Shown: positions 1 through 64,000 of the stretch, one piece after another
Numbering within the stretch: the first letter of the stretch is position 1
How the letters are laid out: every line of letters starts with the position of its first letter
Origin: an uncultured Gammaproteobacteria bacterium
GTDB lineage: Bacteria > Patescibacteriota > Microgenomatia > Daviesbacterales > UBA10151
DNA: 64,000 nucleotides
NCBI GenBank assembly: GCA_964392925.1
Contig: CAYMRP010000004.1
Coordinates: 71,184-135,183, forward strand
Direction of reading: 5' to 3'
The notes under the pieces: generated by a model
Told to the model about the DNA's origin: nothing
Databases searched by the model: none
The model's input: only the letters and a program-made list of their open reading frames with translations
Made by a program: the position numbers and the translations under genes

Positions 1-211
1 AGAAGAGCATAAAGTCTATAAAATCGTCGATTCCCCGGAGGAAGTGTTAGAAGCCATCAACGCTTTTGAAAAAGAAATTGAAAAAGGCGACCACGGCGAT
101 CACCTCAAAGCCTCAACCGAAGGCTTCTCTATTTAAACAACCTAAGTATAAACTCTATTTTGTGCCTCCTGGTACTTGTGGTACTTTTGATACTCGTGGT
201 ACCCTTAAACT

Positions 212-1096
212 ATGCAACTTTCCCCTCATGATGTTAAAGATTTAGAACTAAAAGCCAACGAAATCCGTACAGATATTATAAAAATGTTAGTTGAAGCTAA
301 ATCCGGCCATTCAGGCGGTCCATTAGGCTTAGCCGATATTTTTACAGCCCTATTCTTTAAAGAATTAAATATAAATCCTGAAAAGCCTGAGTGGGAAGAA
401 AGAGATAGGTTCGTTTTATCCTGCGGCCATACCTGTCCTGTCATGTATGCTACCATGGCCCATCGCGGATTCTTTCCTATTTCCGAACTAAAAACCCTCC
501 GAAAACTTGGCAGCAGACTCCAAGGCCATCCGCATAGAGAAGCACTTCCCGGATTAGAAACAACCTCAGGCCCCTTAGGCTCAGGTTTATCTCAAGCTGC
601 CGGCATGGCTTTGGTTGGAAAAATGGATAATAAGTCTTGGCGGGTATATTGTGTAACCTCAGACGGCGAACACCAGGAGGGAAATACCTGGGAAGCAGTC
701 ATGTTTGCAGCCGGCCAAAAACTTGGAAATTTAACAGCCATAATGGATAGAAATAATATGCAAATCGACGGCCATACCGAAGATGTTTTGCCTCTTGATC
801 CGGTAGCCGATAAATATCGCGCCTTCAATTGGAATGTAATCGAAGTAAACGGCCATAATTTTGAGGAAATACTCGAAGCCTGCGAATCGGCTAAAAAAAT
901 TACTGATAAACCAACTATGATTATCGCCAACACTGTCCCTGGCAAAGGCGTAAGCTATATGGAAAACCGCTACGAATGGCACGGCGCACCTCCAGATGGA
1001 ATGGATATTGAAGGAGCTCCTAAAAAAGGCGAGCAGGCAAGCGAGGCACTACAACAATTGGAAAAAATTGAAAGAAGTCTTAAAGACTCAAGTTAA
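212..1096 (+). CDS. Transketolase, N-terminal (TPP-binding) subunit of a split transketolase
   Basis: Contains the TPP-binding motif GHSGGPLGLADIFTALFF, and its 294-aa length fits a split tkt N half. The next ORF encodes the C-terminal half. Confidence 0.85.
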   Translation: MQLSPHDVKDLELKANEIRTDIIKMLVEAKSGHSGGPLGLADIFTALFFKELNINPEKPEWEERDRFVLSCGHTCPVMYATMAHRGFFPISELKTLRKLGSRLQGHPHREALPGLETTSGPLGSGLSQAAGMALVGKMDNKSWRVYCVTSDGEHQEGNTWEAVMFAAGQKLGNLTAIMDRNNMQIDGHTEDVLPLDPVADKYRAFNWNVIEVNGHNFEEILEACESAKKITDKPTMIIANTVPGKGVSYMENRYEWHGAPPDGMDIEGAPKKGEQASEALQQLEKIERSLKDSS

Positions 1097-1103
1097 AAGT
1101 CAT

Positions 1104-2078
1104 ATGCAAAATAACCTAAATCCAAAATTATTTGATGATGATATCGAGCAAGTTCCGTCCCGGAACGGTTTTGGCGAAGGCTTAGTTATAGCTGGTGAAG
1201 AAAATCCAAACGTCGTTGCTCTCTGCGCAGATCTCACAGAATCGACTAGGATGGAAGGATTTAAAAAGAAATTCCCTGAACGCTTCGTTGAAGTTGGAGT
1301 TGCCGAGCAAAACCTGGTAACTGTCGCCTCCGGCATGGCGCATGAAGGCAAAATCCCATTCACCTCCTCATACGCCACATTCTCCCCAGGTAGAAACTGG
1401 GAGCAAATAAGAACCACAATTTGCTACAACAATCAGCCAGTTAAAATAATCGGCAACCACACCGGAGTCTCAGTCGGTCCCGATGGCGCAACTCATCAAG
1501 CGTTGGAAGATATCGCTCTGATGCGTGTTCTCCCCAATATGATCGTCGTTGTTCCGGCAGACTCAATCGAAGCTAAAAAAGCCACTATCGCTATCGCCAA
1601 AAATGGCAAACCAAGCTACCTTAGACTTTCCAGAGACAAGACCCCGGTTATTACTACTGAAGACTCATCGTTTGAGATAGGCAAAGCCGAAGTTCTAAAT
1701 AATGGTAATGACGTGACTATTATTGCTTGTGGCCAAATGGTGTACCTCGCTTTAAAAGTTGCTAAAACCCTTGAAGAGGATAAGATTAGTGTTCGGGTAA
1801 TAAATTGCCACACAATTAAACCTTTAGACACAAAAACAATCCTAAATGCCGCAGAAGAAACTGGTGCCATAGTTACAGTCGAAGAACACCAAATAGCTGG
1901 TGGTTTAGGCAGCGCAGTCGCAGAAGTCGTTTCAGAATCATATCCTGTGCCCATTAAACGAATCGGCATTGAAGACAGTTTTGGCGAAAGTGGTTCGACT
2001 GCAGAGCTGATGACAAAATATGGCCTAACTGAAGAGCATATAAAGAAAGCTGTTCTCGAAGTAATTAGGCGAAAGTAA
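1104..2078 (+). CDS. Transketolase, C-terminal (pyrimidine-binding/transketolase C) subunit
   Basis: Similar to the Pyr-binding and C-terminal domains of transketolase/DXS-like enzymes (VEVGVAEQNLVTVASGMA, GATHQALEDIALMR). The ATG at 1104 lies just after the stop of the N-subunit gene. The tracked start at 996 would overlap the upstream gene. Confidence 0.85.
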   Translation: MQNNLNPKLFDDDIEQVPSRNGFGEGLVIAGEENPNVVALCADLTESTRMEGFKKKFPERFVEVGVAEQNLVTVASGMAHEGKIPFTSSYATFSPGRNWEQIRTTICYNNQPVKIIGNHTGVSVGPDGATHQALEDIALMRVLPNMIVVVPADSIEAKKATIAIAKNGKPSYLRLSRDKTPVITTEDSSFEIGKAEVLNNGNDVTIIACGQMVYLALKVAKTLEEDKISVRVINCHTIKPLDTKTILNAAEETGAIVTVEEHQIAGGLGSAVAEVVSESYPVPIKRIGIEDSFGESGSTAELMTKYGLTEEHIKKAVLEVIRRK

Positions 2079-2342
2079 TCTATGTGTAATCTCTGCGGTG
2101 TAGTCACCATACCTCTCGATTTCCTACTCTCACTCTTAATGCTCGCCCTATCATACTTAATAATGATTTCTCAAATGGCCGTTATGTTTATATCCCGTTT
2201 TCTTGAATACAACCTCCGCAAATTCACCCAAAAATAATCTCCACTTTTCGAACATAGTGAGAAAATGCCTTAAGGAAGCAAATCCGGGAAACTGCGGGGT
2301 TTACACGCCAATACTCTTTGTGTAGAATCTTTTAACTAACGC

Positions 2343-3113
2343 ATGGACAAGACTGAGACTACTTCTTTCATTACCACACCAACAGCAATCTTAATCGGAT
2401 CGATCTTAATCTCTATTTCCTTATTAATCTCTGGCGGTGCTGTTCAAATAAAAGGTTTTAATTCTGGCGCGGCTGGTGTACCTACAGCCCCAGGAGCTCC
2501 TGCAGCTCCAGGCGCACCCACAGCTGCAGCCCCAGCTGAGCCAACATCTGCCACAGTCTCTATAGACGATGATCCCATCTTAGGAAATGCGGACGCTCCT
2601 GTCACCATAGTTGAATTCTCCGACTATGAATGCCCATTCTGCAAAAGACATTTTGAACAGACTTATGCTCAACTAAAAACTAACTACATAGAAACAGGCA
2701 AGGTAAAGTTAGTTTTCCGTGATCTCCCGCTTTCTTTCCATGATCCTCTAGCTACAAAAGAAGCAATCGCTGCCAATTGCGCTAGAGAGCAGGGCAATGA
2801 TCAGACTTATTTCAAGATGCATGAGGCACTTTTTCAAACCACAACATCAAATGGTAGTGGCATGACCATGGATCAGCTTTACGGTTTAGCCGGGAAAGTC
2901 GGTATTGATCAAACTGCTTTCAAAACCTGTATCGATGCCGATAAATATAAAGATGAAGTAGCCAAAGACTTAGCAGATGCCGGTGCAGCCGGAGCAACTG
3001 GAACTCCTAGTTTTGTGATTGGTAAATCAGGCAAAGAAGTCTCAGGTAAGTTAATAGTTGGAGCTCAGCCGTACGCAGCATTCCAAGCCGAAATCGATGC
3101 TTTGTTAAAGTAA
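2343..3113 (+). CDS. DsbA-like thiol:disulfide oxidoreductase, membrane-anchored with a Pro/Ala-rich linker
   Basis: N-terminal TM helix, then an (AP/GAP)n linker. The CPFC active site sits in the DsbA/BdbD-like context YECPFCKRHF. Confidence 0.7.
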   Translation: MDKTETTSFITTPTAILIGSILISISLLISGGAVQIKGFNSGAAGVPTAPGAPAAPGAPTAAAPAEPTSATVSIDDDPILGNADAPVTIVEFSDYECPFCKRHFEQTYAQLKTNYIETGKVKLVFRDLPLSFHDPLATKEAIAANCAREQGNDQTYFKMHEALFQTTTSNGSGMTMDQLYGLAGKVGIDQTAFKTCIDADKYKDEVAKDLADAGAAGATGTPSFVIGKSGKEVSGKLIVGAQPYAAFQAEIDALLK

Positions 3114-3180
3114 CAATTTAACCATTTAACAATTCAGCAATTTAACCATTTAACAATTCAGCAATTTAACAATTAATTTA
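3114..3180. repeat. Intergenic tandem direct repeat (24-bp unit caatttaaccatttaacaattcag x2 plus a partial copy)
   Basis: Seen directly between the DsbA-like stop and the kinase start. Confidence 0.8.
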
Positions 3181-3202
3181 TGCTATATTGTTACTACCTG
3201 CT

Positions 3203-4423
3203 ATGAATTTTGATCTTGAAAATGATTTTCAAATTTTTGATGAACTCCTAAAAAAACGGCCCGAAATCTCGACTGATTCTTTCAAAAAAGATCTTCAAAA
3301 CTTTTTCCTCCCTTATGCCGAGAAGCTTCTAAAGCTTAAGGAATCAGCAGATAAAGCTATAGTTATCGGAGTCTCTGCCATTCAGGGTGCTGGCAAAACC
3401 ACGCAGGGTGAAATCCTAGAGATCCTCCTCCGGCATTTTAATAAAACATCAGTTAGTCTTTCGATTGACGATCATTACATTACTCATAAAGAGCTCTGTG
3501 AATTAAGACAACAGGATTCAAGGTTTATCAGGCGTGGAGTGACCCACGATATTGGTCTTGCGATAAGAAATATTAATGATTTAGTAGATTTTAAATCCCC
3601 AATAATCATTGCTCAATATGATAAAGGTGCACAAATGGGGGACGGAGATAGGTTTGCCTTTATAACACCTGTTGAAAATTTAACTCTTAAAGCCAAAGTT
3701 TTTGAAGAGGATCTGATTATTAATAAACTTCCTCAAACTGAAAAAGCTCTTAAGTTGTTGTCCTCTCAGTACGGCTCTGAAGATTTGAAATTGCCCGAAA
3801 ATATGGGTTCGGATATCCCAATAACTGAGGAATTTCTTCCTCAACCGCTTTGCGACTTTCTTTCCAGAATTGATAATCAGGTTGTTACAATTACCCGAGT
3901 CCAGGATAAGGTCTATTTTAGAGGTGGGGAAGATTTAGAAGTAAATATTAGTGATCTGCCAAAAGGCTGGAGACTAGTTCCTCAAAAACCCGATTTTATT
4001 TTCTATGACGGCTGGATGTTAGGTGCTAGAAAAGTTCAGGATGAGTCTGCATTTAGTCCTGAACTGCCTGCGCTGGAAGGCCCTAACTCTAGGGACTTCG
4101 CAATTTTTATTAATAATAAGCTCACTCATTACAATCCTTTATGGGACTTAATAGACTTTACCTGTGTTTTATATGTGCCTAATTATCAAATGTCTCTCAA
4201 ATGGAGAGATCAGGCAGAAGAATCCTTACGCACTCAGGGAAAAGGCATGACCCCGGATCAAATCCGTGAATTCGTTTACTATTTCTGGCGCTCAGTCCAT
4301 CCGGCCATTCAAATTAAAAATCTAGCCCAAGATCCCGAAACAGACCAGGTAATTATTATTAACGACGATCACACAATAAAAGAAGTATTGAAGCCGGAAG
4401 AAGTAGCAGTTAGGTATCAGTAA
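3203..4423 (+). CDS. P-loop kinase of the PRK/glycerate-3-kinase (GLYK-like) family
   Basis: The Walker A block GVSAIQGAGKTT, then IDDHYIT and RGVTHDIGL, resemble plant-type D-glycerate 3-kinase (ISAPQGCGKTT...IDDFYLT...RGNAGSHDL). The tracked start at 3188 is a TTG; the ATG at 3203 is more plausible. Confidence 0.5.
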   Translation: MNFDLENDFQIFDELLKKRPEISTDSFKKDLQNFFLPYAEKLLKLKESADKAIVIGVSAIQGAGKTTQGEILEILLRHFNKTSVSLSIDDHYITHKELCELRQQDSRFIRRGVTHDIGLAIRNINDLVDFKSPIIIAQYDKGAQMGDGDRFAFITPVENLTLKAKVFEEDLIINKLPQTEKALKLLSSQYGSEDLKLPENMGSDIPITEEFLPQPLCDFLSRIDNQVVTITRVQDKVYFRGGEDLEVNISDLPKGWRLVPQKPDFIFYDGWMLGARKVQDESAFSPELPALEGPNSRDFAIFINNKLTHYNPLWDLIDFTCVLYVPNYQMSLKWRDQAEESLRTQGKGMTPDQIREFVYYFWRSVHPAIQIKNLAQDPETDQVIIINDDHTIKEVLKPEEVAVRYQ

Positions 4424-4533
4424 AATTTCTAATTTCTAAGTGCTCTAATTACTAAACAAATCCCAATACTCAAAATTGGGACTTTGGTTATTTCTTAGGT
4501 TAATTAGAAATTAGGTTAATTAGAAATTAAACC
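4424..4533. repeat. Intergenic repeated element, copy A (~110 bp)
   Basis: aatttctaatttctaagtgctctaatt...aaatcccaata...ttaggttaattagaaattaggttaattag has a near-identical counterpart at 41434-41565. It begins immediately after a stop codon. Internal hairpin tcccaat-N7-attggga. Confidence 0.75.
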
Positions 4534-5520
4534 ATGTACGATCTTATAACTATCGGAGACACAGTCATTGATACCTATCTGCCGATTGATGATGCCCAAG
4601 TTCTTGATAAAAAAGGCGTTAAATATCTTGGTTTAAAGTATGGTTATAAAATCCCCGTTTCTGACGGAGTTTCTGTGGTTGCCGGCAATGCCGCCAATAA
4701 CTCTATCGGAGCCTCCCGGCTGAAGCTAAAAACCGCAATCTATACTAATGTCGGGAATAAAGACGACGAGCAAAATGATGATCGTATCAAAGCTAAATTG
4801 AAGCAGGAAGGTGTGGATGTTCGCTATATAAAAGAAACTGACGATCTTCCTTCAAATCACAATATCGTCCTGACTTATAAAGGTGAGCGAACAATACTAG
4901 TCCATCACCAGCCATTCAAATTCGAGCTTCCAGACTTGGATAAATCTAAATGGGTTTATTTAACTTCAATGGCCCCAAATTATATTGAAACTCCCCTTGT
5001 AAATCAGCTTATCAATTACCTAGAGAGATCAAACGCTAAGCTTGCTTACCAGCCAGGCACTTTTCAGGTCAAACTGCGAGCAAAAAAACAGCACCGAATA
5101 TTATCTTTAGTTAATTTCTTGATTATGAACGCAGAAGAAGCAATTCATTTTCTGGAGCAGGAAGCCAATGAGCCCGTTCCAATTAAAAAACTTCTTAATA
5201 TGCTTTATCAATTAGGTCCTCGGTTAGTTGTTATCACTGATGGTAAAAAAGGCTCATTTGGTTTTGATGGAAAAAAGTATTTCTCGCTTGATGTCTTCCC
5301 TGCCAAGCTTGTCGAAATGACTGGTGCAGGGGATTCATTCGCAACCGGCACTCTGGCCGGCCTCTTTTACGGACATTCACTTGAAGAATCAATGCGCTGG
5401 GGCGGAGTTAATTCAGCCTCAGTCGTCGAACACATGGGATCAACCCCCGGATTATTAACACTAAACAAAATGGAAGAAAAACTAAAGGAACACAAAAAAA
5501 TTACTGCAAATGAATTATGA
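4534..5520 (+). CDS. PfkB-family carbohydrate kinase (ribokinase/phosphofructokinase-B fold)
   Basis: C-terminal VVITDGKKGS...TGAGDSFATG matches the PfkB signature-2 region (GAGD anion hole). Confidence 0.7.
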   Translation: MYDLITIGDTVIDTYLPIDDAQVLDKKGVKYLGLKYGYKIPVSDGVSVVAGNAANNSIGASRLKLKTAIYTNVGNKDDEQNDDRIKAKLKQEGVDVRYIKETDDLPSNHNIVLTYKGERTILVHHQPFKFELPDLDKSKWVYLTSMAPNYIETPLVNQLINYLERSNAKLAYQPGTFQVKLRAKKQHRILSLVNFLIMNAEEAIHFLEQEANEPVPIKKLLNMLYQLGPRLVVITDGKKGSFGFDGKKYFSLDVFPAKLVEMTGAGDSFATGTLAGLFYGHSLEESMRWGGVNSASVVEHMGSTPGLLTLNKMEEKLKEHKKITANEL

Positions 5521-6217
5521 TGTTATTATGTCCATAAACCAAAAAGGCCTGACTGCAATATTTATTATTGTAAGCCTGCTGGTTTTTAGTAGTGCTATAG
5601 GCGGAGCCTATTTTTTTGGCACACAATCTAAAGCACCTGTCCCTTCCCCAAGCTTAGGCCCCTCATCAACGCCCTCTGTTGCACCAATTCTAAGTCCTCT
5701 TCCTTCCCAAACAGCAGCCACTCCGAGCCCAAGTGCTCAGGCTTCAGTTGTCACCACTCCTGTAACCGCTGTCAAAACCGAGCTAAAAATTACTTCAACT
5801 GTCCTTAATAACTCTCTCCCCTCAGGTTGGAAAACCATAAACAGCGCTAACAATAGCTTTCAGGTAGGCTATGATCCAAATCTGTATGAGGGAGAACAAA
5901 CAGCTTCATTTGCTGATAGTATTAACATTGAGAGAAGTAAAGAATGCTGTTTTAACTTTAACATTAATATAAAACCTTACAATGGTGGTTCAAGACATTC
6001 ATTCATAGGTAATTATGATAAAACTCCTCAGACTTATGAAAAAGATTATTACATAAAAGGTCGAAATGGCTTAGTGATATACAACATAATCTCCTCCTCA
6101 GCCTCAGCAATTGGCATGGTCAATATAGACGGTAAAAGAGCTTTTTATCTTACTTTCTATGGAAGCGACCAAGCATATATAGAGAAAGTATTGGCAAGCC
6201 TGAGAGTCCTACCCTAG
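5510..6217 (+). CDS. Hypothetical membrane-anchored protein with a Pro/Ser-rich linker
   Basis: One N-terminal TM helix, then a low-complexity PS-rich stretch and a globular C-terminal region with no recognisable motif. Confidence 0.4.
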   Translation: MNYDVIMSINQKGLTAIFIIVSLLVFSSAIGGAYFFGTQSKAPVPSPSLGPSSTPSVAPILSPLPSQTAATPSPSAQASVVTTPVTAVKTELKITSTVLNNSLPSGWKTINSANNSFQVGYDPNLYEGEQTASFADSINIERSKECCFNFNINIKPYNGGSRHSFIGNYDKTPQTYEKDYYIKGRNGLVIYNIISSSASAIGMVNIDGKRAFYLTFYGSDQAYIEKVLASLRVLP

Positions 6218-6793
6218 GAGCATCAGGTTGAATTCTTTCATTTTCTCGGAATCAAGTTTAGCCTCCAAAACTTTAACTTTCAAAGCTAAGTTAGGAAAAC
6301 TCTCCTCTGAAACTTTTTCTATAAATTCATCAAAACTAAATAAAATGGGTGTAATTCTTTCCCCTCCCTCTAAATTTTGCGGTCCAACTTTACGGCATCC
6401 CCGCGCCACATACGTATAAACAGTCCAATCAATCTTATAAATTGGATTTTCTAAATACCAAAGTTCAATTTCTTTACATTCATAACCAGTCTCCTCCAAA
6501 AGCTCGCGTTTGGCGGTATCTTCTGGTTTTTCCCCAGGATCCACTTTCCCGGCGACATTCTTTAAATGAAGTGGAATATGAGGCTGTTCTTCCTCAATCA
6601 GCATAATCTTCCCGTCCTCAGTAACGGGAATAACAGTCACAGTCTCACTTCTTTTTAATGACTCAAAAATAGCTTTTGAATCATCAAACAACACCTGTTC
6701 CCATTGATATACGTCAAAGATCTTACCTTTAAAAACTTTCTTTGCTGCATCTGGAATCTTCTTCATCTCGACTCTAAGTTTAATATATGTCAA
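6209..6793 (-). CDS. NUDIX hydrolase
   Basis: Nudix box GKVDPGEKPEDTAKRELLEETGY fits GX5EX7REUXEEXGU. Confidence 0.7.
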   Translation of the reverse strand: MTYIKLRVEMKKIPDAAKKVFKGKIFDVYQWEQVLFDDSKAIFESLKRSETVTVIPVTEDGKIMLIEEEQPHIPLHLKNVAGKVDPGEKPEDTAKRELLEETGYECKEIELWYLENPIYKIDWTVYTYVARGCRKVGPQNLEGGERITPILFSFDEFIEKVSEESFPNLALKVKVLEAKLDSEKMKEFNLMLLG

Positions 6794-6803
6794 ACTAAAT
6801 TCA

Positions 6804-7169
6804 ATGCCTAATATAAATCAAAATGGTCTCGCACCTCTAATATTAATCGGGGTTTTGTTATCTATTGGGGTAATTGCTGCCTCCGGAACATACTACGCTT
6901 TGAATTTAACCCAACCTGTAAAGCAGGAATCTATCATCCCGGCGCAAAATCCAATTCCTTCGCCAAATGTAAATGTCACCATAGAAGAAGTTAAACAAAC
7001 AAACGAAGATGCTTTATTAAATATGGAAGGTGTGGAAAAAGTCGAAGTGGGGGAGAAGGATGGTAAACCCTGTGTAGTTGTCTTCAGCTTCAAAGAAACA
7101 GACGAACTTCAAAATCTGGAGAATAATGGTTTAAGTGGCTATGAGGTAGTTGTCCAAAATACTAAATAA
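6804..7169 (+). CDS. Hypothetical small secreted/membrane-anchored protein
   Basis: N-terminal hydrophobic signal/anchor; no known motif. Confidence 0.35.
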   Translation: MPNINQNGLAPLILIGVLLSIGVIAASGTYYALNLTQPVKQESIIPAQNPIPSPNVNVTIEEVKQTNEDALLNMEGVEKVEVGEKDGKPCVVVFSFKETDELQNLENNGLSGYEVVVQNTK

Positions 7170-7217
7170 TTAGTAATATCTCGACAATCCCAAAGCGATA
7201 TGCCAAACTAAATATTA

Positions 7218-8102
7218 ATGCCCAATCTTTCTAAATTCCAAAAAGACGGAAAATTCTTAATGCTGGCTTTTGATCACCGCGGCAGCTTCAAAAAACTAAT
7301 GAATCCTGAAAATCCTGATTCAGTAACTGACGAAGAAGCAATTTCTTTAAAAAAAGAAATTATTGACTCACTTAGAGGCCAGTTCACAAGTCTTCTGATT
7401 GATCAGGAAATCGGCTTAAAAGCTTATGAACCCAGAGATGTGCCTTATCTTCTTCCAATCGAAAAAACTGGTTATGAAGTAACGGGTGAAGAACGTTTAA
7501 CTGAACTTGAGAATTCCGTAGAATCACTCAAAGCAGCCGGAGCCTCAGGCGTAAAAATCTTAGTTTGGTTTAATCCCTACGTTGAATCGGCTCAAAAACA
7601 ATTGGAAATCAGTAAAAAAGTTATGGAGGAATGCCAAGCTGCAGATATGCCTTATTTTCTCGAGATCAGAACTTATGACGGTAAACGTGAAGCCGATAAA
7701 ATGGACGATGATGAAAGAGAGAAGATAATCCTCGAATCAATAAAAATGTTCTTAAGACATGATATATTCCCTGATGTCTACAAGCTAGAATACCCAGCCT
7801 CAGCCCTAGCCTGCCAAACAATCTCCGCCGCACTCCAGCTATCAGAACGGGAAATCCCATGGATCCTCCTCACAATGGGCTCCTCATTCGACGACTTCGT
7901 CGCCCAGCTAAAAGAAGCAAGCATCAGAGGCTGTAAAGGATTCTTAGCCGGCCGTGCAGTTTGGCAGGAAGTCTGCGCTATGAAAGGCGAAGAAAAACAG
8001 AAATTCCTAAAAGAAACTCTACCCGAAAGATTCAAAATAATCTCAGAAATAATGGTTGGTAATGCGGAAAATGTCATTGCGAGCGAAGCGTCGCAATCTT
8101 AA
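7218..8102 (+). CDS. Class I aldolase of the LacD/tagatose-bisphosphate aldolase-like family (possible FBP aldolase)
   Basis: N-terminal LMLAFDHRGSFKKLMN resembles the LacD ALAFDQRGALKRMM region. Its ~290-aa TIM-barrel size fits. It sits among sugar-phosphate genes. Confidence 0.5.
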   Translation: MPNLSKFQKDGKFLMLAFDHRGSFKKLMNPENPDSVTDEEAISLKKEIIDSLRGQFTSLLIDQEIGLKAYEPRDVPYLLPIEKTGYEVTGEERLTELENSVESLKAAGASGVKILVWFNPYVESAQKQLEISKKVMEECQAADMPYFLEIRTYDGKREADKMDDDEREKIILESIKMFLRHDIFPDVYKLEYPASALACQTISAALQLSEREIPWILLTMGSSFDDFVAQLKEASIRGCKGFLAGRAVWQEVCAMKGEEKQKFLKETLPERFKIISEIMVGNAENVIASEASQS

Positions 8103-8151
8103 CTAAACCAGCTTGGAGTATAAATCTTTTAACAGCACTCACAGTGACTTT

Positions 8152-9834
8152 TTACTTCTTAACACCTTTATAATCTGCAACAGTTATCCCTGCCCCACTT
8201 AAATGAGCCTGAGAGTATTCGTGCGTCGCATCCATCTTCTTATGCGGATTAAAAATTCCCCGGGGATCAAATATCTTCTTCACAGCCTTAAACAGCTTCA
8301 GCATCTCCGGTCCATACATCTTTTCTAAATATGGTCCCCGGACCAATCCATCATTATGCTCGGCCGCCATAGATCCCCCAAATTCAAAAACCAAATCAAA
8401 AACTTTCCTTGATATCTCCGGAATCAAATCACGGATCTCTTTTTTATGCATATCCATCAAAGGGATAATATGAAAATTCCCATTTCCAATATGCCCGGCA
8501 ATTGTATAAATAATCTTCTTACGATATGGACTTAATACTTTTTGCAGTCTCGGCAGAAAAGCTGGCAATTTCTCAACCCGCACTACAATATCATCAATAA
8601 ACGGCGCAGTCCTTAAAGTCTTTCCTGAATGATTTCTTAAAATATTAAAGCTATCTCGTCTTAAAATCCAGTACTTATCAGAATCGCCATAAGGCACTAC
8701 CCGGCTTATAACTTTAGGATATTTCTTTAGAGAGCTGTGCACACTCTCAGCCTGGCTCATGACTTCTTCTTGGGAATCCCCTGTAAACTCCGCAATCAAA
8801 ACAATCTTCGGTAATTTTCTAAACAAATCCCGCATAAACCCAGGCAATAATTTTAGTTGAATCGGGTCAGAATTATGCTTTTTGAAATCCTTCTTAAAAT
8901 CTGGAATAAATCTATACGAAAATTTGATAGTTTGATCATCAAAACACTCAAAACTCTCCGGCTTAAACTTCAACACCTCCAAAACTACTTTATCCAATTG
9001 GTCCAAAGACGCAAGCTCAATCTCCACCATCGCTTTTTTAGTTTTAGGCTTAATAAGTCCAAATTTAATCTGCGTTATGATCCCGAGAGTTCCTTGTGAG
9101 CCTACAATTAACTTATTTAAATCAAATATCGCCCGGTTTTTATCCCAAACATTCCATAAATAGAGTCCAGTCGAATTTTTTGATGTCTGTGGTTTATGCT
9201 TTTTAATTAAGTCTTCATTTCTCTCTATTAAATTAAAAATCTGTTTATATAAATTTCCCTCGAAAGTTTTCTCTTTCATTTTCGCATCAAGCTCTCTTTT
9301 AGTCAGAGGCTCAATAACATACTCCTGGCCATCAGCCAAAACCACTTTGAGCTCACGAACCCATCTTTCTGTTTGACCATAGCTTAATGTTTTTTCACCT
9401 GCTGAGTTATTGCCCACCATTCCACCAACAGTATTTAATTCTCGGGAAGAGGTATAACAGGGGAGCAGCAAATTCTTCTTAAGAGTTTCTTTTTCAAAAT
9501 TTCTATAATAAACTCCAGGCTGAGTTACAGCATAGTCGTTTCCAACCTGAATCACCCGGTCAAAGTGCTTTGTCATATCAAGAACCAACGACTCGGATAA
9601 TGATCCTCCTGACATACAGGTACCTGCGGCTCTTGGGGTCAGGGATATATCAACCTCTGGATGATCATTAACAAACTGAACCAGCTTTTGGATATCCTCT
9701 GAGTCCTTTGGCGCTATTACCAGTTCTGGTTTCACTACAAATATTGATGCGTCTTTTGAAAAAGTTTCTAAAACTTCTGGTGTATCGATAACCTCTCCTT
9801 TAATAACTTTTGACAACTGATCTTTAAGCTTCAT
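8152..9834 (-). CDS. FAD-linked oxidase (GlcD / D-lactate dehydrogenase family)
   Basis: FAD_binding_4-type N-terminus (PRAAGTCMSGGSLS) and GlcD-type C-terminus (FGGSMAAEHNDGLVRGPYL). Confidence 0.7.
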   Translation of the reverse strand: MKLKDQLSKVIKGEVIDTPEVLETFSKDASIFVVKPELVIAPKDSEDIQKLVQFVNDHPEVDISLTPRAAGTCMSGGSLSESLVLDMTKHFDRVIQVGNDYAVTQPGVYYRNFEKETLKKNLLLPCYTSSRELNTVGGMVGNNSAGEKTLSYGQTERWVRELKVVLADGQEYVIEPLTKRELDAKMKEKTFEGNLYKQIFNLIERNEDLIKKHKPQTSKNSTGLYLWNVWDKNRAIFDLNKLIVGSQGTLGIITQIKFGLIKPKTKKAMVEIELASLDQLDKVVLEVLKFKPESFECFDDQTIKFSYRFIPDFKKDFKKHNSDPIQLKLLPGFMRDLFRKLPKIVLIAEFTGDSQEEVMSQAESVHSSLKKYPKVISRVVPYGDSDKYWILRRDSFNILRNHSGKTLRTAPFIDDIVVRVEKLPAFLPRLQKVLSPYRKKIIYTIAGHIGNGNFHIIPLMDMHKKEIRDLIPEISRKVFDLVFEFGGSMAAEHNDGLVRGPYLEKMYGPEMLKLFKAVKKIFDPRGIFNPHKKMDATHEYSQAHLSGAGITVADYKGVKK

Positions 9835-9964
9835 TAATTAATAATAGAGGCTTTTAGTATCTCAAAACACCCCCTAAAAATAGACCTATAGATTTGATTA
9901 TTGACCCATAGTATGGTATTATATTCACTTCAGTTAAAGCTATTTAGGCTCAAAACTGACAAAT

Positions 9965-10639
9965 ATGATACAAACTGCCCTAATTTCAGTAATGCTTCTT
10001 TCAAACGTCGCCTTTACCCAGGCTGAATTTCCTACCACAGCCTCCGCCCAGTTGAAAACTGAGGCTAGCCAGGCTCAAACTATCCTAGGCTCAAGATCGA
10101 TGTCTTTAAACATGAGATATGGCTACGACGTGCCTGAGAACGTTTATAAAGACAATATTTTACTTAATTTAGCCTATCTCTCAGGCACAGTTAAATCTAA
10201 AAACGACATCAATTGGGACGTTTTAAAACAGCCTTCATCTACGAAATTCACTTTAAAACCAGGTGAAAGATTTGCTTATCACGATTTAATCGATCCTCAA
10301 TATCAAGATAATGTTGTTGTAACTGCCCATACTAACTTTGGAGCTGGCGATGGTTATAAATTCGAAGGTGGACTATATGGAATGGGTGTTTGTCACTTAG
10401 CTTCTTTAATCCATTGGGCTGCGCTTGATGCTGGACTAGAATCAATTGCTCCAAGCAACCATGACTTTTATGCTATACCTGAAATCCCTAAACAATATGG
10501 AGTAGCAATTTACGCAAGCCCTGATGCAGTTTCTTCATCTGTAAGACAAAATCTTTATATTAAAAACACTCTGGATTCAGAAATAACAATTAAATTTGAT
10601 TTCGACGGAGTAAATCTAATAGTTAGCGTTATTAAGTAA
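9965..10639 (+). CDS. Secreted protein, possibly VanW-like
   Basis: Signal peptide present. GMGVCHLASLIHWAA resembles the VanW GGGVCQVSTTLYNA motif. Confidence 0.35.
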   Translation: MIQTALISVMLLSNVAFTQAEFPTTASAQLKTEASQAQTILGSRSMSLNMRYGYDVPENVYKDNILLNLAYLSGTVKSKNDINWDVLKQPSSTKFTLKPGERFAYHDLIDPQYQDNVVVTAHTNFGAGDGYKFEGGLYGMGVCHLASLIHWAALDAGLESIAPSNHDFYAIPEIPKQYGVAIYASPDAVSSSVRQNLYIKNTLDSEITIKFDFDGVNLIVSVIK

Positions 10640-10641
10640 GT

Positions 10642-11343
10642 TTAGTGAACTCTTACCCTTGTCCCAGGATTATCTACAGATGCTCTTAAAGCATTAACCC
10701 CAGGCGGTAAAACAGGTCCAGTCCAATCGAATAACTCAGCAACTTCAGCCAATGGTGAATTAACACATCCATGACTCATTGGGTTTCCAAAATTACTGTG
10801 CCAATACGCCCCATGTATCGCATAACCCTGATAAAAGAACATATTATGAGGCACATTCGGTAAGTAATAATAAGTTCCTAATTCTTTTGAGCCCCCTTTC
10901 ATCGCCTGAGAACGGGTCTTATACCAAATTCTAAATTCCCCCTTTGGTGTTGCAGCCCATTTACCAGAAGATATTAAAAACTCTTTAACAATTGTATCGC
11001 CTTCATAAGCCCTTAACTTCTGCTCATCAAGCGAAACATCAATCCATTTTTCCTCACCTGCTGCATTTGTTATTCCGAGTACACTCACATCTTGAATTTG
11101 ATTATTGGATAAAATTTGAGCCAGAGATGTCTTTGGGTAATCTATGATCTCATTATTGTAAATTGCCAAATTAGCACCCTCATCAAAACCTCCATCAGAT
11201 AAATTATTTACATCACAGCACGACAATGTTGTATCTCCTGAAATTCCAAGTCTATAAGCAGCCTCACGGCGAATTGGTGTGTAATTAAAAGCGCCCACAA
11301 TCAGGGCTATAAAGACTAGTATGGGCAGAAAACGTATCATCAC
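10642..11343 (-). CDS. L,D-transpeptidase (YkuD domain), membrane-anchored
   Basis: N-terminal TM helix. Catalytic motif SHGCVNSPL (His/Cys of L,D-TPases). Confidence 0.7.
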   Translation of the reverse strand: MMIRFLPILVFIALIVGAFNYTPIRREAAYRLGISGDTTLSCCDVNNLSDGGFDEGANLAIYNNEIIDYPKTSLAQILSNNQIQDVSVLGITNAAGEEKWIDVSLDEQKLRAYEGDTIVKEFLISSGKWAATPKGEFRIWYKTRSQAMKGGSKELGTYYYLPNVPHNMFFYQGYAIHGAYWHSNFGNPMSHGCVNSPLAEVAELFDWTGPVLPPGVNALRASVDNPGTRVRVH

Positions 11344-11417
11344 TTCAGCGAAGAAAATAAAGCCTCAACGCTTAATATATTGTCCGGTTTGCTAGTATAA
11401 TAAGTCAAGACTTCAAT

Positions 11418-12503
11418 ATGAGAATCCACTGGTTTTTTAAAGTTACAGGTTTTTTTGCGGCGATTTTTATAATCTGGCTGCTGTTTTATTATGCTCTCCC
11501 GGAAATATTACCTGCGCAAAGAGTCGAGTCATCAGAAGTCTATGGACTAATCTTCTCTGATCAAATTTGGGGAGGAAATATTAAAATTGTTGGAGATGTT
11601 TATACTCTCACAAATAGTAAGGTAACGATTCTTCCGGGAACTAAAATAAAAGTTGCCATTAATAGTGATAAATCAAATATGGATCTTCTTCCTTGGCATA
11701 GAAAGGAAGGAGTTAACACCGGAGATTTTTATAAAGGTGTTAAAACTGGTGAGCCTTTCTGGAATGAAAGCCGGAAAATTCAAATCCATCTCAATACAGT
11801 CGAAATGATTGGAGAGCCCAGCAATACTATCGAAATAACCTCAGAATCAGAAGACCCTAGTCCATATGACTATAATATTTTAAGTATAAGATCAGGTAAG
11901 ATTACGCACGCTTTATTTTCTAACTACCGCCGTTTTGAAACTAATGGCGATTTAGAAGTAATGAACTCTACCTTTCGTAATACAGGTGAATGCGCACTCT
12001 GTATAACTGGTGGAACACCCAGAGTCTACAACAATACTTTTGAAAATAGCTTACGTGAGTCAATTTGGATTAAAAAAGCCAGCCCCATAATCGATAATAA
12101 TTTATTCATTAACCTAACCGGAGATGGAATAAAAATAGATCCTCAAAAAATTGCCGCACCTCATATCGTAAATAATGTTTTTGAAATGCCTCAACGAGGA
12201 GCAATTGATATAATAGCAGGAAGTCAACTTGGGGAAATATTAATTGCCAGAAATATTTTCTCCGGAAATTCGCAGATTAAAATCGCTTGTGATGCACAAG
12301 TCAAAATAAGAGATAATGCTATCTTTGGGCTGATTAGTTTTACCAATGGTTGTACTGGTGGATTCACCTTTGGGTCCAATTTTTGGGGAACTATTGACCC
12401 GCGAATTATCCTCAGTGAAAAAATTCTCAGTAAATATGAAAGATTCCGCATTGAAATACCTAACGTTCTATTTATGGCTCCTAAAGGAGCGGGGAGGAAA
12501 TAG
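11418..12503 (+). CDS. Right-handed beta-helix repeat protein (pectate-lyase fold), membrane-anchored
   Basis: N-terminal TM helix. Repeated NNxF/DNNLF/RDNAIF motifs typical of parallel beta-helix repeats. Confidence 0.5.
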   Translation: MRIHWFFKVTGFFAAIFIIWLLFYYALPEILPAQRVESSEVYGLIFSDQIWGGNIKIVGDVYTLTNSKVTILPGTKIKVAINSDKSNMDLLPWHRKEGVNTGDFYKGVKTGEPFWNESRKIQIHLNTVEMIGEPSNTIEITSESEDPSPYDYNILSIRSGKITHALFSNYRRFETNGDLEVMNSTFRNTGECALCITGGTPRVYNNTFENSLRESIWIKKASPIIDNNLFINLTGDGIKIDPQKIAAPHIVNNVFEMPQRGAIDIIAGSQLGEILIARNIFSGNSQIKIACDAQVKIRDNAIFGLISFTNGCTGGFTFGSNFWGTIDPRIILSEKILSKYERFRIEIPNVLFMAPKGAGRK

Positions 12504-12557
12504 TAACTGAAAAATTTATTAGCATTCTTAGGAATATTACTTCTTAGTAGCTTTGTT

Positions 12558-13439
12558 TTGTTTAAATCTGGTGAATTCTTTACTAAATCCAGCTTAACGT
12601 CACCCGTGCTTGGAGTAGCGAAGGAAAGAGTTTCTGAAAACGTCTGGGCTCCTCATATAGAGGATATCACTTTAAATCAGTTTATTGATGCCCCAGAAAT
12701 AACCGCCATCTCAGCATTATTTGTTGACACTACAACCGGTCAGGTTTTATATGAGAAAAATTCTCAGCAGGAATTGTCTATTGCTTCGTTGACTAAAATA
12801 ATGACAACTATAATTGCTCTGGAGAATAAAACCCCCGAAGATCTTTTTACAGTGTCTGAACATGCCTCCAGCATGGAGCCCGATAAAATGTATTTGATAG
12901 CTGGAGAAAAAATCAGCCTAAGCAACTTACTAGATGGAATATTCCTGGTCTCTGCCAACGATGCAGCGGAAGTTATCGCTGAGAACACCTCTGGGAGAAG
13001 AGAGGAGTTTATTAATTTAATGAATTCTAAAGCCAGGCAACTAGGTATGAATAATACTTTTTTCCTCAATCCCTCCGGTCTTGAAGAAGATTTTGCTAAA
13101 CAGTATTCAACAGCCCTTGATGTCGCTGTTATGTCTAGATATTTAATTACCAGGTGGCCTAATGTTGTTAATATTTCCTCGCAACCCCATGTTTATATCG
13201 AACGGACAGACTATCACCAAGATTATGATATGTATAGCGGTATTAATTTACTCACTACTTATCCGGGAGTTTTAGGATTAAAAACTGGCTATACTCCTGT
13301 TGCCGGCTTAACTCTAGTAACTTTAGCTAGGCGTGGCGATAAAGAAGTCTTAGGCGTTTTACTTGGTGCTGTTAACCGTCGGGACGATGCTAAGGCCTTA
13401 CTAGACTATTCCTTCAAAAAACTCGGTTTAGAGATATAA
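12558..13439 (+). CDS. D-alanyl-D-alanine carboxypeptidase (S11, PBP5/DacA family)
   Basis: SxxK (SIASLTKIMT), SxN (VSANDAA) and KTG (LKTGYT) motifs are present. The tracked TTG start is uncertain; an in-frame signal-peptide-like segment lies upstream. Confidence 0.75.
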   Translation: MFKSGEFFTKSSLTSPVLGVAKERVSENVWAPHIEDITLNQFIDAPEITAISALFVDTTTGQVLYEKNSQQELSIASLTKIMTTIIALENKTPEDLFTVSEHASSMEPDKMYLIAGEKISLSNLLDGIFLVSANDAAEVIAENTSGRREEFINLMNSKARQLGMNNTFFLNPSGLEEDFAKQYSTALDVAVMSRYLITRWPNVVNISSQPHVYIERTDYHQDYDMYSGINLLTTYPGVLGLKTGYTPVAGLTLVTLARRGDKEVLGVLLGAVNRRDDAKALLDYSFKKLGLEI

Positions 13440-13528
13440 ATCTTACCCCACTTCTTCATACCCAAAATAAACTATGAGCTAGCTTTCAGGATTAGAGTAT
13501 GTTATTATAGGCCCTCATAATTTTCCCA

Positions 13529-16500
13529 ATGAATCTGGGAATAGATGTTATGGGTTTAAACATGAGCAATTTAGATATCATCATCCCGGTTAAAAACGAA
13601 GAAGGCAATATTCTTGCCTTAGTCCAGAGAATCAGTCAAGCAATGAAGCTTGGAAATCTTTCCTATAAAATGATTTTCATCGATGATAATTCAAGCGATA
13701 AAACTGTCTCCTCTCTAGAAATACTAAAAAAAATCTATCCAATTGAAATACATCCAAAAAAGGGCAAGCCAGGCAAAGCTTATTCAATAATTGAGGGAGT
13801 CGATTACGCAACCAGCGATAACATCGCCATGATCGATGCCGATCTTCAATACCCCCCAGAAGTTTTGCCTCAAATGCTCAAACAATTAGCAGATTCAGGG
13901 GTAGTAATCGCCCGCCGGAAAACAGCCCAGGGCTCAAAGTTGCGAAGATTCGTCAGTAAAGCTTTTACCAATGTATTTGGCGGCCTTCTTCACAACCTAA
14001 ACGTTGATGTTCAATCAGGACTCAAAGTCTTCAAAAAAGAAGTAATTGAAAAAATAGACCCCAAGAAAATAACACCTTGGACTTTAGACCTCTCACTGGT
14101 TTTAGTTGCCCGGGATTTAGGATTAGGCATTTCAGAAGTTGATATTGAATTTGATAAAAGAAAAAATGGTAATTCAAAAGTAAGTTTAGTCAGAACTTCA
14201 ATTGAAATCGGCAAAAACGCTTTAAAGCTTAAGTTCTTTAGAAAAAGACAATTCACTATTAAACCAACTAAAGAAAACTCCATGATCGGTGGAGGCATAA
14301 TACTTAAGGGTAAAAAATATATTACTCACACCACCTTAGAAGATAAGCATCTCGCTCTCAAAACATTTAGCACCACCCAAAAGTTCATTATTGGCTCACT
14401 AGTTACCGCTGCCATAGTTGGTTTAATCACAAATCCTCTTGCTGCAATTTTAACTATAGTCGCGATTCTCAGCGTAATTTATTTTATTGACGTTGTTTTT
14501 AATATTAGTGTTGTTCTGAAGAGTCTTCATTTTCCGCCAGAAATTAAAATACCCTCGGAAGACATCGAGGCTGTAGATGATAGTAAATTACCAACCTATA
14601 CAATTCTCTGTCCTCTCTATCGAGAAGCGGATGTATTGCCGCAGTTTTTGGAGTCTATCGAAAAACTTGATTGGCCTAAAAGTAAGCTTGATGTCATACT
14701 TTTACTTGAGGAAGATGATAAAGAGACTGTCGCTGAAATTAGTAAAAAAAGACTTCCATATTACGTCAGGGCTTTAATTACTCCCGACTCTCAGCCTAAA
14801 ACAAAGCCCAAGGCCTGTAACTACGGTTTAGCCCATGCTAACGGTGAATACCTAGTTATTTATGATGCCGAAGATCGACCTGATCCAGACCAATTAAAAA
14901 AGGCCTATCTCGGCTTTAAAAATTCCGGATCTAAAATTGTCTGCTTGCAGGCAAAATTGAACTATTTTAATCCTCACCAAAATTTACTCACCCGTTTCTT
15001 TACCGCTGAATATTCACTCTGGTTCGATGTTATGCTACCGGGACTCCAGTCTATTAATACTGTGATCCCTCTGGGCGGTACCTCAAATCACTTCAGAACC
15101 GCCACCTTAAGAGATCTCGAAGGATGGGATCCATTCAACGTCACAGAGGATTGTGACTTAGGAGTGAGAATCTTTAAAAAAGGCTGGTCAACAGCAATTA
15201 TCGATTCAATAACTCTAGAAGAAGCCAATTCAAATTGGGCTAATTGGATCAGGCAGCGTTCAAGATGGCTCAAAGGTTATATGCAAACCTACCTGGTTCA
15301 TATGCGTAATCCTTTCAGTTTTATTGCTCAAAACGGCTGGCACGCTTTTGTTTTTCAACTAATTATTGGTGCCCGTATCTCGTTCATGCTTATTAACCCG
15401 ATTCTTTGGTTAACGACTCTTTCCTATTTTGCTCTCTACGCCTATGTTGGTCCGGCAATTGAAGAGATTTTTCCTTCAGCAATATTCTATATGGCGGTCT
15501 TTTCTCTTTTAGTCGGTAACTTCTCATATATCTATAACTACATGATAGGTGCCTTAAAGCGCGAGCACTATTCGCTTATTAAGTTCATTTTCTTGATCCC
15601 AATCTATTGGCTGGTGGCATCCTACGCAGCTGGAGTGGCTGCTTATCAATTAATTGTTAAACCTCACTATTGGGAAAAAACTGTCCACGGTCTCCATATC
15701 AAAAAAATGACTATAGAGAGTATAAAAGAAGAAATACTGCCCACGCTTACTGCCGATTTAATTAAGCCCTCTGACGGAAGAATGTCATTCTACAAGAAGC
15801 TATCCTTACCAAAAGCTTTAATACCAAGTGCAATTTACACCTTAGCTACTTTTATCTCAGGGATTCTTAACCTAGGATTTAATGTCTTCTTAGGTAGAGT
15901 AATCAGCTTTGAGAACTTAGCGACCTTAAGTTTAGTAAGCAGTTTTTTGTATTTTTCTTCAGTGCCTCAGAACTCCTTACTAAGCACTATCACCCATAAA
16001 GTTGGTTATCTAGAAGGTAAAGGTAAGTTAACATCAGCACTTCATTTTTTTAAACAGGCAACAAATAGATCGCTTTTAATATCTTTTATTGCCTCGGCTG
16101 CATGGCTTTTTTCAATTCCCTTTCTAATGGATTATTTCCAATCAGATGATATATTTCCTTTTCTTCTCTTTACCCCTGTTTGGACACTTGGTACGGTTTT
16201 CGCTCTGATGAAGGGGTTTTTAGTAGGGAGATTAATGCTTGCCAGAGTAGGGTTTATTCTTTTTGCTGAAACTGTATTTAAATTTAGCATAGCGCTCATT
16301 TTTATATATTTTAATCTTTCCCACTGGGCATTTGTTGCTCTACCAGGATCGATTGTGCTCAGCGCAATTCTGATAATTCTTATCTCGGGAAAACTACTTA
16401 AAGTGCCAGAGAATGCTCCACAGTTAAAAAATGAATTTAGCTTTCCTCTTAAGTTCTATTCTGCTTCTGCCCTATCAATACTTGCACCCATTGCCTTTTT

Positions 16501-18274
16501 AAGTATGGATGTCCTCTTGGCTAAGCACTACTTAGCTCCCGTTGAAGCGGGTAAGTACGCCTTGCTTTCTGTCATTGGAAAAATCATTTTCTTTATGGGT
16601 GCATTAGCTAATCAGCTAGTGCTGCCTCTGGTTAGTCGAAATGAGGGCGCGGGTCGAAGTTCAGAAAAGTTTCTTGGCTGGGTATTTATTGGAACATTCT
16701 TAGTCACAAGTCTGGGCTTCATTTTCTGGGGTTTACTTGGAGGCTATACAGTACCTCTAGTTTTCGGAGAAAAAGCCAATGAAATAACACAATTCTTAGA
16801 AATATTCACTTTTACAATGATATGTTTCTCACTCTCAAGAGTATTAGTGTCTTATTTTCTGGCCAAAAAAGTTTACACCTTCCCTATTGTTTCATCTCTA
16901 ATTGTTATTCTCCAATTCGCTTTAATTTATTTTAATCATTCCGACTTAGGGTCAATAGTTTTTGATATGTTCTTGGTCGGAGTAATTGATTTACTTGCTA
17001 TGGCTATTCTTTATTTATTCTTGCCGTATGTAAAAATATTTGAAAATAATGTTAGCGATTTATTTGGATTATTTACCCGATCACTTCCTTTTAGTAAAGC
17101 TGAAGCTAACAAAAAAGTCCGAATTCTCATATTCAATTGGAGAGATATCAGCCATGTCTGGTCTGGTGGAGCAGAGAACTATATTCATGAATTAGCAAAA
17201 CTTTGGGTGGAACAGGGTTATCAGGTAACTATTTTTTCAGGTAACGATAACTTAAGTAAACGGTATGAAGTTTTAGACGGTGTACAAATAGTTAGAAGGG
17301 GTGGGTTCTATACAGTCTACTTCTGGGCAGTTTTATATTATATTTTCCGTTTCCGCGGTCTATATGATTTAGTTATAGATTCTGAAAACGGCATCCCTTT
17401 CTTTACGCCTCTATACGTTGGAAAAGCAAAGCTTTTATTAATTCATCATATCCACCAAGAAGTTTTCAGAAATCACCTTTCTTTGCCACTGGCAATTTTT
17501 GCATCATTCCTTGAAGGCAAACTTATGCCATTTATTTATAAAAATCAAAAAGTTATAACAGTTTCTGAATCTTCAAAGCAGGAAATCTTAAAACTGGGCA
17601 AGGATGTATTTGGTGCAATTGAAATTGTTAATCCTGGAATTCACACTCATAAATTCCTCACCCTAAAGAAAACAACAAATCCATCATTCTTATATCTCGG
17701 CCGACTGCAGCCTTACAAGAATATTGAAGTAGCAATTAAAGCATTCGCACAAGTTATTTCTAAATACCCTGATGCCACTTTAACAATTGCCGGTTTTGGT
17801 GAAAGTCTGATATCTCTTAAAAAACTAGCCGGCCAATTATCAATAGAAAAATCAGTTATTTTTACTGGCCGTGTCACTGATGAGAGGAAGTACGAGCTGT
17901 TATCAGAAAGCTGGGTTATGCTTCAGCCCTCAATGATTGAAGGCTGGGGGATCACTGTTATAGAAGCAAATGCGTCCGGAACTCCTGTAATCGCCTCAAA
18001 TGTTAACGGTCTTCGTGATTCAGTTGTCGATGGTAGAACCGGCATGTTAGTTAGACCAAAAGATGTTCAGATGTTTGCCCGGGTCATGACAGATCTTATT
18101 GAAAATAAAGAATTTAGAGATTACTTATCAGCTCAGGGAATTAAGTGGTCACAAAATTTTTCTTGGAAAAAACAGGCTGAAAAATATACTCACATTATAG
18201 AAGAGACCCTCTCTGATCATACCAAGAAAGGTATAAATTTAACAAAATCATGGAGTTTAAATTTTAGAAAGTAA
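13529..18274 (+). CDS. Giant multidomain glycosyltransferase: GT2 (polyprenyl-P sugar transferase-like) + processive GT2 synthase (QxxRW) + polytopic flippase-like TM block + C-terminal GT4
   Basis: aa 13-230: IIPVKNEE...FIDDNSSD...IDAD. aa 350-600: ILCPLYREADVL, YDAEDRPD, QRSRWLKG. aa 600-1090: at least 12 TM helices. aa 1100-1560: the GT4 EX7E block EGWGITVIEANASGTPVIAS. Confidence 0.7.
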   Translation: MNLGIDVMGLNMSNLDIIIPVKNEEGNILALVQRISQAMKLGNLSYKMIFIDDNSSDKTVSSLEILKKIYPIEIHPKKGKPGKAYSIIEGVDYATSDNIAMIDADLQYPPEVLPQMLKQLADSGVVIARRKTAQGSKLRRFVSKAFTNVFGGLLHNLNVDVQSGLKVFKKEVIEKIDPKKITPWTLDLSLVLVARDLGLGISEVDIEFDKRKNGNSKVSLVRTSIEIGKNALKLKFFRKRQFTIKPTKENSMIGGGIILKGKKYITHTTLEDKHLALKTFSTTQKFIIGSLVTAAIVGLITNPLAAILTIVAILSVIYFIDVVFNISVVLKSLHFPPEIKIPSEDIEAVDDSKLPTYTILCPLYREADVLPQFLESIEKLDWPKSKLDVILLLEEDDKETVAEISKKRLPYYVRALITPDSQPKTKPKACNYGLAHANGEYLVIYDAEDRPDPDQLKKAYLGFKNSGSKIVCLQAKLNYFNPHQNLLTRFFTAEYSLWFDVMLPGLQSINTVIPLGGTSNHFRTATLRDLEGWDPFNVTEDCDLGVRIFKKGWSTAIIDSITLEEANSNWANWIRQRSRWLKGYMQTYLVHMRNPFSFIAQNGWHAFVFQLIIGARISFMLINPILWLTTLSYFALYAYVGPAIEEIFPSAIFYMAVFSLLVGNFSYIYNYMIGALKREHYSLIKFIFLIPIYWLVASYAAGVAAYQLIVKPHYWEKTVHGLHIKKMTIESIKEEILPTLTADLIKPSDGRMSFYKKLSLPKALIPSAIYTLATFISGILNLGFNVFLGRVISFENLATLSLVSSFLYFSSVPQNSLLSTITHKVGYLEGKGKLTSALHFFKQATNRSLLISFIASAAWLFSIPFLMDYFQSDDIFPFLLFTPVWTLGTVFALMKGFLVGRLMLARVGFILFAETVFKFSIALIFIYFNLSHWAFVALPGSIVLSAILIILISGKLLKVPENAPQLKNEFSFPLKFYSASALSILAPIAFLSMDVLLAKHYLAPVEAGKYALLSVIGKIIFFMGALANQLVLPLVSRNEGAGRSSEKFLGWVFIGTFLVTSLGFIFWGLLGGYTVPLVFGEKANEITQFLEIFTFTMICFSLSRVLVSYFLAKKVYTFPIVSSLIVILQFALIYFNHSDLGSIVFDMFLVGVIDLLAMAILYLFLPYVKIFENNVSDLFGLFTRSLPFSKAEANKKVRILIFNWRDISHVWSGGAENYIHELAKLWVEQGYQVTIFSGNDNLSKRYEVLDGVQIVRRGGFYTVYFWAVLYYIFRFRGLYDLVIDSENGIPFFTPLYVGKAKLLLIHHIHQEVFRNHLSLPLAIFASFLEGKLMPFIYKNQKVITVSESSKQEILKLGKDVFGAIEIVNPGIHTHKFLTLKKTTNPSFLYLGRLQPYKNIEVAIKAFAQVISKYPDATLTIAGFGESLISLKKLAGQLSIEKSVIFTGRVTDERKYELLSESWVMLQPSMIEGWGITVIEANASGTPVIASNVNGLRDSVVDGRTGMLVRPKDVQMFARVMTDLIENKEFRDYLSAQGIKWSQNFSWKKQAEKYTHIIEETLSDHTKKGINLTKSWSLNFRK

Positions 18275-18276
18275 TT

Positions 18277-18840
18277 ATGGGAAAAACGATATCAATCATC
18301 TTACGAGTCTTTAAAAAAACACAAGCCAAAATATATACCAGATTTTGGAAACTATTTCTAAAATCCTTAGGGAAATACAGTGTTCTATATCCTGGGAGCA
18401 CCTTTGCCGGGGCATGTAATATCCAAATAGGTCATCACGTATTTATTCATCAGGGAGCACATTTATATACTGGCGGCAGCAAAATTACCATTGGGAACTA
18501 CGTACTCATTGGTAGAAACTGCTCAATTATCGCCGCCAACAGAGACTATGCGAATTGGACTCGGCCTATTTATTTTGGTACAGAATATGTGAAAAAACCT
18601 GTAGTTATAAAAGATGATGTTTGGATTGGTGAACGGGTAATTATTACCGCTGGTGTGACCGTTGGGCGAGGAGTTGTAATAGGTGCGGGTTCAATCGTAA
18701 CAAAAGATGTACCTGATTTCGCTATTGTTGCTGGTGTTCCTGCCAAGTTAATTAAATATCGATTTGATAAAAAAACTATTCAGCGAGCGATGCGGATAGA
18801 CTTGTCCAAATTCAAAGATATCAAAAAGGAGAAAAAATAA
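18277..18840 (+). CDS. Hexapeptide-repeat sugar O-acetyltransferase (left-handed beta-helix)
   Basis: IGERVIITAGVTVGRGVVIGAGSIVTKDVPDFAIVAGVPAKLI, as in the WbbJ/Mac-type family. Confidence 0.7.
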   Translation: MGKTISIILRVFKKTQAKIYTRFWKLFLKSLGKYSVLYPGSTFAGACNIQIGHHVFIHQGAHLYTGGSKITIGNYVLIGRNCSIIAANRDYANWTRPIYFGTEYVKKPVVIKDDVWIGERVIITAGVTVGRGVVIGAGSIVTKDVPDFAIVAGVPAKLIKYRFDKKTIQRAMRIDLSKFKDIKKEKK

Positions 18841-20198
18841 TGTCCGGAATAATTACTAGAATTTCTACTTTGGCTTCCAAAAACAAACTTATAACTACAG
18901 CTGGATTATTTGTGGCAGCCTCGATGTTGGCAAATATATTCAATTGGCTTTTAAGTATCCTAGCCGGCCGGGTTTTAGATACAGATGAATTTGCAGTCTA
19001 CGCTGTTTTTGTAAGCATATTAGGCATTCTGTCTGTTCCCTCAAACGCTTTAGCAACAACAATCAGCAGATACTATGCTTATTATTCGGGAAAAGAGAGC
19101 AGTTCAGATATTAAAGCTTTGATTAACTATTATAAAAAAGTAGCGCTGATTTTAGGAGTTCTTGGTGTCCTTATAGTCTATTTCACAAACGACTATATCA
19201 GAGCTTTTTTAAAGCTACCATCAGATAGCATGGTCGTTGGGTTTGCACCCGTTGCTTTCTTTCTTTTTACGGCGGCTTACTTCAGAGGAATTTTAAAAGG
19301 AAAACTAAAATTCGGCATAGTTGGACTGATGATGATAGTAGAAACATTTACTAAGCTGATACTTTTATTCTCCGGATACATGTTAAACCTTCCTGTTCTC
19401 GTAATAGCCATCATTTCCTTACCACTTTCTTGGTCGCTTGCATCTCTGATCGGGTTTTTAGCTACTTTTGAAAACGATGATAAGACTAGAATCACAAAGA
19501 AAACAGGAACCTTAGAATTTTCAAAATTAGATAGTCATTTTTTTATGACAAACGCTTTTTTTGCTAGTGTTGGTATGATGCTAATGAATAGTGTCGATAT
19601 TTTGCTAGTAAAACATTATTTTTCCGATTTTGAAGCTGGAACTTATGCTCTATTAAGCCTTTTCGGGAAAATTCTTTACTTTGGAGGTGGAAGCTTCATA
19701 GAATTATTTGTTCCACTCACCGCTAAGTCACATGCGAAAAATTCTAACAGTAGAAATCAATTTTTTAAACTTCTCGTATTGGTATCATCAGTAGCGATCC
19801 CCACACTAATTCTATTTCTTTCATTCCCAAACTTCACAACATACCTATTCTTAAAGGATAAAGGCTACCTAGTAATTCCGTATTTGGCACCTTATCTTAT
19901 TGCAACAACATTCCTGCTTTATACCAATTGTTTTAATGCATATAACACGGCTAAAAAACATTTCATCTCGACATACCTGATAACTGCGATGGCATTAGTC
20001 CAGGGAGCTTTGATTATGATATGGCACAAATCGCTTACTGATATTGTAAACATTGTTCTTTTCACTCAAGTTGTACTTTTTGTACTAGTTCTGTTTTATG
20101 AATTTTTTATATCTCCAAAACACTCTGAAGAAAAATCAACTTCGTCACTATGGACAAAATGGTCTCCAATTTGGGAAAGGACTAACAACAATGTCTAA
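18840..20198 (+). CDS. Polysaccharide biosynthesis protein / Wzx-like MOP flippase
   Basis: About 12 predicted TM helices, ~450 aa, located in the glycan locus. Start is coupled to the upstream stop. Confidence 0.55.
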   Translation: MSGIITRISTLASKNKLITTAGLFVAASMLANIFNWLLSILAGRVLDTDEFAVYAVFVSILGILSVPSNALATTISRYYAYYSGKESSSDIKALINYYKKVALILGVLGVLIVYFTNDYIRAFLKLPSDSMVVGFAPVAFFLFTAAYFRGILKGKLKFGIVGLMMIVETFTKLILLFSGYMLNLPVLVIAIISLPLSWSLASLIGFLATFENDDKTRITKKTGTLEFSKLDSHFFMTNAFFASVGMMLMNSVDILLVKHYFSDFEAGTYALLSLFGKILYFGGGSFIELFVPLTAKSHAKNSNSRNQFFKLLVLVSSVAIPTLILFLSFPNFTTYLFLKDKGYLVIPYLAPYLIATTFLLYTNCFNAYNTAKKHFISTYLITAMALVQGALIMIWHKSLTDIVNIVLFTQVVLFVLVLFYEFFISPKHSEEKSTSSLWTKWSPIWERTNNNV

Positions 20199-21195
20199 AA
20201 CTTTATTAGTACAACAGCAACAGCTCCACTTTTTCTTGGTGATGCTTATGTCGTTATTCAGAAAAAAACAAACAGCCATCTCGCCTCTCCCAGCTTTAGT
20301 AAATGGCTTCGCTCTAGAGAGGGAGCTAAATTCAGGTGAGTTAATAAAGCCTCACAGAATAGGAATATACAAAAATGATCGCGGACAAAAAGGTGTAGTT
20401 AAATGGTGGAGTGGAAACAAAAAAACATTTGCAGCTATATCATTAGAGAATGAACTTTCAATGGCCAAATTATTAGAGAAATTAAACCATCGGACAATTA
20501 AAAATCAAAAACCAAATTTGACTCAAATTGGAAGTGCACATGTTATCACAAGTAGAGTAAATGAAAAAACAGTTTTTATAATGTCTGAATTTCATGAGGG
20601 AAAACTTCTTAGAGAAGTAGCAAAGGCGATCCAGATTAAAGAGTATAAACGGGCACTAAACTATTTAAGTAGTCTATCTGGCAATTTAACCCAAATTGAA
20701 ATTGACGCGCTTCCCAAGAGAACATATATTGATTACCTATTGCTTTACCCAGCTTTGTTAAGTGTCTCTATTCTAAGACAACCGAGATATTTTTGGACAT
20801 TTATAAAAGGCCTGCCCCCAGTACTTTTCTCACTTACAAAAATTAGAAAACATCCTTTAACCATAGTGCATCGAGATCTTCACACAATGAATATTATCTA
20901 TTCTCCATCTCGCACAACCATCATCGATCTACAGCGTGCTGTTCTAACTTACGGGTTATATGAGCTGGTAACAACTTTAGCAGTTGAATGGGACAACAAG
21001 GAATTACGTCAGGCGATTCTAGATTATATTTACTCATCATATTCGAATTCTTTAACTATCTTTAGAGGACTAATGATTTATTTTGCAACTCATGCTCTGA
21101 CTGCCAATAACTTGCCGGAGTATTATCTTAGCCGCTACAAAGCAATGCTTAACTTCGCGGTCTATAAATATTCCAACTATTATTTAAAAACATGA
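20191..21195 (+). CDS. Kinase-like phosphotransferase (APH/choline-kinase fold)
   Basis: Catalytic-loop-like HRDLHTMNII followed by IIDLQ (compare HGDLHxxN...IDxE of APH/ChoK). The ATG at 20191 overlaps the upstream stop by 8 nt. Confidence 0.45.
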   Translation: MSKTLLVQQQQLHFFLVMLMSLFRKKQTAISPLPALVNGFALERELNSGELIKPHRIGIYKNDRGQKGVVKWWSGNKKTFAAISLENELSMAKLLEKLNHRTIKNQKPNLTQIGSAHVITSRVNEKTVFIMSEFHEGKLLREVAKAIQIKEYKRALNYLSSLSGNLTQIEIDALPKRTYIDYLLLYPALLSVSILRQPRYFWTFIKGLPPVLFSLTKIRKHPLTIVHRDLHTMNIIYSPSRTTIIDLQRAVLTYGLYELVTTLAVEWDNKELRQAILDYIYSSYSNSLTIFRGLMIYFATHALTANNLPEYYLSRYKAMLNFAVYKYSNYYLKT

Positions 21196-22097
21196 AAACA
21201 AAAAAAACATTAACTATTTGTATACCCGCATTTAATGAGGCAGAAAATCTAAAAAAACTGCTTCCATCCCTACTCGCTCAAAAAAGGTCAACTTACATTC
21301 TTTCTAAAATAATAGTAGCCTCTGATGCAAGCACTGACACTATATATAATGTGGTAAAGAAAATAGGAAGCAAAAAAATAAATGTTATACATGGAAAGGA
21401 GAGAAAAGGTGTCGCTTATCGTCAAAATCAATTATTAGAAAAATCGACCTCTGATATTGTAGTTCTTCTTAATGCTGACATCGCTGTTATCGATTTCAGA
21501 TATATTGAGAAATTAGTTGCTCCAATTATAAAAAATAAAGCCGATATGACTTCATCAGCTCTCATGGAAACAAGTCCCCGCACTTTTTTCGAAAAAGCCC
21601 TATATACCAGCATGCAAGCAAAAAAATATGCTTTCAATAAATTCAAAGACGGAAATAATGTCTATACCTGTCGCGGACCTGCAAGAGCTTTTAGTAAAAA
21701 TCTCTATAAAATAATTCGTTTCCCTTCTGGTATCGGGGAGGATGCATACTCCTACCTTTTTACAATCAAACGAGGCATGCGATTTATCGCTGTTAAAAAC
21801 GCTACAGTCTACTATTCCTTGCCCACAACCTTTAAAGATCACAAAAGACAAAGCCTGCGTTACCTGAGTTCTAAATCAAATTTTACTTCCAAATTTGGCG
21901 AAAAGTTTGTCAAAGATGAATACAACCTTCCCCTAAAATATATATTGGAAGCAGCTCTGTTCTACTCAATGTCGAATCCTATCTATATGCTTTGCTACTT
22001 CATGATCTTCATGCAAATAAATCTTAGATCTCTATTCAAAAACACCCAGAGTGAAACATGGGAGGTGGCAACAAGTTCAAAGTTGCTAAATGTATAA
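21192..22097 (+). CDS. Family 2 glycosyltransferase
   Basis: LTICIPAFNEAENL...VASDASTD GT-A N-terminus. ATGA overlap with the upstream gene. Confidence 0.65.
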   Translation: MKTKKTLTICIPAFNEAENLKKLLPSLLAQKRSTYILSKIIVASDASTDTIYNVVKKIGSKKINVIHGKERKGVAYRQNQLLEKSTSDIVVLLNADIAVIDFRYIEKLVAPIIKNKADMTSSALMETSPRTFFEKALYTSMQAKKYAFNKFKDGNNVYTCRGPARAFSKNLYKIIRFPSGIGEDAYSYLFTIKRGMRFIAVKNATVYYSLPTTFKDHKRQSLRYLSSKSNFTSKFGEKFVKDEYNLPLKYILEAALFYSMSNPIYMLCYFMIFMQINLRSLFKNTQSETWEVATSSKLLNV

Positions 22098-22905
22098 AAT
22101 GAAAACCAATCCAATATTTATCATTCGCCGTTATATATACAAAACTCTAAATCTGGTCGATCGCCTTTTTGACAACAATACTAAAGCATTTGTTCTTTGC
22201 TATCACGGAATTGACTCCAGTGACTGGAGGTTTAGTATTTCGCTTATCATGTTCAAAAAACAAATTAAGCATCTGAAAAATGAAGGCTACTCTTTCATAA
22301 CAACTAAAGACATATTGGAATATTGCCAAGGTAAAAAAATTCTACCTAAGCCTAGTGTTGCAATAACTTTCGATGATGGATACAAAAGCATGAAAATAGT
22401 CGCTAAATTTCTCAAAGAAGAAAAAATTGAACCAACCCTATTCCTCCTCTCTCAAACAGTAAAACCTAACTGGAAAGAAATTGGTAAAAAGGACAGTTTC
22501 TTAAATTTCTCTGAGATAAAATCCTTGGAAAGAAATGGCTGGTTAATGGGAAGTCACAGCAGCACACATGCTAACCTTTCAGAGCTATCAAAAGAAGAGT
22601 TGGTAAATGAAATCTCAAATTCTAAAAAAGTGTTAGAACAAAAGCTTAAGAAATCTATTTCAGATTTTGCATACCCAAGAGGTAAATACAATGATTCCGT
22701 ACTAAAGCAAGTAAAAAAAGCTGGATTTAAAGCGGGTTGGACTATGGACGATGGATTTTTGGGTCCACAAACAAACTTACTTCAAATACCCAGAATAGGA
22801 GTTGACAGAACCCATTCCTTAGAAGAGTTTAAAACGCTATTCAGCCCATCGGCAATATTAATGCGAAAACTTATAAAACAATCTCCCATAGGAGGATTAC
22901 TATGA
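22090..22905 (+). CDS. Polysaccharide deacetylase (CE4 / NodB homology domain)
   Basis: TFDDGYKS (motif 1), GSHSSTHANL (motif 2) and AYPRGKYN (motif 3). Confidence 0.7.
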   Translation: MYKMKTNPIFIIRRYIYKTLNLVDRLFDNNTKAFVLCYHGIDSSDWRFSISLIMFKKQIKHLKNEGYSFITTKDILEYCQGKKILPKPSVAITFDDGYKSMKIVAKFLKEEKIEPTLFLLSQTVKPNWKEIGKKDSFLNFSEIKSLERNGWLMGSHSSTHANLSELSKEELVNEISNSKKVLEQKLKKSISDFAYPRGKYNDSVLKQVKKAGFKAGWTMDDGFLGPQTNLLQIPRIGVDRTHSLEEFKTLFSPSAILMRKLIKQSPIGGLL

Positions 22906-24074
22906 AAAGTAAACAAATTGATGTTGTAGTGAAATATTTTCACCCTGTTGCGGCGGGTATAGAAACTAACATACTTAATACATATAGTGTGCTTGCCCAA
23001 ATGGGTTGGGATGTTCGTATTCACACATCTACAAACACTCACACGGGTAAGGACATACTTCCAAAATTCGAAATAATCAGAGGCTTAAAAGTATATCGCT
23101 ATAAACATCATTGGTATGGAATACAGCCTAATATAGACTATACGAAAACTTCTTTAGTTTGTATCCATAATTTTAATATCTTTCCTCATATTCAAATAAT
23201 GACTAAAGCGATACTGGGTAACCTAACGAAAACAAAGAAGTACGGGCTGGTCTTGACCCCTCACGGGGGTTACACTCCTGATTGGAACGTTTTTGGACCA
23301 ATATCAAAACAAATTAAGAAAATCTATCACAGAACCCTAGGTAAAATTCTTATTAATTTATCTTGTGATGCAATAAGAGCAGTCTCAGTATGGGAGAAAG
23401 ACCAAATAATTAGCCAGGGAGTTAATAAAGATATTATTCAAGTTATAACAAATGGGGTAGAGAATGAAGCATTTGTAGATTTAAATAAAGAAGCAAGTAA
23501 ACAGGTCAAGAATCTCGCTCACTCATTAGGCGACTATATAATCCAGGTTGGAAGAATATACCCAATTAAAAACTACGAAACGACAATTCGAGCTCTTAGT
23601 CTGATCCCAGGTAACCTAAAATATGCTATTACTGGAGCAGATTCAGAGAAATCCGGTTATTTTAATTCCCTCAAAAAATTAATTAAATCGTTGGGGCTTG
23701 AAGAAAGAGTTGTCTTCACGGGAGTCATTTCCGGGGTCGATAAATTCTATCTCATGAATAAAGCCCAGATGATGGTCCATATGGCACATTGGGAGAGTTT
23801 TTGTAATGTGGTTCACGAAGGAATGAGCCAAGGATTAGTCTGTATCGTGGCCAACAATACTGCACTTCCATATCTAATAAAAAATAATGTGAACGGATAC
23901 TGTGTTGAAACTTTTGACTATAAATCTTTAGCAAGCAAGATTGAATATGTCATAAAAAACAAAAACAAGAAAGAAATTATTCAAATCGAAAAGAATAATA
24001 AAAATATTGGTTCTCAGGAAACTTGGGGTGCAGTTGCTGAAAAAATGAATAACTTGTATCTAAAGCTAATATGA
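22902..24074 (+). CDS. Family 4 (GT-B) glycosyltransferase
   Basis: The C-terminal ESFCNVVHEGMSQGLVCIVANNTALPYLI block resembles the GT4 EX7E region. Confidence 0.6.
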   Translation: MKSKQIDVVVKYFHPVAAGIETNILNTYSVLAQMGWDVRIHTSTNTHTGKDILPKFEIIRGLKVYRYKHHWYGIQPNIDYTKTSLVCIHNFNIFPHIQIMTKAILGNLTKTKKYGLVLTPHGGYTPDWNVFGPISKQIKKIYHRTLGKILINLSCDAIRAVSVWEKDQIISQGVNKDIIQVITNGVENEAFVDLNKEASKQVKNLAHSLGDYIIQVGRIYPIKNYETTIRALSLIPGNLKYAITGADSEKSGYFNSLKKLIKSLGLEERVVFTGVISGVDKFYLMNKAQMMVHMAHWESFCNVVHEGMSQGLVCIVANNTALPYLIKNNVNGYCVETFDYKSLASKIEYVIKNKNKKEIIQIEKNNKNIGSQETWGAVAEKMNNLYLKLI

Positions 24075-24964
24075 AAAAGAAATTAAAAATATCAATCGCT
24101 ATACCTACTTACGAAGCCGGAGAAAGTCTTGTTGTCACACTCCGCTCTATCTACAATCAAACTTTTTATTCGGAAATAGATAAAATTTATGTGGCTATAG
24201 ATGGTAATAAGATAAAAAGCAAAATCATGAATAAAATAAAAAATCCAAAGCTGAGTCTACTTCACTATAAAAGAAGAGAAGGCCAAGCCCAAAGAATTAA
24301 TAATTTATTCAAAAAATCGAGTTCTGACATTTTGGTATTAACCAACGATGATATCTACTTAACCAATACCTTAGTCGAGGAAATTGTCCGCACTTATAAT
24401 GGTGACCTGATATTAGGAAATGTCCTAGGTATCAAGCCTCAGACATTCATTGAGAGACTCGTCTTGGTAGGAGCAAATATTAATAAAAGAGTCGCAGAAT
24501 CCTGGAATTCAGGCGACAATTATCTTTCCTGCAACGGCAGACTGATCATACTTTCTAAAAAATTATATAAAAGAATAGAGCTGCCGAAAACAATTTGGAA
24601 TAGTGATGCTTATATTTATTTCTATGCAAAAAAACTTAAATCTGAAGTTAATATCGGCAAAGAACTAAAAGCATATTTCAGAGCTCCTAGCAATCTTGAA
24701 GAGCATATTAAGCAGAGTGATAAGTTTCAAATGTCTCGGGAGGAAAATATGTCTTATTTTAAAGAGGATATATCTAAACAATACGACATACCTAAAGCTC
24801 TAAAATTTAAATCCCTCATTCTTGAATTCCTATTAAACCCAGTGATTACTTTTTGCTACGTACTTATTTATATCTATACAAGAACCCATAGAAAATACTA
24901 TAATATACAACATAAGGATTTTTGGGAAACTGATAAAACAACTAAGCAATTGAAAATATCATGA
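24071..24964 (+). CDS. Family 2 glycosyltransferase
   Basis: ISIAIPTYEAGESL...VAIDGNK GT-A N-terminus with a C-terminal TM helix. ATGA-coupled. Confidence 0.6.
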   Translation: MKKKLKISIAIPTYEAGESLVVTLRSIYNQTFYSEIDKIYVAIDGNKIKSKIMNKIKNPKLSLLHYKRREGQAQRINNLFKKSSSDILVLTNDDIYLTNTLVEEIVRTYNGDLILGNVLGIKPQTFIERLVLVGANINKRVAESWNSGDNYLSCNGRLIILSKKLYKRIELPKTIWNSDAYIYFYAKKLKSEVNIGKELKAYFRAPSNLEEHIKQSDKFQMSREENMSYFKEDISKQYDIPKALKFKSLILEFLLNPVITFCYVLIYIYTRTHRKYYNIQHKDFWETDKTTKQLKIS

Positions 24965-26511
24965 AAAAAATAATTACTTCAATACTATTAATAATCTTCA
25001 GTTTCGTAATTCTAACTCTTTCTATAAGGGGCATAGCTGGTAATCCTAGTGATGCTACCATTAACGAACCGTACTGGAAAGATAATGGTCCTTTAGAGCT
25101 CTCACCTGAAAGAGGTAAATTTGCTCTGACATATTCCTTCGTTGAGGATAATTCTGTTCATTTCTCGGTTCCAATAGCAAAATTCTCGACACCCGACTTA
25201 GGTTATAGTAAAGGTAATTATGTCTCACTTTTTGCACCAGGCGTAGCCTATATAACAATACCAGGATATATTATAGGTAAGGAATTTGGCTCTTCGCAAG
25301 TTGGCACTTATGCTGTAATAGCATTATTCGCGATAATGAACGCAGCCTTAATAAATTTAATCCTCCTAAGGCTTGGTGTAAGGAGTATTTTATCTGCTAT
25401 AAGTAGTATCATTTTTCTATTCGCGACACCGGCTTTCGCATATGCCGTATCTCTATATCAGCATCATATATCCACATTTATAATACTTCTAAGTGTATAT
25501 CTGCTGCAAAGATTTAAAGGAATTTGGCCACTGGTAATTATATGGTTTATCTTAGCCATATCTTTAGCAGTAGATAATCCAAATCTTTTTATGGTTTTCC
25601 CGATCGGGATATATGCATTAGGGCGAGTAGTTTACGCAAAAATTGATCAGAACAAGGTTAAGGTAGGAGTGAAGACATTAGCAGTTCTGACTTTAGTCAC
25701 TGCTTTAGTCCCTCTTTTACTTTTCGGGTGGTTCAACAAAATATCTTATGGCGACGCTATGAGACTTGGAGGTACTGTGGCATCGGTTAAAGAAATAGAT
25801 GAACAAGGTAAGCCAGCTGCTCCAAAAAATACAGGAACAACTAATGTTGCCCAGTTTATCAATCCTGATCAGCAAAAAAAGTCAGCTCTCAGATTCTTTA
25901 AGACCAGAAATATATTAAACGGCTTTTATATTCATTTTATTAGTCCTGACAGAGGCATTATATATTTTACACCGGTCATACTATTGGGTTTCATTGGAAT
26001 GTTTTATTTTTACAGGAAAGATTCGGGATTAACGTCTCTTCTTATTGCAATCATGGGAACAAATATCCTGCTGTATTCTATGTGGGGTGATGCATGGGGA
26101 GGATGGGCGTTTGGTTCGAGATATTTAGTACCTTCTTATGCAATACTCGCCATTTTCCTTGGTGTCGCCCTAAACAGGTTCCATCGGAATATTATATTTA
26201 TACTTGTGTTCTTATCTCTTTTTGTATATTCGGCAGCTATAAATACCGTAGGTGCTATTACTTCCAATAGAAATCCTCCTCAGGTTGAAGTTTTGGGTCT
26301 GGAGCAGCTAACAGGCAAACAAGAAAAATACACTTATGAAAGAAATTTTGACATGCTAGGCATTAATCAATCTAAATCTTTTGTATTTAATACTACAGTT
26401 AACAAATATTTCACTGCATGGGAATACTACTATTTCCTGACGGGGCTAATTATTCTCTCAGTGGCATTGCCATTAATTACACTTAACGCACTAGACTGGA
26501 GAAGAAAATGA
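24961..26511 (+). CDS. Polytopic membrane protein, putative GT-C fold glycosyltransferase (PMT/ArnT-like)
   Basis: About 11 TM helices and ~516 aa, inside the glycan locus. No soluble catalytic domain. ATGA-coupled. Confidence 0.4.
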   Translation: MKKIITSILLIIFSFVILTLSIRGIAGNPSDATINEPYWKDNGPLELSPERGKFALTYSFVEDNSVHFSVPIAKFSTPDLGYSKGNYVSLFAPGVAYITIPGYIIGKEFGSSQVGTYAVIALFAIMNAALINLILLRLGVRSILSAISSIIFLFATPAFAYAVSLYQHHISTFIILLSVYLLQRFKGIWPLVIIWFILAISLAVDNPNLFMVFPIGIYALGRVVYAKIDQNKVKVGVKTLAVLTLVTALVPLLLFGWFNKISYGDAMRLGGTVASVKEIDEQGKPAAPKNTGTTNVAQFINPDQQKKSALRFFKTRNILNGFYIHFISPDRGIIYFTPVILLGFIGMFYFYRKDSGLTSLLIAIMGTNILLYSMWGDAWGGWAFGSRYLVPSYAILAIFLGVALNRFHRNIIFILVFLSLFVYSAAINTVGAITSNRNPPQVEVLGLEQLTGKQEKYTYERNFDMLGINQSKSFVFNTTVNKYFTAWEYYYFLTGLIILSVALPLITLNALDWRRK

Positions 26512-28166
26512 TAAAAATAAATAAGTTAGCTGAAATAGAAATAGAGCTTAATGTCTCTTTACTAGACAAAATTAAAGATTTTTTCTCTAAGTATGGACTC
26601 TACTTCATAATTTTAATACTTTCAGGCATTTCCGTAGGCGGATTTCTATACTTTCTTGAAAACGGATTAGGGCTCGCATACAACGATGCCAGATCCCATT
26701 TAAATATTGGCCGAAGAGTAGTAGAAGGGTTAAAGCCAGGTTTCGCCCAAATTGGTAGTGTCTGGTTACCTCTACCTCACGTTCTAATGATTCCTACAAT
26801 CTGGAATGATTTTATGTGGCACACAGGTTTATCCGGTGCAATTGTCTCGATGTCCTCCTTTATTGGAACAGGTGTATTAGTCTATAAGTTCCTTCAAAAA
26901 CTAGGAGCAGGATTAATGGGTAGATGGATGGGAGTTCTTGTGCTGGTAGCAAACATTAATATTCTATATTTGCAATCTACCGCAATGACTGAACTATTAT
27001 TACTTTTCACAATGACCGCCGCAGCCTACGACCTAATGATCTGGCACCAATCAAGCAGAATTATTAATCTGGTTAAAGCCGCATTTTGGATAATGTTATC
27101 AACTCTCGTCAGATATGATGGTTGGTTCCTATTTTTCGTATCAGTTATTCTTATAGTCATTAATCTTATGCGGGTGGGTAGTTTTAAAATAAAGGATCTC
27201 CCTGCTAAATATTTCAAAATAGAGGGAGTCGTCATTGCTTTCTGTACGTTAGCAGGTCTTGGAGTTTTTCTATGGTTACTATGGAACCTATTAATTTTTA
27301 AAGATCCGTTTTTCTTTGCCTTTGGCCCATACTCAGCTCATGCCCAGCAACAGCAATTAGAAAGTGCGGGGGAGTTAATTACCAAACATGATTGGTTTCT
27401 TTCAGCTAAGTTTTATACATATGCTCTAGCCTATAATTCCGGAGCTTTCTCAGCACTTCTTGGGATATTTGGGTTAGTAGCTATTTGGTTCGATAAGAAG
27501 CTATTAACACCGGTAAAATTTGCAGTGTTTGCTTTAGTTGCACCACTTTTATTCAATATATTAGCATTATACCTTGGGCATTCAGTTCTATTTATCCAAG
27601 GACTTTCTGGTGATGTCTGGTTCAATGTCCGATACGGCATTATGATGATGCCATCAATAGCAATCTTTATTGGTTTTCTTATCGATAGGGTTAAGAATCT
27701 TAGAGCAGTCCTTATCGGGCTTTTACTACTTACGATTTTCTTCCAGTTCCAAAACTTTGATGCAGTTACTATTGATGATGCCAGAGTTGGATCTTCTCAG
27801 AAAAATGTCAGCGAAGTATCAGATTGGCTATCTCAAAATGCTAAAGATAGGGATGGGTTCATTTTAATCTCAGCAGCCTCACACGACGCTATTATTTTTT
27901 CATCTGGATTACCAATGAAAAAATTTATCCATGAAGGTACCGGCAGATATTGGGAATCCGCAACAACAAATCCTGAAAGATGGGCAAGATGGATTATTGC
28001 CAGAACTCATGACAATAACGATTCTACGTGGAGAGCTGTATCGCAAACTCCAGATATTAATAACTATATTCTTGTTAAGTCTTACCCGTTTGCAGATATC
28101 TACGAACTAAAGCCAGAGTTCCTCCCTAACCTCAATACAAAACCTATCTTAGGCAAGCAAAAGTAG
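26508..28166 (+). CDS. Polytopic membrane protein with a C-terminal extracytoplasmic domain, putative GT-C fold glycosyltransferase
   Basis: About 11 TM helices. YNDARSH in the first loop is a candidate DE/DD-type motif. C-terminal ~150-aa soluble domain. ATGA-coupled. Confidence 0.4.
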   Translation: MIKINKLAEIEIELNVSLLDKIKDFFSKYGLYFIILILSGISVGGFLYFLENGLGLAYNDARSHLNIGRRVVEGLKPGFAQIGSVWLPLPHVLMIPTIWNDFMWHTGLSGAIVSMSSFIGTGVLVYKFLQKLGAGLMGRWMGVLVLVANINILYLQSTAMTELLLLFTMTAAAYDLMIWHQSSRIINLVKAAFWIMLSTLVRYDGWFLFFVSVILIVINLMRVGSFKIKDLPAKYFKIEGVVIAFCTLAGLGVFLWLLWNLLIFKDPFFFAFGPYSAHAQQQQLESAGELITKHDWFLSAKFYTYALAYNSGAFSALLGIFGLVAIWFDKKLLTPVKFAVFALVAPLLFNILALYLGHSVLFIQGLSGDVWFNVRYGIMMMPSIAIFIGFLIDRVKNLRAVLIGLLLLTIFFQFQNFDAVTIDDARVGSSQKNVSEVSDWLSQNAKDRDGFILISAASHDAIIFSSGLPMKKFIHEGTGRYWESATTNPERWARWIIARTHDNNDSTWRAVSQTPDINNYILVKSYPFADIYELKPEFLPNLNTKPILGKQK

Positions 28167-28175
28167 TATTCTAAT

Positions 28176-29186
28176 ATGATCAAAAAAGTATTAATAGTCT
28201 CAGCTATAACAATAGTCATATTCTTGTTATTCTCCTACTTCAACTCAAAAATTGAAGAATATCATAAAGAATCTGCTCTAAAAAGAATTCATCTGTGGGA
28301 TTTTCGTTCGGTTGATACTGTAAAATATTCAAGAGATCTCGCACGCGAAATGATGGAGGATCAAGAATTCGATACCATTATTAGTAAACAAGTTAGTGAC
28401 ATAGCATTGCTAGGAGCTTCACATATTGCCATAAGTACTCCATACGATGCCGAATTCCTACCTTTCCTGAAAAGATGGGTTACCGTTGCAAGAGAGAAGA
28501 ATCTTAAAGTCTGGTTTAGAGGTAATTTTTCAGGCTGGGAAAATTGGTTTGGCTACGAAAGAATGACCAGAGAAGAACATAAAATATTACTCAAAGAGTT
28601 TATTGAAAATAATCCTGGTCTATTTGAAGATGGAGACATTTTTACCTCATGTCCTGAATGCGAGAACGGTGGACCAGGGGACCCGAGGCATAATGGTGAT
28701 GTAATAGGACATCGTAAATTCCTAATTGATGAATACAATATTTCTAAAGAATCATTTGCCAATATTGATAAGCAAGTTCAGCCTGGTTTTTATTCTATGA
28801 ATTATGATGTCGCAACTCTAGTTATGGATGAGGATACAACAAATAAGCTCGGAAACTTAGTAGTTATTGATCATTACATCAAAGATCCTGAAAAACTTGC
28901 CAAAGACGCAAGAAAGATAGCTGAGAAATCAAAAGGTGAAGTTGTTCTGGGTGAATTTGGTGCACCGATTCCTGACATACATGGAGCAATGACAGATAAG
29001 GCACAGGCTGACTGGATTAACCAAGCTTTGCAAGAAGTGAGTCTTGTTGAAGAAGTAACTGGTGTAAATTACTGGACTAATGTTGGAGGTTCTACCGAAT
29101 TGTGGAATTCAGGAGGTACTCCCAAAGCAGCTGTAGATATGATAAGAGAATATTATAAAAAAACAAAACTAATATCTCCACGTTGA
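28176..29186 (+). CDS. Membrane-anchored putative glycoside hydrolase (TIM-barrel, GH5/GH26-like)
   Basis: N-terminal TM helix. VLGEFGAPI carries a GEFG nucleophile-type motif. Aromatic-rich WFRGNFSGWENWFGYE strand. Confidence 0.3.
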   Translation: MIKKVLIVSAITIVIFLLFSYFNSKIEEYHKESALKRIHLWDFRSVDTVKYSRDLAREMMEDQEFDTIISKQVSDIALLGASHIAISTPYDAEFLPFLKRWVTVAREKNLKVWFRGNFSGWENWFGYERMTREEHKILLKEFIENNPGLFEDGDIFTSCPECENGGPGDPRHNGDVIGHRKFLIDEYNISKESFANIDKQVQPGFYSMNYDVATLVMDEDTTNKLGNLVVIDHYIKDPEKLAKDARKIAEKSKGEVVLGEFGAPIPDIHGAMTDKAQADWINQALQEVSLVEEVTGVNYWTNVGGSTELWNSGGTPKAAVDMIREYYKKTKLISPR

Positions 29187-29266
29187 TTTAAACCCATAGT
29201 CGTGATACAATAACCCATAATGTTTTTTATTATGATAAAAAACATGCGAAATTTTTAATAAAACTT

Positions 29267-29905
29267 ATGAAGATAGTGTTCGTTATTTTTCTCGTTATTT
29301 TCAGCCTATTAATTAATTCAGGTCAAGCTCTCGCGTACGAAATACCTACCTTTACCTCCTGTGTTAACCCTCAAGGAGATCTCAAAGCTAACTATGAAAC
29401 TGGTACTCACGGAATTGCTGGCCGTCCAGGATTATTTGAAGGAAAAGACACCGTCTATGCAGTCGCGAGTAACGCCATTACTCAATGCTTTTGCCCAACC
29501 GATGGTAATGGTGTTCAGACAAATTTCTGGAAAATACCCGCTTTGACTCAATCTAAAATTAGTGTTCTTGAGGCTCAGGGTTGGATTTATATTCCCAACG
29601 GAGCATTGTGGGGATTAGAAAACGCTCCGTACCTAGCAAAAAATTCAGACTATAGCTGTAAATCATCAGGTGGAAGTAACGATAGTTCAGGTAGTTCTGG
29701 AGGTAGTAATGGATCTGGATCATCAGGCAGTAATTCTGGAGCTGGGGGCTCCTCATCTCTTTCAGTATCGGGCGGAGTAGGGCAGGTTTTAGGTCTCGCC
29801 TCAACCGGAAATACAATTTTTGTCTTAGGCACTGCTCTAACTTCAGGAATATCCCTGCTTCTGGGCCTTATTCTAAAAAGAAGAACAACAAATTTATCCA
29901 AGTAA
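29267..29905 (+). CDS. Secreted Gly/Ser-rich surface protein with a C-terminal LAXTG-type cell-wall sorting signal (putative sortase substrate)
   Basis: Signal peptide MKIVFVIFLVIFSLLINSGQALA. C-terminus ...LASTGN + hydrophobic TIFVLGTALTSGISLLLGLIL + KRRTT tail. Confidence 0.55.
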   Translation: MKIVFVIFLVIFSLLINSGQALAYEIPTFTSCVNPQGDLKANYETGTHGIAGRPGLFEGKDTVYAVASNAITQCFCPTDGNGVQTNFWKIPALTQSKISVLEAQGWIYIPNGALWGLENAPYLAKNSDYSCKSSGGSNDSSGSSGGSNGSGSSGSNSGAGGSSSLSVSGGVGQVLGLASTGNTIFVLGTALTSGISLLLGLILKRRTTNLSK

Positions 29906-29906
29906 A

Positions 29907-30485
29907 ATGGCAAAATATAATGAGGGTACAAAACTAACTCAGTCTGTTTTTTTAGGTAACCTATTACTTATTTTTGGTCTAATAAGTTTTATAGCCTTCA
30001 GCTACCTGATATTCCAAAGATATAATCCTCAAAACTTAGCTTTTGATTTACCTGAAGCAATCGCCGTCTCTGATAATGAAAATTCTGAACTTCAGCCTAT
30101 TGGTTTAAGAATAAATTCTATAGATTTAGCTCTCTCAATTACTCCTGCGGAAATTAAAAATAATAATTGGCAGGCTTTTCCTAACGCAATTTCCTATCTT
30201 AAAACTACGGTTGTTCCAGGAGCCAAAGGTAATAGCGTTCTGTATGGTCATAACTGGCCAAATCTATTAGGTGATCTAAAAAAAGTAAAACCCGGCGACA
30301 ATATTAATATAATTTACTCAGACAACTCATCAAAAGATTTTGAAATCGAATTTATAACAAAAGTACTTCCTTCCGAAACCTCTATCCTTAAAGATTCACC
30401 AGACAATAGGGTAACTCTTTACACCTGTACCGGATTTCTCGACTCAGAAAGACTAGTGGTTATCGCAAAACTTCTTAATTCTTAA
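29907..30485 (+). CDS. Sortase (transpeptidase), membrane-anchored
   Basis: N-terminal TM helix. His in SVLYGHNWPNLLG, catalytic Cys in RVTLYTCTGF (TLxTC), and the conserved Arg in RLVVIA. Confidence 0.8.
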   Translation: MAKYNEGTKLTQSVFLGNLLLIFGLISFIAFSYLIFQRYNPQNLAFDLPEAIAVSDNENSELQPIGLRINSIDLALSITPAEIKNNNWQAFPNAISYLKTTVVPGAKGNSVLYGHNWPNLLGDLKKVKPGDNINIIYSDNSSKDFEIEFITKVLPSETSILKDSPDNRVTLYTCTGFLDSERLVVIAKLLNS

Positions 30486-30732
30486 TTAGTCCTGTTAGAA
30501 TAGCTCTGTGGCCAAAGCAATAATTAGATTTATCAAAAATGACACAGTTTTTTGGCTATTCTTTATAGTCCTTTGTTTTATTATGCTGACATTTATTATG
30601 AAGAAAGAGGATATAAAAGTAACTATAACTTTGAGTGAGCCTTACGATAATAAAGTGATCACATTATTTGGTCGTTGACTGTGACTGGTCCGCTTGCCAA
30701 AAAAGAATGATAGTGGTATAAAACCTGTTGGG

Positions 30733-31389
30733 ATGAGTGAGAAGTCGTTTACAGTAATTTTCATAGCTATAACAATTGTTGCCGTTATTGGAATAATTGC
30801 GACCCGGTTAATAAGTTCTACTTCACCGGCTCCTTCTCCGTCTGCGGCTTCAGAACCGCAGCCAACCCAGCCAGTGCAGGAAGAAGCTACTCAAGCCGCC
30901 AATGTTATGAATGATAAAAAATCTTACACCCAAGCCCCAACCCCAATGCCTGCAGCTCAGTTAAAAAATAAAAAAGCTGTCATTGAAACCACCAAAGGCA
31001 ATATTGAGTTTGAAATTTATCCTGAAGCCTCTCAGGCCGCGACTAACTTCATCTTCCTTGCTAATGAAGGATTCTATGACAATTTAACTTTCCATCGTGT
31101 CGTTCCCGGCTTTGTTATTCAAGGCGGAGATCCTCTAGGTAATGGGACAGGCGGTCCAGGCTACCGATTTAATGACGAACCCGTTAAGCGCAAATATGAT
31201 AAAGGTATAGTCGCTATGGCTAATTCAGGTCCGAACACAAATGGTTCTCAGTTCTTCATCATGCTTGATAATAATCCTGATTTACCTGCTAAATATACTA
31301 TTTTTGGCAAAGTTACTAAAGGTCAGGACATAGTAGATGAAATAGCTGTCGGGGATGTCATGACTAAAGTTACAATTTCTCCAAAATAA
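30733..31389 (+). CDS. Peptidyl-prolyl cis-trans isomerase, cyclophilin type, membrane-anchored
   Basis: FHRVVPGFVIQGGDPLGNGTGGPGY and MANSGPNTNGSQFF cyclophilin signatures. The tracked start at 30694 is a TTG; the ATG at 30733 is more likely. Confidence 0.8.
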   Translation: MSEKSFTVIFIAITIVAVIGIIATRLISSTSPAPSPSAASEPQPTQPVQEEATQAANVMNDKKSYTQAPTPMPAAQLKNKKAVIETTKGNIEFEIYPEASQAATNFIFLANEGFYDNLTFHRVVPGFVIQGGDPLGNGTGGPGYRFNDEPVKRKYDKGIVAMANSGPNTNGSQFFIMLDNNPDLPAKYTIFGKVTKGQDIVDEIAVGDVMTKVTISPK

Positions 31390-31615
31390 TTTCTCTCTTT
31401 CTTAAATCCAGTTTATGTAAATGAAGATTAATTAAGTGTGGCTGGGGTATTTAGTGCGCTGATACTGAAGCTGCAATCGAAAAAACAAAAAAAGTAAAAA
31501 CAATTGCTATTAATATAAGTGCTTGAATCCGCATCTATCTTTAAAACTACCACACACGCTCATTAGAGTCAAAGCTTTATAGATCTTAACTCCTGATTCT
31601 TGATACACTAATCAA

Positions 31616-32194
31616 ATGACCGGCAGAACTCACGACCTAGCAGCCTTTACCGCTTTATCATATGTGATCGCCACTCAGCCTCTTCCAGAGCACATCTCTT
31701 TGGCCACCGGTATTGTTGCTATCTCCGCCAATTTTATCGGCGGACTGGCACCTGATATTGACCAATCAACAGCTACTCTTTGGGGCAGGCTTAGAGGTGG
31801 TTCGGTATGGGGTAGAATATTCGCTCCTCTTTTTGGAGGCCATCGGTTCATCTCTCACTCCTTAATAGGTATCGCTTTATTTGGTATTGGCTCAAAGTTA
31901 ATTCTTCAGGCAATGAGCTCTGTTTTGATAGTTGATATGGATATAGTTTGGTGGGCTTTTATGATTGGTTTTGTCTCGCACCTCTTAATGGATACTATCA
32001 CCCGTGACGGCGTTCCTTGGCTTTTTCCAATCCCAATTCGCTTCGGCGTACCTCCACTCAGATTTCTTAGATTAAAAACCGGTGGTCTATTAGAAAAATC
32101 ATTTATTTTCCCCTCACTTATCCTGATAAATATCTGGATTTACTATCGTTACTACGATCGTTTCTTAGAAATTCTCCGGAATTACATAAAATAA
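31616..32194 (+). CDS. Membrane-bound metal-dependent hydrolase-like protein (YdjM/DUF457-like)
   Basis: MTGRTHDLAAF N-terminus, 4-5 TM helices, conserved His/Asp residues, ~190 aa. Confidence 0.4.
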   Translation: MTGRTHDLAAFTALSYVIATQPLPEHISLATGIVAISANFIGGLAPDIDQSTATLWGRLRGGSVWGRIFAPLFGGHRFISHSLIGIALFGIGSKLILQAMSSVLIVDMDIVWWAFMIGFVSHLLMDTITRDGVPWLFPIPIRFGVPPLRFLRLKTGGLLEKSFIFPSLILINIWIYYRYYDRFLEILRNYIK

Positions 32195-32339
32195 AGTCCT
32201 AGCTGAGCTTGCAAGTTATATTTTAGGCTAGTCTAATACAACATCTAGTGTATTGACAGTTACCTAAGACAATATGTTAATCTTATTTTTACATTAATAC
32301 ATGTTGAGTCTTCAAGACCAATGAGGTACAATATGTTGT

Positions 32340-32792
32340 ATGTATTGCCCATTTTGCAGATCCTTACAGAGCAGTGTTATCGATAAAAGATCGGTAAAAG
32401 GCACTGGTGAAATTAGACGTAGAAGAGAGTGCCTGAAATGTAAAAGACGCTACACTACCTACGAACGGGCAAGCGCAGTCGAGTTATTAGTTATCAAGCG
32501 GGACGGTAGAAGACAGCCTTTTGATATTGAAAAACTCAGAATGGGACTTGAAAGATGTCTGGAAAAGCGTCCGGCTTATCAGAATCTAGATGTCATCCTG
32601 GCTAAACTTGAGCGTAAAATCCGCTCTAAGGAAGTAGCTGAGATTGACAGCAAGGTTATCGGTCGGGAAGTACTCGGAGAACTTAAAAAGCTGGACCAAA
32701 TAGCTTATTTAAGATTTGTTTCCGTTTACAGACAATTTAAGCAGGCCAGCGATTTTACAAAAGAACTCGCAAACCTGAAGCTAGAAGAGTAG
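32340..32792 (+). CDS. nrdR: Transcriptional repressor NrdR
   Basis: MYCPFC...CLKCKRRYTTYER zinc ribbon plus an ATP-cone, 150 aa. Sits directly upstream of the RNR gene. Confidence 0.85.
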   Translation: MYCPFCRSLQSSVIDKRSVKGTGEIRRRRECLKCKRRYTTYERASAVELLVIKRDGRRQPFDIEKLRMGLERCLEKRPAYQNLDVILAKLERKIRSKEVAEIDSKVIGREVLGELKKLDQIAYLRFVSVYRQFKQASDFTKELANLKLEE

Positions 32793-32859
32793 AGTTCGTT
32801 GAAAGCTTCGCTTCCAAAAGAACTTGCCAACTTAAAATTAGAAGAATACTAAAAATAAA

Positions 32860-35379
32860 ATGAAAAAACAAAATCAAAACAAAGCAGTCGCTCTACAAAT
32901 TCAAATCCCAGCAGATAACGCCAAAAAAGCCGAAATCAAAGATGTAAACAGAGCCTTTGATGAAGGAATACTTCCAAAAATCCGGACCAAAACTGAATTA
33001 GATGGTATCCGTCAAAAAGTCTTTATGGATCGCTACTCGCTTAAAGACGTTAACGGTGAACCAACCGAATTTATTCCAGAAGAAATGTGGCAAAGAGTCG
33101 CCGCTGGAATTGCTCAAATGGAAAAAACCCATCCTTTAAGAAAACATTGGGCAAAAGAGTTTTATTCTGCCATGGAAGGATTTAAATTCGTTCCAGCCGG
33201 CCGTATTCTCTCCGGTGCCGGCACGGGCTACGAAGTCACGTTCTTCAATTGCTATGTTATCCCTTCTCCCAAAGATTCAAGACAGGGCATCATGGAAAAC
33301 ATCACTCACACCGTAGAGATTCAGGCAAGAGGTGGAGGAGTTGGAATCAATCTTTCATCTTTAAGACCTCACGGTGCTCGTGTTAAAAAAGTTAACGGCA
33401 CATCCTCAGGACCAGTCTCTTGGGCAAAATTATATTCAGCCGCCAATCACGACGTTATTCAGCAGGGTGGTTCAAGACGCGGCGCTCTAATGCTCATGCT
33501 TCACGACTGGCATCCAGATGTTATTGAATTCATTCACGCCAAAGAAGATGGGGTTTCAATTCCCGGAGCTAATCTCTCAGTCTGTGTTTCTGATAAATTT
33601 ATGGAAGCCGTTCAAAAAGATGAAGAATGGGTAACTGTTTTTCCCGATGTTTCTGACCCTGAATATGATGAAAAATGGGATGGTGTTTTAGAAAATTGGA
33701 CAGAAATGGGTAAGCCAGTTATTGAATACACCAGAATGCCAGCTCGGGAAATTTGGGATCAAATCTGCACTTCAGCCTGGAAGTCCGCTGAGCCAGGTCT
33801 TCACTTCCTTGAGCGAAGCAATAAATGGGGAAATACTTGGTATTTTGAAAAATTACTCTCCACCAATCCTTGCGGTGAACAGCCTTTAGGTGAATGGGCA
33901 GTTTGTAACTTAGGCGCTATGAATCTCTCGGCTTTTGTTAATGATGAAGGGGTGTTCGATTATGACGATCTCGATGCTAAAGTCAGAGTCGCTATGAGAT
34001 TTATGGATAACGTTGTTGATGCCAACTATTATTTCTGGGAAGAGAACGAGAAAAAAGCTAAAGATATTAGAAGAACCGGCATCGGCACAATGGGCTTAGG
34101 TGATGCCTTAATCAAGATGAAACTTGCCTACGGTTCCGAAGATGCTCAACCAGTCATCGAAAAAATATATAAAACAATTAGAGATGCCTCTTATGACACA
34201 TCTTCTGACTTAGCCGCTGAAAAAGGCTCCTTCCCGATGTTTGACTCGGAAAAATATTTACAGGGCCATTTTATTAAACAGCTGCCTCAGCCAATCAGAA
34301 GCAAAATCCAAAATCAGGGCATTAGAAACGCTGTTATTTTAACTCAGGCTCCAACCGGAACTACCTCACTTCTAGCCGGTGTTTCCTCAGGAATCGAACC
34401 AGTTTTTGATTTCAAATTCACCAGAAAAGATCGAATAGGCGAGCACGTTATTTATCATCCGCTATACGAAGCCTGGATGAAGCAAAATCCTGGAGCTGAT
34501 CGCCCTCACTATTTCGTCGGCGCAAATGACATGAGTCCTATGGATCACGTTAAAGTCCAGGCTTTAATCCAGGGATACACTGATTCCTCGATTTCCAAAA
34601 CAGCCAACGCTCCTTTTGAATTCACAGTCGACCAGGTTAAAGAGCTTTATATGGAAGCATATAAATTAGGCTGCAAAGGGGTAACTTTCTTCAGAGACGG
34701 CTCAAGAACTGCCGTCTTAACTCATGGTGATGATAAAAAAACTGAGGTAGCCAAAGTAGAAATGAATTCTGCGACCACACAAGATACTGTCGTTTCTCGC
34801 CCAATGATCTTAAGAGGACGCACCTATAAAATGCAGACTCCAGTTGGAGAAGGTTTTATTACTATCAATCGTGATGAGCAAGATAATCCTTTTGAAGTCT
34901 TCATTACTGTTGGTAAAGGCGGAATGCACACAATGGCTGATGCTGAAGCAATGGGCCGTTTAGTTTCTCTATCCTTAAGACTCGCCAGAAGTGCTTCAAA
35001 CGCTGATCCTAAAACAGTTGCCCAAAAAATCTCGGCCCAACTCCGGGGAATTGGCGGCGCTTCCCACGTTGGATTCGGCAAAGATCGTGTTATGTCCTTA
35101 GCTGACGCTATTGCTAAAGCTTTAGCTGAAGATTTAGCAATAACCGCTGAAAATCCATCAGAAAAAATTGAAACTGTCCCTCTTAATTTAACAATGGAAA
35201 CAGAAACCGCTTCCCCAGTCGAAAATACTGGTGCAGATGATGTTATCACTTCTCAAATGCCGTTAATAACGGAATCTACTCAAAAAACCGCCGATCTTTG
35301 TCCGGAATGCGGACAGGCGAGTTTTGTATTCGAAGAGGGGTGCAAAAAATGCTACTCCTGCGGATACTCAATGTGTTAG
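32860..35379 (+). CDS. nrdJ: Ribonucleotide reductase, class II (adenosylcobalamin-dependent)
   Basis: NPCGEQPL thiyl-radical motif, ~840 aa, no adjacent NrdB. C-terminal CPECG...CKKCYSCGYSMC Cys cluster. cobO lies downstream. Confidence 0.75.
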   Translation: MKKQNQNKAVALQIQIPADNAKKAEIKDVNRAFDEGILPKIRTKTELDGIRQKVFMDRYSLKDVNGEPTEFIPEEMWQRVAAGIAQMEKTHPLRKHWAKEFYSAMEGFKFVPAGRILSGAGTGYEVTFFNCYVIPSPKDSRQGIMENITHTVEIQARGGGVGINLSSLRPHGARVKKVNGTSSGPVSWAKLYSAANHDVIQQGGSRRGALMLMLHDWHPDVIEFIHAKEDGVSIPGANLSVCVSDKFMEAVQKDEEWVTVFPDVSDPEYDEKWDGVLENWTEMGKPVIEYTRMPAREIWDQICTSAWKSAEPGLHFLERSNKWGNTWYFEKLLSTNPCGEQPLGEWAVCNLGAMNLSAFVNDEGVFDYDDLDAKVRVAMRFMDNVVDANYYFWEENEKKAKDIRRTGIGTMGLGDALIKMKLAYGSEDAQPVIEKIYKTIRDASYDTSSDLAAEKGSFPMFDSEKYLQGHFIKQLPQPIRSKIQNQGIRNAVILTQAPTGTTSLLAGVSSGIEPVFDFKFTRKDRIGEHVIYHPLYEAWMKQNPGADRPHYFVGANDMSPMDHVKVQALIQGYTDSSISKTANAPFEFTVDQVKELYMEAYKLGCKGVTFFRDGSRTAVLTHGDDKKTEVAKVEMNSATTQDTVVSRPMILRGRTYKMQTPVGEGFITINRDEQDNPFEVFITVGKGGMHTMADAEAMGRLVSLSLRLARSASNADPKTVAQKISAQLRGIGGASHVGFGKDRVMSLADAIAKALAEDLAITAENPSEKIETVPLNLTMETETASPVENTGADDVITSQMPLITESTQKTADLCPECGQASFVFEEGCKKCYSCGYSMC

Positions 35380-35508
35380 TATCGAAAAAATAAAGAAACT
35401 CCGAAGTTTGTGAAACTCAAACACTGTGCCGCAACCGTAATAGCCGGGTCGAAGGTTTCTTTGAAAGTGAATAAGTCTCACGAGCAATGAGGGTGATATT
35501 GAAAGTTA

Positions 35509-35540
35509 CCTTCTCCAAAAGAGAAGGTTTTTTTATTTTC
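35509..35540 (+). terminator. Rho-independent terminator downstream of nrdJ
   Basis: ccttctc-caaaa-gagaagg followed by ttttttt atttt. Confidence 0.7.
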
Positions 35541-35600
35541 AAGCGAAAGCGAGAAAACAAAGTTTCTTTAACCCCAATTCTCCAAAGACTCCAAAATAAT

Positions 35601-36776
35601 ATGATTCAAGATTTAGAACAATATAGAAATAGGCGTGAAGTAACGAAGGCACCAATAATTAGCGGTGCGAATGCTTTAAAGTTGCAACCGCTTGTTGAAA
35701 TGACACCTCAGCTTAGGGTTGTTACTGAGCTTCCTGCTCCGATTCAAATAGACTCGTTCTTGAAAAGAAAAGTAGAGCCTCTTGCTGAAATCCCTAAAAC
35801 TCCAGAAGTCTTGGCAAGGCAACAGATAATAAATAATACAGCTGAAGCAGAGCCAGAGCGATTTATAGAAAGAGAAATTGACCCAGATAAGCCCTGGAGC
35901 GCCTTTGGACAAGTCATGTTTATAAAAGAGCATATTATTGATGGAAAATCAGTAAAGAAAATCGCTGCGATAAGTATGGCTTATCCAGGTGGGGTAGGAA
36001 CTAGAATGGCAGGGGAAGTGTTGAGTGAAACCGTCGGAATTAACCAATCTGAATTTGTAAGCTGGAAAGGTCAATCTGAAGGGGGGATTATAGCCGCAAG
36101 CAAAGAAGTTCAAAATATTACTGATCAATTTGGACTTATGGACGACTTTATTCAAAACTCCGGTTCAGTAATTAAAAACCGTCATGCTCAAGGTGAGCAC
36201 GAGGTGGTCCAGCACTTCTTCGGCCTGCAAGACACAAGGAAAGAATTTCTAGATACTGTTAAAGAAGATGCAGCTGCAATTTTAGAAAACCCTAATTTCA
36301 CGAGTAGGTCAGCGTTTGATGAGCGTTACAAGGACAAAGGTATTTACTTAATTGAAGGTATAGTGGTCGATGGAGTATGGGAAGGTGGAGATCCTCAGGG
36401 AAAAAGAATGCGTCTTGTTGATATGGCCGCAGATGAAGCACATCTAAAATGGTTGCAATGGGCTGAAAAAACAGCAAGCGAGATGAAAGGTGACGGAGTA
36501 ATTGTTGATGCAGAAGATACTGAGACAGTAACAGACTGCGGTGGAAATAAAGGATGCTCTGAATTCTTTGAAAAAATGGAAGGCAGCACATCTGAACCAA
36601 CCATCGATCTGAGCCGCTACTCTGTATCCACTGGAATAGCAGGCTCTATTGCTGCATCCGCATATTCAAAATCTCAGATTTCTGGAGGCGGAGCTCCAGC
36701 TTATGATAGTGAAAATTGCTCATCCTGCGGCAAAGACCGCTATAAAGAAGATGGCTGCAAATGCTCTACTAATTAA
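35601..36776 (+). CDS. Hypothetical protein with a Cys-rich C-terminus
   Basis: No family recognised. CGGNKGCSEFF and CSSCGKDRYKEDGCKC clusters. The tracked start at 35487 would span the nrdJ terminator hairpin, so the ATG at 35601 is preferred. Confidence 0.4.
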   Translation: MIQDLEQYRNRREVTKAPIISGANALKLQPLVEMTPQLRVVTELPAPIQIDSFLKRKVEPLAEIPKTPEVLARQQIINNTAEAEPERFIEREIDPDKPWSAFGQVMFIKEHIIDGKSVKKIAAISMAYPGGVGTRMAGEVLSETVGINQSEFVSWKGQSEGGIIAASKEVQNITDQFGLMDDFIQNSGSVIKNRHAQGEHEVVQHFFGLQDTRKEFLDTVKEDAAAILENPNFTSRSAFDERYKDKGIYLIEGIVVDGVWEGGDPQGKRMRLVDMAADEAHLKWLQWAEKTASEMKGDGVIVDAEDTETVTDCGGNKGCSEFFEKMEGSTSEPTIDLSRYSVSTGIAGSIAASAYSKSQISGGGAPAYDSENCSSCGKDRYKEDGCKCSTN

Positions 36777-36778
36777 TA

Positions 36779-37333
36779 ATGAAACCCAGCAAAAAATTTA
36801 AAGAAACAAAGCACGGTTTAACAATTATCTACACCGGTGAAGGCAAAGGTAAAACTACTGCCGCCTTAGGTTTGGCTTTACGTGCCGCAGGCTACAAAAG
36901 AAAAGTCTTAATTATCCAATTTGGCAAAACCTGGTTTTCAGGTGAGCTGGAAGGCATCAAAATGTTAAAGCCTTACGTCAAAATTATTCAGGGCGGTTTA
37001 GGTTTCGTTAAAATCTTTGATGACCAATCCGATATAAAAGACCACAAAAAAATGGCTCAGCAAACTTATGACCTATTATATAAGGAAGTTGTATCCGGAA
37101 ATTATGATGTAGTTATAGCAGATGAAATAGTTGGAGCAATTGCTGGAAAAATGGTCACCCAAAAACAAGTTATTCAACTAATAAAAGACAAACCTAAAAC
37201 CCTCGACTTGGTTTTAACCGGCCACCACGGCAAGCCTTCACTATTCAAACACGCCGATTTAGTAACCGAAATGATGCCAATAAAACACCCCTTCGAAAAA
37301 GGCTTCCTAGCTAAACCAGGAGTAGACTACTAA
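36779..37333 (+). CDS. cobO: Cob(I)alamin/corrinoid adenosyltransferase (CobO/BtuR family)
   Basis: IYTGEGKGKTTAALGLALRAAGYKRKVLIIQFGK matches the CobA/CobO P-loop signature. 184 aa. Confidence 0.7.
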   Translation: MKPSKKFKETKHGLTIIYTGEGKGKTTAALGLALRAAGYKRKVLIIQFGKTWFSGELEGIKMLKPYVKIIQGGLGFVKIFDDQSDIKDHKKMAQQTYDLLYKEVVSGNYDVVIADEIVGAIAGKMVTQKQVIQLIKDKPKTLDLVLTGHHGKPSLFKHADLVTEMMPIKHPFEKGFLAKPGVDY

Positions 37334-37376
37334 TTTTTAGTTTGCACAATAAATAACTATAAGATATAATATCATA

Positions 37377-37772
37377 ATGTTAAGAGATATTGGTGATATC
37401 GGAGCTGAGTTAAAAATTCAATACCTGCAAAGCGATAAAAAAAGTCGCCAATTTACGCGCATACGCTTAGGAACAAAGGGTATACTGGTTGCAAATAATA
37501 GTCACATTTGGACAAAGTCTTTTTCTTTAGAGCACGACAATTCTATAAGAGATCTAAATGAATGGGCCGACTTATTAAGTTGGGATCCACCTTCTAATTT
37601 TAACAGATCTTATAATTGGCTAAAAATCTCAAAGCCTAAAAAAGTGTACAGATTACGGTTAAGTGAGGGCTTGAAAAGTACAGTCTGTTCTACGGGTACA
37701 ATTGAATGGGCACCTGATGGGGTTCGTCATTTGATAACGCAACTTGAAGCATATGCAGAAAAGAAGAAGTAA
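37377..37772 (+). CDS. Hypothetical protein
   Basis: Isolated 131-aa ORF with no recognisable motif. Confidence 0.3.
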   Translation: MLRDIGDIGAELKIQYLQSDKKSRQFTRIRLGTKGILVANNSHIWTKSFSLEHDNSIRDLNEWADLLSWDPPSNFNRSYNWLKISKPKKVYRLRLSEGLKSTVCSTGTIEWAPDGVRHLITQLEAYAEKKK

Positions 37773-37807
37773 TTCCCTCTAACCTTCGTTTACCGGGTTG
37801 ACACTCT

Positions 37808-37834
37808 TTAGCACTCATGATATATTACTGCTAA
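37808..37834 (+). promoter_or_regulatory. CIRCE-like inverted repeat (HrcA operator-like) upstream of lon
   Basis: TTAGCACTC-N9-TACTGCTAA against the consensus TTAGCACTC-N9-GAGTGCTAA (16 of 18 positions), 85 bp upstream of the lon ATG. Confidence 0.5.
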
Positions 37835-37919
37835 ATCCAGTTGAAGTTATCTCTTGAACAGATGTGGTAAAATAAGCTCCACTGTCCAATAACCTCTAAC
37901 TTGGACTCCCAATTTTTTT

Positions 37920-40322
37920 ATGGATCCAATCTCTAACCCTATTAAACTAAGTAAAACTTTACCAGTAGGTCCTTTACGCGGCACTGTTATTTTCCCTGGC
38001 AACACAGTCCCAATCGTCTCCGCCCGTCCAAAATCACGCGCGGCCCTTGATGCTGCTTGGGCTACTAATCGTTTAGTAGTTTTCGTTGCCCAAAAGAATG
38101 AGCGCATCGATGATCCCAAAAAAGATGATTTATTCCAGGTAGGCACAGTTTGTTTAATCAAAAGAATTTTAAAAGTCGATAATGAATACCAACTTAGTGC
38201 CGAAGGCTTAACCCGTGTATTTATTAAAGGCTTCACCCAGACTGATAATTATTTAGAAGCTGAAATTGAAGAAATTCCTGAGCTATATGAGAGAAATGAA
38301 GAAACAGAAGCTTTAATTAGAACAGTTCGTGAGCAATTACGAAAATATCTGGAACTCAACGGAAATCCGTTATTTGATATGTCCTCACTTACAAACTGGC
38401 CGCTAATTTCCTCAAGCGATGATCCAAATCAGCTAGTTAATACAATTTGCCAAATGATCGAATTTAAAACAATCGATAAGCAGCAAATTTTAGAAATGGT
38501 TGCAGCCTCAGAAAGACTTCAAAGAGTCTCCGAATTACTCGCCAAAGAAATCAGAATTCTGGAAATTTCTCAAAAAATCTCTTCCCATACTCAGGAGAGA
38601 GTTTCCCGGATGACTAAAGAAGCTATTTTAAGAGAACAAATGCGCTCAATTGAAGAAGAGTTAGGTGAAGCTTCTGAAAATTCCGAAGTCCGCGAGTTTG
38701 AACTTAAGATCCGCAAAGCCAGCATGCCTAAAGAAGTTCGTGATAAAGCTAATAAAGAGCTTGGTCGTTTGGCAAAAATGTCCTCGTATAATCCTGAAGC
38801 TGCCTATATTAGAAATTACATTGAATGGTTAACTGATTTGCCTTGGAAAGGTGCACCCAAAACAAAAATCGATATGAAAAAAGCTGAAAAAGTTTTGGAT
38901 GCCGAGCATTACGGACTAAAAAAAGTTAAAGAGCGAATTATGGAATACCTAGCCGTTTATAAATTATCAGGCAAACTCCACGGCCCAATCTTATGTTTCG
39001 CTGGACCTCCGGGTACTGGAAAAACCTCAATCGGAAAATCAATCGCCAAAGCCTTAGGCCGAAAGTTTGTTAAAGTTTCTCTCGGTGGTATCAGAGACGA
39101 AGCTGAAATCAGAGGTCACAGAAGAACCTACGTTGGTTCTATGCCAGGACGCATGATCCAATCAGTCAAACAAGCTGGAACCTCAAATCCGGTCTTTATG
39201 TTAGACGAAATTGATAAAATCGGAGCCGATTACCGAGGTGATCCTTCAGCAGCCTTGCTTGAAGCGCTTGATCCTGAACAAAATCATTCCTTCTCAGATC
39301 ATTATTTAGAAGTGCCTTACGATTTGTCTAATGTTATGTTTATAACCACAGCAAACATGCTCGATACCATTCCTCCGGCACTGCGTGATCGTCTCGAAGT
39401 CATTACTTATCCAGGCTATACCAGAGATGAAAAATTTAATATCGCTAAGAACCATCTATTACCAAAAGTAATCGAGTCTCACGGACTAAAAAATTCTAAA
39501 ATCAAACTCGATTTTGATGAAAGCGCTATTTATCAGGTTATCGATGGCTACACTCGTGAAGCCGGAGTCAGAAGTTTAGAGCGGGAGCTCTCCGCAGTAA
39601 TTAGAAAAATCGCCAGAAAAATCGCTGAAGGCGAAATTAAATCTAGCTATCCGGTCACTGAAGAAGTTGTCAGAAAATTATTAGGTCCTGTTAAATTCTT
39701 GCCAGAGCTCGCTGAAATTGAAGATATGATCGGCGCTTCGACTGGCCTCGCTTGGAGTGAAGTTGGCGGATCAATTATGTTTATCGAGGTTACTTTAATG
39801 CCTGGTAAAGGTGCAATTCAATTAACAGGTCAATTAGGAGACGTTATGAAAGAATCAGCTCAAGCTGCAATGTCATATGTCCGTTCAAGTTGGGCAGCTC
39901 TAGGCTTAAATGAAAAATTCTTCCATAAAGTCGATGTTCACGTCCACGTTCCTGAAGGCGCAGTTCCTAAAGACGGTCCCTCTGCTGGAATCGCTTTAAC
40001 TACCGCTATTGTTTCAGCTTTTACTAAAATCCCTGTTAAAAAAGACATCGCCATGACCGGAGAAGTTACTTTAAGAGGTCGGGTTCTAGAAATCGGCGGC
40101 TTAAAAGAAAAAGTCCTCGCTGCCCACAGGGCTGGTGTTAAAGATATTATTATTCCTGAAAACAATAAAAAGGATTTGGAAGATATTCCAGAACATATTG
40201 TTGCTGATCTAAAATTCCACACAGTCAAGCATATGGACCAGGTACTGGAAATCGCTCTAATCAGAAATCCTTTTCCTAAAGCCAAGAAAATTCATTCAAC
40301 CCTTCCTCCAGCTTTTGCTTAA
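37920..40322 (+). CDS. lon: ATP-dependent Lon protease
   Basis: Walker [14 protein letters not shown], catalytic Ser in [10 protein letters not shown], Lys in [20 protein letters not shown]. 800 aa. Confidence 0.9.
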
Positions 40323-40362
40323 CCATCTAGACCTATAGATCTTTTTAGATTATAATTCGCAG

Positions 40363-40833
40363 ATGAGAATTGAATCAGTCCAAGCTCCTATAGAGAGGCT
40401 AAAGTTTCTGCGTAATTTTAAGACTGAATCTTTAAGTGTCTTAGCCGGTGTTGGGATAGGGATATATGCCGCTCTGTCAGGTTCTATAAATAATGACCCA
40501 GCCTTCAAAATATCTTACTCCTGCGAAGAAAATAAAATGACGAATAATCGTGCAGAGGGAAAACACATAGAAATTGAAGTGGTCAGTAATTATCGGACCC
40601 GCGACGATTCTCTTCTCATTTTCTGGACTCCTCAACGACTAAGTCGGTTTAATCCCGAGCGACCATTTAATGGCTCTGCCAAGGAATCATTTGAGATGCC
40701 TAACGGCGTGAGTGTGCCTAAAGGTACGGTTGCCAGATTGAGAATCGTCCACTCTGACAGTCCCGATTTGAAACACTCTCTAAGCAGTGGCCGAGAGGTA
40801 GCTGCCCAAGCAGTACCAATAACTTGTGAATAG
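40363..40833 (+). CDS. Hypothetical protein (one TM helix)
   Basis: ORF only; no motif recognised. Confidence 0.3.
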   Translation: MRIESVQAPIERLKFLRNFKTESLSVLAGVGIGIYAALSGSINNDPAFKISYSCEENKMTNNRAEGKHIEIEVVSNYRTRDDSLLIFWTPQRLSRFNPERPFNGSAKESFEMPNGVSVPKGTVARLRIVHSDSPDLKHSLSSGREVAAQAVPITCE

Positions 40834-40850
40834 CTTCTTATATTTGACTA

Positions 40851-40880
40851 TAAGTCCTAAAATTTAGTATAATTCCTCAA
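40851..40880 (+). promoter_or_regulatory. Sigma70-like promoter candidate upstream of ppa
   Basis: TTGACT, 18-bp spacer, TATAAT. Caution: such matches arise by chance in AT-rich DNA. Confidence 0.35.
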
Positions 40881-40926
40881 TCAAAATTAATCTCTAGGTA
40901 ACCCCAAAGATTATTGATATACTAAA

Positions 40927-41433
40927 ATGACAGTGCATAATATTGGTGTCGGTAAAAAGTTTCCAAACGAAATATATGTAGTACTAGAGATCCCAAAAGG
41001 ATCTAGAAACAAATACGAATTCAACGAGGAATTCGGACTAATCGAACTAGACCGTGTTAACTACACAGCCATGGCTCATCCATACGACTATGGGTTTATA
41101 CCTGGAACCAGAAGCGAAGATGGCGATCATCTCGATGCTTTTGTTTTACTTGATCATTCCGCATTCCCTGGAGCACTCGTCTCCGCTCGTCCGGTAGGAG
41201 TTTTATTCATGGTTGATGACGGCGAAAAAGACGAAAAAATTATTGCAGTCCCTTCTAAAGATCCTAGATTTAATCATATTAAAGATCTTTCAGATCTATC
41301 TCCTCACATCAAAAAAGAAATCGAGCATTTCTTCCAGCATTACAAAGATCTTCAAAAAGTTACAGTTGAACTAAAAGGCTGGGGCGGAGCAGAAAAAGCT
41401 AAGGAAGTAATAGAGAAAAGTAGAGAAGAATAG
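40927..41433 (+). CDS. ppa: Inorganic pyrophosphatase, family I
   Basis: YEFNEE...DGDHLDAFVL matches the family I PPase metal-binding signature. 168 aa. Confidence 0.85.
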   Translation: MTVHNIGVGKKFPNEIYVVLEIPKGSRNKYEFNEEFGLIELDRVNYTAMAHPYDYGFIPGTRSEDGDHLDAFVLLDHSAFPGALVSARPVGVLFMVDDGEKDEKIIAVPSKDPRFNHIKDLSDLSPHIKKEIEHFFQHYKDLQKVTVELKGWGGAEKAKEVIEKSREE

Positions 41434-41565
41434 AATTTCTAATATCTAAGTGCTCTAATTGACATAAGAAAATCCCAATATCCAAGTCCCAAATTTAAGT
41501 CATTCTAACCTTGGTGCTTGTTTAGATAAATTAGAAATTAGGTTAATTAGGTCAATTAATTCCAC
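41434..41565. repeat. Intergenic repeated element, copy B
   Basis: gaatttctaatatctaagtgctctaatt...aaatcccaata...aattagaaattaggttaattag matches copy A at 4424-4533. It begins right after the ppa stop codon. Confidence 0.75.
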
Positions 41566-41628
41566 ATTCCCTCTTGACCTGTAACCTGTAGTTGTTGTAA
41601 TAATATCCCCACTGCCGCCAAGGTCTAT

Positions 41629-43632
41629 ATGGGTTTTGAATTAACACCACAAATTTTAAATTACTTTATTTGGTCCGGCTCAATCGCCGCCACAGCTTAT
41701 GGACTCATTCTTGCTTGGTTAATCTTAAAACTCCCCACAGGTAACGACAAAATGAGGGAAATCGCCTCAGCAATTCAGGAAGGTGCTACCGCATATTTAA
41801 CCCGACAATACATGGTTATCTCCCTGGTTGCGCTAGTAATAACTGTCCTGATCGGTCTCTTCATCTCCTTAAATAGTGCAATCGGCTTCGTTATCGGTGC
41901 TTTATTCTCAGCTGTTGCCGGTCTCGTCGGTATGGTTGTAGCCGTTAGAGCAAATATCCGATGCGCTGAAGCTGCAAAAAAAGGTTTAGCTCAGGCATTT
42001 GATGTCGCCTTTAAAGGCGGAGCAGTCACAGGTTTTATAGTTGTTGGCTTGGCTTTAGGCGTAACTTATGGCTTTTACCAATATTCTCTCGATATCCCAG
42101 CTTTAGTTTCTTTAGGTTTTGGAGCTTCTTTGATCTCAGTTTTTGCTAGACTCGGTGGGGGAATCTATACTAAAGGCGCAGACGTTGGTGGTGACATGGT
42201 TGGTAAAGTTGAGGCCGGAATTCCGGAAGATGATCCTCGAAATCCTGCTGTTATTGCTGATCTTGTAGGCGATAATGTTGGTGACGATGCTGGAATGGCT
42301 GCTGATATTTTCGAGACTTATGTTGTGACTGCAATTGCCGCAATTCTGCTCGGTGAATTCTTAATCCCTGGCTCTGAAACAGTTATTTATTATCCTCTGG
42401 CATTAATGTCAGGCGGTATTTTTGCTTCAATTATTGGTTCATTCTTTGCCCGTCTCACAGGTGGCCGGATTATGGGTACTTTATATCAGGGTCTTGGCGT
42501 AGCTGTTGTTTTATCTGCAGTTTCTTTTTACTTTATTACTGATGCTATGTGGGCAGGCAACGCAATCTTCTCCTCGACAAACTTATTCCTGGCCAGCCTT
42601 GTTGGTTTAGCAGTTTCAGCCGGCATGATGATAATTACGGAGTATTACACAGGGACAAAGTATAGTCCTGTTCGTTCAATAGCTCAGGCTTCAGCAACTG
42701 GCCATGGCACTAATGTTATTGCAGGCCTCGCAGTTTCTATGAAATCTACCTTTGCTCCAATCATCTTAATCTGCGCCGCTACTCTAATCTCTTTCTTCTT
42801 AGCTGATCTCTATGGAGTCGCTATCGCTGCAGTTGCCATGTTATCTCTGGCTGGAATAGTTGTGGCTATCGATGCCTTTGGTCCGATAACTGATAACGCC
42901 GGAGGAATCGCCGAAATGAGCGGTATGCCTGCTAAAATCCGTGCGAGTGTGACTGATCCTTTGGATGCCGTTGGCAACACCACCAAAGCAGTCACCAAAG
43001 GTTATGCTATTGCCTCAGCCGGCCTCGCAGCACTAGTTCTCTTTGCAGCCTACACACAAGAACTAGGTTCAGGAGTTATATTTGCCCTTAATGATCCTAA
43101 AGTCTTAGTTGGATTATTTATTGGTGGCGCATTGCCTTATGTATTTGCCTCCTTTGCTATGGAAGCAGTGGGTAAAGCTGGACAAGCTGTTGTTGAAGAA
43201 GTCCGCCGTCAATTCAAACTTTACAAAGGCATTATGAAAGGCACTCAAAAACCAGATTACGCTGCCTGTGTTTCAATAGTTACTGCAGCTGCTCAAAAAG
43301 AAATGATTATCCCAACTCTAATCCCTGTCTTAGCTCCAATCATAGTTGGTCTTTTCTTAGGTCCTATCGCCTTAGGCGGAATGCTCGTCGGTATAATTAT
43401 CACTGGTTTATTCGTTGGTTTATCTATGACAACTGGCGGAGCCGCTTGGGATAACGCTAAAAAATATATTGAGCAAGGTAACTTAGGCGGCAAAGGCTCC
43501 TTCGCTCATCAATCAGCAGTCACTGGCGACACAGTCGGCGATCCTTATAAGGATACTGCCGGACCAGCCATCAACCCAATGATTAAAGTTGCAAACATTG
43601 TTGCCCTACTTCTAGTCGCTCTTCTCAAATAA
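41629..43632 (+). CDS. hppA: Membrane-bound H+/Na+-translocating pyrophosphatase
   Basis: [55 protein letters not shown] and about 15 TM helices. Confidence 0.9.
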
Positions 43633-43660
43633 TTATTATTCTCTCAGTTATAATTAGTGA

Positions 43661-44833
43661 ATGTTTCAGCAATCCCGAAGAAATGTTTTAAGAAATATTA
43701 AGCTCTTATATCTCTATGATTTTTTCTCAGACTTTAGATTTTATTATCCTATTGAAATATTATATTTTTCTGAAATAGCCGGTTCTTATGCTTTAGGAAT
43801 GATGGTCTGGGGTGTTATGAGTGTTTCTTCATCTTTATTCGAAGTTCCAACAGGGATTTTTTCTGATTATATTGGCAGGAGAAAAACAATTATTCTGGCA
43901 TCTATAGCCTGTGTTATGTCAGTCTTTTGTTATGCATTAGGTCTTTCATATTGGTTTTTAATTCTCGGGGCAGTACTCCAAGGCCTTTCGAGATCGTTCT
44001 TCAGTGGAAATAATGAAGCTTTACTTCACGATTCTCTAAAAGAAAAAGATATGCAAAATGAATATCACCACTTTCATGGAAAAACTAACAGTATGATGCA
44101 GACAGGAGCCGCAATATCAGCTTTGGCCGGAGGCTTTCTCGCATACTATTTTTCATACAGCTTTGTTTTTTGGCTAAGCCTTATTCCACTGCTTATAAAT
44201 CTAGGACTATCTTTTCTATTCATAGAGCCGAAAGTTAAATCGGAAAAAAGCGGAAATTTATATAACCACTTAGGTGAAGCAATTACCTTATTTATTAAAA
44301 ATCCTAAACTTAGATTATTAAGCTTTGCCAGTATTTGGGCTTATGGTTTAGGTGAAAGCGGTTGGCTTTTTAGATCGGCTTTTGTTGCAACAATTTGGCC
44401 AATTTGGGCTGTCGGAATACCTAAAGCTCTTGGGAATATTGGAGCAGCATTTGGATTTTTTATTGCAGGTAAAGTAATCACAAAATTTAAAGCAATTAAA
44501 GCTCTTTTGTTCGGTAGTATATTCGCCCATACAATAAATATTATTGCTTTTGCTTTTGTAACGATACTTTCTCCAATAATATCTATACTAGGTTCTCCAA
44601 TTTTTGGAATTTCAGAAACTGCAAAATCTACCCTTTTTCAAAAAGAATTTACTGATAAGCAAAGAGCAACAATGGGTTCTTTAAATGCATTGGCTGGATC
44701 TTTATTCTTTGCCCTCGCTTCTTACTCAGTGGGATATATCGCAGATTTACTTGATCCGGCCAAAGGACTCTTGATCTTACAAATACTAATGCTTGTGAAT
44801 ATTTATATTTATTGGCGACTTCTTAAAAGATAA
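43661..44833 (+). CDS. MFS transporter
   Basis: About 12 TM helices and a GRRK-type loop (YIGRRKTI) after TM2. Confidence 0.6.
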   Translation: MFQQSRRNVLRNIKLLYLYDFFSDFRFYYPIEILYFSEIAGSYALGMMVWGVMSVSSSLFEVPTGIFSDYIGRRKTIILASIACVMSVFCYALGLSYWFLILGAVLQGLSRSFFSGNNEALLHDSLKEKDMQNEYHHFHGKTNSMMQTGAAISALAGGFLAYYFSYSFVFWLSLIPLLINLGLSFLFIEPKVKSEKSGNLYNHLGEAITLFIKNPKLRLLSFASIWAYGLGESGWLFRSAFVATIWPIWAVGIPKALGNIGAAFGFFIAGKVITKFKAIKALLFGSIFAHTINIIAFAFVTILSPIISILGSPIFGISETAKSTLFQKEFTDKQRATMGSLNALAGSLFFALASYSVGYIADLLDPAKGLLILQILMLVNIYIYWRLLKR

Positions 44834-44860
44834 TTTGACACCAAGGACTATAATTTAGGT

Positions 44861-45502
44861 ATGAATGAGAGATTCATAGCCGATAAGCTTGCTGAATATC
44901 CCAAAGGCTGGAGTGCAAAAGTAAGACCTATTATTCCTTATGCAAATATTTCTTTAAGTAAAACTGCCTTACACGAAGCAAAGCATTTGGTATTACTGCA
45001 CGCAAATGGAACGGGTGCCAAAAGCGGGACAATTGAACCCGGACCCGGATATTTAGGAATGGTTGAGCCTCATGGCTTTGACGCTGTTGCCGCTTTAGGT
45101 CCAGATGCAGACGGAGATACCGGGACTGATCATGATAAAAGAGTTGCTGCATGGGGCGGCGCAGATATTGATTCATCTAGAAAAGTTGCCAGAACTATGC
45201 TTAATCGTTTAAGAGAAGAGGTCAGATTAGTAGCAGGGCTTCTAGAAGTAGAAAGAACTGTCTCCGGGGGCAGGGTATCAGAAGTTATAAATAAATATCA
45301 GCAAGATCCTGACGAAGAAGTAGAGGTGGTCGATCCAATTGGTAACATAACAACAACTAAGACACCCCGAAGTAAAAGACACGAAATACTTTTCGGGGTA
45401 AATGAAAAGAATAAACACTTAGAAAATAAAGATATAAAAAAAGTCAGGAATTTCAGACCTTTGAATAATAAGTTAAAAATTTCTACTAAAATAGCAGCTT
45501 GA
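44861..45502 (+). CDS. Hypothetical protein with an HExxH motif (GC-richer than its neighbours)
   Basis: ALHEAKHLV contains HExxH. The rest is unrecognised. Local GC is higher than in flanking genes. Confidence 0.3.
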   Translation: MNERFIADKLAEYPKGWSAKVRPIIPYANISLSKTALHEAKHLVLLHANGTGAKSGTIEPGPGYLGMVEPHGFDAVAALGPDADGDTGTDHDKRVAAWGGADIDSSRKVARTMLNRLREEVRLVAGLLEVERTVSGGRVSEVINKYQQDPDEEVEVVDPIGNITTTKTPRSKRHEILFGVNEKNKHLENKDIKKVRNFRPLNNKLKISTKIAA

Positions 45503-45690
45503 CCTATAGTAGAGTATTGCAAAAAATAAAATTTATGATAGTATATTCATACAACTAAATATCAAAAGCGTTTGTACTTGTAGTCGCGCACAAGGAGCTG
45601 GTTCTCAAAATAGAACACGGAGACGAAACCGTAAAAGACAGTAACATGTGTCGGTAACGGAGCATGTCAGGAATAAGTAATTCTTTGACA

Positions 45691-45712
45691 TCTCGCGAAA
45701 GCGGGATTTTTT
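45691..45712 (+). terminator. Small GNRA-tetraloop hairpin plus U-run (terminator-like)
   Basis: ctcgc-gaaa-gcggg followed by attttttt. Confidence 0.45.
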
Positions 45713-45746
45713 TGAATTAGTACAAGGTGGCACCGCCAATTTAAAG

Positions 45747-45796
45747 GCCCTTGTGATTTTCTTAACTAAAGTTAGGGAATTCACAAGGGCTTTTTT
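45747..45796 (+). terminator. Long hairpin plus U-run (terminator/attenuator-like) just upstream of the 45823 gene
   Basis: gcccttgtga ... tcacaagggc followed by tttttt. Confidence 0.45.
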
Positions 45797-45822
45797 AATG
45801 CCCTAAAAAAGGAAAAAAATAT

Positions 45823-46413
45823 ATGAGATCAATATATAAGGAAAAGCTAAGTAATCCAATATCGGAACACATTCCTGGGAAAATTATTATGGGCGGAGAA
45901 ATTGACATCCTCTCTTTAGGGGTGAGGCAGGGGTATGCAAGTTATATTAGTGAGGAGCTAGGTAAGCATCAAGATAAAACTAAACTAAGAAGTTCCATAG
46001 AATTAGAAAGGGATATGCGAGAAGCCAGAGCGATTCTTTGTCTTCACCCCGAGACTGAGCAATTATTAGCATTCGCCAAGCTCGAATATTTTGGAATAAA
46101 TGATGCAAAACAAATTATATATGAGTTTGGTTCTTGGATTGGTAAGAATGGCTATGGAAGAGATGTCTTAGAGGCTGGAAGAGATTTAGCCGCCCAGCAA
46201 TTTCCGTATGCCAGACTGATAGCAATTGTCAGACCCAGCAACCTAAAAGCGCAAAGAATAATTACTGAGAGTGGGGGAATAAAAGTGGGTTATCTTGATC
46301 CTCTCGTGAAACATATTTACGACATAACCAGAAGACAACAACCAACAAGTGTAATCAAGCTAGGTCAGGGTGGAATTTGGATTAATCAACAAAATCAAGG
46401 TCATATTCTATAA
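45823..46413 (+). CDS. Hypothetical protein, possibly a GNAT-fold acetyltransferase
   Basis: IGKNGYGRDVLEAGRDLA resembles GNAT motif A (R/QxxGxG/A). Weak match. Confidence 0.3.
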   Translation: MRSIYKEKLSNPISEHIPGKIIMGGEIDILSLGVRQGYASYISEELGKHQDKTKLRSSIELERDMREARAILCLHPETEQLLAFAKLEYFGINDAKQIIYEFGSWIGKNGYGRDVLEAGRDLAAQQFPYARLIAIVRPSNLKAQRIITESGGIKVGYLDPLVKHIYDITRRQQPTSVIKLGQGGIWINQQNQGHIL

Positions 46414-46424
46414 GGAAAAAAGTT

Positions 46425-47150
46425 ATGAAAAAATCTACAGCAATAAAATACAAGACAATAGGTGTTTTAGGAGGCATGGGCCCCTCTGCCTCAGCATACT
46501 TTTATCAGCTTTTATTGAAAACTCTACAGCAAAAGCATAATGCTGTGCAGGATTATGACTATCCTCAAATAATCATTAATTCATTATCTCTATCGGATTC
46601 CAGCGAGAATGGAATGGAAAGTTCGACTAGAATTATTAATCAGTTAACCAAAGGGATTAATGCATTGGAAAAGGCGGGTGCTAATTTTATTACAATTCCT
46701 TGCAATTCAGTTCATAATTCAATTAAGGTACTGAGGAAGAAAACAAAGTTACCAATAATCAGTATTATTGAGAAAGTAAGCTTGGAGGTTATTAAGGATA
46801 AATCTAAGAAAATTCTTATTCTCTCCTCAAAAACAACTAATAATTACGGTCTTTATGATAGTTTGAAAAATGAGGGAATAATTATAATAAAACCTAACAG
46901 TATTCTTGAGGAGCAAGTCACTAGGTTAATACTTGCTGTAATGGGAAATAAGAATATTCAGAACGTAAAAAAACCTGTTATCAAAACAATTAACAGCATG
47001 TTTAACAGTGGTGATATTGATTCAGTACTTCTAGGTTGTACCGAGTTACCATTAGCAATAACTAAGGGCGATGTAGATTGTAAGATTTATGATTCATTAA
47101 GAATATTATCGGAGGCTTCTGTAAACTACTCACTAATCTCGGCGAAATAA
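46425..47150 (+). CDS. Aspartate/glutamate racemase family protein (Asp racemase-like)
   Basis: IGVLGGMGPSASAYFY N-terminal motif. A C-terminal Cys (LGCTELP) could be the second catalytic residue. Confidence 0.6.
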   Translation: MKKSTAIKYKTIGVLGGMGPSASAYFYQLLLKTLQQKHNAVQDYDYPQIIINSLSLSDSSENGMESSTRIINQLTKGINALEKAGANFITIPCNSVHNSIKVLRKKTKLPIISIIEKVSLEVIKDKSKKILILSSKTTNNYGLYDSLKNEGIIIIKPNSILEEQVTRLILAVMGNKNIQNVKKPVIKTINSMFNSGDIDSVLLGCTELPLAITKGDVDCKIYDSLRILSEASVNYSLISAK

Positions 47151-47256
47151 TTATTGTTTTAATTTTTACACAGTTTAAGCTATAATAGGCACTATAAACG
47201 AAGACTTCATTAAAAACACATTATCTTTAAGAGGCAAGGTTAAGGGTCAAAAATGG

Positions 47257-48102
47257 TTGGACAGTTTGCCAGAACTTGTTAAAAGTTATGAAACTAAATG
47301 GGGTATCAAAACTGGCAGCCCTATCGAAAATCTTTCAATAAATTATGTTCAAAATGCTCAGGCCAGAGAAGGACAAGCTGTTCTAAAAATTGGATTTCCA
47401 GAAGATCAAGTTTTTCTCTATGAAATAAAAGCACTTGAAGTTTTTAATGGTAACGGCGCAGTTAGAATTATCAGAGAAGATTTTGAAAATTCTGTTGTCC
47501 TTCTTGAATCATGCATCCCTGGTAAATCTTTAGATACTATTAATGATGAAGAAAAAGAAAATTTAATTTTTACAAATGTTAGTAAAAGAATTTGGAGAAG
47601 AGTTTTTGAAGATTCAGAATTTCCTAAACTCTCAGATGAAATAAAATACTTCGACTGGTACTTCAGCAATAAAAAAGCTGCAACACTTTTGCCGGTGGAA
47701 TTAGTTACAAAGGCAAAGGAAAAATTTGAGGCATTAATAAAAGCCCAGAAAGATTTATATCTTTTACATGGTGATTTACATCACGGTAATATTCTATCTT
47801 CTGAAAGAGGATGGCTCTCTATTGATCCTAAAGGCATAGTCGGTGAAAGGGAATACGAAATAGCTTCTTTTATTACCAACCCCCGATCCAGATTTGAAAA
47901 CAACAATGATCTAATTGATAAAGATTATTTTGCCAAAAAAATAGAATCAATAGCAACCATCCTCAGATTTGATAAGAAAAAAATCACTCAATGGGCTTTT
48001 GTTAAGCAGGTTCTATCATTAATTTGGACAATCCAAGATCATGGTAAAACCGATAAGCTAGGACTAAGAATTGCTACCGAACTGGAAAAGTTAATATCAT
48101 AA
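47257..48102 (+). CDS. Aminoglycoside phosphotransferase-family kinase (APH fold)
   Basis: LLHGDLHHGNIL catalytic loop and IDPKG downstream. TTG start. Confidence 0.6.
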   Translation: MDSLPELVKSYETKWGIKTGSPIENLSINYVQNAQAREGQAVLKIGFPEDQVFLYEIKALEVFNGNGAVRIIREDFENSVVLLESCIPGKSLDTINDEEKENLIFTNVSKRIWRRVFEDSEFPKLSDEIKYFDWYFSNKKAATLLPVELVTKAKEKFEALIKAQKDLYLLHGDLHHGNILSSERGWLSIDPKGIVGEREYEIASFITNPRSRFENNNDLIDKDYFAKKIESIATILRFDKKKITQWAFVKQVLSLIWTIQDHGKTDKLGLRIATELEKLIS

Positions 48103-48159
48103 ACCTCCTATAAACTCGAAAAAAGAAATCTAAATGGTGAATTTGCTTAGTAAAGTAAA

Positions 48160-48561
48160 ATGTTAAATATAACTGAGCTTTTAACTAAAATAATAAATTG
48201 GGGAAATTCTGAAGAAAGTATTCAAGCCATTGGTTTAGTTGGATCTCACGCCAGAAAAGCAGCAACAGATGATTCAGATGTTGATCTAATGATCATTTGT
48301 AAAAATCCCGAAAATTATATTTCTGACGAAGATTGGATTCACAATTTCGGTCAAGTAAAAGAAATAAAAAATGAAATATGGAGTCAGTTAAAAACCAAAA
48401 GGGTTTTCTACACGAACGGCTTAGAAGTTGAATTTAATTTCGACAAAGCTTCTTGGGCAAATCATGAAGATTCAGGAACTAAAAGAGTTATTACAGATGG
48501 AATAAAGATTCTAGTAGATAAAGAAAAAATTCTGGAAAATTTACAAAAGTTTTTTAAGTAG
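48160..48561 (+). CDS. Minimal nucleotidyltransferase (pol-beta superfamily, MNT/ANT-like)
   Basis: IGLVGSHARKAATDDSDVDLMII carries the GS...DxD motif. 133 aa. Confidence 0.55.
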   Translation: MLNITELLTKIINWGNSEESIQAIGLVGSHARKAATDDSDVDLMIICKNPENYISDEDWIHNFGQVKEIKNEIWSQLKTKRVFYTNGLEVEFNFDKASWANHEDSGTKRVITDGIKILVDKEKILENLQKFFK

Positions 48562-48620
48562 CGCGTACGGGAGTCGAACCCGTTCTGCTAGATTGAGAAT
48601 CTAACGTCCTAACCGGTAGA
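48559..48620 (-). tRNA. tRNA-Glu (anticodon CUC), ~72 nt
   Basis: The reverse complement folds as a cloverleaf: acceptor GGCGCGT/ACGCGCU, D arm GTCT/GGAC, anticodon stem TTAGA/TCTAG with loop TTCTCAA (U33-CUC-A37), T arm ACGGG-TTCGACT-CCCGT. CCA is not encoded. Confidence 0.6.
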
Positions 48621-48724
48621 CGAACGCGCCAAGAAGGTTAATTTTACCAGACTTCAGCCTTCCATGCCAATTGATATGCAAAGTCGATACTTGCCAGGAA
48701 TATTGAAAGTGCTAAACTGATGGA

Positions 48725-48994
48725 ATGTTAACGAAACAAGATATACGACAAATAGGGGAAGTAATAGAAGTTAAATTAATGCCAATCGATGAAAAAGTAA
48801 CTGGACTTGATGAAAAAGTAACTGGACTTGATGAAAAAGTAACGAAGCTCGAGAAATCTCAAAAAGCATTGAAGAAAACACTTAATAGAGTTGCAAGAGA
48901 GCAACAAGCGATTCTAGGCTTCCTGAACAAAGAAGATGTGGAGACTCGCAAGCGGGTTGATAGAATAGAAGATTATCTGGGACTTTCTTCTTAA
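48725..48994 (+). CDS. Small coiled-coil protein with a 7-aa tandem repeat (DEKVTGL x3)
   Basis: A 21-bp unit, gatgaaaaagtaactggactt, repeats about 3x in frame. Confidence 0.35.
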   Translation: MLTKQDIRQIGEVIEVKLMPIDEKVTGLDEKVTGLDEKVTKLEKSQKALKKTLNRVAREQQAILGFLNKEDVETRKRVDRIEDYLGLSS

Positions 48995-49036
48995 TAACTT
49001 CCAATATAGCCTCAAAAAATATATACTTAAGCCTCT

Positions 49037-50599
49037 ATGTATTGGGCAGATAAAGTCGCTAAACAAATTATTGATTCAGGAAAATTTAAGCCATATTTAG
49101 TGGACGATATGTTCACGCCATCCGGTTTTCCTCACATCGGATCCCTTCGCGGTCCTATTGTCCACGATTTAATTTTTAAAGCCCTCAAGAGTCAAAAACA
49201 GGATGTTAAATTTACTTTTGTCATAAACGATTTTGATCCAATCGATGGTTTGCCTCCTTCAATGGAAGAAGAATTTACGAAATATATGGGACTGCCTTTA
49301 AGAAATGCGCCTTCTCCCGTTGAAGGGTTCACTTCATTTGCCGCTTACTTTGCAGATGATTATAAAAAATCTATGAAGTCTCTTGGTGTAGAACCAGAGT
49401 TTTTATCCTCCTGGGATATGTACCACGAAGGTAAATTTGATCCAGCCATAAAACTTGCTTTAGATAATGCCGGTAAAATTCAGGACATTTATGAAGAAGT
49501 TTCCGGTAGTAAAAAAAGACAGGCTGGTTGGTTGCCTCTCCAAGTTATTTGTCAAAACTGCGGCAAAGTCGGAACCACCAGAGTTTTTGATTGGGATGGA
49601 GAAACTGTTGCCTATAAATGTGAACCTGATTTAGTTAAATGGGCTAAAGGCTGCGATAACGAAGGCCGCATCTCTCCATTCGGCGGAAATGGTAAATTAC
49701 CCTGGAAAGTCGATTGGCCATCTCATTGGCTGGTGATTGGTGTAACCATTGAGGGTGCCGGAAAAGATCACTCTTCTGCCGGCGGCTCACGTGATATCGC
49801 CCGAGAACTTTTAAAACAAATCTTCAAAATAGAAGAGCCGTTTAATTTGCCGTATGAATTCTTCTTAATCGGTGGTAAAAAAATGGCCTCCTCAAAAGGC
49901 TTGGGTTTAAAAGCCCGGGATTTAACTGAATTATTACCCTTAGAACTCGGCCGGTTTTTATTTTGTCGGGCCGACTATCGGCAGCAAGTTAATTTCGATC
50001 CTATTAACACCATGGCCATTCCGGATTTATTTGATGAATATGATCGTTGTTTCCAGGCTTTTGTTAGCAGTACAGATCCAGATTTTGCCCGGGCTTTTGA
50101 AATGAGTCATATAGGGGAGCTTCCGGAAAAAGCAAAAATATTTCTGCCCCGTTTTCGGGACGTAGCCAATTTTATTCAACAACCCACAGTCAAATTGGAA
50201 GAAAAATTCGCCGAAATTAAAGGCTCAGACTTAAATCCAATAGAAATAGAAATACTAAATGAAAGAGTTAAATATGCAAAAATCTGGCTGGATAAATTTG
50301 CCCCAGAGGATTTAAAACTTAGCCTCTCGGAAGATACTAAAAATAATTTCCAACTTTCTGCAGAGCAAAAACAATATCTTAAAGAAGTCATCAATTTAAT
50401 TGAAGAAGATTCTGATGCCGAGGAACTTCAAGCTAAACTCTACGAACTAACAAAATCCCAAGGCATAAATGCTAAACTTGGTTTTCAGGCAATCTATCAA
50501 ACATTGATCGGCAAAGATTTTGGTCCTAAAGCCGGAGCATTCATTAGGCAATATGAAAAACAGGAAGTTATTGGTAAAATAAACCAGGTTTTGAATTAA
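49037..50599 (+). CDS. lysK: Lysine--tRNA ligase, class I (archaeal type)
   Basis: MYWADKVAKQII...TPSGFPHIGSLRG (HIGH-like), DWPSHWLVIGVTIEGAGKDH, KMASSKG (KMSKS). Collinear with Pyrococcus-type LysRS-I. Confidence 0.85.
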   Translation: MYWADKVAKQIIDSGKFKPYLVDDMFTPSGFPHIGSLRGPIVHDLIFKALKSQKQDVKFTFVINDFDPIDGLPPSMEEEFTKYMGLPLRNAPSPVEGFTSFAAYFADDYKKSMKSLGVEPEFLSSWDMYHEGKFDPAIKLALDNAGKIQDIYEEVSGSKKRQAGWLPLQVICQNCGKVGTTRVFDWDGETVAYKCEPDLVKWAKGCDNEGRISPFGGNGKLPWKVDWPSHWLVIGVTIEGAGKDHSSAGGSRDIARELLKQIFKIEEPFNLPYEFFLIGGKKMASSKGLGLKARDLTELLPLELGRFLFCRADYRQQVNFDPINTMAIPDLFDEYDRCFQAFVSSTDPDFARAFEMSHIGELPEKAKIFLPRFRDVANFIQQPTVKLEEKFAEIKGSDLNPIEIEILNERVKYAKIWLDKFAPEDLKLSLSEDTKNNFQLSAEQKQYLKEVINLIEEDSDAEELQAKLYELTKSQGINAKLGFQAIYQTLIGKDFGPKAGAFIRQYEKQEVIGKINQVLN

Positions 50600-50600
50600 T

Positions 50601-51833
50601 ATGATCGATATTAAATTAATTAGAGAGCAAACAGATTTAGTTAAAGAAGGAGTTCTTAAAAAGAACTTCGATGTCTCCAAAGTTGATGCAGTTCTTGAGC
50701 TTGATAAAAAAAAGCTTGAAATGCTTCATAAAATAGAAACCCTGCGTCAGGAACGCAATACTTTAAGCCGTGATGCCATAGACAGGGGCAGAGAAATAAA
50801 AGAAGAGCTAAAACAACTTGAGCCGGATCTCGAAGTTGTTGAAAAAGAATTTAAACATTTGCTACATGAAATTCCTAATCTCCCATCTGATGAATCTCCT
50901 GTAGGTAAAGGTGAAGCCGAAAATAAAGAAGTCAGACTGGTTGGTGAAAAACCAAACTTCGACTTTGAAGCCAAAGATCATGTTGAAATTGGAAAAAATC
51001 TTGATATCTTGGACTTTGAAAACGGTGCCAAAGTTGCCGGTTCCGGCTTCTACTATTTGAAAAACGCTGGTGCAATGCTTGAAGTTGCCTTAGTAAATTA
51101 TGGTTTACTCTTTTTGTCTAAGAGGGGTTTCTCTCCAGTCATAACTCCAGACTTAGCCCGCGAAAAATTCTACTTAGGTACTGGCTACAATCCTAAAGGT
51201 GATGAAGCTCAAACATATAAAATTGAAGACTCCGATCTAGGTCTAATAGCCACCTCAGAAGTTACAATCGCTGGGTATCATGCAGATGAAATAATCCAGA
51301 ACTTAGATAACCCCAAGCTGTATGGCGGGTATTCTCATTGTTTCCGGATGGAGTCAGGGGCTTACGGTAAATACTCAAAAGGTCTATATCGGGTTCATCA
51401 GTTCACAAAAGTTGAAATGTTTGCTTACACCAAAAAAGAAGAGTCTAAAAAAATGCACGAAAGATTTCTTGAACTGGAAGAGGAATTCTGGAAGAGTTTG
51501 GGTATTCCTTACCGGGTCCTTGAAATGTGTACTGGAGATCTCGGTTCGCAAGCTGTTCGCAAATTCGATCTGGAAGCCTGGATGCCTGGCCGCGGAGATT
51601 GGGGAGAGGTTACCTCAACCTCAAATACTACCGACTACCAAGCCCGCAACTTAAATATTAAATATAAAGATGGCGGCTCGACCGAATACGCTCATATGTT
51701 AAACGGCACATTAGTCGCCACTTCAAGAGCAATCATTGCCATACTAGAAAATTTCCAGCAGGCTGATGGTTCTGTTAAAGTTCCTGAAGTTCTGGTGCCG
51801 TTTGTTGGAGTCTCCGAAATTAAATCCTCTTAA
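50601..51833 (+). CDS. serS: Serine--tRNA ligase
   Basis: MIDIKLIRE N-terminal coiled-coil arm. Class II motifs FRMESGAYG and GSTEYAHMLNGTLVATSR. 410 aa. Confidence 0.9.
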   Translation: MIDIKLIREQTDLVKEGVLKKNFDVSKVDAVLELDKKKLEMLHKIETLRQERNTLSRDAIDRGREIKEELKQLEPDLEVVEKEFKHLLHEIPNLPSDESPVGKGEAENKEVRLVGEKPNFDFEAKDHVEIGKNLDILDFENGAKVAGSGFYYLKNAGAMLEVALVNYGLLFLSKRGFSPVITPDLAREKFYLGTGYNPKGDEAQTYKIEDSDLGLIATSEVTIAGYHADEIIQNLDNPKLYGGYSHCFRMESGAYGKYSKGLYRVHQFTKVEMFAYTKKEESKKMHERFLELEEEFWKSLGIPYRVLEMCTGDLGSQAVRKFDLEAWMPGRGDWGEVTSTSNTTDYQARNLNIKYKDGGSTEYAHMLNGTLVATSRAIIAILENFQQADGSVKVPEVLVPFVGVSEIKSS

Positions 51834-51849
51834 GTCAAAATCCCTTATC

Positions 51850-53358
51850 TTAATTTACCGGTAAGCTTGATGAAGTGCCTGCCGAAGCAGCTGGACTGCC
51901 GCTAGGTGTTGGTGAAGCTTTTTGCTGAGCAGCTCTCATCGCCGGGCTAAGCGATGCTGCTGGACTTGAAGCAGGGTCTGGTGATCCGCCTACTGTAGGT
52001 GCTGGTAATGCAGTGTCTGTTGTTGGTTCCATGACTGGAACTGGAGATGGGGCAACTATTTGTGCCGGAGGATTAGTTAATGGAGCTTGTGTCTGTTGTG
52101 TTTCTTCAACAGGTAAAGAAGTTTCATCTGTAGGTGTTGGATTAGCTTGCCCCACTCCTAATATTAAATAAGCACTTAAAGCTGCAACTATCAGGATAAT
52201 TGGAATACCCGCAACTAAAAGTACTTTTGTTAAATTTAAATGCTTACCAGGAGGTGGAGCATCGCCTTCTGCTGATTGTGGTGTTGCAGAAGCCGGAGCC
52301 ATATTCAAGTTCTGATCAGCTGCAACTGGTGGGGTATAAACTCCATTCGTCTGCGAAGGTGCTGTCTCGTCACCTGCAATTAAATGCGATAAATCAGTTG
52401 GGGCATTCTCAACAGGTCCCATGTCCGGAAGAGGGGAGGCTGTAGGTGCGGCTGCAGCCTGATCAGGTTGTATTGGTGCTTGCATAGCAGCTGGATCTGC
52501 AGGCGGAGTAGTTGTAGCCCCGAGTCCCGATTGAAGTCCTGATAAATCCATCGATCCGGGTTGCGGCTGTGAGGACATAGTTTGATCCTGAATTTGGGCA
52601 GTTTCTTGTGGTGGGTTTCCAGGCTGGACATTTAGATCAATAGTAGGTGTCGCCATTGGGTCAGACATCGAAGCTGCTACTGGCGCTGCGGTTGGCGCTG
52701 AGAACTGTGACTCTGCCGGAGCCGGTTGATCCCAAGGATTAACAGTTGGTGCAGCAGGCTGAGTAGGATCACTAGGTAGCGCCGTAGCTCCTTCAAACGG
52801 ACTCTGCGGAGGAGTCGGAGTGAATGCTGTATTCAAAGGATCAGGTGGAGTAGTTGTCTGAGCACCGTATGGTGCGGCTGGTTGTTCAGGCAAAGGCGTA
52901 GGTGCTGCAGGCTGTTCAAAGGGAGGTGATGTATTAAAAGTCCCTGCTTGAGGCTGTAAAAAAGGATTAGCGGCTGCCGGATTTTCACTTGGCACTGCTG
53001 GTTCTGGAGGTGCCATCGGAGCTGTTGGTACATCTGTCGGAACAGTCGCTTGTGGGGTAGGCGGCCACGCCGCTCCTGAACTTGCGGTCGGTGTACTTGG
53101 CAATGGTGAAGAAAATCCAGGTTCTGGTGCAACAGTTTCAACCGGTACCGGGCTCCAAGGATTAGGAGCAGCTGTTGGGTTTGATTGGGCTGGATCTGAC
53201 ACAGGCATACTGGAAGAAAGGGGAGCTGATGTTGCCGATTGGTCAGGACTGCTGGACCATCCTGGAGTTTGTTGTGGAGGGGTTAATGGATCAACAGGGG
53301 CTGCGCCAAAAGGTAAACTAGGATTGTTATTTGGATTATTAGGGTCATTACTATCCAT
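51850..53358 (-). CDS. Pro/Ala/Thr-rich low-complexity protein with a single central TM helix
   Basis: A 502-aa ORF on the minus strand in an AT-rich genome. TM helix KVLLVAGIPIILIVAALSAYLILGV. The rest is P/A/T/Q-rich. Confidence 0.45.
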   Translation of the reverse strand: MDSNDPNNPNNNPSLPFGAAPVDPLTPPQQTPGWSSSPDQSATSAPLSSSMPVSDPAQSNPTAAPNPWSPVPVETVAPEPGFSSPLPSTPTASSGAAWPPTPQATVPTDVPTAPMAPPEPAVPSENPAAANPFLQPQAGTFNTSPPFEQPAAPTPLPEQPAAPYGAQTTTPPDPLNTAFTPTPPQSPFEGATALPSDPTQPAAPTVNPWDQPAPAESQFSAPTAAPVAASMSDPMATPTIDLNVQPGNPPQETAQIQDQTMSSQPQPGSMDLSGLQSGLGATTTPPADPAAMQAPIQPDQAAAAPTASPLPDMGPVENAPTDLSHLIAGDETAPSQTNGVYTPPVAADQNLNMAPASATPQSAEGDAPPPGKHLNLTKVLLVAGIPIILIVAALSAYLILGVGQANPTPTDETSLPVEETQQTQAPLTNPPAQIVAPSPVPVMEPTTDTALPAPTVGGSPDPASSPAASLSPAMRAAQQKASPTPSGSPAASAGTSSSLPVN

Positions 53359-53490
53359 GGCAGTTACTCTATAAGTTTATGCGAAGATAGCCTTAATAAT
53401 CAAGTAGTCGCATAAATTACGGTAGTGCTTTTTGCTCATTTCAGGTATAATCCCTCACACAGGGGAATTCCCAAAGTAAGAGTCAGTAAT

Positions 53491-56292
53491 ATGCTTAATT
53501 TTTTTTCTTCATTAATCGATGCCAATAAACGGGAAATTAATCGCCTCTCAAAAATCGTTGAAACCATTAATAGTTATGAAGCTAAAATCAAAAAGTTTGA
53601 CGATAAAAAGTTTAAAGAAAAAGCTCTAGATCTACGTAAAAGACATGAAAAAGGTGAAACCTTAGAGTCTCTTTTACCTGAAGCTTTTGCTTTCGCCCGC
53701 GAAGCCGCTAGCCGCAGCCTAGGCATGCGTCACTATGATGTTCAGCTAATGGCAGCCATCGCTTTGCACAGCGGTAAGATCGCCGAACAACGAACCGGTG
53801 AAGGAAAAACTATGTCTGGTGTTCCGGCCATTTTTCTAAATGCTCTTTCCGGTAAAGGTGTCCATGTAGTTACGGTAAATGATTATTTAGCTCGCCGCGA
53901 TGCAGGTTGGAATGGACCTATCTTTCATACTCTAGGTGTTTCAGTCTCAGTTATTATTCATGAAAAGGCTTTTCTTTTTGATCCAAAATATAAAGATCCA
54001 GACACAACAGATAAACGGCTTAAGAATTTAAGACCAGTCACTCGCAAAGAAGCTTATGCTGCTGATATAACTTACGGCACTAATAATGAGTTTGGTTTTG
54101 ATTATCTAAGGGACAACATGGCCAACAGCTTGGATAATATGGTTCAGCGAGGTCACAATTTCGCCATCGTTGATGAAGTAGATTCAATTTTAATTGACGA
54201 GGCCCGTACTCCATTAATTATTTCAGCCCCCGATACTGAGCCCACAGGTAAATATATTGAGTTCACCAAAATCGTCAGTCAGCTTGATGGTAAAACAGAT
54301 TATGTAGTTAACGAAAAAGAACGTGCAGCCCACATGACAGAGGAAGGTATTCTTCATATCGAAAAAATTATGGGTGTCGATAATCTTTATGAAAAAGATT
54401 TTTCTGCTCTTCACCATATAGAAGAAGCCTTAAAAGCCAGAACCCTTTTTCTTAAAGACCGCGACTATGTTGTTAAAGATGGCGAAGTAATTATTGTTGA
54501 TGAATTCACTGGCCGTTTAATGCCGGGCCGCCGTTACTCCGGAGGTCTACATCAATCAATCGAAGCCAAAGAAGGCGTTAAAATCCAACAAGAGTCAAAA
54601 ACTTTAGCCACAATTTCTTTCCAGAATTACTTCAGAATGTATAAAAAGCTTTCTGGTATGACTGGAACTGCAGCCACCGAAGCAGAAGAATTCTTTAAAA
54701 TCTATAAGCTGGAAGTAGTTATTATCCCAACTCATCAACCTATGATCAGAAAAGATAATCCTGATGCTATCTTTAAAACCCAAACCGGTAAATTGATGGC
54801 CGTCGCCTCAGAAGTTGAAAAAATTCATGCATCTGGCCAGCCTGTTTTAGTAGGTACAACTTCGATTGATAAAAACGAATTCTTATCTGAACTCTTAAAG
54901 AAAAAGCGGATCTCCCACGCACTTTTAAATGCTAAAAACCACGAACGCGAGGCCGAAATTATTGCTGATGCCGGTCAAAAAGGTTCAGTAACTGTAGCCA
55001 CTAACTTAGCCGGTCGTGGTGTCGATATTAAGCTTGGTAAAAATGTTGAAAAATTAGGCGGACTTTATGTTATCGGTACCGAACGTCACGAATCAAGGAG
55101 AATCGATAATCAATTAAGAGGCCGCTCAGGTCGTCAGGGTGACCCGGGTGCTTCCAAATTCTTTGTTTCTCTTGAAGATGATTTAATGAGAATCTTTGGC
55201 GGCGAGCAAGTCGCAAGAGTCATGGGCTTTTTAAAAATGCCGGAAGATACTCCTATCGAAAACGGTATGGTTTCCAAAGCAATTGAAGGCGCACAGAAAA
55301 AAGTTGAAGGTCATAATTTTGATATCCGTAAACATACAGTTGAATACGACGACGTTATGAATCAGCAGCGCCAGATTATTTATGGTGTCAGAAGGAATGT
55401 CCTGGATGTCTTAGCTGGAAAATCCAAAGATGGTAAATCTCTTAAGGATGAAATCATCGAAAAAATCGGCATTGAAGTCGAAGCCATCATTGATGACTAT
55501 GCGATTGAAGGGGAGATAGAATATGAAAAAATTATCGAAGATTTCTCAACCATAATTAATTTTGATCAAGCCAGCCGTAAACAGCTATTAGGCCAAATCT
55601 CAGATATCAAAGATGAAGCTAAATTAAAAGAATTTTTAGTCCGTCTCGCCGAAGATCTCTACGGTGAAAAAGAAAAAACCGTCGGTGCCGATCTGATGCG
55701 CCAAATGGAAAGCTTTGTTTACTTAAACACAATTGATACTTTTTGGATGGAACATCTCGATACAATGGATGATCTTCGCTCAGGTATCGGATTGCGCGGA
55801 TATGCCCAAAGAGATCCTCTAATCGAATATAAAAAAGAAGGCTTTGAGTTATTCGAAAAAATGATTGCTGAAATTGATTCAGAAATTGCCAGACGTATCT
55901 ATAAAGTCTCAATGCATAATCATGGGCCAGTCCAGGTTGTTTCTCCAATCGATATGTCAAAAGCCGTCGCAACCCACGATGAGGCGCTCGATGAAAAAAC
56001 CTTACTTGAAGAAGTCGGCCAGCTTATGCCGTCAGTTCCTGAAGTTCGCCACAGCGGAACCAAAATCAAAGTTGAAGGCTCAAGTAATGATGAGGCATAC
56101 TCTCAGACTCCGACTGTAGTCGAAGAACCAGTTGCTGCCGGCACCCGAGTTACTGTTGAAAGAGCCGGTCAGGTTGTCTCACAAGATGTCTATAACGATA
56201 CAGGTTCGCTCCAAAGGAAAAAGCCTGGCAGAAATGACCCCTGCCACTGCGGTTCAGGCAAAAAATATAAAAAATGCCATTATCCTAATTAG
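53491..56292 (+). CDS. secA: Preprotein translocase ATPase SecA
   Basis: MLNFFSSLIDANKREI start. DEAD-like motor motifs (GEGKT, DEVDSILIDEARTPLIIS). C-terminal zinc finger CHCGSGKKYKKCH. Confidence 0.9.
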   Translation: MLNFFSSLIDANKREINRLSKIVETINSYEAKIKKFDDKKFKEKALDLRKRHEKGETLESLLPEAFAFAREAASRSLGMRHYDVQLMAAIALHSGKIAEQRTGEGKTMSGVPAIFLNALSGKGVHVVTVNDYLARRDAGWNGPIFHTLGVSVSVIIHEKAFLFDPKYKDPDTTDKRLKNLRPVTRKEAYAADITYGTNNEFGFDYLRDNMANSLDNMVQRGHNFAIVDEVDSILIDEARTPLIISAPDTEPTGKYIEFTKIVSQLDGKTDYVVNEKERAAHMTEEGILHIEKIMGVDNLYEKDFSALHHIEEALKARTLFLKDRDYVVKDGEVIIVDEFTGRLMPGRRYSGGLHQSIEAKEGVKIQQESKTLATISFQNYFRMYKKLSGMTGTAATEAEEFFKIYKLEVVIIPTHQPMIRKDNPDAIFKTQTGKLMAVASEVEKIHASGQPVLVGTTSIDKNEFLSELLKKKRISHALLNAKNHEREAEIIADAGQKGSVTVATNLAGRGVDIKLGKNVEKLGGLYVIGTERHESRRIDNQLRGRSGRQGDPGASKFFVSLEDDLMRIFGGEQVARVMGFLKMPEDTPIENGMVSKAIEGAQKKVEGHNFDIRKHTVEYDDVMNQQRQIIYGVRRNVLDVLAGKSKDGKSLKDEIIEKIGIEVEAIIDDYAIEGEIEYEKIIEDFSTIINFDQASRKQLLGQISDIKDEAKLKEFLVRLAEDLYGEKEKTVGADLMRQMESFVYLNTIDTFWMEHLDTMDDLRSGIGLRGYAQRDPLIEYKKEGFELFEKMIAEIDSEIARRIYKVSMHNHGPVQVVSPIDMSKAVATHDEALDEKTLLEEVGQLMPSVPEVRHSGTKIKVEGSSNDEAYSQTPTVVEEPVAAGTRVTVERAGQVVSQDVYNDTGSLQRKKPGRNDPCHCGSGKKYKKCHYPN

Positions 56293-56300
56293 GTTTTTCT

Positions 56301-56723
56301 ATGATAAAAACAGCCAGCGAAATAGTTGACCAACTTAGAACCGAAGGTCACCGTATCACCCCGATTAGAAATCGGATTCTCGATATTCTCTCCAAGAGCA
56401 CAGAGCCTATTTCGGCATTAGATTTAATAGCAGACTTTAAATCCTCAAATCTTAACGTTAACAAAACCACCATCTACCGGGAAATAGAATTTTTATTAGG
56501 CAAAAATCTTATTAATGAAGTTGAATTTGGAGATGGCAAAAAAAGATACGAGATGGATAATGGGCATCACCATCACTTAGTTTGCTTAAAGTGTGGCAAA
56601 GTTGAAGATGTTAGTTTGGAGACGGATTTATCATCGGAAGAAAAAAAGATAGAAAAAGAAACAGGTTTTAAAGTTGAATCTCATTCATTAGAATTTTTTG
56701 GAATTTGTAAAACCTGCCAATAG
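56301..56723 (+). CDS. Fur-family metal-responsive transcriptional regulator (Fur/Zur/PerR)
   Basis: Winged-helix N-terminus. HHHHLVCLKCGKV...CKTCQ metal sites. 140 aa. Confidence 0.75.
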   Translation: MIKTASEIVDQLRTEGHRITPIRNRILDILSKSTEPISALDLIADFKSSNLNVNKTTIYREIEFLLGKNLINEVEFGDGKKRYEMDNGHHHHLVCLKCGKVEDVSLETDLSSEEKKIEKETGFKVESHSLEFFGICKTCQ

Positions 56724-56808
56724 AACTTTACTAAAGGTAAGTTGTTTACTAACAGCGATTTTCGTGCTAACTTAATCAAGTCAAATTCAAAACGAAAGGG
56801 GGTGTTTT

Positions 56809-57291
56809 ATGGAAGAACAAGTAAATACACAAGGCAGTTTGCCGAAGTTTGTAATGCCCACTGTTGTTGCAGCTCTAATAGTGTTCGCAGTTATCGGTTA
56901 TTATTTTTATAATTCCGGCTCAAATAACTCGTCTCAGCCAGCATCCACTATGGAAGGCCAAGGTTCTCCTGCAGCGGTTTCAGAAAGTAATTCGAATTAT
57001 AAAAATGGTACTTACACCATTAACGGGGAATACGTTAGCCCAGGAGGGCCCAGAGAAATTGGGGTAACTTTAACTTTGACTGATGGTTTAGTAACCGCAG
57101 CAGAGAGTCAGGTGCTCGCCGAGGATGCCACCTCTAAAAGATTCCAAACCGAGTTCGTTGAAGGTTTTAAACCAATGGTTATTGGTAAAAGTCTAAACGA
57201 AGTCGTTCTATCAAAAGTTTCGGGCTCATCTTTAACTCCTAAAGGATTTAATGATGCTGTCGAAAAGATTAAAGTTGAGGCTCAGTCTTAA
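56809..57291 (+). CDS. Membrane-anchored FMN-binding domain protein (NqrC/RnfG-like)
   Basis: N-terminal TM helix. GTYTINGEYVSPGGPREIGVTLTLTDGLVTAAE resembles FMN_bind domains. A candidate flavinylation site sits at the C-terminus (VSGSSLT, compare S/TGAT). Confidence 0.5.
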   Translation: MEEQVNTQGSLPKFVMPTVVAALIVFAVIGYYFYNSGSNNSSQPASTMEGQGSPAAVSESNSNYKNGTYTINGEYVSPGGPREIGVTLTLTDGLVTAAESQVLAEDATSKRFQTEFVEGFKPMVIGKSLNEVVLSKVSGSSLTPKGFNDAVEKIKVEAQS

Positions 57292-58170
57292 ATGATTTGG
57301 GATCAAAAGTTTAATTTTGAAGAAATAGGAACCTCATGGACTATTGAATATTCAGGAGTCTCAAAACTTTCACCTGAATTACTTATAGAAAAGATCCGCG
57401 CAGAAATTAATAAATTCTCGCGGGTTTTTTCTAGGTTTGACAAAAATTCAGCGGTTTTTAAATCAAGTAAAACCGCATCTGAGATTATTATTCCGGAAGC
57501 TTATTTACCGCTTCTAGCTATCTATAAATCTTTATATAAATTAACTGACGGTTTATTCACTCCTCTTGTTGGAAATTTACTTTCTGAATCAGGCTACGAC
57601 GAAGATTATTCTCTGGTTCAAAAAAAATTAAATCCTGTTCCGCAGTGGGACCAAGTTATTGAGATTTCCGGAGAAACAATTAAATTTAAAAAGCCCTGGC
57701 TTCTAGATTTTGGCGCGGCCGGCAAAGGATTTATTGTTGATCTGATAGGGGAGTTGCTGGAAGATCAAAATATTAAGTCCTATTGTATAGATGCCGGCGG
57801 AGACATTCGCTATAAATCTGATAACAATGAAAAACTAAAAATCGGCCTTGAGCACCCCGATAATTTAGATCAGGTTCTTGGAGTTGCAGATCTAGAAACA
57901 GGTAGTATTTGCGGCTCATCTGGAAATCGCCGCAAATGGGCAAATCTTCACCATATTTTCAACCCTAAAAAACTTGATTCTGTTAGAGAAGTCCTGGCAG
58001 TTTGGGTAATTTCAGATACTACTTTAATAGCAGATGCTCTCTCGACAGCTTTATTCTTTGTAAACCCGGAAAAGCTTTTAGGAGATTTTAAGTTTCAATT
58101 TCTAATAATTTACCCGGATTTCACTTTTAAAAAATCCCCAAACTTCCCCGGTGAAGTATATGTGGCATGA
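57292..58170 (+). CDS. apbE: FAD:protein FMN transferase (ApbE family)
   Basis: GAAGKGFIVD and IDAGGDI, compare the ApbE GxxAKGYAVD and NLGGD motifs. About 290 aa. Confidence 0.7.
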   Translation: MIWDQKFNFEEIGTSWTIEYSGVSKLSPELLIEKIRAEINKFSRVFSRFDKNSAVFKSSKTASEIIIPEAYLPLLAIYKSLYKLTDGLFTPLVGNLLSESGYDEDYSLVQKKLNPVPQWDQVIEISGETIKFKKPWLLDFGAAGKGFIVDLIGELLEDQNIKSYCIDAGGDIRYKSDNNEKLKIGLEHPDNLDQVLGVADLETGSICGSSGNRRKWANLHHIFNPKKLDSVREVLAVWVISDTTLIADALSTALFFVNPEKLLGDFKFQFLIIYPDFTFKKSPNFPGEVYVA

Positions 58171-58197
58171 GATGTCCAAGTCGGGTAAACTAGAATA

Positions 58198-59718
58198 ATG
58201 TACTTACTTAATAAAATTGATTCTCTTCTAAATTCAATCACCATGTACCGGCTGGTGCTATATGTATTACTAGTCCAATCCGCATTCGCAATAATTCTAG
58301 GTTTTCTAAATCTCCTACCTTATTCCGGAATCCAATTCACACTGACGCTTCTAGTTTTAGTCATAGTTAGTTATATATCCAATTTAATTTTTGCCTGGAC
58401 CGTCAAAGCCGTAGTTAACGTAGAGTCCTGGTTAATAACTGCCTTGATTCTTTTTTTAGTCCTGGCCCCGATAAATAATTTTCAGGATTTTATAGTCACC
58501 ACTGTTATCGCGATAGTGGCTATGGCTTCCAAATACTTTTTAACTTATGACAAAAGACATATCTTTAATCCGGCCGCTTTAGCTATGTTTCTAGCTAGCC
58601 TTTTCGGTTTCGGAAATTCTATTTGGTGGATTGGAAGTTCAATTATGCTGCCTGTCGTTTTAGTAACCGGCTTATTAATTGTTAGAAAAATTAGGAGATT
58701 TAGGTTAGTGATTATGTTCCTTGTCACAGCTGTCCTAACAGTCAGTGTCTTTAATTATTTAAATGGTATTCCTCTTACCCAAGCCTTAATCCAAGTTTTT
58801 ACATCTTGGCCTTTAATCTTTTTTGCAACGATTATGTTAACAGAGCCATTCACAACTCCTCCCAACAGAGAGTTCCGAAATTACTACGGAGTTTTTACTG
58901 GAGCATTATTTGGCTCTCAATTCTCAATCGGTCCTCTTTACGCTTCTCCAGAGCTCGCCCTAGTTGCCGGTAATTTTGTGTCATTTCTTTTAAGTCCTAA
59001 GGGTAAATTAATCCTTAAGTTTAAACAAAGAAACCAACTCGCTCCAACAATTTTCGAATTTATTTTTTCTCACAATGGGAAATATAATTTTACTCCTGGC
59101 GAATATTTAGAATGGACCCTGCCTCACCCAAATTCAGATTCAAGAGGTGTCAGAAGATATTTCACTATTGCCTCCTCCCCAGAAGAACCAGATTTAAAAC
59201 TTGGGGTTAAAATTATTCCTGATAAATCAAGTAGTTTTAAAAAAGCTCTCTTGGCTTTACAGCCCGGCAGTACACTTGCCGCCGACCAACTCTCGGGTGA
59301 TTTTGTCCTGCCTAAAAATCCCTCTCAAAAATTAGTTTTTATTGCTGGAGGAATCGGGGTAACTCCGTTTCGCAGTATGATTAATAGTCTAATTGTTAGT
59401 GGCGCAAAAAAGGACATAGTCCTTTTTTATAGCGCCGCAGATCCAAAAGAATTCGTCTATAAAGATATTTTCACTCAAGCAGAATCTTCCGGACTTAAAA
59501 CAGTTTATGTTTTTGGCGGTAAAGAAGTACCGCCTGATTGGCAAGGGGAGACAGGATTTCTAAATGAAGCAATGCTCAGAAAATATGTCCCTGATCTGAA
59601 AGAACGGAAATTCTATATGTCAGGTCCTGTCGCGATGGTTAACAATTATAAAGGCCTTCTGAAAACCCTAGGCATCTCCAACTCATCAATCGTTACCGAC
59701 TACTTCCCCGGCTTCTAG
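58198..59718 (+). CDS. Fusion of an NqrB/RnfD-like polytopic membrane domain to a ferredoxin-NADP reductase-like FAD/NAD(P)H-binding domain
   Basis: N-terminal 6-8 TM helices with RHIFNPAALAMFLASLF (compare NqrB RNFLNPALAGRAFLFF). C-terminal RRYFTIASSP (RxYS FAD site) and FIAGGIGVTPF (GGxGxxP NAD(P)H site). Confidence 0.55.
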   Translation: MYLLNKIDSLLNSITMYRLVLYVLLVQSAFAIILGFLNLLPYSGIQFTLTLLVLVIVSYISNLIFAWTVKAVVNVESWLITALILFLVLAPINNFQDFIVTTVIAIVAMASKYFLTYDKRHIFNPAALAMFLASLFGFGNSIWWIGSSIMLPVVLVTGLLIVRKIRRFRLVIMFLVTAVLTVSVFNYLNGIPLTQALIQVFTSWPLIFFATIMLTEPFTTPPNREFRNYYGVFTGALFGSQFSIGPLYASPELALVAGNFVSFLLSPKGKLILKFKQRNQLAPTIFEFIFSHNGKYNFTPGEYLEWTLPHPNSDSRGVRRYFTIASSPEEPDLKLGVKIIPDKSSSFKKALLALQPGSTLAADQLSGDFVLPKNPSQKLVFIAGGIGVTPFRSMINSLIVSGAKKDIVLFYSAADPKEFVYKDIFTQAESSGLKTVYVFGGKEVPPDWQGETGFLNEAMLRKYVPDLKERKFYMSGPVAMVNNYKGLLKTLGISNSSIVTDYFPGF

Positions 59719-59867
59719 TTATATTACGTTTCGAACGCAGTGAGAAAAACATGCTCTTCATATTTTTCGAGCATAGCGAGAAAATACTTTACTGTGTTTC
59801 GCTAACAAGTTAGAATATTGACAAACGCCACAAAGTTGCATATACTTAATGCCACAAGGTTGCAATT

Positions 59868-60857
59868 ATGGAAAGAAGAGAAGCCTCTAACGAACTAAAT
59901 AAATCACTAAACTCTGTTGGCTTAAGACTTGAAGGTGCCCCAAAAGTTATAATCCCTAAAACGCTTAGTGCTGAAATTCTGGCAGCAAAAGCCATCGCTA
60001 TGTCAGAAGACATGCAATATGGTTTTGATTTAGCAAATATAGTCACAGATCTCAGGCAATCTGCAATCAGAACCCTAAAAGACGGAAAGTCCTTTCCATT
60101 AGTACTGGATATACCAAACCTCGCAGATCCGAATTATGAACCTACTCCAGCTGATATTGCGCCTTCTTTGCTCGCCGCAAGTCTTGGAAGTTTTGCAATT
60201 GTCAGGATTGCTATGCCAAACTCAGATCACAGTATATCGCAGCTTTACGGAACAACTACACCCAGAACAAACATTGATGAGGGGGAACTGCAATTTACTT
60301 ACATCGGATTAAGAGTCTCGAGTAAGAGCGGTTATAAATGGGAGTCCCCCGCGCAAATAGATCCTTTAAGACCAGACCTGGTCTCTCCGGCCGATATGGA
60401 AACTTATTTATCAGGTGCAAATCAACTCGGCCTAGTTGGTGATCACGATAACTCAGGAATAAAAGTTTCAGATCCAAGACACTTAATAAATCTCCTCCAC
60501 GGCCTAGCAAATCCTGGACTTAGCGGACATTGGGCAGATGCACTTGAAAGTAATGGTCAAAGAAAACTTTTGACCGAAACATCAGCAAAAAGAATAATTG
60601 CCCCTAACGAGTTTGGCGACAGCTTGTATCAAGACCCCCTAAACACGACCCCTGTATTCACAATAGGTGCAGAGAGAATTCCCATGGCCATAGTTCTGGC
60701 CCCTGAACTTATGGAAGATATAGATTCTCTTGAAACCAGACGCAGTAATAAACCGGGAAGTCTTGAAACTTTGCAAGGAATGGCGCTCGCTGCACGTTTC
60801 GCGCAGAGATTAGGGGATAGCTTAGATCGGGCAATACCTAAAAGCGGAATGATTTAA
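59868..60857 (+). CDS. Hypothetical protein
   Basis: 329-aa ORF with no recognisable motif. Confidence 0.3.
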   Translation: MERREASNELNKSLNSVGLRLEGAPKVIIPKTLSAEILAAKAIAMSEDMQYGFDLANIVTDLRQSAIRTLKDGKSFPLVLDIPNLADPNYEPTPADIAPSLLAASLGSFAIVRIAMPNSDHSISQLYGTTTPRTNIDEGELQFTYIGLRVSSKSGYKWESPAQIDPLRPDLVSPADMETYLSGANQLGLVGDHDNSGIKVSDPRHLINLLHGLANPGLSGHWADALESNGQRKLLTETSAKRIIAPNEFGDSLYQDPLNTTPVFTIGAERIPMAIVLAPELMEDIDSLETRRSNKPGSLETLQGMALAARFAQRLGDSLDRAIPKSGMI

Positions 60858-60859
60858 CT

Positions 60860-61396
60860 ATGCTAGAGACAGCATCACCTAAAAAATTATTTGGAAAGAA
60901 AAAAATAGAATCTCAGGATATATCAACTCATTCTTTGGGAAACCCAATTCTAATAACAGAAACTCTCGACATTTTTAACCAAAGCCTGAGTGCCGAGATT
61001 ATAAAACAGGACCAGCAAATTACAGAGGTCCTTAAAAAAACATCAGATAACTTTATTAACTTCACAGGTCCTAAAGTTTTAGATTGGAATAAAAGTACTG
61101 GAAGAATAGCATTAGCAGAAAGTGTCATCAAAAATTCCGAAACCGAGTTTTTAGCATTCCGGCAAAGAATGACCGCTATGGCAGATGCTGATGGTTGCGG
61201 TGGTAAAAATGAAATTGCAAAATCTTCAGAGTCTGCTCTTTCTTCAAATGCGAATGTTATAGATTTTGGACAGGCGAAATTAAACAAAGCCTTAGGGATA
61301 AATAATAAACATACTCATAAATCAGGGGAACACGATCATTGTTCTCACGGCAATGATTACGGAGAATGCCCTAGCGGTTGTAAAAAAGCAGCCTAA
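60860..61396 (+). CDS. Hypothetical protein with a Cys/His-rich metal-binding-like C-terminus
   Basis: HTHKSGEHDHCSHGNDYGECPSGCKK tail. Confidence 0.3.
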   Translation: MLETASPKKLFGKKKIESQDISTHSLGNPILITETLDIFNQSLSAEIIKQDQQITEVLKKTSDNFINFTGPKVLDWNKSTGRIALAESVIKNSETEFLAFRQRMTAMADADGCGGKNEIAKSSESALSSNANVIDFGQAKLNKALGINNKHTHKSGEHDHCSHGNDYGECPSGCKKAA

Positions 61397-61417
61397 ACTC
61401 TAAAATTAGCTGACTAA

Positions 61418-62497
61418 ATGAAAAAAATCCTAGCAGTACTTCTCCTTTTTCTTGCGTTACAAATATCTCCTGCTTTAGCTCAGGAAAACTTAGATCAGAC
61501 CATAAATTCCTCTGGGTATTCAACCCCGACCGATGAAATAAAACTTGAAGGTGTAGTTTTAGAAGATGGAAAAAAAGTCGAAGTGACCTCTCCTAACCGG
61601 CAGGGCGAAATTCTAAATACTGAGCAATCTTTTAATGCCCCTAATTCTCCGAGTTTTAAAAATGGTGATAAAGTAAAAGTTTCAATCTTTACGAATCCTG
61701 ATAACTCTCAGCAAATTTTCATTACTGATTTTATTAGAACCAGCCCGCTTTATTGGCTGTTCGGGTTATTTGTTTTGCTTGTTTTAATAATAGGAAAAAA
61801 ATCAGGACTCGGCTCGCTCGTCGGTATGGCTATATCTTTTGCAGTTCTATTCCTTTTTATTGTTCCCCAAATAACCGCCGGTCAAAATCCAATCTGGACT
61901 ACTTTAATTGGAGTATTATTTATTCTTCCTATAACTTTTTATCTATCCCACGGCATCAATAAAAAAACTACTATTGCTCTTGTTTCAACTTTTCTTTCTG
62001 TTTGTTTTACCAGTCTATTATCAATCTTCTTTATTAATACCGCCAAAATTTCCGGCTATGCTAGTGAACAGGCCGGCTTTATTCAAACTGCCAGAAGCGG
62101 AAGCTTCGATATTCAGGGATTATTATTTGCCGGAATTGTAATAAGCATAATTGGTATTCTGGATGATGTCACTATTTCTCAGGCCTCCATTGTTAATCAA
62201 CTGAAGATCGAACTACCAAAAGCTAAAGTGCTAGAGCTTTATAAAAAAGCTATGAATATTGGTCGCGATCATATTGGCTCTGTTGTAAATACGTTAATTC
62301 TTGTTTATGCCGGCGCATCCCTGCCGCTTTTAGTTTTATTCACAGACAGCAGTATTGGTTTTAACGAAGCGCTCAACAATGAAATAGTCGCCGAAGAAAT
62401 AGTAAAAACTCTGGTTGCCAGCATCGGACTTGTTCTATCAATTCCTTTGACCACAATTCTGGCTGCTTATTTTCTCAGTAATGACAAAGAAGCTTAA
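61418..62497 (+). CDS. YibE/F-like polytopic membrane protein with an N-terminal extracytoplasmic domain
   Basis: Signal peptide, ~100-aa soluble domain, then 6-7 TM helices. The architecture matches the YibE/F family. Confidence 0.4.
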   Translation: MKKILAVLLLFLALQISPALAQENLDQTINSSGYSTPTDEIKLEGVVLEDGKKVEVTSPNRQGEILNTEQSFNAPNSPSFKNGDKVKVSIFTNPDNSQQIFITDFIRTSPLYWLFGLFVLLVLIIGKKSGLGSLVGMAISFAVLFLFIVPQITAGQNPIWTTLIGVLFILPITFYLSHGINKKTTIALVSTFLSVCFTSLLSIFFINTAKISGYASEQAGFIQTARSGSFDIQGLLFAGIVISIIGILDDVTISQASIVNQLKIELPKAKVLELYKKAMNIGRDHIGSVVNTLILVYAGASLPLLVLFTDSSIGFNEALNNEIVAEEIVKTLVASIGLVLSIPLTTILAAYFLSNDKEA

Positions 62498-62862
62498 GAA
62501 TTAATAATTGCTCTTGTCGCTTCAACATCCCTGGCCATTTGTGCAGTCAAATCTTTCTTATCAGGAAAATTCATAACTGGTCTTAAAAATTTAATAACTT
62601 CAACTTCGAATTCACGGGAATTCGGAATATCCGATTCCTTCGTATCAATTAAAAAGAACTCCAATGTTTTATCATCTTCTAAGAAAACCGGAATCGGCCC
62701 GTAATGCATTGCACCAATAAATTCTTTGTCTTCAATAAAAACTTTAACTGCATAAATTCCGTCATCTAAAATTAAGTCTGTTGGGATTTCTAAATTGATT
62801 GTTGGGAACCCTAAGATCTTCCCCCGGCCCTTCCCTTTAACTTGTGTGCTCTTAAACCTCAT
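62494..62862 (-). CDS. Riboflavin kinase (monofunctional flavokinase domain)
   Basis: GKGRGKILGFPTINL, then GIYAVKV and a PIPVFLED..LEFFLID pattern, matching the RibF C-terminal flavokinase domain. Confidence 0.6.
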   Translation of the reverse strand: MRFKSTQVKGKGRGKILGFPTINLEIPTDLILDDGIYAVKVFIEDKEFIGAMHYGPIPVFLEDDKTLEFFLIDTKESDIPNSREFEVEVIKFLRPVMNFPDKKDLTAQMARDVEATRAIINS

Positions 62863-63784
62863 GCTTTAATTGTAGTGAAGATAATCTCCAAATACTAAAC
62901 ATCAAAACCGCAGCTGCCAATAATTGAGTTGGAGCCAAGAATGTTTTATACAAAACTGCATCAATAATAATAGTTAACACCGGAAACACTAATTCCAAAA
63001 TAGTCGCCACCCTAACTGGAGTCTGTTTAAGACCTTTGTAATAGATAAGCAGTGCCACCATACCAGTCGATAAAGCAATAAATCCAAATTTTAGAAACTG
63101 CGAAAAATCTGGTGTAAACAATTGCGGCATCGCCCCTAGAAAAATAATAAATGGAATAGCCAAAATTGTTGTAAAAATAAATCGTAGTCCGGTAACTGTA
63201 TTAGAGTCATACTTTGTTAAAGCCATTTTAGAGAATGTTGTCGAAGTTCCCCAAGCAAACGCTGCTCCTAACGCAAATAAAGCTGCAGTTGCAGTTCCGC
63301 TGCCAGTCCCAAAATTAACCACCCCACCAGGGAAAGTGACAAAGTATGCAGCCGCAAATGCTAGGAGTGCCCAAGGTAAATAACTCTTTTTAATCGGTTC
63401 TTTAAGAAAAATTATCGCCGAGGAAATTGCAAAAATCGGCTGTAGTTTTTGGAGTAAAAATACGACAGAGAAAGGGATGAAGTTAACTTGCAAAAGTGCA
63501 GTTGTAAACCAAAGTGTACCTAATACACCGCTAAGCAACCCAATCACAATTAAAAGTAAAAATTCTTTCCGGGTTAAACGGACAGTAATTAATTTTTTCC
63601 AGATAAATGGAATTAAAATTAATAGTCCTATTAGATGCTCATAAAATACAATAATAATCGGCGGTAAAGAATAAAGGCTCCGTCTAACAACTCCGTCCAA
63701 AGCCCAAAGCACTGCTGCCGTAATAATTAATACTGGCCCTACTTTTAAAATATGTTTAATGAAGTGATTCATATAGATCCCCAC
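62852..63784 (-). CDS. DMT-superfamily transporter (EamA-like, 10 TM helices)
   Basis: Two EamA-like 5-TM repeats; 310 aa. Confidence 0.6.
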   Translation of the reverse strand: MGIYMNHFIKHILKVGPVLIITAAVLWALDGVVRRSLYSLPPIIIVFYEHLIGLLILIPFIWKKLITVRLTRKEFLLLIVIGLLSGVLGTLWFTTALLQVNFIPFSVVFLLQKLQPIFAISSAIIFLKEPIKKSYLPWALLAFAAAYFVTFPGGVVNFGTGSGTATAALFALGAAFAWGTSTTFSKMALTKYDSNTVTGLRFIFTTILAIPFIIFLGAMPQLFTPDFSQFLKFGFIALSTGMVALLIYYKGLKQTPVRVATILELVFPVLTIIIDAVLYKTFLAPTQLLAAAVLMFSIWRLSSLQLKHEV

Positions 63785-63846
63785 ATCGCTCCGCTCCTCA
63801 GGATGACAAATTGAATTTTAAATTTTATTCCATTTGTCAATTTTCC

Positions 63847-63880
63847 AAAAAAAATCCCCGACAAAATCGGGGGTAAATTT
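63847..63880 (-). terminator. Rho-independent terminator for a minus-strand gene lying beyond the window end
   Basis: On the minus strand: ccccga-ttttg-tcgggg followed by 8 U. On the plus strand it reads aaaaaaaatccccgacaaaatcggggg. Confidence 0.5.
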
Positions 63881-64000
63881 TGCACATCAAATGCGCAGCC
63901 TTCTTTCACTCCACTTGCGCCTAATGGCTTGGTGGAGTGTTCCGCACAGCTTTATTAAAAGCGACGTGGAACATCCGGACTATACCGTCGACTTTGGAAT

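Follow-up and report, generated by a model that had tools for sequence, protein, structure and literature searches.

A probable NQR/RNF-like electron-transfer operon with a divergent flavin acceptor motif

Four genes in the window (the whole 64,000-nucleotide stretch of DNA that we analysed) probably make up a compact electron-transfer apparatus in the membrane, which carries electrons from NAD(P)H via flavins to the cell exterior. With moderate confidence, we identify three of them (56809-59718) as an "NQR/RNF-like" flavinylation-associated electron-transfer system that works as follows. Cytoplasmic NAD(P)H would be oxidised by the FAD of an FNR module at the C terminus of a fusion protein; the fold and motifs of this module are evident, and its activity is presumed. 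Electrons would then cross the membrane via one or more non-covalent flavin sites in the RnfD/NqrB-fold domain of the same protein, whose cofactor content is predicted, and would reach an FMN that is phosphoester-linked to Ser141 of a small partner protein at the outer face. The co-encoded ApbE, which has the family's catalytic motifs, would install this FMN from FAD; we infer its target from co-variation and synteny. Finally, the outer FMN would reduce an extracellular acceptor. Our leading guess is ferric iron for assimilation, because a Fur-family gene is adjacent in this lineage and because some of the clusters found elsewhere are reported to contain VIT1 genes. The electrons would flow in one direction, unlike the semicircle of Nqr and Rnf.

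This is not a new kind of system. The sequence-only reading did not know the architecture as a characterised system, but publications based on genome surveys had already described it, in 2021 and 2024. NQR/RNF-like systems were defined in 2021 as fusions of PF03116 and PF00175 within a flavinylation cluster, in 127 genomes or clusters (Méheust et al., eLife, PMC8238504), and most of those reported come from Actinobacteria or CPR (PMC8238504; Huang et al. 2024, mSystems, PMC11334425). Their proposed function is unidirectional electron transfer from NAD(P)H to the outside, and the mechanism given in the sequence-only reading (an FNR module, an RnfD-like core, and a partner loaded by ApbE) coincides with this model (PMC8238504, PMC11334425). 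What the window adds is a non-canonical acceptor motif, an ApbE that lacks an export signal across the family, and an adjacent riboswitch-controlled flavin-uptake operon.

Recognisable respiratory machinery is all but absent from CPR bacteria. A route from NAD(P)H to the surface that needs two subunits and neither heme nor quinone could enable some of them to re-oxidise NAD(P)H or to reduce iron. Descriptions of this widespread family come only from genome surveys and AlphaFold models, so a compact three-gene operon like the one in the window lends itself well to expression.

The operon and its fusion protein

The plus strand from 56301 to 59718 contains four open reading frames, in the order and at the positions that the sequence-only reading gave (Table 1). 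The operon proper consists of three of these genes; the neighbouring genes encode SecA, the Fur-family protein, two proteins of unassigned function, YibE/F, riboflavin kinase, and an EamA transporter.

Table 1. Features of the operon and of the flavin-uptake neighbourhood
Feature	Position	Strand	Details
Fur-family metalloregulator	56301..56723	+	140 aa; Pfam FUR E 7e-28
Candidate operon promoter	56745..56773	+	Hexamers and spacing kept in alignment A4
NqrC/RnfG-like subunit, membrane-anchored	56809..57291	+	160 aa; PF04205 matches of homologues, and fold
ApbE-family FAD:protein FMN transferase	57292..58170	+	292 aa; Pfam ApbE E 2e-41, 142.6 bits
Fusion protein, RnfD/NqrB-fold + FNR	58198..59718	+	506 aa; Pfam NQR2_RnfD_RnfE and NAD_binding_1
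RnfD/NqrB-fold polytopic membrane domain of fusion	58198..59010	+	aa 1-271
FNR-type FAD/NAD(P)H-binding module of fusion	59011..59718	+	aa ~272-506; predicted cytoplasmic
Monofunctional riboflavin kinase	62494..62862	-	Pfam Flavokinase 5.5e-26
EamA-family (DMT) transporter, candidate riboflavin importer	62852..63784	-	Pfam EamA 6e-35
Terminator-like hairpin followed by T-run	63856..63872	-	Between riboswitch aptamer and EamA
FMN riboswitch aptamer, 3' part	63959..64000	-	RF00050 model positions 97-138, 23.3 bits

The claim that the 506-aa protein contains an RnfD/NqrB-like domain was borne out: Pfam's NQR2_RnfD_RnfE matches aa 140-238 (28.0 bits versus a cut-off of 27.7), and the membrane domain superposes on RnfD/NqrB. 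There was no Pfam match in the fusion to the ferric-reductase transmembrane domain (PF01794). The claimed FNR module is supported by a match to NAD_binding_1 (aa 381-484, 5e-16), by NCBIfam alignments that begin at aa 275-296, and by its motifs (R319-R-Y-F-T, G384-G-I-G-V-T-P, and a C-terminal DYFPGF); the expected Pfam match to FAD_binding_6 was not found in the fusion. The module does have the features of FNR-like proteins, namely a FAD barrel and a Rossmann fold with RxY[ST] and GxGxxP motifs.

The flavinylated threonine of NqrB/RnfD has been lost in the NQR/RNF-like family (Huang et al. 2024, PMC11334425). Similarly, in the window's fusion, the ancestral flavinylation loop (about aa 136-150) is reduced to FGFGNSIWWIGSS (aa 136-148), and the conserved [ST]GA[ST] is absent. 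Just G146 and S147 are conserved (~90%) in this loop; at position 148, the homologues have S, A, G, L, E, D, T, or P. We considered whether "IGSS" (aa 145-148) might be a second flavinylation site, and we rejected it because position 148 is not conserved. The RnfD/NqrB-fold domain has lost its own covalent-FMN loop. Together with the unconserved threonine, the cluster has the defining fusion and has ApbE and FMN_bind genes within five genes of it, as in the published family. Loops that are rich in lysine and arginine (aa 112-121, 163-169, and 268-277) would put the FNR module on the inner side of the membrane and the vestigial flavin loop (aa 136-150) on the outer side.

The partner protein, ApbE, and the side of flavinylation

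Near its N-terminus, the 160-aa partner has a transmembrane helix (aa ~14-36), which a low-complexity linker joins to a divergent FMN_bind domain (aa ~64-160). The protein itself does not match Pfam's FMN_bind (PF04205) at E <= 1, although 16 of its 31 homologues do (best E, 8e-6). Its AF2 model (pLDDT 81) has as its top Foldseek matches RnfG (8rb8_G and 8ahx_G), FMN domains (8p2a and 8p2b), and NqrC (3lwx and 4u9s), with probabilities of 0.96-0.98 but E values of only about 0.02. A profile of the 31 homologues against PDB sequences found no FMN_bind chain, only transmembrane-helix noise. We therefore assign the protein as FMN_bind-like from the PF04205 matches of its homologues and from its fold, which resembles RnfG, NqrC, and FMN domains.

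The candidate acceptor site is S135-K-V-S138-G139-S140-S141, with S141 as the putative flavinylated residue. G139, S140, and S141 are invariant in all 31 homologues (alignment A1), within the motif K-V-[S/A]-G-S-S-L-[T/S]-P-x-G-F. Compared to the canonical motif for substrates of ApbE, which is D-x-x-[S/T]-G-A-[S/T] (PMC12052999), there are three departures (D to S, A to S, and T to S), while the glycine and a hydroxyl acceptor are kept. Relatives in the other clade carry the canonical D-[IM]-[IV]-S-G-A-T. The window's partner thus differs from the published NQR/RNF-like systems in having S-G-S-S instead of S-G-A-T and in falling below detection by Pfam's FMN_bind. In short, the predicted FMN_bind protein stands on the PF04205 matches of its homologues, its conserved serine site, and its RnfG/NqrC-like fold; the Pfam match and the [S/T]GA[S/T] motif that had been expected are lacking.

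By hydropathy, a single hydrophobic helix lies at the partner's N-terminus (mean Kyte-Doolittle, 2.25) and is consistent with a signal anchor. Within the window's clade, the anchor is flanked by an average of ~2.0 K/R on the N side (with the N-terminus counted) and 0.7 on the C side, which would be a weak positive-inside signal for its orientation. The SGAT-type partners begin with MKKK, MKR, or MRK and a hydrophobic stretch, like a signal anchor, and have long Pro/Ala/Ser linkers that are typical of extracytoplasmic stalks.

The ApbE is far above Pfam's cut-off of 25.6 bits (Table 1). It aligns to the structures of ApbE from E. coli, Thermotoga, and Vibrio, and the H-x-x-x-P (LHHIFNP) and ADALST motifs are conserved. 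However, the target would be extracytoplasmic, which is at odds with an ApbE that has no export signal, and FAD would also need to be outside. We found no signal peptide, lipobox, or transmembrane segment in the window's ApbE, and an export signal is absent from all of the ~30 related loci that we examined. Nor is there room for a signal peptide in any of these loci: the window's ApbE starts 10 residues ahead of the first conserved strand, its aa 11 lines up with residue 22 of the E. coli crystal construct, and its ATG directly follows the upstream TAA (the junction is TAAATG). Two ways of bringing ApbE activity and its target together were rejected. First, the partner and ApbE genes share a reading frame and are separated by a single TAA, so programmed read-through might have fused the two proteins and exported the ApbE. 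In the 94%-identical locus L001, the junction is TAATG and the two genes are in different frames, which rules against read-through. Second, Tat export of a pre-flavinylated domain was rejected, as no partner has a twin-arginine motif at its N-terminus.

It is possible, and we suggest it tentatively, that the family's ApbE is cytoplasmic, that the partner is flavinylated before translocation or else, against the published extracytosolic model, has its FMN domain on the cytoplasmic face, and that in the window's clade the transferase and its substrate co-evolved the non-canonical S-G-S-S site. If so, flavinylation before translocation or at the cytoplasmic face would change views of ApbE-dependent flavinylation and of FAD supply in minimal cells.

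The alternative that places the whole reaction on the cytoplasmic face seems unlikely to us. With a cytoplasmic ApbE, the FMN_bind domain would be on the cytoplasmic side as well (N-out/C-in), and it would be flavinylated and work there. Electrons would pass from NAD(P)H to the FAD of the FNR module, to the covalent FMN of the 160-aa protein, and to one or more flavin or quinone sites of the RnfD-like domain, as in a diflavin reductase, and then outward or to membrane quinone. This would explain why no ApbE of the family has an export signal, and it removes the need for FAD export; the FNR module without an Fe-S partner domain, unlike NqrF, and the weak positive-inside bias of the anchor in the window's clade also favor it. 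Furthermore, Klebsiella has documented cytoplasmic ApbEs that serve cytoplasmic FMN_bind domains (PMC12052999). However, in an AlphaFold-multimer model that was published with high confidence, the partner's flavinylation site sits at the flavin pocket on the outer face of the RnfD-like domain; both NqrC and RnfG have the N-in/C-out orientation; and the anchor-like starts and stalk-like linkers of the SGAT-type partners also point outward. To our knowledge, CPR bacteria generally lack quinones, which also counts against this arrangement.

Against our preferred reading, with the partner's FMN at the outer face, we count the departures in the acceptor motif, the weak positive-inside signal, the signal-less ApbE, five fusion loci that lack ApbE and FMN_bind nearby, and the absence of a Fur box (see below for the last two). 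The missing export signal is not discussed in PMC8238504 or PMC11334425.

Comparison with known systems and conservation of the gene order

The predicted system has much in common with Na+-NQR (NqrA-F) and Rnf (RnfA-G): the NqrB/RnfD fold, an NqrF-like FAD/NADH module, an NqrC/RnfG-like covalent-FMN subunit, and ApbE-dependent flavinylation. In contrast to those six-subunit complexes, it has two subunits and lacks the NqrD/E (RnfA/E) Fe-S core, NqrA/RnfC, and ferredoxin-type Fe-S domains; its RnfD-like domain is not predicted to be flavinylated itself, and the predicted path is not semicircular.

NqrB has been implicated in Na+ conduction in Nqr. If electron transfer through the RnfD/NqrB-like domain were coupled to Na+ or H+, then the two-subunit complex might conserve or consume ion-motive force, and an "ion-pumping mini-Rnf" had been suggested. 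We consider this very unlikely, and the suggestion is unsupported: our scan of the operon (open reading frames and Pfam) found no homologues of RnfA/E (NqrD/E), RnfB, RnfC, or NqrA and no Fe-S subunits, and nothing in the sequence points to an ion site. Also, outward export of electrons by itself depolarises the membrane and conserves no energy, and the published analysis favors a single, unidirectional electron path.

In the MsrQ-like/NOX-type and PepSY-like transmembrane reductases that are fused to PF00175, too, an electron conduit in the membrane is joined to an FNR-type NAD(P)H module in the cytoplasm; their genes often cluster with those for ApbE and FMN_bind, and they have been tied to iron reduction. 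Their conduits are bis-heme helical bundles, whereas the window's membrane domain has the RnfD/NqrB fold and is presumed to be flavin-based. Flavin-based extracellular electron transfer in Listeria (Ndh2, EetA/B, FmnB, and PplA) is similar in that an ApbE-type enzyme loads a membrane-tethered FMN_bind protein, which donates electrons to extracellular acceptors, and in that both systems are linked to dedicated flavin acquisition. But the Listeria system works with a quinone pool, an FmnB that is a lipoprotein on the outside of the membrane, and ECF-mediated export of FAD, whereas the window's fusion is predicted to oxidise NAD(P)H directly and the window's ApbE lacks an export signal.

In about 29 of the 35 loci that could be assessed, from CPR, Chloroflexota, Alphaproteobacteria, and Actinobacteria, the genes stand in the order FMN_bind, ApbE, fusion, as the sequence-only reading required of related genomes. 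The three genes are tightly packed across these four phyla, with start and stop codons abutting or overlapping. Five loci (L009, L010, L013, L017, and L022) have a full-length fusion, but ApbE and FMN_bind are absent within 6 kb. The GSS-type partners pair with ApbEs that are similar to the window's (E of 1e-37 to 1e-79), and the SGAT-type partners pair with ApbEs that are distant from it (E of 1e-4 to 1e-13), whatever the similarity of the fusion; ApbE and partner co-vary as one module. The window contains no second ApbE, no second FMN_bind gene, and no other D-x-x-[ST]-G-[AS]-[ST] motif. That the genes are mere neighbours, with the ApbE serving another flavoprotein and the fusion working by itself as an NAD(P)H:flavin or ferric reductase, would fit the five incomplete loci and the prediction that ApbE and the partner's FMN domain are in different compartments, but given the conserved and tightly coupled gene order, the co-variation in type, and the lack of another candidate substrate motif, we find it barely credible.

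The family seems to extend far beyond the 127 clusters first reported: a search with the N-terminal domain of the fusion identified 1,364 cluster representatives (at 50% identity) with E <= 1e-3.

Regulation and flavin supply

The window's lineage differs from the published systems in being flanked by a Fur-family gene and by a riboswitch-controlled operon for riboflavin uptake and phosphorylation. The Fur-family protein has an HHHH motif and two CxxC pairs. Its best NCBIfam matches are to Fur of the Bacillus type (105.8 bits) and PerR (82.5 bits), both far below the cut-offs. The proposal of iron control is weak: the Fur gene adjoins the operon only in L001, L083, and L084 (relatives of at least 65% identity) and is absent at 56% and 51%, and no Fur box rises above background. 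No match to a Fur, PerR, or Zur operator exceeded background. Specifically, the best Fur-box match in 56700-56815 has 10 of 19 positions, which is the background level, and a match of 13 of 19 upstream of fur is unexceptional, as one strand of the window has 21 such matches.

The intergenic region between the Fur and FMN_bind genes contains a candidate promoter for the operon, TTTACT and (TGc)TAACTT separated by 17 nt. Its hexamers and spacing are kept among the window, L001, L083 (77%), and L084 (65%). We found no short inverted repeat in this region, and a generic scan for promoters and terminators was not above shuffled expectation.

The monofunctional riboflavin kinase that had been noted about 3 kb downstream is indeed there and has no FAD-synthetase domain. 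It is the second gene of the neighbouring EamA operon (the two genes overlap by 11 nt), and it is associated with the module while lying outside the core operon. In L083 and L084, the kinase gene sits tail-to-tail directly against the fusion gene. The EamA and kinase operon probably supplies flavin to the system. An FMN riboswitch precedes EamA in the window, where the window's edge truncates the aptamer, and in its relatives. Full aptamers are in the same place in L083 (105.9 bits), L084 (102 bits), and L001 (58.3 bits, E 1.6e-12), and the hairpin between the window's aptamer and EamA is likely the riboswitch's expression platform.

A published type of flavin-dependent module

The sequence-only reading described four consecutive plus-strand genes encoding a Fur-family regulator, an FMN-binding partner, ApbE, and an RnfD/NqrB-FNR fusion. 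The number of open reading frames (140, 160, 292, and 506 amino acids), their strand, and their coordinates were exactly as claimed (see the table). The ATG of the ApbE gene directly follows the TAA of the partner gene, and just 27 nt separate the end of the ApbE gene from the start of the fusion gene, so these three genes are tightly coupled as a single unit. That the operon ends at 59718 is suggested by a strong promoter-like site (TTGACA-17-TATACT) 3' of the fusion gene and by the differing genes that follow the fusion in relatives.

Features of the window and of related loci in other genomes (numbered with L)
Feature	Position	Strand	Evidence or remark
502-aa low-complexity protein	51850-53358	-	Pro/Ala/Thr/Ser/Gln-rich; single TM segment near residue 385
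secA	53425-56292	+	immediately upstream of the Fur-family gene
Four-gene module	56301-59718	+
Fur-family regulator	first ORF, 140 aa	+	Pfam FUR, 7e-28
FMN_bind-like partner	second ORF, 160 aa	+
ApbE	third ORF, 292 aa; 57292-58170	+	Pfam ApbE, 2e-41
Fusion	fourth ORF, 506 aa	+	NAD_binding_1, 5e-16, aa 381-484; NQR2_RnfD_RnfE borderline, aa 140-238
Promoter-like site	59818-59846
Three inserted genes	59868-62497	+
EamA transporter and riboflavin kinase operon	within 62494-64000	-	kinase second; 11-nt gene overlap
Terminator-like hairpin	63872-63856	-	upstream of EamA
FMN riboswitch, 3' part	63959-64000	-	upstream of EamA; cut by window end
FMN riboswitch (uptake operon entry), relatives	L083 8856-8974; L084 9757-9873; L001 11796-11912
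Type IB topoisomerase, relatives	L001 12009-13049; L083 9748-10788		Top1B_N_bact + Topoisom_I

The match of the fusion protein to NQR2_RnfD_RnfE is just above the cut-off (28.0 bits vs. 27.7), and when a profile of its N-terminal domain was compared to the PDB, RnfD was the sole match (E = 0.006, across the TEPxTxP / TDPVTSP region). The FNR module spans roughly residues 272-506, as residues 275-296 are where the NCBIfam alignments with NqrF, flavohaemoprotein, and flavin reductases start. In an alignment of 33 homologues (50-78% identity), the fusion is conserved over its whole length, and R-x-Y-[ST], G-G-I-G-x-T-P, and the aromatic C-terminus DYFPGF of the FNR module are invariant. AlphaFold2 modelled the fusion with good confidence (pLDDT 86, pTM 0.74). 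In RnfD/NqrB, one loop bears the Thr to which flavin is covalently attached; in the fusion, this loop is reduced to FGFGNSIWWIGSS, and no conserved [ST]GA[ST] is present there in the 33 homologues. K/R-rich loops (residues 112-121, 163-169, 224-227, and 268-277) alternate with uncharged loops; the topology predicted from this pattern has a cytoplasmic FNR module and an outward-facing vestigial flavin loop, which is the same orientation as in NqrB and RnfD.

Fusions of this kind are widespread. A search with just the N-terminal domain identified 1,364 cluster representatives at E <= 1e-3, of which 368 were at E <= 1e-30, and most of these matches are fusions, as they are about 500 amino acids long. 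Scanning one genome per species, we found about 38 loci in which the fusion is complete or nearly so, both in CPR bacteria (Saccharibacteria, Amesbacteria, Peribacteria, Nomurabacteria, Daviesbacteria, and Adlerbacteria) and beyond (Ktedonospora of the Chloroflexota, Alphaproteobacteria, and Actinobacteria). The order FMN_bind protein, ApbE, fusion is kept in about 29 of the 35 assessable loci; in five loci, neither ApbE nor FMN_bind was found within 6 kb of the fusion.

Méheust et al. (eLife 2021, PMC8238504) described "NQR/RNF-like systems," which are flavinylation clusters with a PF03116+PF00175 fusion, and proposed that they transfer electrons unidirectionally from NAD(P)H to the extracytosolic side; six of their clusters contain VIT1 iron transporters. 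Huang et al. (mSystems 2024, PMC11334425) modelled a Ktedonobacter complex with AlphaFold-multimer, remarked on the loss of the flavinylation site in NqrB/RnfD, and suggested that the FMN bound covalently to the partner samples the membrane subunit's flavin pocket. Given these descriptions, the electron conduit proposed in the sequence-only reading is essentially the published hypothesis, and its suggestion that the architecture was unknown does not stand. We did not find any experimental characterisation of an NQR/RNF-like system in the literature; the module in the window is a further member of this known but experimentally uncharacterised kind. What it mainly adds is a conflict over the localisation of ApbE, a non-canonical acceptor site, and a link to flavin uptake.

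The partner protein and its ApbE

The 160-aa partner itself does not match any Pfam family, and comparing the profile of its family to the PDB by sequence gave nothing meaningful. FMN_bind (PF04205) was matched by 16 of 31 homologues of the partner (best E = 8e-6). The best Foldseek matches to the partner's structural model (pLDDT 81, with the globular part exceeding 90) were RnfG, single FMN-binding domains, and NqrC (probability 0.96-0.98, with weak E values of about 0.02). A single N-terminal hydrophobic helix is followed by a linker rich in Ser, Asn, and Pro and by a domain of about 95 residues that ends in the invariant K-V-[S/A]-G-S-S-L-[T/S]-P-x-G-F. A match to the ApbE acceptor motif had been overstated: compared to the canonical D-x-x-[S/T]-G-A-[S/T] (PMC12052999), the site retains the Gly and a hydroxyl acceptor (S141), but the Asp, Ala, and Thr are changed. 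According to the same review, changing the Asp has only a minor effect, an Ala-to-Val change reduces flavinylation to about half, and Ser accepts flavin less well than Thr. The putative flavinylation site at S141 is therefore plausible.

Partners with the GSS type of site are found in the window, in Microgenomates, in some Saccharibacteria, and in Actinobacteria; a second type has the canonical D-[IM]-[IV]-S-G-A-T. The ApbEs of GSS-type loci match the window's ApbE at E = 1e-37 to 1e-79, and those of SGAT-type loci at only 1e-4 to 1e-13. ApbE length also tracks the site: about 290 amino acids with [S/A]-G-S-S and about 250 with D-x-x-S-G-A-T (loci L003-L040). Such co-variation would be expected of an enzyme and its dedicated substrate. 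Because the pairing of types is independent of the similarity of the fusions, these sequence comparisons suggest module exchange or enzyme-substrate co-evolution.

ApbE has no export signal, yet models put its presumed substrate domain outside the cytoplasm. Only ten residues of the window's ApbE precede the position of the first conserved strand in the crystallised E. coli enzyme. A signal peptide, a lipobox, and a TM helix are all absent from this ApbE and from those of about 30 related loci, which come from four phyla. In every related locus examined, an in-frame upstream stop leaves no room for a signal peptide. Among characterised ApbEs, those with an extracytoplasmic activity are lipoproteins (PMC12052999). 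For a cluster to pass, the published pipeline asked for a signal peptide in just one of its target genes, so the missing signal may have been overlooked. Three options remain: the partner is flavinylated before translocation, export takes an unconventional route, or the partner's FMN domain is in the cytoplasm. The third is the main rival model, which we consider unlikely; cytoplasmic ApbEs are known for cytoplasmic targets (PMC12052999). A read-through fusion of the partner to ApbE and Tat export of the partner were rejected.

Regulation, flavin supply, and neighbouring genes

Iron control of the operon, as proposed from the Fur-family gene, was overstated. This gene adjoins the operon in L001 (94% identity), L083 (77%), and L084 (65%), but is missing there in relatives at 56% and 51% identity and in all distant loci. 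The intergenic region between the Fur and FMN_bind genes contains conserved promoter-like hexamers, but no Fur-box match above background and no inverted repeat, and sequence family matches do not distinguish between the Fur, Zur, and PerR subtypes. Iron control is therefore no more than a lineage-specific hint. The stop codon of secA is 8 nt before the start of Fur, so the two may be co-transcribed in this genome; in L084, other genes lie between them.

At the right end of the window, an FMN riboswitch and a terminator-like hairpin precede the gene for an EamA transporter, which shares its operon with the monofunctional riboflavin kinase mentioned in the sequence-only reading. The riboswitch at this position is complete in L083 (105.9 bits) and L084 (102 bits), and L001 also has one (58.3 bits, E = 1.6e-12). 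The operon and the fusion gene are tail-to-tail neighbours in L083 and L084; in the window, they are separated by three additional genes. The arrangement suggests that riboflavin import and trapping are located next to a module that depends on flavin, and the riboswitch, the kinase, and the tail-to-tail arrangement make EamA a candidate riboflavin importer. No FMN adenylyltransferase was seen near the operon, though ApbE requires FAD.

The inserted genes encode 329-aa and 178-aa proteins without family matches (the latter with a His/Cys-rich tail at its end, HTHKSGEHDHCSHGNDYGECPSGCKK) and a YibE/F-like membrane protein; a distant Saccharibacteria locus (L026) also has a YibE/F gene, directly next to the fusion gene. 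Upstream of secA, the gene for the 502-aa protein, which has no NCBIfam match, is locally GC-rich (0.467 vs. about 0.39), and a gene of similar size occupies its position in L001 and L083. In close relatives, a bacterial type IB topoisomerase gene lies just past the position of the window's right end.

Follow-up and report, generated by a model that had tools for sequence, protein, structure and literature searches.

The closest described relative of the locus analyzed here is the NQR/RNF-like system. Méheust et al. gave it this name in 2021, for clusters in which a protein fusing PF03116 to PF00175 is encoded with ApbE or FMN-bind genes (PMC8238504). Out of 31,910 genomes, their census found 127, mostly of Actinobacteria and CPR, to hold 127 such clusters (PMC8238504). 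The pipeline called for a target gene with a signal peptide prediction, and the CPR were described as under-represented for extracytosolic flavinylation (PMC8238504). A one-way flow of electrons from NAD(P)H to the outside was proposed for the system (PMC8238504). In 2024, Huang et al. modeled a two-subunit complex from Ktedonobacter (Chloroflexota) with AlphaFold-multimer (PMC10979944). The NqrC/RnfG-like subunit of this model contacts the RnfD-like subunit directly, unlike its counterparts in Nqr or Rnf, and its covalent FMN was proposed to sample the site at which the membrane subunit holds a non-covalent flavin (PMC10979944). The same work noted that the flavinylated threonine of NqrB and RnfD lacks conservation among proteins of the NQR/RNF-like system (PMC10979944). 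A full-text literature search returned no experimental study of the system, only the bioinformatic work cited here (PMC8238504, PMC10979944).

The stretch of DNA under study (the window, 64,000 nt) covers forward-strand positions 71,184-135,183 of contig CAYMRP010000004.1 in assembly GCA_964392925.1, and all positions given below are those of the window. The original prediction concerned a single ORF, which was read as an RnfD/NqrB-type membrane domain fused to an FNR-type flavoprotein. This fusion is borne out by sequence and by fold, and the peptides quoted for it (HIFNPAA, RRYFT and GGIGVTP) are all present (Table 1). Upstream of the fusion gene, on the same strand, lie genes for a Fur-family protein, a 160-aa protein and ApbE. 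The end of apbE is separated from the fusion ORF by 27 nt, and the gene for the 160-aa protein, which has an FMN_bind fold, lies directly 5' of apbE. The 2021 definition asks for one protein that carries an N-terminal PF03116 and a C-terminal PF00175 region, with ApbE or an FMN-binding gene within five genes of it; the locus has such a protein, and both kinds of gene lie within this distance. By domain content and gene order, the cassette is a member of the published NQR/RNF-like class, a class proposed from genomes and AlphaFold models. It shares with that class the defining fusion, the adjacent apbE, a membrane-anchored NqrC/RnfG-like second subunit, the loss of the flavinylated threonine from the NqrB/RnfD-like domain, and Patescibacteria/CPR as a main host group. 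We assign a probability of about 0.7 to the joint reading that positions 56809..59718 are a three-gene NQR/RNF-like cassette for an FMN-binding subunit, ApbE and the fusion protein, and that its products would form an all-flavin conduit, free of heme and Fe-S, that takes electrons from NAD(P)H in the cytoplasm and delivers them, in this direction only, to the external face of the membrane.

The surroundings of the cassette can be described briefly. The Fur-family ORF starts 9 nt past the stop codon of SecA. Downstream of the cassette are genes for proteins of 329 and 178 aa without known function and for a YibE/F protein, an arrangement common only to a 94%-identical wastewater contig. A downstream ORF at 60860..61396 encodes a His/Cys-rich C-terminal tail. 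Promoter and terminator scans gave chance-level results. The two genes immediately upstream of the fusion gene, apbE and that of the FMN-binding subunit, are explanatory context that the earlier reading had missed.

Table 1. Features of the locus, with positions in the window and residue numbers of the encoded proteins.
Feature	Position	Strand	Details
Fur-family metalloregulator	56301..56723	+	140 aa; Pfam FUR E 7e-28
NqrC/RnfG-like FMN-binding subunit	56809..57291	+	160 aa
Predicted ApbE flavinylation motif S138-G-S-S141 (SGSS)	57220..57231	+	from the translation
ApbE-family FAD:protein FMN transferase	57292..58170	+	292 aa; Pfam ApbE E 2e-41
Fusion protein ORF	58198..59718	+	506 aa
RnfD/NqrB-like membrane domain of fusion protein	58198..59007	+	aa 1-270, 10 helices
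HIFNPAA motif, fusion protein	58558..58578	+	aa 121-127
Short outer loop FGFGNSIWWIGSSIM, fusion protein	58603..58647	+	aa 136-150
MLTEPFTTP motif, fusion protein	58834..58860	+	aa 213-221
FNR-type FAD/NAD(P)H module, fusion protein	59008..59718	+	aa 271-506
RRYFT, FNR module	59152-59166	+	aa 319-323
GGIGVTP, FNR module	59347-59367	+	aa 384-390
SGPxxM, FNR module			aa 475-480 of fusion protein
DYFPGF, FNR module			C-terminal

The membrane domain finds its best matches in RnfD and NqrB in a fold search, and these match it about two times better than any transporter does. The Pfam match to PF03116 (NQR2_RnfD_RnfE, aa 140-238) is marginal, at 28.0 bits against a gathering score of 27.7. Compared alone with PDB sequences, the domain has RnfD as its sole match, a weak one (E 0.12) over the C-terminal half. 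A profile of 24 family sequences reaches RnfD at E 5e-4, also over the C-terminal half, and hhalign aligns only aa 159-261 with E. coli RsxD. The identity of the N-terminal half rests on fold because the sequence alignments reached only the C-terminal half. Two conserved motifs have counterparts in RnfD. HIFNPAA corresponds to 'NPFNPAM', and H121, F123, N124, P125, A126 and A127 are invariant in the family alignment. MLTEPFTTP corresponds to 'TDPVT' when aligned with RnfD and RsxD by HMMER and hhalign, with M213, T215, E216, P217, T219 and P221 invariant. A cluster of invariant residues (N74, E76, S77, H121, N124, T215, E216 and T219) faces inward. The model contains 10 helices, which replaces the 6-8 transmembrane segments first proposed. 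The whole fusion protein has three His (121, 292 and 310) and no Cys, and H121 is the only His of the membrane domain. Heme and Fe-S centers are impossible because the membrane domain has one His and the protein has no Cys, and flavins are therefore the only plausible redox cofactors.

The membrane domain was compared with the RnfD/NqrB structures of Rnf and Na+-NQR complexes (PDB 8ahx_D, 7zc6_D and 7xk3_B). RnfD and NqrB have a periplasmic loop of about 100 residues with the covalent-FMN threonine, whereas the fusion protein has 31 residues and no such motif. E. coli RsxD (MG1655) has its FNPA at residue 121 and, at 184-187, SQAT, a motif of the flavinylation type. In the hhalign alignment, residue 159 of the fusion protein lines up with RsxD residue 233. 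The distance from FNPA to this anchor is 107 residues in RsxD and 31 in the fusion protein. The shortened segment is the Trp-rich outer loop FGFGNSIWWIGSSIM, in which W143 and W144 are invariant. A threonine in an S-x-A-T motif, by which the covalent-FMN site of RnfD/NqrB is canonically recognized, is absent from the fusion protein, and [ST]G[AS][ST] does not occur anywhere in the membrane domain in any of 24 family sequences. Judged from these alignments, the fusion protein has lost by deletion the long periplasmic loop on which RnfD/NqrB bear the covalent-FMN threonine; the early suspicion of a missing NqrB threonine was right. The fusion protein also differs from RnfD/NqrB in carrying its own NAD(P)H dehydrogenase and in having no RnfA/B/C/E or NqrA/D/E partners in the window and none conserved across 80 related loci.

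The C-terminal part of the fusion protein matches PF00175 (NAD_binding_1) at E 5e-16, and NCBIfam places its last 230 residues among the FNR-type reductases, NqrF included. An FNR region of 200 residues had been proposed; its motifs hold, while its length does not, since the reductase module spans about 235 residues with the FAD barrel included. The module has the two-domain fold of the FNR superfamily. In common with NqrF and other reductases of this superfamily (7qty_A, 4wqm_A and Fre), it combines an FAD beta-barrel and an NAD(P)H Rossmann module with R-x-[YF]-[ST], GGxGxxP and [CS]GP motifs and a C-terminal aromatic residue. NqrF-type reductases match it better than siderophore-interacting proteins. 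At the N terminus of NqrF is a [2Fe-2S] ferredoxin domain that has four Cys; the fusion protein has no such domain (0 Cys) and, unlike NqrF, joins its FNR module directly to the membrane domain through a linker rich in Lys and Arg. A candidate flavinylation site within the FNR domain (GST, aa 357-359) was rejected for want of conservation.

The distribution of charge indicates how the fusion protein is oriented. The five predicted outer loops of the membrane domain contain no Lys or Arg, whereas the count for the inner loops together with the linker is at least 11; directly ahead of the FNR module, the linker has five. Positive clusters are found at aa 163-169 (RKIRRFR) and directly before the FNR barrel (SPKGKLILKFKQRN). 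The helices of the model, the positive-inside rule and homology together predict an N-in/C-in protein that crosses the membrane 10 times and has its FNR module in the cytoplasm. An FNR domain outside the cell, which would have overturned the first reading, is at odds with this pattern.

In the FMN-binding subunit, a membrane anchor (aa ~14-36) is followed by a linker of low complexity and then by an FMN_bind-fold domain (aa ~64-160). The FMN_bind fold of this 160-aa protein was recognized by fold search only. Pfam gave no match at E<=10, FMN_bind (PF04205) included, and a PF04205 match is recorded for just one of the 120 listed homologues. Nothing meaningful was obtained when a profile of the subunit was compared with PDB sequences or when it was aligned with E. 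coli RsxG by hhalign. The SGSS motif sits just before the C-terminal helix, and G139, S140 and S141 are invariant across 29 homologues. Among 67 homologues from related loci, the motif column reads SGSS in 36, SGAT in 15, AGSS in six, SGAS in four, TGAT in two and NGSS in two. S138-G-S-S141 is the predicted ApbE target motif, and Ser141 the predicted site of FMN attachment. Compared with the FMN_bind domains of the NqrC/RnfG/PplA type, the subunit has SGSS instead of SGAT and is too divergent for PF04205. It differs from those in reports on the NQR/RNF-like system in belonging to an SGSS-motif subfamily that escapes detection by Pfam FMN_bind. The N-terminal hydrophobic anchor looks uncleaved. 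In two loci (L037 and L040), a lipoprotein-type VAGC signal replaces the anchor, which points to an external FMN-binding domain. The N-terminal side of the anchor is richer in Lys and Arg than the C-terminal side in 43 sequences, equal to it in 23 and poorer in 16; the positive-inside bias of the anchor is only moderate.

The location of flavinylation is less easily explained. The ApbE profile matches the cassette enzyme at 142.6 bits (cutoff 25.6), with profile position 2 at residue 13. No signal peptide, lipobox or membrane anchor was found in this ApbE, and an in-frame TAA directly precedes its ATG. Related loci that carry apbE have a likewise signal-less start. ApbE enzymes acting outside the cytoplasm typically have a lipoprotein or secretory signal. 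The signal-less enzyme, which sets this locus apart from the NQR/RNF-like systems as reported, is hard to square with a substrate domain that appears to be external. The FMN-binding subunit might be flavinylated before export, and in that case an FAD exporter would not be needed; otherwise, the assumed topology or the export route might be unusual. ApbE enzymes that reside in the cytoplasm and act on substrates there are known (PMC12052999).

The fusion was at first called unusual, a description that its distribution contradicts. When one genome of each GTDB species was scanned for two motifs of the membrane domain, relatives were confirmed in at least 579 species genomes. Among the matches listed, most records are labeled Patescibacteria/CPR (Daviesbacteria, Levyibacteriota, Saccharibacteria, Paceibacteria and Gracilibacteria), and other hosts belong to the Chloroflexota, among them Ktedonobacterales and Dictyobacter alpinus, which is in culture. 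The membrane domain also served as the query of an exhaustive HMMER search, which yielded 1366 clusters (50% identity) at E<=1e-3 and 366 at E<=1e-30, and the best 150 of the 1366 cluster representatives are mostly about 500 aa long, and thus fused. Both domains are on one ORF in 81 of 82 fetched loci. The search for homologues thus reveals the standard architecture of a large family, named in 2021 and modeled in 2024. Where the upstream flank measures 1.7 kb or more, as it does in 67 loci, the exact order FMN-bind, ApbE, fusion is kept in 54, from Patescibacteria to Chloroflexota, and an FMN-bind-type gene occurs somewhere in the locus in 63. Neighbor clustering over 80 loci found no conserved fourth gene or acceptor. 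Sporadic neighbors in these loci are ABC transporters (11), response regulators (11), ECF sigma factors (10) and MsrA (four); the top neighbor 'clusters' were antisense ORFs within the fusion gene. The difference between the 127 clusters of 2021 and the 579 or more species genomes found here may arise because clusters like this one probably fail the 2021 filters. The family is probably under-counted in the CPR because the SGSS subunit is invisible to Pfam, because 60 of 120 close homologues of the fusion protein have no recorded PF03116 match, and because a signal peptide served as a filter.

Electron transfer through the cassette would most likely proceed in four steps. NAD(P)H would reduce FAD in the cytoplasmic FNR module, for which the motifs and the fold are observed and the cofactor and nucleotide specificity are predicted. 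The electron would then pass to a putative non-covalent flavin in the RnfD/NqrB-like domain, near N74, E76, S77, H121, N124, T215, E216 and T219. We infer this intramembrane flavin from the AlphaFold-multimer model of 2024 and from an analogy to the sites that bind riboflavin and FMN in NqrB. From there, the electron would reach FMN attached covalently to Ser141 by ApbE, a presumed modification for which motif, fold and gene linkage are observed. The FMN of Ser141 may dock in an outer pocket, lined by W143 and W144, that the deletion of the RnfD/NqrB loop would have emptied. In the final step, the external FMN would reduce an acceptor for which the cassette carries no gene. The original prediction held that a direct fusion would short-circuit the Nqr path, and this agrees with the published proposal of unidirectional electron flow (PMC8238504). 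The same logic underlies NOX/FRE proteins and the flavinylation-associated MsrQ-like and PepSY-like reductases that have PF00175 at the C terminus: the electron conduit in the membrane and the NAD(P)H module in the cytoplasm are fused, and ApbE and an external FMN-binding protein accompany them. These proteins cross the membrane via two b-type hemes held by four His, whereas the fusion protein must use flavins. Because a Fur-family regulator adjoins the cassette in this genome, the leading guess is that Fe(III) is reduced for iron uptake or that the system serves in metal or peroxide stress. A general electron sink that regenerates NAD+ for a fermentative CPR bacterium is equally possible.

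The iron question leads to a narrower version of the conduit reading, an assimilatory ferric reductase whose external FMN reduces Fe(III) or its chelates for uptake under the control of a Fur-family repressor. The Fur-family gene directly upstream on the same strand speaks for it, as do the His/Cys-rich tail encoded downstream and the VIT1 ferrous-iron transporter that Méheust et al. found in six NQR/RNF-like clusters (PMC8238504). Against it, the Fur-family gene adjoins the cassette in just three other loci among 82 (L001, L002 and L022), which are the closest relatives. The gene is a lineage-specific neighbor outside the conserved cassette, a feature in which this locus differs from the reported systems. 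The best NCBIfam matches of the regulator, Fur of the Bacillus type (105.8 bits) and PerR (82.5 bits), are both below their cutoffs, and its profile scores do not separate Fur, PerR and Zur. A scan for the 7-1-7 Fur-box consensus with at most three mismatches found 14 matches window-wide against 9.0 ± 3.1 expected, which is chance level, and none between 54393 and 62964, a span that covers the whole cassette. No inverted repeat was found in the spacer between the Fur-family and FMN-bind genes (56724..56808), and no iron transporter is conserved beside the cassette in 80 loci. A dedicated ferric reductase is possible on this evidence, though on balance unlikely. The broader notion that the CPR version is a two-subunit all-flavin pump for Na+ or H+, a system flavinylated in the cytoplasm before export, or both, seems doubtful. 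Were it true, it would be an unrecognized bioenergetic or cofactor-handling strategy in Patescibacteria that lack a respiratory chain.

Other readings carry less weight. In a minimal redox-driven pump, electron flow through the NqrB/RnfD-like domain would drive the export of Na+ or H+ and provide a membrane potential to a bacterium without a respiratory chain. In real pumps, NqrD/E or RnfA/E hold the intramembrane Fe-S center, and these proteins are absent from the window and are not conserved across the 80 loci. Nothing in the analysis shows ion binding, and the published view is one of simple downhill electron export (PMC8238504), which makes pumping rather improbable. An Amt- or urea-channel-like domain could instead import a flavin or a metal chelate for reduction by the FNR module in the cytoplasm, on the model of the siderophore-interacting reductases. 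This arrangement is very improbable in view of the roughly twofold better fold match of RnfD/NqrB and the better match of NqrF-type reductases already described, and it leaves no role for the tightly linked ApbE and FMN-binding subunit. The fold and the two motifs common to RnfD (FNPA and T[DE]P) would also suit a divergent RnfD/NqrB subunit of a canonical six-subunit Rnf/Nqr complex with its other genes elsewhere in the genome. However, the covalent-FMN loop is deleted, the protein has its own NAD(P)H dehydrogenase module, and the family occurs mainly in small-genome Patescibacteria. The six E. coli Rsx proteins (RsxA-E and RsxG) gave no significant tblastn match in the window, and no canonical Rnf/Nqr gene cluster is conserved around the fusion gene in the 80 related loci, leaving such a subunit with a slim chance. 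Least of all can the membrane domain be a NOX/FRE/MsrQ-type di-heme ferric reductase domain joined to FNR, an alternative that the original prediction had named as its own refutation. The di-heme site of such proteins has four His ligating two b-type hemes. With one His (H121) and no Cys in aa 1-270 and with RnfD/NqrB as the best folds, this alternative is already refuted by the sequence, and its probability is close to nil.

The published concept of the NQR/RNF-like system is unchanged by this locus. The locus is a compact, cysteine-free and heme-free example of the class that looks convenient for expression, and it poses the question of where flavinylation happens. It also suggests that the system is far more common in the CPR than the 2021 census reported, and that censuses based on Pfam and on signal peptides probably under-count the NQR/RNF-like family. 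Patescibacteria/CPR are regarded as symbionts that live by fermentation and lack electron-transport chains. A flavin-only transmembrane NAD(P)H module would give these bacteria an external electron sink, a means of iron reduction, or redox repair of surface proteins.

The ApbE of the cassette lacks a signal peptide, a lipobox and a membrane anchor, and a signal-less ApbE is also found in nearly all of the related loci that carry an ApbE gene (among the 82 fetched). Yet the presumed substrate domain of this enzyme, in the FMN-binding subunit, appears to be external. A VAGC lipoprotein-type signal in the FMN-binding subunits of two related loci is useful evidence for an extracytosolic FMN-binding domain. 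A signal-less ApbE with an external substrate implies that flavinylation either takes place prior to export or relies on an export route not yet known.

Features of the window and of related loci (L numbers)
Feature	Sequence	Coordinates	Strand	Remark
502-aa protein	window	51850..53358	-	extremely Pro/Ala/Ser/Thr/Gln-rich
FMN-binding subunit	window	56809..57291	+	SGSS motif
ApbE	window	57292..58170	+	
Fusion protein	window	58198..59718	+	
Promoter-like site	window	59818-59846		strong, 11/12 matches
Downstream unit	window	59868..62497	+	329-aa protein, 178-aa protein, then YibE/F membrane protein
Riboflavin kinase (PF01687)	window	62494..62862	-	stand-alone, 122 aa
EamA-family transporter	window	62852..63784	-	
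MsrA	L029	10663..11232		
FMN-binding subunit	L037	4504..5085		VAGC replaces plain anchor
FMN-binding subunit	L040	3984..4475		VAGC replaces plain anchor
RnfD-like domain	L041	5815..6789		no FNR on same ORF

Upstream of the cassette, the start of a Fur-family gene follows the secA stop codon by 9 nt (56292..56301), a spacing which suggests that the two genes may share one transcript. No Fur-box-like palindrome was found directly upstream of the cassette (56724..56808). Downstream, the promoter-like site precedes a separate unit, the genes of which were found only in the closest relative. Its 329-aa and 178-aa proteins have no family match, and the His/Cys-rich C-terminal tail of the latter, HTHKSGEHDHCSHGNDYGECPSGC, looks like a metal-binding sequence. 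At a distance of about 2.8 kb downstream from the flavin cassette, the riboflavin kinase gene overlaps the EamA gene; the two may act as a pair in riboflavin salvage and supply the flavins. The pair is common to the window and the 94%-identical contig; among the fetched loci, only three show a match to riboflavin kinase and two a match to EamA. Elsewhere in the window, the 502-aa protein has no family match and contains a single hydrophobic segment around residues 385-410, and the local GC content rises there to 0.467, compared with about 0.38 in other parts. The protein probably belongs to the cell surface or envelope.

In only one locus of the 82, from Candidatus Collierbacteria GW2011_GWB2_45_17, the RnfD-like domain is encoded without an FNR module on its ORF, and ApbE and FMN-binding genes are not detectable next to it. 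This locus may represent a variant that is unfused or has decayed. Downstream of the cassette, at a distance of about 3.7 kb, four loci including L029 carry a gene for methionine sulfoxide reductase A (MsrA), a weak hint that exported electrons could partly serve in the repair of oxidised surface proteins. Many records titled 'uncultured Gammaproteobacteria' MAG, among the matches listed, carry cassettes with 43-66% identity in the membrane domain to the Patescibacteria-type cassette of the window (including L007-L011, L013 and L017). The titles of these records may be wrong.

The FMN-binding subunit of the window gave no Pfam FMN_bind match even at E<=10, PF04205 is recorded in only 1 of 120 listed homologues, and the PF03116 signal in the fusion protein is weak. 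As a result, Pfam-based censuses probably under-count the NQR/RNF-like system in CPR genomes.
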